From NCBI RefSeq assembly GCF_006345805.1, contig NC_043021.1, positions 28,862,793 to 28,926,792 on the forward strand: a stretch of 64,000 nt of DNA, in the 5' to 3' direction. The position numbers and the translations under genes were made by a program. Below the pieces are notes generated by a model. The model was not told the DNA's origin. It worked only from the letters and a program-made list of their open reading frames with translations, and made no database searches. This DNA comes from Octopus sinensis. Taxonomy: Eukaryota. How positions within the stretch are numbered: position 1 is the stretch's first letter; every line of letters starts with the position of its first letter. Below, piece by piece: positions 1-64,000 of the stretch.

Positions 1-26017: not shown

Positions 26018-26774
26018 CTAGCAGCATAACCCGGCGTTGCCCGGGTATGTAAGAGCCCCTAGTAGGCAACGACTAATCCCAATCTAGGGAACGAAGGCGC
26101 ATGTGTAGGTCTTCTCTTCACTCCCAAATAACTATCAAACAGCTATCGATAATTCAACCCAACCAATTCCTACCAGGAAGAAATTACATTCGACACTTTA
26201 CCCCCAACACCGCCACTTCTGCTAATAGCTGCTGCAGCTGCAAGTTATTCGAATACTTTTTTTGTCTACACTTTCTTTATAACTACCACCCCAAGCGTTT
26301 TACCTTAAATTTTTGACGTACCCTAAGGGTCCTCGGACGCTACTTGCAAACTCTTGGTTTATTATAAACCGCTTTTGTCGTGTGCACCAAAAAAACCTTT
26401 TCCATTCGTTTGTTCAGTTTGGTCACTTTTGACTTTTTCGTTGTTGTCACTCACATTGCTGCCCGCTTTTTTGCCGTTTTTGTACATTTTTATACATTTT
26501 GGGATACTTACCCCACGTGTTCCGAGAGTTAAAAAGGTCGTGTTGCGTCCCCTAAACAGTCTGTAGAAAATGTGTTGCATATAAAAAGCTTAGATTCTCG
26601 ACCCATGTCGAATTTATGTATTTTTTTTCAGAACTGGGGGAACTTTTCAAAATTTTCGCTGCGTTAGTTTTGAATTATGACATTGGGCTATGTGTGTGTC
26701 AAGTTTCATCAGAATCGGTTGAAAGCCGTGGTCAGACACACAGACAGACAAACTGCCGTTTATATATAGAGAGA
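26018..26774 (-). mobile_element. Non-autonomous Helitron
   Basis: On -: 5' TCTCTCTATATATAAA, subterminal hairpin CCCGGGCAACGCCGGG, 3' CTAG, inserted between A and T. Confidence 0.8.
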
Positions 26775-26779
26775 TATAC

Positions 26780-26856
<77 letters not shown>

Positions 26857-26920
26857 ATATATATATATATATACATATATGTATATATGTATATATATAT
26901 TATATATATATATATATATA
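26775..26920. repeat. (TA)n microsatellite
   Basis: Direct reading. Confidence 0.95.
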
Positions 26921-27120
26921 TGACCTCCCTTGTTCGAAGGTTATAATGGATACAGATCGTGTATCAATAGCTATCTTAAGGCGGTGGCCTCATGGAGCTG
27001 ACCAGCGGCAGCGATTATTCTTATATCTATAAGAATGCCATATTAATATGGCGATAACAATTAATTTCCAGTAAACGCTGCCGTAATCTCTTTTATAGAG
27101 ACTTAGTAATTTTAATATTT

Positions 27121-27190
27121 CTACTATATATATGTATATATATATATACATACATACATATGTATGTATGTATATATATATACATATATG

Positions 27191-27236
<46 letters not shown>

Positions 27237-27238
27237 TG

Positions 27239-27270
<32 letters not shown>

Positions 27271-27398
27271 CATATATATATATATAATATATATATATAT
27301 ACATATATGTATATACATACATATATGTATATATACATACATATATGTTAATATATACATATATGTATATATAATATATATATATATATACATATATG

Positions 27399-27430
<32 letters not shown>

Positions 27431-27522
27431 CATTTATGTATATAAATAAATATATATACATATATATATATATATATACATACATATATGTATATATACA
27501 TACATATATGTTAATATATACA

Positions 27523-27565
<43 letters not shown>

Positions 27566-27911
27566 TTATGTATATAAATAAATATATATACATATATGTA
27601 TATGTACATACATATATGTATATATACATACATATACGTATATATACATACATATATGTATATATATATATACATACATATATGTATATATATATATACA
27701 TACATATATGCATATATATATACATACATATATACATATATACATACATATATTTATATATATACATACATATATGTATATATATATATATACATATATG
27801 TATATATATACATACATACATGTATATATACATACATATATGTATATATATACATATATGTATATATATATATATACATACATATATGTATATATATATA
27901 TGTATATATAT

Positions 27912-27962
<51 letters not shown>

Positions 27963-27986
27963 CATATAGAGACTTAGTAATTTTAA

Positions 27987-28022
<36 letters not shown>
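27121..28022. repeat. Compound (TA)n/(TACA)n/(TATG)n microsatellite
   Basis: Direct reading; source of many YI-repeat ORFs. Confidence 0.95.
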
Positions 28023-28023
<1 letters not shown>

Positions 28024-28109
28024 CGTAGAAAGGTTTTGGCCAGTATTGGCCCAGGCCATGTCTAACTTAAATAGCACCACCTGGCGAAGTCTTTCAATTC
28101 AGGATTTGG

Positions 28110-31100
28110 GCACCGAGGCCCATTCGAGCTGAGAGTTATTGTTTGCGGAGACATATCCGGGTGTGGGTGGTTTGTCCGGGACTGTTTGAAGGAATTTGTC
28201 CAAAGACTTCTTGAATTATGTGTGGTCAGTTTCTGTTTTGATGTGTCCTGGTGTAATGTTGAAGAGAGCGGGTCCAATTGAGGTGAAATAATTGTGCCGT
28301 ATTGTCGTTATGTGATGCGATTTAGATTTTTGCTGTGGACGGATGGCACGTGTTCCAAGCCTTGGATGTATTTTGAAGGTGATGCCAACATCATTCGGAC
28401 AGTGCTGATGGAATATTTTCCATATCATACAGATAATGTAGCGTTCACTGCGTCGTTGGAGTGAATACAGTTTCAGCTTCTCTAGTCTACCCCAGTAGTC
28501 AAGGTCTGACATGCCATCTATCTTTTTTGTGATTGACTTTGGGGAGCTTCAATTCTCATAACATTTTGTTTTGTGTATGGAGACCACAATGGACAGCAGT
28601 ATTCAAGGTGGGGTCGGGCAAAAGTGGAGAAGAGAAGGATAATAGTGTGGAAATCTCTCGACTGGAAGGTTCTGAGAATCCAGGAACACATTCTGCGGGC
28701 CATGTCAACTTTGCTGCTTATATGTGTAGCCCAGCTTATGTTGTTGTCCACTGTTACTCCCAAGTCTCTGATGTTGTTGGACGCCATGAGAATTTCTCCA
28801 GAAGGAAGGGAGTATGGGAGTTTCAGAGCGTCCTCCCTTCCAAAGTGGATCAGTTCGAATTTGTATTCGTTTAGCAACATGTTGTTCTTTTCCGCCCATT
28901 GGACAACAGCCAGTAGGTCTGACTGAAGGCTTATTCGGTCATCCACGCCATTGATGACCTTCTGGAGTTTGGAATCATCAGCGAAGGTTCTGATGTTAGT
29001 GTGTTTGATGGTGTCAGTAATATCATTTATGTAGATGATGAAGAGAAGTGGGCCCAACACAGTGCCTTGTGGGACACCACTGCTGACTTTGGCTGGGCTG
29101 GATTTGACTCCTTCGACTACAACATGTTGGGTTCTGTTAGACAGGAAGCACTTCATCCACTGTAGCAGCTTTCCAGTGACACTAATATTGGACAGCTTTT
29201 TCAAAAGGGTCTTATGATCAACCCTGTCAAAGGCCTTGCTGAAATCAAGGTAGATGACATCAGTGTTGGAACCCTCTCCCAAGGCTCTCAAAATGTCATC
29301 AAAATGATGCAGTAGTTACGTCAGGCAATCTCTTCCATTACGGAATCCATGCTGGTTGGAGTTCAGCATATTATGACTCTCAAGGAAGTGAGTCATATGC
29401 GATCTCAGCACTCTCTCAAATACCTTAATGATATGAGAGGTGAGTGAGATTGGACGGTAATTCACGGCATGCGATTTGTTTCCTTTTTTGAAAACTGGGA
29501 CAACAGACTGGGATAGAAGGTCTTCTGGTATATATCCAGCATCCAGTGAGTTCCGCCACAGATTGGCTAGAGGGGGTGCAAGTTGGTTTTGACACATCTT
29601 CAAGACACAAGCAGGGAACCTATCGGGACCTACTGCTGAATTATGCTTCATTTCCTTTATTACTGCTAAGACATCAGGAGCGCCAAAGGTTATGTCCGAT
29701 AAAGTGTATTGGGGAGTAACATCACTGATACAGCCCAGATCAGTCATATCAGGATTGCTGAAAACAGAGCAATATTGTTTCTGCAATATCTCTCCCATGG
29801 TTTTGGCATTGTCTTGAAGAGTACCATTTTCATCAATCAGAGGGCCAACAGTAGAACCAGTGACTGTGTTTTTTTGCAAATGAAAAGAACACTTTGGGAT
29901 TGAGTTTGATCTTCTCAATGGCCCAGGCCTCTTCAGCTCTTTGCTGACTATTGATGATAGACATCATGTTGTTTTGGAGTTTATGTTTTTTAATCTCTAG
30001 CGACGAGATGGCAGTCAGGTTGGTGTGTTGCTGTTGACAGTATTTCAGTATGTTGATCTTTTTGTTGATTCTTTTAATTTTCCTTATGAGAGATTTTCTA
30101 TTTCTAGGGATTCGACACTTAGATTTGTTTACAGATCTTAATGGGGTGTGTTTTGCACATATGTTCGTAATGGTGTCTACAAATGACTGCCAGGACTTTT
30201 TGATGTTAGTGGGTGTGTATGTGTGCGTGAAGGACCAATCGACTTGTGCAAGATCATTATTGATCGCTTCCCAGTTTGCATTGTGGAAATCCATAGTGTC
30301 AAATGGATGAACAGGAGGGATGACATTTGTTTTGCATTTTGGCCGGTGAAATCTCAGATCACAGAGAACCATGTCATGATCAGAGAGTAGGGTTTTCTCC
30401 ACTGCAATATTGTGGATAGTATCAGTGCGATTGCTGAAAATTAAGTCTAAGACGTTTTTATGACATCTCCTTGGTTCGAGCACCAGTTGGGACAGGAAGA
30501 AATCATCCATGAAGTCAAGAAGCGATTCCACTGCCTCCCTGTCAGGGGTTGAGAGAGAAGAACCTGGCGGCAGACTGTTTGTAGACCAGTCAACCCCGGG
30601 AAGGTTGAAGTCTCCCATCATTAAAATGTTGTCAGGTTGACACTGCTGAATGAAACACTTTATATTGTTGAGGCATTCCTTGAAGCATGGTAGGGGCGTT
30701 TTGGGTGGTCTGTAGAGCCCAACTACTGTTAAGTTGTTGGTTTGACTGAATACAGTGACTGCTTCACAGTATCCATTGGAAAATATGTTCATAGCTTCTG
30801 TTGAGAAAGAATCATGAACATAAATGGCAGTCCCACCCTTTCTTCTGCCAGCACGATCAGCACGAATGGCTTTGAAATTTTTAACTTTCACCTCGGCTTC
30901 CAAGTGAAGGTTACTAAGATGGGTTTCAGTGAGGACGAAGAAAGGGATGTGGTTTGGATGGGCATCGACCCAGTCCTCCAGGAATTTTATCTTCCATTTT
31001 TGAGTATTGGTGGAAGGGCTGATGCCTTGGGCATTAAGCAAAAATGTTGAGGCGAGAGTGGATGGTTTTAATTGTTTTGGTGATTTGTTTATTTGATTGC

Positions 31101-31113
31101 TTTTTAATGGCAT
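28110..31113 (-). pseudogene. LINE ORF2 (APE endonuclease and RT), multiple frameshifts
   Basis: LTETHL, KGGTAIY, YRPP, GDFNLP, LDLIF, SDH; YRPISLTS, QHGF, DFSKAFD, GVPQGTVLGP, FADD. Confidence 0.92.
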
Positions 31114-31298
31114 GTGCAGTGGGGTGATTGTGGTGGATGGTGGTGGGTGATAGCTCGGAAGTTTTTTCCAGTTCTTTTGCTAGATTTATTATAGCTAAAA
31201 AAGAGGAAGAAGAAGTTTCCTGTCTAGGGAACTGTAGGTGACTGTGGTTGTGGTTATTTTTATATGAGTGGTTATTTCTATATGAGTCGTAGGTTTTT

Positions 31299-31702
31299 TT
31301 ATTTTTTATTTTTATTATTATTTGTCCGATGAGTCCCCGGGAGATGGGTAAAGGGACAATCCCTGTGCAAACACAATCTGTCTTGCTGGAAATATCGGCA
31401 GATTTGGGGATTCTTTGTTTGAGATTTTGGTGGTTGTGGTGGTGTTGTAATAGGGTGGTGGCTTTTGTAGCTTGTGGGGATAATGCGTTTTGTCCCGGGT
31501 AAATGGGTGAATTTGCAGTCTCTATCAGTGCACAATCTATGGCGGAGAGAATAACGGCAAATGATGGGGTTTCGAGTGGGTGTGTGGGTGCGTGTGTGAG
31601 TTGTGAGAGGTGTGGATGATAGTTTGTCGAGGTTTTGGCGACCTTTGTAACCGGTGGAAGTAGTAGGAGGTAGATTCCTTGAGGTAGCAGTAGTAGTAGT
31701 AG

Positions 31703-31703
<1 letters not shown>
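31299..31703 (-). pseudogene. LINE ORF1 remnant with two CCCH zinc fingers
   Basis: [19 protein letters not shown] and [19 protein letters not shown] (C-x8-C-x4-C-x3-H). Confidence 0.75.
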
Positions 31704-31800
<97 letters not shown>

Positions 31801-31805
31801 TTATG

Positions 31806-31837
<32 letters not shown>

Positions 31838-31989
31838 TGTATATATATATGCATACATATATGTATATATATATACATACATATATATATATATACATAC
31901 ATATATGTATAACTATATACATACATATATGTATGTATATATATATACATACATATATGTATGTATATATATATATACATATATGTATG

Positions 31990-32027
<38 letters not shown>

Positions 32028-32031
32028 TGTA
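31704..32031. repeat. (TA)n compound microsatellite
   Basis: Direct reading. Confidence 0.95.
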
Positions 32032-32246
32032 TGAAAGTTTTTGAAAAATGACTATGAAAAGTGTCAGTCAGCACTTTTTATGCTTGTTTGCAATATTTTG
32101 CACATTTTTTTTCTGAAAACTTTTGTGATCTCCGGGTTAAGTATAATCTTATTATCAATCATTAAACTATTTACTGAAAAATTATTTGTATGAAAGTTTT
32201 TGTTAGATGAATATATTTCTTGTGTAATTATCATGTTATTATCAAT

Positions 32247-32423
32247 CCCTAACCCCAACGCTAACCCTAACCCTAACCCCAACCCGAACCCCCACCGTAA
32301 CACTAACCCTAACCCTAACACTTAACCCTAGCCCTAACCCTAACCCCTAACCCTAACCCTAAACCTAATCCTAAACCTAACCATAAACCTAACCCTAACC
32401 CTAACCCTACCCCTTAACCCAAA
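32247..32423 (-). repeat. Short interstitial telomeric array (CCCTAA)n
   Basis: About 29 degenerate CCCTAA units, same polarity as 6631-11386. Confidence 0.93.
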
Positions 32424-34225
32424 ATGGTGGTGGTGGTGATGTAGTGTCTCTTGTAAAAGAAGTTGAGAATAATGATATTCGGTATATTGGGTTTGTAAAC
32501 ATTACTGTCCCTGTAATAACAGTGCCTAAGGAATCAGAAAAAAAAAAACAAAAGAAAAAATAATCAGGCAAATATATAGAGCCAAAGTGTCAGGACTGAT
32601 ACCCTTGTATGTATACACACACACACACACACACCACATACAAAAAGCTGAAATAATCACTGCATGCTCATGTTACAGAGAAATACAATCAATACAATAC
32701 ACAAAAGCACTGAAATTGAAACACTTCCCACACCTAAAACAGATGAAATAGTGGGCAGTGGAAGCACACAATATCAATAAGACTGCTGATGATGGACTCC
32801 TCTCCCGTCGAAGACGACGTGTGTTCATCTTTTGCTGAACAACCTGTGCAAATGATTCCTTTGTAGCGTTCAAATGTTCACGCCACACATTTGCTCGCTC
32901 ATTCCATCAAACTGATGTTGTCTGAACAGGTTCCCAGTGTTGAAGACATTGCTGCACAGCAATGTGAGATGAAGTGTTTTGCTCAAAAACAAAGCTCACC
33001 CCTTCGGTCTAGGAATTGAATGTTAGGTGAGTATGTGGTTTCCAAAGCAACAGAAAAGTGGTATGAGCATAAACCAGAGGTTGTGATAGAAAATGAGAAC
33101 TACCAGATCTTGTGGGATTTCCCTATAAAGACTGACCAAGCTATTGATGCAAGAAGGACAGTTATGATTATAGAGGACAAAAATAGCAAACAGGAATAGA
33201 TCATAGATTTTGGAATTCTCTTTGATAGCAGAGTCAACACCAAAGAAATAGAAAAAAATTGAGAAATATCAGGATCTAGGTAGGGAGCTTCAGAAACTTG
33301 GAAAACTGAGACAACTATTATTCCTGTAGTAATTGGTGCACTTGGCAAAACATCCAAAGTTCTATCTAAAAGATTGAAAGAGACTAGAATTGAAACCCAC
33401 ATTGCCAACCTGCAGAAAAGTACTGTTCTATATTCTGCAAGTATCCTTAGAAAAATTCTGAAGATTTGAGGAGACATGTTATTACCAAACCTCAAGATAA
33501 AATACCAACTAGAATGTACTAGTTTAATAATAATAATTATTATAATTGACTTCAGATCTTAACTGATTCACTGATCATTTTTTGCTTTTAACCCTTGCCT
33601 TACTTTGTAGACATCACTGCCCATCGGAATGCCTGACAACAGGCAGCTCCAATGAAAGTCTAATCCGCCCCGTCACCTCTGAGATGTTCAGACTACACAC
33701 AAGCTAGTGGACTTAGGTGTAACGAAGTAGTCTTTCAGCCTCTCGAATGTTGCAACAGGAGACTCAGAAAAGATTTCACATGGACGTTCGGTGCGTTGGC
33801 CTCCAGCGATGAGCGAGCTGTCCTCACTGACATTACGTCCATGTTTGTCCGCGAAGAAAATGTGATGTTCGTTCGTGTGCAGGAAGGACAAATGCGCCTG
33901 GATCGGGACGAACCTGTTAGAATATTGGCTGTATGTCGTCGATGGCAGTCTGCAACCTCAAAGTGCACATCATAGTTCGCGATATTCTTGTAAGTGTGTC
34001 GGAGGACGAGGAGATACGCCTTGACATGACATTGGACAACGCTCAGCCAGCTGTCTCATGGGCCCCAGAACTCACCGCGAATTCCAGTTCATATAAAAAC
34101 TAGGAGCGGCAACGCGCAGTAAATAAATCCGACAAACTCCATGATATACTCACCGCAAACCCCTGCAGTCACTGCTGAAAATACGATTGAAGACGTCATG
34201 TACAGGAACGCATGCGGAAATGCTC
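32424..34225 (+). repeat. Left arm of ~1.8-kb inverted duplication
   Basis: Reverse complement of 35100-36971; identical ORFs on opposite strands (e.g. 33100..33495- and 35898..36293+). Confidence 0.95.
33030..33545 (+). mobile_element. R4/Dong-like LINE 3' fragment (restriction-like endonuclease domain, (TAA)n tail)
   Basis: Translates KWYEHKPEVVIENENYQILWDFPIKTD...IIPVVIGALG...LQKSTVLYSASILRKIL, then TAATAATAAT. Confidence 0.78.
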
Positions 34226-34480
34226 CGCCTACAACCACAAATACGCTACCTAACGAATCCTCTTCCCAACCTTCTATTGTTGACCACCATATATATAATG
34301 AACGCTGTGATTCGTGTGGAAAAAGTTCCTCCGCCCCCCATCCTTTCATCGCTACCTTCATTCAAGCCACGAAAGCATCGGGTTTCGCCACCTCCCTGTC
34401 ACGACCGACCCAAGTTATCCGTCACAACGCTATGGCAGACACTGGATGCCATTCGGGCCTGGTCAGACGATGTAGATAGG
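33615..34480 (+). mobile_element. Degenerate Gypsy-like LTR retrotransposon gag-protease remnant
   Basis: REENVM, DRDEPVR, DEEIR motifs; aspartyl-protease-like AMADTGC near 34430. Confidence 0.65.
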
Positions 34481-34976
34481 AAACGATTCAATGTATCCAT
34501 CAGAAAAGGGAAGATGCCTAACCCATTTAATATCCTTCTGGTGGCGTACGGCACCACAAAAATTTGATATGGAGTAGTTTATAATTACGTCCATAGTTTT
34601 TAAAGTGAGATTATTTTCAAATAATTGCCATTTCAAAGTCATGGCAAGAGTTTTGTTTCTTGAAAAGTTTTGGTTCTTGAAGAGTTGTGTTTCTTGTCGG
34701 TTAAGGGAAATAATTTGAAGTCATGGCAAGAGTTGTGTTTCTTGTTGCTTAAGGGAAGTAATTTGAAGTAATGTTAGACTTACTTCCCTTAGAGTGTGTT
34801 TTAATAATTTTGAATTTTAAGTGATTTTTTGCCTTAAATGTGTCTTAAATTATAATATATGGACCTAATGGTATGGAAGTGAAGTCGACTTAGACGAAAA
34901 TTCAACTCGGAACATGAAGTCTGATTAAATACAACTAACTCATATATCGTTCTTTGTGTGGGTCTCTCTCTCTCTC

Positions 34977-35020
<44 letters not shown>

Positions 35021-35022
<2 letters not shown>

Positions 35023-35103
35023 TCTTTACTCTTACACTTTTACTCTTTTACTTGTTTCAGTCATTTGACTGCGGCCATGCTGGAGCACCGCCTTTAGTCG
35101 AGC
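35021..35103 (-). mobile_element. SINE 3' tail
   Basis: On -: GGCGGTGCTCCAGCATGGCCGCAGTCAAATGACTGAAACAAGTAAAAGAGTAAAAG. Confidence 0.8.
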
Positions 35104-36971
35104 ATTTCCGCATGCGTTCCTGTACATGACGTCTTCAATCGTATTTTCAGCAGTGACTGCAGGGGTTTGCGGTGAGTATATCATGGAGTTTGTCGGATTC
35201 ATTTACTGCGCGTTGCCGCTCCTAGTTTTCATATGAACTGGAATTCGCGGTGATTGGGTAGTTCTGGGGCCCATGAGACAGCTGGCTGAGCGTTGTCCAC
35301 TTTCTTTTGCCTCGACGTACTTTGGAGCTTCTTCCAATGTCATGTCTAACTTGGAGTCACCCATAGTGTCAGGGCGTATCTCCTCGTCCTCCGACACACT
35401 TACAAGAATATCGCGAACTATGATGTGCACTTTGAGGTTGCAGACTGCCATCGACGACATACAGCCAATATTCTAACAGGTTCGTCCCGATCCAGGCGCA
35501 TTTGTCCTTCCTGCACACGAACGAACATCACATTTTCTTCGCGGACAAACATGGACGTAATGTCAGTGAGGACAGCTCGCTCATCGCTGGAGGCCAACGC
35601 ACCGAACGTCCATGTGAAATCTTTTCTGAGTCTCCTGTTGCAACATTCGAGAGGCTGAAAGACTACTTCGTTACACCTAAGTCCACTAGCTTGTGTGTAG
35701 TCTGAACATCTCAGAGGTGACGGGGCGGATTAGACTTTCATTGGAGCTGCCTGTTGTCAGGCATTCCGATGGGCAGTGATGTCTACAAAGTAAGGCAAGG
35801 GTTAAAAGCAAAAAATGATCAGTGAATCAGTTAAGATCTGAAGTCAATTATAATAATTATTATTATTAAACTAGTACATTCTAGTTGGTATTTTATCTTG
35901 AGGTTTGGTAATAACATGTCTCCTCAAATCTTCAGAATTTTTCTAAGGATACTTGCAGAATATAGAACAGTACTTTTCTGCAGGTTGGCAATGTGGGTTT
36001 CAATTCTAGTCTCTTTCAATCTTTTAGATAGAACTTTGGATGTTTTGCCAAGTGCACCAATTACTACAGGAATAATAGTTGTCTCAGTTTTCCAAGTTTC
36101 TGAAGCTCCCTACCTAGATCCTGATATTTCTCAATTTTTTTCTATTTCTTTGGTGTTGACTCTGCTATCAAAGAGAATTCCAAAATCTATGATCTATTCC
36201 TGTTTGCTATTTTTGTCCTCTATAATCATAACTGTCCTTCTTGCATCAATAGCTTGGTCAGTCTTTATAGGGAAATCCCACAAGATCTGGTAGTTCTCAT
36301 TTTCTATCACAACCTCTGGTTTATGCTCATACCACTTTTCTGTTGCTTTGGAAACCACATACTCACCTAACATTCAATTCCTAGACCGAAGGGGTGAGCT
36401 TTGTTTTTGAGCAAAACACTTCATCTCACATTGCTGTGCAGCAATGTCTTCAACACTGGGAACCTGTTCAGACAACATCAGTTTGATGGAATGAGCGAGC
36501 AAATGTGTGGCGTGAACATTTGAACGCTACAAAGGAATCATTTGCACAGGTTGTTCAGCAAAAGATGAACACACGTCGTCTTCGACGGGAGAGGAGTCCA
36601 TCATCAGCAGTCTTATTGATATTGTGTGCTTCCACTGCCCACTATTTCATCTGTTTTAGGTGTGGGAAGTGTTTCAATTTCAGTGCTTTTGTGTATTGTA
36701 TTGATTGTATTTCTCTGTAACATGAGCATGCAGTGATTATTTCAGCTTTTTGTATGTGGTGTGTGTGTGTGTGTGTGTATACATACAAGGGTATCAGTCC
36801 TGACACTTTGGCTCTATATATTTGCCTGATTATTTTTTCTTTTGTTTTTTTTTTCTGATTCCTTAGGCACTGTTATTACAGGGACAGTAATGTTTACAAA
36901 CCCAATATACCGAATATCATTATTCTCAACTTCTTTTACAAGAGACACTACATCACCACCACCACCACCAT
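35100..36971 (-). repeat. Right arm of the inverted duplication (second copies of the Gypsy and Dong remnants)
   Basis: Reverse complement of 32424-34225; keeps gag segments missing from the left arm (DTMGDSKLDMTLEEAPKYVEAKESG). Confidence 0.95.
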
Positions 36972-37517
36972 CATTTTGTTTCTTTCTTTTTCCTACAAAT
37001 ACCCTGTCAACCATTGCAACTGTTGCCTCTTTAAGGAGACGTATTTTCTTTTCCCAGAAGCTCTTAGGCAATAACATCTGGATGATTTCCTTTAATCTCT
37101 ATCAATTGGCACTTTCTCATTCTCTGAGACATTGGTGTGAATTTTCACTTTCTTTTTCTGCTTATATCCCTTAATAAAATACTATGGTTTTGAATGGCAT
37201 GAATTTCATGTACTCTGCAATATCAACAGAAATCAGGCTATTCTTGCATAAATTTATAAATATTTTCTAGTTCCATAAGAACCCATTTCTTTATATTTTT
37301 GGTATAGTTTAGTTTTCGTTTGTCAGCATTTGTGTGGTGTATTCTAAATGTGGTTATTATTTCCATTCTTTTCCTGTCTAGTCTTGCTAATTCACTTAGA
37401 TTCCAGCCAGAACAGTGAGACCACTGATACCTATTATCTCATTTTTGGCATTTTTCTCAGTTTTAACTATTAATCTAATGCATCAAAAATATTCTTTCCT
37501 AACCTCTCCTTTTCGTC

Positions 37518-37543
37518 TGTGTGTGTGTGTATGTGTGTGTGTG

Positions 37544-37610
<67 letters not shown>

Positions 37611-37621
37611 GTGTGTGTGTG
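37518..37621. repeat. (GT)n microsatellite
   Basis: Direct reading. Confidence 0.95.
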
Positions 37622-38230
37622 CTGTATTCTGTCTACTTTATTAATTCCTAAGTATTTCCAAGCCTGTCTTTGGTCTAATTCGCTCCCTTTTTTAGTTAAC
37701 ATGATAATACAAGTTTTTATTAATAATTCTTTGCTTCAATGTTGTCTTAGTGTCCCCAAATTCAAGTTTGATGCCAATTTCCTCCACTGAATCCTTGTGT
37801 CATGTGTTTCCAGTCATTTGTCAACGACAGTTTGAAGCTTTCTATAGATTTTTTACCCAGACAGACAGATGCATATTTAGGAGATAGTTGATCGTAATCC
37901 CATAGCACTTGCACTCTTATCTAATCTAGTTTAGTATACATCAAACGCAAAAGAAGAAACACACACACACACACACATAGATATATAAGCACAGGCATGG
38001 TTATAGAGTAAGAAGCTTGCTTGCCAACCACATGACTCCCAGATTCAGTCTTATTGTGTGGCACTTTGGGCACGTGGATCTGCTAGACAGAAACTGAAAG
38101 AATTCCATAGATGTTTTCAATCTAGTTTGGACTCTTTGCAATCAAATTTGAATTTTTCAATTGGTGCTCAAGCCTTGAAAAACAAAAGAGTTAAACTACA
38201 TCAACCGTAAGGGAATACATGTCTATCTTC

Positions 38231-38515
38231 TCTAACTCGTCCAGTAGAGCTCACCAATTGATATCTGAAAAGTTCAATGAAATAACTCAGGAACACTGCG
38301 ATAGCGTCTACCAAAAGATGCTCCGTTAGGTCGACCGGTCCTAACAAGGTGAGATAATAGAAAAAGAATCATTCGTTTCTTATCTCCCCTTGTTCAGACC
38401 GGTCGACGATGTAAATATGTTGAAGCATCTTTTGGTATAAGCTATGGCAGTGTTCATGAGTTATTTCATCAAACTTTTCAGATATCAATTGCTGGGCTCC
38501 ACTGGACGAGTTAGA
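38231..38515. mobile_element. MITE-like palindromic element with ~110-bp imperfect TIRs
   Basis: TCTAACTCGTCCAGT...TCGACCGGTC pairs with GACCGGTCGA...ACTGGACGAGTTAGA. Confidence 0.75.
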
Positions 38516-39849
38516 TAATTTCTTTCGACTTTTAGCACAAGACCTGCAATTTTTTAAGTGAGCAATTTTTTAAGTGCTTAACTGGTAATTATTTCATCGA
38601 GCTGGATAGGATGAAAAACAAAGTCAGTTTTGACAGAATTTGAACCTAAAACGTAGATCTCCAACAGAAGAAAATGGATATAATAACAATGGGAAACTCG
38701 TGGTTATGATCTTATGAAAGATGGGACATTTCTTTTATTGCCAGGAGAATATATTGCTAAGAATTAATGTGACACTTTACTTATTGTAAATAAATAGCAA
38801 CGAGCAAGTCAGAAGAGAGGGACGTTTCAAACTGGGCGCAGCTTTTCGAGTGCTGACGATTTTACACTTCTGATAGAACACACAGCTTGTTTTGGCGGCA
38901 GTGCATTTTAGCACTAGGGGCAAACAAACACACACAAACGCGCGCCCACCGTCGCTCGTGCAGAAATATACAGCACGAGAGAGAGGAGGGGATAAATAGA
39001 GAGAGATGTAAGGGGAGGGTACGCGACAGAGAGAAGGTGCATGACAGAGAGAGAGAGAGAGATGGAGAGAAAGAGAGGAGATACGAAGAGAGGGAGAACT
39101 AGAGAAACATTAAAACATCTGATGTCAAATAAGTCAGCGTCGAATCACCAATACCAAGTGGGTGGCACAAAACAGCTGTGCCAAAACGTCAAATAAGTGG
39201 GTTATCGAGAGCTAACGTCCCAAGAACCAAAGACTGGATGCTGCAGCTAGTGACGAACTTGAATACAACAGAGAGTAAAGGTAGGAGAAGAGATGGGTGA
39301 GTCAGAAGTATCTGAACGGAAGTGGAATGAATTCGGTCAGCTTATTGTAAGCACAGGTCGTTTTAGAATCGATAGAACAAATAGGAAGCGGACAACGCAC
39401 TACGCCTGTAGAGCAGAGGCAGCAGCATATCTGTGATTTTATACCCACCAGCCCACCAGTCAGTAGAGTGGTACTTTCTTAAAAGCGCTGTCACAGTTGT
39501 AGAAGCAACGCTTCATAGTATACTTTAGCGGGTTTTAAAATACAAGAGCTTCAAAGCAACTTTTACTTCACTTTAATCTCTCTTCAATATTGCTTCCACT
39601 GTTAGTTGCAATCTACTTTTATGCCATTTGTCTGCTGCAGAGTTACAAAGTTAACCAAGGAACTACCATTGAAGTTTATTATTCCCCACTTCTTTGTTCT
39701 AATCGGTGCAGCAGACCTCATCTAATCTTTGAAGAATGACAATTATTTAGTGATGCAGAAGGGGCTGAAATATCTTCTGACTCTAAAGAGAAGGGCCAGT
39801 CGTTAGGATGAAAAAGAGCTTTTTCATATGAAGAGTAAAATTTATCAAA

Positions 39850-40648
39850 GTTAAATTCTGTGTGAAGAAGTGTTGCACTCTAATGGTGGAGGGAACCTGT
39901 TGAAGGGGTAGACCCAGGGAGACATGGGATGAGGTGGTGAAGCTGATCTTTGAACTTTGGGCTTCACAGAGGCAATGACAAACAACCAAGACCTTTGGAG
40001 ATATGCCATGCTTCAGAAGACCCACCAAGCCAAGTGAGATCATAGTTGTGGATGATGCCAATGTCATCTGACTGGCACCCATGCCGGTGGCACATAAAAA
40101 GCACTGTTTGTGCGTTGGGCCCCATGGAGGCAGTGATGTCAAGCTGAGTGAGATTGTAGTCATGGCTGATGCCAGTGTTGCATAACTGGCCTGTTAAGAG
40201 CATCCTTAAACCATTGGGCGATATGCTGTGCTTGTGAAGACCTGTTGAACTGAGGGAAATTGTAGTTGTGGCCAGTGCCATTGCCATGCGACTGCACCCA
40301 TGCTGGTAGTACATAAAAAGCATCATCTGAGTGTTGGGCATCTTGGAGGAGGCAGTGACAGGTGACGAAGACCTTTGGCAATATACCGTGCTTGAGTAGA
40401 CCCATCAATCCAAGTGACACTGTAGTCGTGGCCGATGCTGGTGTCAGGTCAATGGCACCCAGGCCTGTGGCACGTAAAAAGCACCTACTACACTTTTGGA
40501 GTGTTTGGCATTAGGAAGAGCATCCGCCTATAGAAACGTTGCCAAATCAGACTGGAACCTGGTGCAACTCCCTAGTTTACCAGTTTTCAGTCAAACTGTC
40601 CAACCCATGCTAGCATGAAAAGCAAATGTTAAACGATGATGATGATGA
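39850..40648 (+). mobile_element. RTE-clade LINE 3' end with tandem ~190-bp subrepeats and (GAT)n tail
   Basis: GRP..TWDEVVK-type C-terminus; repeated ATATGCYRTGCTT..GAAGACC units; ends GTTAAACGATGATGATGATGAT. Confidence 0.7.
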
Positions 40649-40689
40649 TTTGACAGGCTGCCATGTTCAGTAATTTGATGAGATTTGAT

Positions 40690-41490
40690 GGGCTTTGAGG
40701 TAAATAGGTGTAGATGAATGGCTTGTGCAGGAGGTTCAAGCTATATACAAGGATGTTGCAAGTGAAAGTTGGCAACAATCTCAGTGATAAATTTAATGGG
40801 ATTCCATAAAGGGAGGAGTCCATCAAGGTCCAGTCCTCGATGCTCTCCTATTCATGAAGTCCTCCAAGCCACCACTGAAGAATATAAGACTGCCTGTCCA
40901 TGGGAACTCCAACATGCCTATAGGGGAATTAGAGAAGAAATTTGGGGCATGGAAGCTAAAGCTGGAATCAAGGAGTATTAAGATTAATATGGCAAAGACT
41001 AAGATTTTTGTAAGTAGGAAAGACAACAGGACTCTGATAACTTCAGGGGAATGGCCTTGCTCAACATGTATTAAAGGGGGTAGGTATAAACTCCATACAA
41101 TGTACTTAATGGCAGACTACCCAAGAATGTAAGCTTCATATGCAGTAAACACACTGGAATGATACATATGAGTACACTTGAAAACGAGTCACTTAAATAT
41201 GCCCAGATGGCTCCTTAGAACTAGTTGGTAGGTTTTGTTATCTAAGAGTTGTAATCAACAAGGAGTTCAAAGAACTGTTGACATCAAAGATATCTTCCCA
41301 AAGAGTGAATGGCAGATTGTGTGATGCTTTTGTTAGAACCACGATGCTGCATTGTAGGCCCTCGAATGCAGGAGATTGGAAAGAAGCAAACATACTCTGT
41401 TGGTTATGCAATGCAAGTGTGCATAAAAGAATTGGTACAAACACACTGAGTGAAAAAAAGTTGGGGTTAAGCATATTAAGAGATACACTT
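40690..41490 (+). mobile_element. Degenerate RTE-like RT remnant
   Basis: Decayed GVHQG..LS.LL and TACPWELQHA, LESRSIKINMAKTK, GEWPCSTC motifs. Confidence 0.65.
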
Positions 41491-41509
41491 GGCTTGAAAA
41501 TAGATATAA

Positions 41510-41865
41510 AAAATTGGAAAAAACAAACTGCTTCCCAATCACATGGTTCTGGGTTCAGTCCCATTGCATGACATCTTGGGCAAATGGCCTTCAGAGAAAC
41601 CTGTCTGAGTGGATTTGGTAAATGTCAACTGAAAGAAGCCCATTATGTATGTGTGCATGACTTTCTGTTTGTGTTTGTCTCCCACCATCACTTGACAACC
41701 AATTTTGGTTGCTTACATCCCTTGTAACTTAGTGGTTTGGTAAAAGAGACTGATAGAATAAGTACAAGGTTTTTAAAAAATAAGTACTGAGGTCAGTTCA
41801 TTTGACTAAAAGACTCCAGCATAGCCACAACCTGATGACAGAAACAAGTAAAAGATAAAAAAAAG
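41510..41865 (+). mobile_element. tRNA-derived SINE
   Basis: B-box GGGTTCAGTCCC, GTGGATTTGGTA..AACTGAAAGAAGCC core, CAGCAT.GCC...GAAACAAGTAAAAG tail. Confidence 0.75.
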
Positions 41866-41868
41866 TAA

Positions 41869-41906
<38 letters not shown>

Positions 41907-42699
41907 ATGTGTGTGTGTTTCTCCCCTGCCATCGACTGACTACTGATATTTGTTCATTTACGTCCCTAGTAGTCAGTCGATGGTGGGGGACAAACACACA
42001 CACACACATATATATATGATAGGCTTCTTTCAGATTCCGTCTTCCAAATCCTTGTAGTTGGACTGAACCCGGAAACATGTGGTTAAGAAGCAAACTTCTT
42101 ACCTGCCGCTAAGCATTTTGTATGACGTGCTAAAGATTCTGCCATGACACACCGTTTTCTATGCACTTAAAATACTGATTTCACATTTTAACACAAAACC
42201 AGAAGCTTCGGTGGGTGGGGTTAAGTCGATTACATATTCTATTGACTCTGAAAGACTGAGAGGCAAAGTCGGCCTTGGGGGCATTTGAACCCAGAAAGTA
42301 AAGACTGACGAAATACCTCTAAGTATTTTTTTCCAGTGAGCTAACGATTTTGCTTTTGCACTTGAAATATTAAAAGTATTCCGAAGAAATTTACTTAAAC
42401 CAGTAAATCAAAACGATCGTAAATGCTACTTTCATCTCTGCTTCTTCCTCCTTTGTTATCTAATCAAATTAAAGGCATACCAGCGAAGACCACGAGTTTC
42501 CCATTGTTATCATATCCATTTTCTTCTCCTATATAACCTAAACTACGGTTTACCAACCAAACCACCTGCTACCGTACAACCTTACAAAAGACTGTACCTA
42601 CACAGGTAATAACCAGGAGCGACTTTGGATTTAAGTATCCCTTCGAGGTATTAAGCCCCTCTAACTGATACCTACACTATATAAATATATATACAACAA

Positions 42700-42845
42700 G
42701 CTTCTTACAGTTTCTGTCTGCCAAATCTACTCACAAGGCTTAGTAGAAAACATTAGCCCAAAGTACCACGCAGTGGAACTGAACCCAAAACCCGGAACTA
42801 TGTAGTGGGAAGTACGCTTCTTGCTATACAACCACGTCTGCACCA
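42700..42845 (-). mobile_element. tRNA-derived SINE 5' part
   Basis: CAGTTTCTGTCTGCCAAATCTACTCACAAGGCT...GCAGTGGAACTGAACCC; same family as 61201-61357. Confidence 0.7.
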
Positions 42846-44009
42846 TTGAAATTAAATTATTTTTTATATATACTTTTCATCTCACCTTGAGATGAAAAGA
42901 CGGTTAACTGTTTAAGCACGATATGAATACAAAGAATGATTAGACGAAAGAGAAAATTGAAAGCGTGACCCTATTTTTTGTTTTATTGCAACACGTAATT
43001 GTTGCTGTTGTAACTATTGTTCATACAGTTGTTGCTTATCCTCACGTCAGCTCCGATCTAGCATCAACTGTATACCTTTAATCAAAGGCATTCCAACCAT
43101 AATGATCCCATCTTATTGTCACACATAATACACGCAACACTATTTTATTTAATGTTTCTCTTTTAAAAATTGAAAAAGTACTTTGCAGCAGCTGTTTGTA
43201 TGTATTGCCTCAGGTGTTGATTGTTTGGAGTGGGGCTGATGAAGGCAAGTACAAAACCAAAATAACAAGACTATGAATTGGAATAAAGGTGTCTGCATTT
43301 GCAGAATTACACTTAATCAGTATGTGGTCAGATGAAATAATTTTAAGAACAAGACTTTGGAAAGAGGGTTTGGTACAGCTGATAAATAGAAAAAGCAAGC
43401 TGCAAGGGATGAAGCAGAAAAGAAAAAACAAAACATCACAAAAACAACAACAAAACAAGGATCTCTTCAGGTTGGTTCACACATTTTTCAATTTTTTTTT
43501 GAACTAAACAGTTTGAAACTTAGTATACTGGTGTAATTTCACATGCTGAACATGGTTTACTTTCAAAATTTTTGACAAAATTTCATATTTTAGAAGTTAT
43601 TTCACTTTATTTTGAATTGTTGTTTGTACCTTCTCGAATAATGCCCAGTTTCTTTGGCGTATAGGTTCCTCACCTGGACAGGACGCTGGTTCATGCAGGA
43701 GGAATGAGTGAGAGAAAGTTTAAGCGAAATAGTCAGCAGAAACTCGACATCACCTTCTGCCGGAGCTTAGGTATTTTGCTCATAAACACACACATCGCCC
43801 AGTCTAAGATTCTTAACCACGATCCCTCGACCGCGTGTCCGCTGCTCTAACCACTAGGCCATGTGCCTCCACTTATTATGAATTAATCATGCATTATCTT
43901 GCGGCTTCAAGATTTTGATGATGTGTTTGTTTACTTTTAGAATTACATTGTAGGGCAAGTGTGAGAGGTTGGGTTTGGTCTGTTTGAACATAAAACAGGT
44001 AAAATATTT

Positions 44010-44330
44010 TGGTCCAATAACTGGCAGTCCATCAGTTGTGACGACAAAGGTTCCAGTTGATCTGTTCAACGGAACAACCTGCTCGTGAAATTAACATGCA
44101 AGTGACAGTACTCCATAGACACGTGAACCCTTAACCCTTAACGTAGTTAAGGGAAACTGAGTACGACACGGAATATGACAAGGCTGACCCTTTGTATTAC
44201 TGGTACAACTCATTTTTGCCAGTTGAGTGGACTGCAACAAAGTGAAATAAAGTGTCTTACTCAGACACAACACGCCACTGGGAATTGAACTTACAATCTT
44301 ACGATCGTGAGCCAATTACCCTAAGCCACG
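44010..44330 (-). mobile_element. tRNA-derived SINE (second family)
   Basis: On -: ACGATCGTAAGATTGTAAGTTCAATTCCCAG...CACTTTATTTCACTTTGTTGCAGTCCACTCAACTGGCAAAAATGAG; homologous to 51410-51650 (+). Confidence 0.7.
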
Positions 44331-47300
44331 GATCTTTGGTCACATATGACTGGTTTAACCCTTTAGCATTTAATACGGCCATACCCAACCCAAATACTCT
44401 GTTTTATGTTAAAACTGACCAGATCCAACTTCTTACACCGACCCACCAATGTCATTCTCAACATAGAGGAACACACCATTGAAATCTTGAAGCTACAAAA
44501 TTAATTAATTCAAAGCAATGTGAATAGATAAGCAACATATTTGACCCCAAAATTTGAACACTAAAGGAGTAAGTACAGCTATGCAGTCTTCTCTTTGCCT
44601 TGCCAGCTCTACTGATTCTATAACAACTTGTGCTTTCATGAAGCTGGCTGGGGTCAAGACACTTCCAATTAGGTAATCCTAACTCACTTGTCTCACCTCT
44701 TACCATCACTCTTTGTTACAGTCATTCCCCACCTGCCAATTACTATATTCAGCTTTTCCTTCATAAGCTCATAAGACTTTGGCTTTTGGAACTGAATATG
44801 TGCCATTTTGGCACAACTGCTTTGTGCTGCCTCTTTGGCATCACTGATTCAATGCTAACTTATTTGACACCAGATGTTTTAATATATCTTTCATTCTTTC
44901 CCTTCTCACCTCTGTCTTATCTACTCTCTCTCTCTCTCTATCTCTATCTCTCTTCATGTTTATGTGTGTAAGCATATTTATCTATGTGTGTGAGGAGAGA
45001 GAAAGTGTTTGTTGTGTTCAATTAATAAGTCATAATGTGTGCAGCTCTCTTCCTCTCCCTCTTCTACCCTCCTTCCCTCTCTCTCCTATCTTTTCGTCTT
45101 TCATCCTCTTTCTCGACATGTGTATAAGGAGAGGGAATGTAGTTATGTCAATCATGTTCAATTAATAAATTGTAATGTATCGCTCTCCTACTCTCCTGTC
45201 CTCCTTCAGTCATTCATCTCTCCTCTTTCTCTCTGTTTATGTGCAGGAGCATACTTCTCTTTATGAGGGGAGGAAAAGTGTTTATGTCAGTCATATTCTA
45301 TCAATATTCTATAAAGTAAGTTATCTCCCTCTTTCCCTCCCACCCCCCTCTCTGCATACGTATATTTCCCTGTGTGTATGTGTGTTTGTCTCTAGTACCA
45401 AAAAGTACTGTCACCAAAATAGGCTGAATGTCCAGTCAGCCTTCTTCATTGCCAGCGCCCAAATGGTCATGTTCAATCTTCTTATTCTGAATCCAAAATT
45501 CACAAAATAAAAAAATAAAGAAAGAAAACAAATGACACTTGTTGGTTTTATTGTTGTTTAATATTTTTTTTATTCCTTTTTATTTTTGTAAGAAGAAGAA
45601 AAAATACTAGAGATAATTTTTATTTTCTTTTTGTATAAAATTATATTTTTTTTTCACCCAACTATATCTCTCATTTTTTGATTTCACATTTTGAAGAAAT
45701 AATAAAAAGAAAATAAGAGAAAAAGAAAAATTCTTTTGGTTGAGTCCATATGTGGGCACAGGGATGGTTGATATTTATCTGAAATAGAAAATTTGACTTC
45801 AGCAGATTTAAAGAACAATCTCTGTATTTTTTCACTGCTTTTTTTTTCATCTATATATTCTCTTGCTTTTGTTTTTCACAAAATGATAAATTATGCAATA
45901 AAGAACCATACAAAAGAAGGGCAGGAGTATCATTGGAATATATATTTTCACATAATGGCATAGGTGACTTGGTTAAAAAGTTCACCTCACAGTCATGCAG
46001 ATGATTTGAGGTTTCAATCCCAACATACAGTACCATAGCCAAATAAAGTGCTGTGTAAAAAGTGTTACAGGGAAATGATCACATCTTCACATCTATGCAT
46101 AAACATACAAATCTGCACATATACACACATACATTCAAAAATATCCTGTTGTTGATGTTGAAATTCCTATGAAGGAGCCTTGAATCTAGGTTAGAAAATG
46201 GCTCTTTCTCTATTGGCAAGAAATCTTGAAAAAAAAACCCTGAATAATGACTGACTGACATACACACACACACATATATATGTCTATATGTTTAGGGTAG
46301 GACTTCAAAGTTTTGATATCCTGGAAATGACTTTAAACTGTATTTCGCAGTAGGCCCCATTGGTTTGAGACTTCCATGATTTGAGGAGTGTGAACCACAT
46401 GTTAGCCACTATTATTCCTAGACCTACTCTGCCCTAGGTTAGTAGCAACTCTCAGGCCCCTAGGTATGAGTTAATTAACATATTATGGAAGAAATTCCAA
46501 GCAAAAAATCTTAACTGCCTTGTGAGTGGCTTGAAAAAGGAAAAGACAAAGCAAAGTCAACCTCATCAGCAAATCAAGAAGAAGTGTTCCTCAGGTGGTC
46601 CAGTGTTGTCTTTGACACCCTTCCATCAACTCCAGGGTAAGTGAAGCTCTCCAGCTCTGTAAATTGATTCACCTAAGAGCAGGCCACTCCAGTGTAAAGC
46701 CTATAGTTTGCTGGTCACTGCAGTCATCTTAACTCACTGAGCCACTGTGATCAGTCCTCCAAGTCTAAAGAGTGGGATCAGATTGTGCAAACTGACCCAC
46801 ACTTTAAGATGGATAAATTGTTGCTAAACATTTTTCCTGGAGTGCTAATGATTCTGTCAGCTCACCACCTTAAATGATTCAAATACTAAGAAAGAAGATG
46901 TATTGGAGACATATGCGTAACATTCTTCGTTTATACTCATTACAAAAATCTTGAATATTTTTGTTTTGTCACAGGTAGTGATGTGTAGTGCAAATGTAAG
47001 CACAATATCTGACATTTGGAAGAGAGAATTTGGGATAACATCACTTCTGTAGTTGAGAGGTACTATATTTTATTGACCTCGGAAAAATTAAATGTAAGTT
47101 TGACTTGGGTGAGATTTGAACCCAGAAGAGAAAGAACAAGATAAATACCACCAGGTATTTTTGTCTGATGCTCTAAAAATTCTGCCGACTTACTGCCCTA
47201 AATATATATATATTTATAAAATACTTTATTTTTAATCTATTTGTCAGGAGAAAAAGCAGTGCTCATGACTATTTTTAGGGCTCCAGATACTCATGAATGA

Positions 47301-48587
47301 GAATTATCCATGATTCAGAGATCTGAGTGCTTACAGCACTCAGTAGTATGTTGAGGCCTTGGAGTCATGGACTGGTTACCTAATTTTCATGGAGGATATA
47401 TGTGACTGAGATTACAATATTACACCCTGAATAAGTCTGTTGCAGTGTTACTCATTTACAGCTAAGTGGACTGGTGCAATGTGGAATGAAATGCTTTACT
47501 CAAGAACACAACACATTGCTAGGTCCAGCAGCTGAAACTACAACCTTCCGATCATGAGTGCAAAGCCGAAACCATTAAGCCATATGCCTTCATCAACACA
47601 GAGCCAGGAGCCAGTGTTGAACTGACGGTGGGTGGGGGTAGAATAAGTCTGTCTCACAAGAAAACTATGGCTATCCCTTAAAAACCATGGAGTAACCAAA
47701 GTGTGTTTAATTAGAGGCTAAACAGCAACAACAACAACTACACCAATGAAAGCAACTTTCCCTTCCAGTCACTCTGATTGGAAAGGAAGACAACTTTCAG
47801 AGGAAAGGTTCCTTAGACTAATATTTTATTGCACCTCCCACCCACAAGTATGAATGGCTGTAGGGACTTGAACTCAGCAAATATATATATATATCATCAT
47901 CATCATCATATATATATATTCATACATACATACATATAAATATATACATACATACATGTATATACATATATATATATATATATATGACTACATATATCTT
48001 TTCATAAGTGAATGAAAGGAATGGAAGAAGCAGTTGGTGCACTACATATGTTTCAAAAGTGTATGGAATTTCTATCATGTAATGTTAAATATGGTATGTA
48101 ATTTTACCATGCACCTCATATTTAGGAGCAGCTTACTTGTGTTGGGAAATCATTTGCAGTAATAAGTAATTTTGGAAAATGTGAAATGGAAGCAGTATAC
48201 ATCTTTTGATTGAAAATAGGAGTGGAAAGTGGTTTTGGCAAACAGCCAATCAAATTTGGGATTACTTTATGCATTTAATATAGGACAAAGTGGACGTGTT
48301 TGCTACATGAATCAATAAGGTTTTACTGATAGATTATCTTTCACACTTTGTATATACAAGCCTGCTAGGGGAAAATCTATTGTTTTACCACAACCAATTG
48401 AATCCCACTACTTTCACACACACACACACACATTTATTGAAAGAATGAGAAATGCAAAAAAGGTAAATAAAAATATATTTATGCATATTTTATATTCAAC
48501 TGGAGTAAATACCATGTGTCATTTCCTTTCCTATGATACTCTAGGGATTCTGCCAGTTTGCTGCATATTTAATGAGTTTTAGTTAAA

Positions 48588-48669
48588 TTCATCATTGCCA
48601 TGTGGTGAAAGCAGTGGACTAGAAATCCATTAAGGTTTCCCCACATAGGTTCAAACCATACTTGTAATG
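48588..48669 (+). pseudogene. tRNA-Ser(AGA) pseudogene
   Basis: 82-nt colinear match to tRNA-Ser: TGGACTAGAAATCCA anticodon arm, variable arm GGTTTCCCC, T-loop GGTTCAAA; acceptor stem decayed. Confidence 0.75.
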
Positions 48670-49227
48670 AATAAATAAAAAAAACTTCAGTATATATATT
48701 TTTACTTCAGAACATCTATCTATATTTTTAACTTGTTTCATTTACTGAACTGCAGTCATGTTGGGGCACAGCCTTCAAGGGTTTGCTCAAAGAAATCGAA
48801 TGACCTGAGTACATATTCTTCAGCCAGGTACTTATTTTTATGCTGAACTCCTAAGATACTGGGATGTAAACAAACCAGCACTTGTTGTCAAGTGGTGGGG
48901 GTGGACAAACAAAAAGACCAAGACATATACACAAAAATCCATATATTCATACATTATATATATATATATATATTTGTGAAGGCTTGGCAAGTATCTCAAC
49001 TGGCAGGACTGACTACCCTGTCTTCAGGTGCTAATCCTAGCTGGTGAAGGTGCTTGCCTCCCCTTCGCAAATGTAAGGACACAGGAAATGTGTCAAAGGC
49101 GACAGGAAGCGTTGATGCATCCTAGGGCTAAGTAGCAGTGATGTAATTCCCTTTACAGGACTGTCACATTATGTTGACAATATACAACCACTCTCTCTCT
49201 CTATATATATATACACATATATATTCT

Positions 49228-49425
49228 TATATTTGTTTCAGTCATTTGACTGTGGTCATGCTGGGGCACCACCTTTTTTAGTTGAAGAACACAACCCCAG
49301 AACTTATTCTTTGTAAGCCTGGCACATTCTATCGGTCTCTTTGCCAAACAGCTAAGTTATGGGAATGTAAATACACCAACATTGGTTGCCAAGCAATTTT
49401 GGGGTGGCAGACAAAGTCACAAAGC

Positions 49426-49477
<52 letters not shown>

Positions 49478-49674
49478 CATATATTTACACACATACATAT
49501 GTATATATATGACAGGCTTCTTTTCAGTTTCCATCAACCAAATCCACTCACAAGGCTTTGCTTTCCCAGAGGCTACATTAGAAGACACTTGCCCAAGGTG
49601 CCACTCAGTAGGACTGAACCCAGAACCATGTGGTTGGGAAGCAAGCTTCTTACCACACAGTCATGCCTGTGCCT

Positions 49675-49712
<38 letters not shown>

Positions 49713-49870
49713 CTGTACATACAACAAGCTTCTTTCAGTTTCTGTCAACTGAATCCACTCACAAAGTTTTTGTTGGTTTGGGGCTATAGTAAGTCATTTG
49801 TCCAAGGTGCCACGCAGTCAGTGGGACTGATCCTGAAGCTATGCAGCTGGGAAGCAAGCTTCTTACCACA
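49228..49870 (-). mobile_element. Tandem tRNA-derived SINEs
   Basis: Two heads (GGACTGAACCC / GGGACTGATCC with AAGCAAGCTTCTTACCACAC) and tail TTGTTTCAGTCATTTGACTGTGGTCATGCTGGGGCACC. Confidence 0.75.
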
Positions 49871-51409
49871 CATTGATGCCAGCCATACCTTCACTAGAAA
49901 TATTTGAAAAAATTCAAAATATTCATAATATCACAACACATTTACAGGAGACAAAATCTAAAAAAATATTTCACCCTAAAATTAGAATGAAATATTGGTT
50001 TCAAATTTGGCACAAGGTCAATTTCAGGGAGGGGTTAAGTCAATTACATCGACCCCAATGCTCAACAGGTGCTTGTTTTATCGACCCTGAAAGGACAAAT
50101 GGCAATGTCAACCTCAGTGGAATCTGAACTTACAACACAAAGAGAAACAAAATGCTACTAAGTATTTTGCCAGGCATGATACCTATTCTGTAAGCTTGCC
50201 TCCTGAAACTAGTATGAAATATCAATTTCATGATGTTCTTAGGAAATTAGCTTTGCTTTTTATTGTAACATTAAAAAGGTAATGAAACAAACGGTGTTGG
50301 TCACAGGATTCTTGATTTGCCACAATGAGTTGCTATATTAAATGGTTAGAAACTTCTGATGTATAAGAATATAAATTTCAAACATTTCTACAATGTCACA
50401 CTTTTTGGAGGTATAGTATATAGTTGCTTAATTTGAACCTAGTACTTGCTTTTTTCAACCCTACTCACCTCAGGAGAATGATAGGCAAAATTTGACCCCA
50501 GATGATGATGATGGGGAAGAGACTGAACACAAAAAAATCTTTCACAAATATTGAAATTTGAAATCATTCAGCAATTTATGATAAATTATTCTTCAAATAA
50601 GATTGTGATTGAAATTTAAATTTTAATTTAAAGAATTCTTTATTTTTTTCTTTTTAAATTACCATCAATTTCATATCTGAATTAAAATTTTCATGTCCTT
50701 TTTTTTATTCTCATTCCTAGATTTTTTAATTATGAAAATATTTCAGCTTTTGTTAAACTGTAATTCCTCCCAATACAATAAATAAATATATAAATAGTTA
50801 AATAATAAAACATAAAAATAATACAATAATAAAAAGGGAGAAGCAAAAATCATTTAAAATCTAAAATAGAAATTAAAAACTGATAATTTAATTAATATAT
50901 TAATTAAATTAATATGCACACAGGCATCATCATCATCATAATTACCATCATCAACAACATCGAATAGGCAGTGCCCCAGTATGGCCATAGTCTAATGACT
51001 GAAACAAGTAAAAAAAGATAAATCACTGTTATAATATTGCCTATTTAAATTTATTATTTATTTTACAGTGACACATATGAAGAGAGGTCTGGCTTTGATC
51101 GACCCTTTAATGTTTAAACCAGGTCCAAATATTGTATGTTTCATGTACAAACTGGCCAGATTCAGCCTTTCACACTTACCCTACTGTGTCATTCTAAAAA
51201 TTATACAATCATCAGTGAAATCTCAAAGCTATGAGATAATTCATGTTAAAATTCAAACCAATTTGAATAAATATGCATTATATCTGACAGATGTTTGAAT
51301 AATTAGATATTTCAGCTTGTCAATTTAGTTCAGTCTCATCCTGAACACAACTGCTATTCAATAAATACATTTTTTCATTTCATCCTCAACATAGTTTAAA
51401 TCTCAAGTA

Positions 51410-51650
51410 GTACCTTTTCCTGCTCATGATCGTAAGGATGCAAAATTGATTCCTGGTGGCATGTTGTGTCCTTGAGCAAGATGCTTTATTTCACATTGCT
51501 CAAGTTCACTCAGCTGGCAAAAATGAGGGGTACCTGTAATTCTGTGTCATGCTGAATTACCTTGAGAACTACATTAAGGGTACACATCACAGTGGGGTGC
51601 TCAGCTATTTGCACGTTAATTTTATGAGCATTGATTAGAAAACTGATCGT
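51410..51650 (+). mobile_element. tRNA-derived SINE (second family)
   Basis: GTGTCCTTGAGCAAG..GCTTTATTTCACATTGCTC.AGTTCACTCAGCTGGCAAAAATGAG. Confidence 0.7.
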
Positions 51651-51711
51651 AATCCTACCTTGCTCACACTCTTTCTTATTACCAGAATAACCACTGCTAC
51701 TCCATACCATT

Positions 51712-52012
51712 GAAAATTAGAGAAACTTTCCTTTGACATACAAGAAATAGGGAAGATTAGAGAAATTCTACCTGGTGGTCATTTGATGTTCAAGAAACTG
51801 CAGCCAAATAGTTCTCAGTGAAGATTAGAGACACTCTTTTTGGTGCTCCTATGACATGCAAAAATTGCAACCAAATTATCCTCAGAGAAAATTAGAGGAG
51901 TTATATCTGGTGGTCATTTGATGTGTAAGAAATTGCTGCCAATTTGTCCTCAGAGAGTATTAGAGAAGCTCTGCTCGATTGTCATTTGATGTGCAAGAAA
52001 CTGTAGCCAAAG
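51712..52012. repeat. ~65-70-bp minisatellite, 4-5 degenerate copies
   Basis: GAAGATTAGAGA...GGTGGTCATTTGATGTGCAAGAAACTGCAGCCAAA repeated. Confidence 0.7.
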
Positions 52013-54089
52013 TGTCTCAATATAATCAAATCTATTAAAATGTATATTTCTAACAGCACACTGTCTGAATAAAAACCAGGATGGTTGCAGCTGCATTGTT
52101 TTTGACCATGGGTTTATTATTTCAAGCAGAGCTGACATATGACTACATAACAACTTTCCAAATAAACAACTCTACAGTTATTTATCCTTTTACAGATATA
52201 TAGTTATAATATTCTTTTACTCGAGTCTACAAAACTTTAAATTGCATGGAGCTGAGTCAAACTGTTATTAAGTAATATATGTAACAGCAACAGTTTCTCT
52301 AATTACATCTCTACTTTTGTATAGTTTCTTTTTTAAATTTGAAAAATATAATTACTTTTTGTCTGATCAACAACATCTTAGTGAATGGTAGCAGTTATTG
52401 CCCTCACTTCCCTGTTCTAGAAAGGGTAGATGCATTAAAAGGACAGACAAAGGGCACTGTCCCTTCAACTGGAAATTAGACAAGAAAATAAAATATTGAT
52501 ACCAAAATATGAGATACAAACAGGTATATGAGGATAATGAAATGTAGACAAAAATGTTGTTTTTTAAAGAAAACTTTTATCTACGTACACACATTGATAT
52601 ATTGTGGCAGTGAACTGTTATCGTCCTCATTGCCATCATATAGGTTTGATGGGTTTGCTCCAGTACAGCATCCTGCCACTTGTTGCAGATCTTTGTTGAA
52701 TTCTCTGAAATAAACCTTTGTCATTTTTTCTCATGCTGTTTTTCTTCCACAATGACCTTCCATTGAAACAGCTTAATCCTTCTTCACGTGTCCATACCCT
52801 ACAAACCATTGTCTCTCTTTTTCTGACTACAGCTGATATTGTTAATACATTTATACATCAGTGCTCATGCAGCAGCTCTTTTCATTTCCAAACCATTGGC
52901 ACATGCACTATGATTTGCCTGAAATACTTTCAGCCTTTGCATACCTTCCACATTTCCACATTCAGTGCACAGATATTGCTCACTACCATACAATATCACA
53001 CATTGCATACCAACACCATACAATTTGCCTTTCATGTAGACTTAGAAAAAATTTTTCATTGGTATTCAGGTGTGCATTTAGCCTACCAAGGAGGGTTGAA
53101 CTCTCAGCTATGGCAAAAGAAACTAACTCAGGAGATAAAGAACTCAGAATGAGGTATATTGTTCATTAAGTCTGCAACAAAAATTTGTACCAACTTTCTG
53201 CTCTCAGCATTTCCCAAAGGTGTGACTGGTCCTTCACCATTGAAAACAAAACCCTTCTGTGAATAGCCTAACAGTTATAATATTGGCTATTGGACATCAA
53301 GACCATAATGAGAATCCACTACACACACACACACATACAAATATGCATACATATATATTTACATACATATATATTTACATACATGCATACACACACATAC
53401 ACAAATAGTGGCTTTCACACAGTTCCCATCTATCAATTTCCCTCACAGGGTGTTAGTCAACTTGAGAAACTTGCCCAAGATGTCACACAATGGAACTGAA
53501 CCCAAAGCTACATGGCTGCAAACCAAATTTCTGAACCCTGCGCCCTTGGGCTTTAAAAAACAACAAATCTCCTTGCAAATACAATGTTATAAAAAGCTTA
53601 TCTACAGACAATTGACTGAAACTAAATATATATATATATATACATAGAAGTATCATTCTAATAACAATGTTATAAAAGAAATTAAAATTCTCTACACACT
53701 GAACTGAAAGGGTTTGCTATCACTGGCCTTACATATCAAACAGTCATATATACTGAATCTACTGTATCAGAGAATGTGATACAAAATTGGTTTCATTGAT
53801 AGAAAAAAAAATTACATTTTCTTTCTTCCTCTCTCTTTCATACAAATATTCTTTGCCAATTAAATTTCTTTAAAATTTTAAGTTTCTGCAGCACTACATG
53901 ACTAAAGGAGTTCTCAGACAAACCAATATGTGGATATTAGTTTGTTTCATAAATTCATTTCTTTTTTCATTTATTTTAATCCTTTTGAAAGTTATTTGAA
54001 TTAACATGAAAAATATTTTTTATTAGAGTGTCTTAAAGGTTTTTAAAATTTTTTGTAGCACTATTCTTTCTCTACATGTTTTGATCACT

Positions 54090-54690
54090 GTTTGTAAATT
54101 CTGAATACATTTCATCTGTTTTCAGACATATGATAATGGAGTGTTGAATAGAAAAAATTTTTTTTTAATGAGCATTTTTGACACCTGCTTCTCTTCACTT
54201 TCAGTCAAGGTTCCAAAGTTTCCAATGTTGCCAAAACTACCCATGACATAAGTACTATGTACAGAGAAAGTGCTGTTACTGAAAGAACTGCACAGAAATG
54301 GTTTCAGGCTTGAAGGAAGGGAAATTTAACTTTACAAACTCTCTGAATTCTGGCCTACTTGCTCAGTTCAATGAATATCAAATGGATGGGATCATCCATG
54401 AGGATCTGTGCCAATCCACTTGGGAATTTATCCAGCAGATGAGATACCCTCATGATACCGTTGCCAATCACTTTTACTCAATAAAGGCAATACAGCTGAA
54501 ATGACCATACTGGCAACACAGCATGCTTTTTTCATTGCTGTCCAACAGTTTGAAGGACATTTTGCTCAACAACGACATGGAATTGAAAATGTGGCTCAAT
54601 AAAGTTTGTTAATCAAGCTTGTGGAACATTGGCAAAAAATTGTGAACAATGAAGGAGAGAGTATTATTGGATGATTTATTAAAACTTGAT
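54090..54690 (+). mobile_element. Degenerate mariner transposase remnant
   Basis: MEC..EK..EHF.HLLLFTFSQG-type N-terminus at 54137; WQKIVNNEGE-type C-terminus near 54630-54665. Confidence 0.7.
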
Positions 54691-55042
54691 GACAAATAAG
54701 GATTAAAATGAACAGGAGAAAGGGAAAACCAGAGAAAAGAATATACACAAGACAGTTATATAGTCTTGTAATCTCCCTAGATACTTGATGAGATAGGTTC
54801 ATTCTATGAGCCTACAAAAGTTTAAGTTGCTTGGAGCTGAGTCAGACTGTTATCAAATGATATATGTAACTCCTACCAAATGTCCACTCACTCCTCACTT
54901 GTGGATATATATATTATATACACTCTTGGATTGGTTAACATTAGGAAGGGCGTCCAGCTGTAGAAACCAAATCAGCTCCTCAGTTTACCAGTTTTCAGTC
55001 AGACCCATGCCAGCATGGAAAACGAATGTTAAATGATGATGA

Positions 55043-55075
<33 letters not shown>

Positions 55076-55745
55076 GTATGTATGTATGTAAATATATATA
55101 TGCATATAAATATGTATGTGTGTGTGTGTATGAATATGTATATATATGATCTCCAGTTGTGATTTGCACACACATATTACTTGGTCAAGTGTACCATGCT
55201 TTTGTTAAGTTTTTTAGGTGCCCGTTTAGTTGCAAACCAATCATAGAGGCACTCCTAACCTCATCTCACCCTTTCACCAAGGAAAACATCCAGGATGATG
55301 AGATGGATGAAGGGAGAGAGAAAGAGAGCGAGAGTGAGTGACAGAGAGTGGAAAGCTGCATAAGCATTGATTCTGGTAATCATTCACAGATAAGTAAGTT
55401 GGAGTATCATGAAGTAAAGTGACTTACTCAAGGACACAATACAAAATGGCCTGCCTGGTGCAGGACTCCAAACCATGACCTTTTGATCATGAGGTCAAAT
55501 CCTGAAACACCAGGTCATAAGACTCCACAGATACATATTTATATGCATGTATGTATGTGTGTGTATATATGTGTACATACACATATATATACATATACCC
55601 AGTGTGTTACTTTTAGGGTATGATGTCTGAAGGTAAATCATTGGCAATTGATGGAAGACTCTTGAAATGTTGGATGCAAAATGGCTTTGGTAAGATTAAT
55701 TCTTAATTTATCATCAAGAATAAGGAATGATAAAGCTTTTGACTA

Positions 55746-55791
55746 CACACACAAACACACACACACACACAACACACACACACACACAAAC

Positions 55792-55823
<32 letters not shown>

Positions 55824-55920
55824 AAACACACCACACACACACACAAACACACACACACAAACACACACAACACACACACACACACACACAAACACCACAC
55901 ACACACACAAACACACACAC
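55746..55920. repeat. Interrupted (CA)n microsatellite
   Basis: Direct reading. Confidence 0.95.
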
Positions 55921-56130
55921 AGAACCTTTTAACCAGGCATATGACAACAATTTTAATTCTATGCACATATACCCAAATGAGGGAACCACTACTAGTATGC
56001 ATTTGACCTGCCAGAAATAGTAGCCAAATCTTCCTTATATTACATCCTGTGATTTTAAAGAAAGGAAGGACAGATTGGATAATGAAGTCATAGATACTGT
56101 TTGGGTATATAAAAATAAATGAAAAATAAG

Positions 56131-56701
56131 TATTGAGTTGTCAGATAAATTTGTTCATTTTGATCCAATGTTGTTTGATTTAACAAGAAAAATATTTTAC
56201 CATAGTCTTTTATGTTTGAATTTTTTAGCTCTATTTTTCTTCTATAACTTTTGTTTATTTGTTTTAAAATGTGAATAAATGTTATCACTTTTGTTGCATA
56301 TGATGATGGAGCATAAAGAAAAAAATTATGAGCATTTTCGACATCTGCTTCTTTTCCCAATGCTAATTTGACCAAAAATGCCATTTAAGAGTTTGGTTGA
56401 GATGTTCTACCACACCTACTGCATTCTCTTGATATAGTGCCTTCAGATTATCACCTTCTTCAGTTGCTCTCCAACAATCGCTGAGATGTTTTGTTCAGCA
56501 ACAATGTGGAGTGGAAAACATGGCTCAAGAAATTCTTCCAGTCAAGGCCCTGTGATTTTAACCCCCGAGGCATTAAGAAATGAGTGTAAATTTGGCAAGA
56601 AATCATGAACAATGATGGAGAATATATTACTGTATGATTTGTTAAAATTGTAGAAGAAAAGTAGAATTAAAAAATGAATAAATTTATCTGACAATCCAAT
56701 A
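56131..56701 (+). mobile_element. Internally deleted mariner element with ~30-bp TIRs
   Basis: TATTGAGTTGTCAGATAAATTTGTTCATTT ... AAATGAATAAATTTATCTGACAATCCAATA; internal EHFRHLLLF and PSDYHL remnants. Confidence 0.82.
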
Positions 56702-57139
56702 AATAAGATTAGATGACAACACATGGAATTTCTTTACTGGTAAGTTCTGCTCGACCAGGGCTGACCAGAGGTTAAACAACAACAGTGCATAAGTATGATC
56801 AACAATTGAACTGGCAGCAACTAAGATAGGAATTAAAACCAAGAATATTTGATCTTTGGTTTTCTAGCAGTAAATCTGATACTATATAAATAGCCACAGC
56901 GTTACACTTGACTAATGTCTACATGTATAACAAAATATAGAAAACTATTGGATCTATGAGAGCTAATAAAGAATCTACTCATTTTTGCATATATTAATTA
57001 AATTAATTTATAAATATGAGAAAAGAAAACAACACAAATGGAGACACAATAACTATAGTGCATAAGCATTTTTAAAGCACCAATACTTGCCAAACCATAA
57101 ATGATTGCATATGTGTGCATGCATATATATATATATATG

Positions 57140-57188
<49 letters not shown>

Positions 57189-57316
57189 ATATATATATAT
57201 TATATATATATATATATACAAATAAGTACTAACCCAAACAAGGAATCTGCGTTGACTCAGATGGTCTTCTAAAAGCAATAAAGCAATCCTCTCTAGGTAA
57301 TATAATCAGAAAAATA

Positions 57317-57376
<60 letters not shown>

Positions 57377-57462
57377 TATATATATATAATATATATATTG
57401 GTAAAAACGGTAAGATAACAAAAGAAGGAAAGAGACCTCAATATTATGTAAATAGAGGAAAT

Positions 57463-57737
57463 TTATCTGTAAAATAATATGTGACAATTATTCAATAGCC
57501 AAGATAAAACTCTGAGTTCGGATTCCGAGGTGGAAATCCACAACACCATATTCTCGGTTATCTGGCCATCTAAAAAATGCTATGAAAAAAACTCATAGCA
57601 TTTTTCAGATGGCCAGATAACCGAAGAGATGGTGTTGTGGATTTCCACCTCGGAATCCGAACTCAGAGTTTTATCTTGGTTATTGAATTATATATATTAT
57701 CTTGGTTATTGAATATATATATATTATTTTACAGATA
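57463..57737. repeat. Long palindrome (~96-bp core arms, 7-nt loop), Penelope pLTR-like
   Basis: 57490-57585 is the near-perfect reverse complement of 57593-57688; outer TATCTGTAAAATAATAT/ATATTATTTTACAGATA. Confidence 0.85.
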
Positions 57738-57739
57738 AT

Positions 57740-58268
57740 ATATATATATATATATATATATCATATATACTTTCTACAAATTATATACATTATTATTATT
57801 ATTTTTTTGCAATTTACTTAATCATTGACATTTTATTGTTATTTTAATTTTAATATTTCTATTATATGTAATTTTCTAGATGGTGTAATTTAATTGTTCA
57901 TTTTGAATTGATAAAAGGTGTTTTTTTTTCTAATTTTATATATATATAATATATATATATATAATTTATATATATATATATAATATATATATAATATATT
58001 ATATAATATATATATATATATAATATATTATATAATATAATATATATATAATATATATATATTATATATATATATAATATATAATATATATATAAAATAT
58101 ATATATAATATATATATAATTTATATATATATATAATATATATATATATAAATATATATATAATACATATTATATAACATATATATATATATATTATATA
58201 ATATCTATATAATATATATTATATAATATATATATAATATATATATATATATAATAATATATATAATA
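57740..58268. repeat. AT-rich low-complexity and (TA)n tract
   Basis: Direct reading. Confidence 0.85.
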
Positions 58269-59072
58269 CACGGATGGCGGGTGTGTATGCGTATCTTATC
58301 TTGGGGAGCTGGTTTGAGATTCTGTTATATTAATATATAATGAATGCGAGTCTATATTGAGTATATGTTGTTCATTTTGGATGAGCATATGGGTTTTTGC
58401 ATGTATTTGTTTGGCAGTCTTATATATTAAGTTTATCTTTGTACTCATCTTAATTTGTATTTTATGTTATTTATCTATTTATTTATTTATTTATTTATAT
58501 GTAGATATATACATATATTTCTATTTATTTTTTACTTGTTTATTTATTTATTTACTTATTTATTTTATTTTATTTTATTTTTTTAATATTTTTTTATTTT
58601 ATTCTATTTTTTTTAAGTAATAACACTTAGTAATTTGTAATTAATTTAATTTATAATTATTTACTTATATATTATTTAATGGTAAGTCCTGTTAACTTAT
58701 TGTATATGTATTTATACGTCCATTAATATTTAAATATATATATATATGTATGCGAATGTTTGCATACACAGTAAAGGTGAATGTGCGTATGTTTGTGGAT
58801 ATGCACGAATGTACGTATGTGTGTGTGTATGTGTAGATGTTAATATAATTTTCCTGTACCTATATTGGTTTGCTGGTTAGAGGTTGAATGGAAATAAAAT
58901 GGTAATACAACGATATAGGAGTTTCAGTGATGTGATGGTATGTTTAAGAAATGTACAGTGTTATTTTGATTATATATCGTAGAATAATAACGTATTTTGA
59001 CTATTTACAATTAATTTACTTATATCTTAATTAATAGTATTTTCTGTTAACTTATTGTGTATGTATTTATAC

Positions 59073-59248
59073 GTCCTCTTATAATGATTGTACTTATTGT
59101 ATTGTATTACTCATTCATGTACGCTGTTTTGTTATATATTTTTATATTTAATCCTAATGTTTTTATGTAGTGGTTTAATAAAGTATGTGATTGGGTATTA
59201 TCTGGTAGTTGATAAATGATTTAGATGTATTTCTCCATTTTCTTATTT

Positions 59249-59252
<4 letters not shown>
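59073..59252 (+). repeat. ~180-bp direct repeat, copy 1 (copy 2 at 60620-60799)
   Basis: TCCTCTTATAATGATTGTAC...CCATTTTCTTATTTTGTA, about 2 mismatches between copies. Confidence 0.9.
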
Positions 59253-59284
<32 letters not shown>

Positions 59285-59403
59285 GGAGTAAACACATAAA
59301 TGTGAAACAAGGTGGAAAAAAGAGTACTCAAATACCAGTGGTAGAGTAATATGCTTTATTTTAAGCAGCAGAATTTGTTGAATTTTCTGCTGCTTAAAAT
59401 AAA

Positions 59404-59508
<105 letters not shown>

Positions 59509-59718
59509 ATGGCGGTGCCCCAGCATGGCCACAGCTTGTGAGCTGAAACTAGATAAATAAATAAAATATATATAATATATAATATATATATATATATATA
59601 TAATACATATATATAATACATATATATATAATATATATATAATATGTAATATATATATGTATATAATATATATATAATACATATATATATATGTATAATA
59701 TATATATATATAATATAT

Positions 59719-59759
<41 letters not shown>

Positions 59760-60446
59760 TGAGATAGGGGTTTCAAATTCAACCCTCCATGGGATACCAT
59801 ATATCCAAAGTGTGCGCGTGTGGATGTTTCTCAACTAACCAACCGTAAAAAAAACAATTATAATTTAAATTTAAAAGTATAAGCCAATCAAATTCCGGCG
59901 TTCGTTTCATAACTATTTCGGAAATTAATAATATATTAGTGTCACAATAGAAATTATTAATTTACATGCATCTGTGGAAATTAACACCATGTAAACTGAT
60001 TGACTTGACTGCTTTTTGTATGTATGTGCAAATATTTAATACCTTGCATAATACTGTGGTATTATGTTGGTCCCTAGTTTTGATACTATATTGCTAATTA
60101 TGTGATATATGTATTGTTTTATTAGTATTAATGTTATTAGAAATAAGAACAATGATATTGGTAGCATAAATGATATTGATAACAGTATTGATGTTAACAT
60201 TAATGACTTTTTGTAAATTAATATAAGGTAATACTGACTCTATATATCTGCATTGAAGTATGAATATGTCTACGTTCTCTACGTTGTAATATCTTAATAT
60301 TAAGTTGAAAAACATTGAATATGGAACATATATATATTATTGATTTGTATTATTGTATTATTATGTATATGTATATGTAAATGATTTATTATGGGTATGT
60401 ACCCACACTTATATGAGTATATATGTAATTTGGTTTATACTTTAGA

Positions 60447-60573
60447 ATCTCCGAAGAGGCCTTAAGATATCTTTGTAAATGTCTCATTTTTAACTTCATA
60501 TTGACATACTATACATGGCTAATATAAGTAAAATGAGGCATACTTATCTGCATGGCCGAAACAGCTGTAAGAT
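60447..60573 (+). ncRNA. Type I hammerhead-ribozyme-like motif with elongated stem II
   Basis: ATCT-CCGAAGA-GGCC-[long hairpin]-GGCC-GAA-AC-AGCT-GT-A-AGAT; core differs from CUGANGA by U4C. Confidence 0.6.
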
Positions 60574-60981
60574 ATAGTGTATATTTATATTTATATCTAT
60601 TTATATTTATTTATTTATATCCTCTTATAATGATTGTACTTATTGTATTGTATTACTCATTCATGTACGCTGTTTTGTTATATATTTTTATATTTAATCC
60701 TAATGTTCTTATGTAGTGGTTTAATAAAGTATGTGATTGGGTATTATCTGGTAGTTGATAAATGATTTAGTTGTATTTCTCCATTTTCTTATTTTGTATT
60801 ATATATATATGGCGCTGCCCCAGCATGGCCACAGCTCATGAGCTGCTGAAACTAGATAAAAAAAAATATAACATATATATATATATATATGTATATAATA
60901 TATATATATATATGATAAATATATATATATATAATATATATAATATATATATGATATATATATGTATATAATATATATATA

Positions 60982-61041
<60 letters not shown>

Positions 61042-61200
61042 TATATATTGGCGGTGCCCCAGCATGGCCACAGCTCGTGAGCTGAAACTAGATAAAAAAA
61101 ATATTATATATATATATATACATAATATATATATATAATATATATATACATAATAATTATATAATATATATATATATATGATATATATATACATATATAC

Positions 61201-61357
61201 GACAGGCTTCTTTCAGTTTCTGTCAACCAAATCCACTCACAAGGCTTTGGTCGGCCTGAGGCTATAGTAGAAGACACTTGCTCAAGGTGCCACGCAGTGG
61301 GACTGAACCTGGAACCATGTGGTTGGTAAACAAGCTACTTACCACACAGCCACTCCT
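61201..61357 (-). mobile_element. tRNA-derived SINE 5' part
   Basis: On -: A-box TGGCTGTGTGG, B-box GGTTCAGTCCC, GTGAGTGGATTTGG...AACTGAAAGAAGCC. Confidence 0.85.
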
Positions 61358-61360
61358 GCT

Positions 61361-62510
61361 ATTTTTTATTTATTTATTTATTTATCTAGTTTCTGCTCAC
61401 AAGCTGTGGTCATGCTGGGGCACCGCCATTTGGTTTTGCTACATGATTTTACTTCATGAATGCTTTTTAGCAATTGCCATTTGGAGCATGAGAGAGTTCG
61501 ATGCAGCTGCCCTCATCTGCACCTCCTGCTGTGAAGTTGGTTCATCTGGGATACCTGACAAGAAGAGATCCAGTTTCATTTTAAAGACATCTGCATCCAC
61601 CCCATGCAGGTCTCTTAGGTTCTTCGGGAGGATATTGAAGAGCTGTGGGCCTCGGAAGCCCAGGCTATCACAGTATCTTGTCCTACATCTTGATGGCAAA
61701 TTTGGAGTCCTAGGCACCACGCAGTGGTGCCCAGTTCTGGCATTTGTGTAACTCTCGATGTCAAAGTTTGGGACAAGTCCCTCCAGGATTTTCCAGATGT
61801 ATATTATGGCATATCTATCCCGCCTACGCTCCAAGGAATATAGTTTTAATCTCTTGAGTCTTTCCCAGTAGCTTATATTCTGCATAGAGGCTATCTTCTT
61901 CGTGTAGCTACGTTGGATCGACTCAAGTTCCATGATCACCTTGATACTGGATGGTGACCATAGCTGGGAGCAATAGTCAAAGTGGCTTAGGAAAAGTGTC
62001 CTCCAGAGGACCATCATGGTTTCTTGTTCTCTTGTTCTAAAGGTTCTGAGAATCCATCCGGCCAGTAGTCTACATTTCATTGCCAATTTAGCAACATGTA
62101 CACGAAAGGTTGCGTCATCACTCATGTAAATACCCAGGTCACGCACTGATTGTGCCTCTGGGATTGCAATTCCTCCGGGTCCAGTGTATTCATTGGGTAT
62201 TGCATTTAGTTTTGCATGCTGATTAGTATAAAGCTTGAAACTTTTTAGCATTGAACTGCATGCTATTCTTTTCAGCCCACTTGTATATTTTGTCCAGCTC
62301 ACATTGCAGGCGTTTAGTGTCCTCAGGGTTCTGTATTGCCTGTGAAACTTTTGTATCATTTGCATAACTTGTGATCGTGGCTCTCTGCATGGCTGAAGGC
62401 ATGTCTGAGAGGGCCATTATGAACAGTAGTGGTCTCAAAACAGTGCTCTGCGGAACACCGCTCACTATTTGCGTGTTAATGGTGGCTACTACCACCTGAC
62501 ATCTATCTTT
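61361..62510 (-). mobile_element. 5'-truncated CR1/L2-group LINE (RT C-terminal half, 3' UTR, (TAAA)n tail)
   Basis: ORFs 62223..62513 (GVPQSTVL, YAND) and 61454..62365 (LERRRDRY, LDLFLSGIPDEP). Confidence 0.9.
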
Positions 62511-62583
62511 CAAAAAGTCATGAAGCCTTTAATATATAGAAGCCTATATATGAAGCCTATAATATATATATATATAATATATT

Positions 62584-62619
<36 letters not shown>

Positions 62620-62719
62620 ATATAAAATATATAATATATAATAATATATATATATATATATAATATATAGAATATATATATATTGTTTATACATATATAT
62701 ATATATATATAGATTATAT

Positions 62720-62787
<68 letters not shown>

Positions 62788-62975
62788 ATAATATATATAT
62801 ATATATATATATAATATATGTTTTACCTCCATATCTTCGTGAGTTATTTTTGAGTAAAAATTATGGGAGAATTTTTCTTAAAGTAGTGGAAATAGCTAAA
62901 AAACTTTTTGGCTGCTATTTCTAAAATGTTCAGTATGTGGCAAAGTAATTTATTTTACTAAGCCCTAATTATATA

Positions 62976-63007
<32 letters not shown>

Positions 63008-63020
63008 ATATATATATATA

Positions 63021-64000
63021 AATCCTTAAATCCTTAAAAATGTTTTAGCCCGAAGGCCGCAGCCATGCTGGGGCACCACCGCTGAATGAGCTACACTAAT
63101 TTGTGAATCCACCTCTGATACGTGGCACTTGATCAACAAGGGAGTTCAATGCTGCTGCCCGCATCCGCGTCTCCTGTCGTGAGGTAGGCTCATCTGGGAC
63201 TCCCAACAAGAAGAGATCCAGTTTAGTTTTAAAGAAACCCACATCCACACCATGTAAGTCTCTCAGGCATTTAGGGAGGATGTTAAAGATCTGTGGTCCT
63301 CTGAAACCCAAGCTGTTGCAGTATCTGGACCTGTATTTTGATGGTGATGTTGGAATCATTGGCACCATGCAGTGGCGCCCCGTTCTGTGGTTGGAGTAAC
63401 TTTGAATGCCAAAGTTTGGGACAAGACCCTCCAGGATTTTCCAGATGTATATCACCACATATCTCTCACGCCTCCGCTCTAGGGAGAAGAGGTTAATACC
63501 TTCAGTCTTTCCAGTAGCTGATATTTTGCATTGAGACGATTTCTTTGTGTAGCTTCTCTGAATTGCTTCGAGTTCTGCTGTTAGCTTTATATTGTGTGGT
63601 GACCAAAGTTGGGAGCAGTAGTCCAAGCGGCTGAGGACGAATGTTTTCCATAGGACCATCAGTGTCTCCTTCTCTCTTGTTCTGAAAGTTCGGAGAATCC
63701 ATCCAGCTAGCCGTCTGCATTTTATCACCAGATTAGCAATATGCATTTGGAAAGATGCATCATTGCTCATGTCAATGCCCAGGTCACGCACTGATTTTGA
63801 CTCAGAGATTGCAATTCTTCCTGGGCCAGTCTTCATGTCATTTACCTTTGTGTGCCAGTAGCGCAGGGCCTGGAACTTACCTGCATTAAACTGCATGTTG
63901 TTGTCCTCAGCCCACCTGTATATTGTGTCCAGCTCATGTTGCAGATGCGCAATATTTTCAGGGTTTTTTACTGCGTGGGAGACTTTTGTGTCATCTGCAT
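63021..64000 (-). mobile_element. CR1/L2-group LINE 3' part (related subfamily), continues past window end
   Basis: ORF 63096..63896 VRDLGI, LDYCSQLWSP, LDLFLLGVPDEP; ADDTK at window edge; 3' UTR GGTGGTGCCCCAGCATGGC and (TTTAAGGA)2 tail. Confidence 0.9.

Follow-up and report, generated by a model that had tools for sequence, protein, structure and literature searches.

A probable fold-back inverted duplication beside an internal telomeric tract in decayed transposon DNA of Octopus sinensis

Fold-back inverted duplications with disomic spacers of 766-70,466 bp and microhomologies of 2-8 bp are among the rearrangements described by Hermetz et al. 2014 (PMC3907307), and the fold-back intermediate in the model of that work reads B-A-S-A'-B'. 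In yeast, telomere capture after a fold-back is reported to be far commoner than de novo telomere addition (PMC10622511). Retrotransposition has also been connected with such events, through an L1-bridged fold-back in a study where the microhomology at the 5' end of L1 inserts ranges from 1 to 5 nt (PMC7058536), and through the breakage-replication/fusion of the ends produced by target-primed reverse transcription (bioRxiv 10.1101/2024.12.14.628481). Point mutations occur near replicative junctions (PMC4352052).

The locus described here lies in a window of 64 kb, which is the whole stretch of DNA that was analysed. It combines inverted arms around a single-copy spacer with an inverted microhomology, one native arm and one novel join, and appears to add another example, within decayed transposon DNA, to the fold-back inverted duplications, a known kind of repair event. 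With the class of PMC3907307, which includes the inverted-duplication-translocation, it has in common the inverted arms, a single-copy spacer within the described range, a short inverted microhomology at the boundary and a second, outer junction. It differs in the length of the arm, which is 1.8 kb here but ranges from 10 kb to tens of Mb in those rows of the published table used for comparison, and in the outer partner, here a telomeric tract that is short, apparently old and internal, with a further 32 kb of sequence on its far side. The missing 5' part of the SINE at the inner junction hints at the loss of distal DNA that belongs to this class. The fold-back inversions of yeast described in PMC10622511 and PMC7467729 are similar in that priming on stems of 4-5 bp is followed by secondary capture of a telomere-bearing segment. 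Nonetheless, capture in those yeast accounts proceeds mostly via long repeat homology, whereas the outer join here would involve 1-4 nt, and their typical loops measure tens of bases versus a spacer of 874 bp. The retrotransposition-mediated fold-backs (PMC7058536, bioRxiv 10.1101/2024.12.14.628481) resemble this locus in the tail-bearing, 5'-truncated insert, in the 5' microhomology of 1-5 nt and in the two nearby breakpoints of the same direction. In the reports found, however, L1 is the only element for which this mechanism is described, in human tumours and cell clones, whereas an inherited, SINE-primed fold-back would here concern an invertebrate genome assembly and a short SINE.

Arms, spacer and gag remnant

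The features of the locus, in window coordinates, are the following.

32247-32420, + strand: degenerate (CCCTAA)n array of 174 bp in left-end orientation (TRF, 28.5 copies, 80% matches)
32420-34225, + strand: left arm (A), to which the spacer is native, bearing all three deletions
33682-34461, + strand: broken remnant of gag and the protease start of a Ty3/gypsy-like LTR retrotransposon, spanning left arm and spacer
34021-34125, + strand: cluster of differences in left-arm coordinates (deletions of 24, 37 and 7 nt and three substituted sites)
34221-34225, + strand: template-side microhomology TGCTC, closest to the SINE end among the upstream copies of this 5-mer
34226-35099, + strand: single-copy spacer of 874 bp (remainder of gag/protease, AT-rich DNA, (TC)n(TA)n and the 3' piece of a SINE)
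35022-35104, - strand: apparently young, 5'-truncated fragment of a SINE (a repeat tail and about 64 bp from the 3' end) beside a (TA)n run
35100-35104, + strand: junction microhomology GAGCA, of which 4-5 nt are common to SINE and arm
35100-36978, - strand: right arm (A'), in which the gag reading is cut at 35100 and the blocks deleted in the left arm are retained

The inverted arms are real. Self-BLAST of the window returned a single inverted pair for them (32425-34225 and 36967-35100; 95.9% identity, 69 gap bases, E value 0.0), which is the longest and most identical among three inverted matches of at least 150 bp and at least 85% identity obtained with dust on. With a slip of 6 nt in a (TGG)n run the arms reach 32420 and 36978, and the left arm is given as starting at 32420 or 32425 and the right arm as ending at 36967 or 36978, depending on the slip allowed. 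In the outer 1.6 kb of the arms, all of the 1600 aligned bases are identical, with 0 mismatches and 7 gap bases; the 95% upper bound on divergence is 0.19%, and the duplication is likely recent. The spacer is single-copy within the 64-kb window, where the only second copy of any part of 34226-34960 is an internal repeat of 27 bp. There are no N gaps in the window sequence, and the whole structure rests on one assembly.

The gag reading has 118 relatives in a full HMMER search, some of which carry protease, RT or RNase H domains, and P0104 matches the Ty3 Gag-Pol structure 7q5b (E 1.5e-20). A word-indexed search for longer gag relatives gave eight candidates, none of them significant. Alignments (tblastn) of the outside relatives P0017 and P0008 run through 34225/34226 on the left arm, so that the reading from the left arm into the spacer is the native one, while the right-arm reading breaks at 35100. 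As far as these protein alignments reach, they show that the left arm is native to the spacer and that the right-arm join at 35100-35104 is novel.

A large-TIR transposon was rejected by inspection, given that the inner end cuts the gag reading and that the outer flanks have no common direct repeat. The reading at 33020-33466 presumably resembles the 3' endonuclease end of an R2/R4-type LINE, a label for which neither Pfam nor Atlas gave support. Pfam searches of the scanned stop-free stretches in arms and spacer gave no significant family, one match at 0.056 falling below the cut-off. An endonuclease-like reading across 36978, considered as a sign of a native right flank, lacked significance, scores as high being reached by 13 of 150 random stretches and by 10 of 100 shuffles. 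The locus contains no recognised host gene.

Differences between the arms

The arms differ near the spacer by three deletions and three substitutions, which are clustered. The left-arm deletions of 24, 37 and 7 nt have microhomologies of 4, 4 and 1 nt, respectively, and all lie within 52 bp inside the gag-like reading. The deleted blocks are present in the relatives P0001, P0004 and P0005 (tblastn) and, by this comparison, the left arm has the derived state for the deletions. All three substitutions are transitions; they lie on the right arm at 35200, 35230 and 35372 (96-268 nt beyond the junction), and look derived in that arm. At the site near 35372, the left-arm residue is found in 64 of the 118 relatives and the right-arm residue in 1, with 36 relatives lacking a motif match and 17 having different residues, while an alternative alignment with one deletion makes this site uninformative. 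At 35230, the left-arm residue or a conservative partner occurs in 51 of the 118 relatives and the right-arm residue in 0, with 55 lacking a motif match, and at 35200 three relatives (P0004, P0005 and P0017) lean toward the left arm by inspection only. These polarity calls are limited by the identity of the relatives, which, except for P0001, is only about 35-60%, and the location of all three substitutions on the same arm has a probability of 25% by chance alone. Editing by ADAR via an RNA template was dropped as an unsupported explanation of the substitutions, two of the three fitting one strand.

In simulations that omitted two simple-repeat slips in the outer arm, six differences fell inside 105 bp in 0 of 400,000 uniform draws; the clustering has a p value of 0.0007 when the deletions are counted as one event and of 0.010 for the three substitutions alone. 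The right arm is likely the newly made copy. The locus is a base-resolved natural record in which the new arm can be told from the template arm, and its mutations cluster at the junction, as predicted by replicative repair models.

These results agree with most of what an earlier note on this DNA had reported of the arms. Their length of about 1.8 kb is confirmed by self-BLAST, the proposed ends at 32424 and 36971 being off by a few bases, and the spacer, given there as about 870 bp, measures 874 bp. The several small gag deletions that were mentioned correspond to the three described above, all in the left arm. The polarised and clustered differences are in line with the statement that the arms are not a pure read echo, and the gag reading that runs from the left arm into the spacer bears out the proposed continuity of the spacer with the distal, telomere-side arm.

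SINE fragment and inner junction

The 5' end of the SINE fragment coincides with the fold-back junction. The fragment has 87% identity to the 3' end of the copy at 49222-49680, which is 459 bp long, and comparison with this copy and with the outside copy P0119 indicates that its 3' tail is intact and its 5' end truncated. It is identical to P0119 at 22 of 22 residues, and P0119 continues as SINE beyond the junction. In seven other core-bearing copies of the window, 5-10 of 14 residues match, over a short stretch in which silent sites are unseen. The tail adjoins (TA)n, like that of the copy at 49222. We take the SINE to be of tRNA origin; no tRNA genes were called in the window, and the SINE head had no tRNA match in Rfam. 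The forward-frame query with the SINE gave no candidate and the reverse-frame query gave one, and a SINE 20-mer had no match in the literature search.

The final five bases of the left arm are complementary to the sequence GAGCA at 35100-35104. The presence of GAGCA in both gag and SINE, as claimed in the earlier note, holds fully on the arm side and for 4-5 nt on the SINE side, where the overlap was judged only via the translated copy P0119, in which wobble bases are unseen. To this extent, the microhomology proposed at the switch point is backed by an independent SINE copy. At a random join, the chance of a match of at least 4 nt is 0.018 and that of at least 5 nt is 0.005. There are four TGCTC sites between 31000 and 35040, and the one at 34221-34225 is closest to the SINE end. 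The 5-nt pairing is weak and unexceptional (rank 82 of 2603 for a 12-nt primer, with no stable extension). An extended, imperfect pairing past the 5-nt match was not upheld by duplex energies, and folding of 34150-35104 gave no hairpin at the junction.

It is conceivable, as a tentative proposal, that the SINE insertion itself made the folding end of the rearrangement. Target-primed reverse transcription at (TA)n would then have extended the cut end by about 80 nt of SINE cDNA, the 3' end of which, GAGCA, would either have folded back or have become fused with the resected end lying 0.87 kb upstream. To the right of the arms, the SINE family makes up no more than 2495 of 27,022 bases, so that a break falling by chance within a young copy and sparing its tail is unlikely (about 1% by our own estimate). 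The model predicts a junction at a tail-bearing copy, although its odds are modest because the prior for such events is low. If the SINE did make the end, retrotransposition-primed fold-back would extend from human cancer cells to the invertebrate germ line. The possibility that the SINE was inserted within the same event was not considered in the earlier note.

Outer junction and origin of the structure

The short telomeric array at 32247-32420 abuts the left arm, and its TTAGGG strand runs 5'-3' away from the break (CCCTAA on the + strand, to the left of the arm). It contains 12 perfect hexamers in 174 bp and departs from canonical repeats by 16 substitutions (16/171 aligned bases) and 3 indels. 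This compares with 3/1801 differences between the arms (Fisher p 4e-15) and with 3/205 in the inner arm (p 6e-4). The array is not terminal, with 32 kb of N-free sequence beyond it. On these counts the array looks older than the duplication, an age argument that fails if its variants are base-calling errors. At the outer join, three of the last four arm bases match TTAG in register, which is also expected with microhomology-mediated capture. Given that the array is diverged and that 32 kb lie beyond it, capture fits better than de novo addition, and the outer end was likely joined to a pre-existing telomeric tract. A telomeric tract that ends a duplication is therefore not necessarily a healed telomere. 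A second array of the same orientation lies at 6627-11386; derivation of the short array from it was not supported, the variant spectra being different and 11,064 of 20,000 uniform draws scoring as high, and no donor was identified for the short array.

Library preparation is known to produce inverted chimeras joined at short microhomologies. The assembly could have fixed such a fold-back molecule, arising during amplification or sequencing, or could contain a misjoin at the telomeric array, and the region is repeat-rich and subtelomere-like. The arms of a chimera should, however, differ by random error only, whereas here microhomology-flanked deletions are confined to one arm and transitions to the other, both clustering at the junction; in addition, the sequence is free of N gaps, and two haplotypes would differ along the entire arm. 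An artefact is, for these reasons, considered decidedly unlikely. It is rather unlikely, too, that a fold-back was followed by de novo addition by telomerase at 32420 and burial, with the array then decayed or miscalled, the outer arms kept alike by conversion or palindrome correction, and the spacer perhaps inverted. The array does have the right orientation and starts in register, derived changes are present on both arms, as in an older duplication, and the other array in this orientation, at 6627-11386, points to repeated rounds of healing and burial. Arm-to-arm conversion is also known in large palindromes (see PMC8600007 and PMC8981503). Nonetheless, the array is diverged beyond even the inner arm, its changes are mainly substitutions, and the arms have zero substitutions up to the outer edge, where conversion should fade. 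Furthermore, addition, erosion to 174 bp, burial and decay would each need time, and a flip of the spacer is unnecessary.

Fold-back synthesis does not itself explain deletions on the template arm, and for the breakage of a dicentric bridge a distance of only 1.8 kb from the junction is short. A short arm without a dicentric would result from replicative repair on the minus strand with two template switches (MMBIR or fork template switch), which would also account for the microhomology-flanked deletions of the left arm, then the new copy. The nascent strand, copying the right arm in the direction of the spacer, would jump forward onto the opposite template at the SINE, copy spacer and arm backwards for 2.7 kb and then switch to the telomeric tract, and the observed spacer orientation follows directly. 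Switches from the leading to the lagging template have been described at short interrupted inverted repeats (PMC10766183), but the inverted repeats surveyed in that work span at most 250 bp, versus 874 here, and the derived substitutions are on the right arm, which in this model is before the switch. This route is regarded as unlikely.

The origin that we find probable, with some reserve, is the fold-back of a broken + strand 3' end at the SINE fragment through the 4-5-nt match, with the outer end joined later to an older telomeric tract. The fold-back proposed in the earlier note stands on the arm geometry, the native left-arm spacer and the microhomology, while the de novo telomere addition that accompanied it is at odds with the divergence and internal position of the array described above; the start of the left arm at the array end, as it reported, is retained. 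A break followed by resection would have uncovered the + strand over about 0.9 kb or more, and the 3' end GAGCA would have paired with the nearest upstream TGCTC at 34221-34225. Synthesis from the paired end would have built the right arm, the first 270 nt being error-prone, as the three substitutions suggest. The template-side copy would have been broken or nicked at 32420, 1.8 kb out, and the end joined, with a telomere-register match of 1-4 nt, to an existing (TTAGGG)n-like tract carrying the left-hand DNA along. From the model of PMC3907307 we infer that a template-side break leaves the spacer contiguous with the distal arm, so that the observed orientation arises without inversion and the spacer flip once suggested is not needed. 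The product would be repair debris in decayed transposon DNA, without a function of its own, and the left-arm deletions are likely slips that occurred while the hairpin-prone structure was replicated.

Inverted arms and the gag-like reading

It is clear that the inverted arms are real in the assembled sequence: in a self-comparison of the window, 32425-34225 and 36967-35100 align with 95.9% identity, gapped, and the arm ends fall at 32420 and 36978 once one (TGG)n run is allowed to slip by 6 nt. The spacer between them is 874 bp long. The outer arm block holds 1600 identities, no mismatches and 7 gap bases, all of the latter within two simple repeats. Every other difference is inside left-arm 34021-34125, namely three left-arm deletions (24 nt and 37 nt, each with 4 nt of microhomology, and 7 nt with 1 nt) and three substitutions, which on the right arm lie 96, 126 and 268 nt beyond the inner junction. 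Leaving aside the two simple-repeat slips of the outer arm, six events within 105 bp were obtained in 0 of 400,000 uniform simulations; the value becomes 0.0007 with the deletions counted as one event and 0.010 for the three substitutions alone.

The stop-free stretch of the right arm, used as query, retrieved 118 relatives. Given that protease, RT or RNase H domains occur in 5 of the 14 relatives scanned, and that one gag relative (P0104) matches Ty3 Gag-Pol with an E value of 1.5e-20, we assign the reading to a broken gag of the Ty3/gypsy-like type. The alignment of the relatives crosses 34225/34226 on the left arm and runs on into the start of the protease, but that of the right arm breaks at 35100, which means that the spacer is native to the left arm and bears out the earlier note, where it was described as contiguous with this distal arm. 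The relatives also keep the blocks absent from the left arm, indicating that this arm has lost them. For the substitutions the polarity is apparently the opposite, with the right arm derived to judge from the aligned residues. At site 35230, the left-arm residue or a conservative partner is found in 51 of 118 relatives and the right-arm residue in none (55 unmatched), and at site 35200 three relatives lean, by inspection, toward the left arm. Near 35372, the left-arm residue is found in 64 of 118, the right-arm residue in 1 and another in 17, with the motif unmatched in 36; an alternative alignment exists under which this site is uninformative. Elsewhere in the arms, 33020-33466 (mirror 35927-36373) carries a broken reading and then a TAA-rich tail; we take it to resemble the 3' end of an R2/R4-type LINE, a label that found no support in Pfam or Atlas.

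Inner and outer junctions

Comparison with the 459-bp copy at 49222-49680 shows 35022-35104 to be a minus-strand SINE piece made up of the 3' end and the tail, presumably of a family from octopus genomes. It matches P0119, a protein record from outside the window that translates another SINE copy, in 22 of 22 residues, after which the SINE of P0119 continues past the junction. The junction copy appears to be young, given that the match to P0119 falls to 5-10 of 14 residues in the other seven window copies that carry the core. The window copies are too diverged for testing GAGCA; the codons of P0119 allow an overlap of no more than 5 nt and favour 4-5, wobble positions being unseen in a protein. 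Microhomology of at least 4 nt has a chance of 0.018 in random joins, and of at least 5 nt, 0.005. TGCTC at 34221-34225 is the closest of four such sites upstream, and pairing there is weak (rank 82 of 2603). In six further SINE-tail core copies (50986, 59530, 60830, 61069, 61408 and 63061) the match is lost no more than a few bases beyond the core, and the window is thus rich in very short 3' pieces of this or related families.

Arrays, repeat block and LINEs in the window
2407-6629 (~2.4-6.6 kb), + strand: endonuclease-RT LINE ending in a (TAAC)n tail
6627-11386, left-end orientation: long degenerate (CCCTAA)n array, 4.76 kb
11387-25900 (~11.4-26 kb): GC-rich scrambled repeat block that adjoins the long array; contains four pieces of 28S rRNA and numerous internal repeats of 70-90%
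28022-31700 (~28.2-31.7 kb), - strand: frameshifted endonuclease-RT LINE between two (TA)n arrays
32247-32420, left-end orientation: short (CCCTAA)n array, 174 bp

The short array adjoins the left arm in telomere register, and three of the four last arm bases match TTAG. Relative to canonical repeats it has 16 substitutions and 3 indels; the arms, by comparison, differ from each other by 3 substitutions, whether taken over 1801 bases (p 4e-15) or over the inner 205 (p 6e-4). Together with its length of only 174 bp and the 32 kb of sequence beyond, this does not sustain the de novo telomere addition proposed earlier, and two of the features by which de novo healing is defined are absent. Had telomerase added the array after the duplication, the array would have had to erode, become buried and decay by ~9% in a period when the arms acquired 0 substitutions over 1.6 kb; joining to a pre-existing telomeric tract needs one step. 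Against capture stand a possible base-calling error in the short array, a search that found no donor for it, a variant spectrum that does not match the long array, and a right flank that could not be shown to be native.

Origin of the duplication

We favour, with moderate confidence, a recent fold-back in which the + strand end at 35104 would have folded onto 34221-34225. The right arm would have been synthesised with errors in its early part, and the template side would have broken at 32420, the broken end capturing a telomeric tract that was older. With A and A' as the arms and S as the spacer, the fold-back would give B-A-S-A'-B', and a later template-side break would leave a piece that, read from where it is anchored, is B-A-S'-A', so that the distal arm is the native partner of the spacer. 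Given that this break yields the observed layout, no spacer flip is implied, and the flip suggested in the earlier note is not required; we infer this account of the orientation from the model in PMC3907307. Within the favoured fold-back, the SINE may have been already present or have made the end that folded back, the latter being overall less likely than not. The junction anatomy would fit the signs of retrotransposition-mediated fold-backs, except two that need other alleles.

De novo addition could be rescued by homogenisation of the arms or by miscalled repeats, which we consider unlikely. A replicative origin by two switches on the minus strand is also quite unlikely, and an artefact is improbable.

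The locus works like a known class, fold-back inverted duplications in which an end is captured, and agrees with it in the features testable here. L1-bridged fold-backs with 1-5-nt 5' microhomology have been described in tumours (PMC7058536), and both tumours and cell clones have yielded cases in which a reverse-transcribed end folded back (bioRxiv 10.1101/2024.12.14.628481). In yeast, short-stem fold-backs are reported to be resolved mainly by capture (PMC10622511, PMC7467729), and in humans point mutations have been reported close to replicative junctions (PMC4352052). A literature search of partial coverage turned up neither this locus nor any invertebrate fold-back primed by a SINE.

Surroundings of the arms

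The window is eukaryotic, rich in repeats and without Ns. The degeneracy of the long array is even along its length (398 substitutions versus 4328 matches, 8.4%), with C-to-A changes making up 168 of the 398; either real variant repeats or systematic base-calling error would account for these variants, the two being indistinguishable here. The (TAAC)n tail of the + strand LINE enters this array directly and in register, with the 5' end facing away; such a layout would follow from priming of the insertion by a telomeric 3' end, or just from a preference of the tail for targets of this kind. The GC-rich block looks like decayed or rearranged rDNA, and inside it lies an older inverted repeat (17590-18389 / 22278-23073, 800 bp, 88.5% identity), which may record an inversion or fold-back of earlier date.

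Upstream of the minus-strand LINE is a CCCH zinc-finger ORF with a weak match, and one LINE segment occurs twice, at 360-801 and 61843-62285, 61 kb apart with 94.6% identity. To the left of the short array, the AT-rich flank (32033-32246) has 23- and 19-base words in common with 13069-13147, a spot just before a 28S piece, one word being inverted and the other direct. The same flank carries a 16-base direct repeat at 32028/32187.
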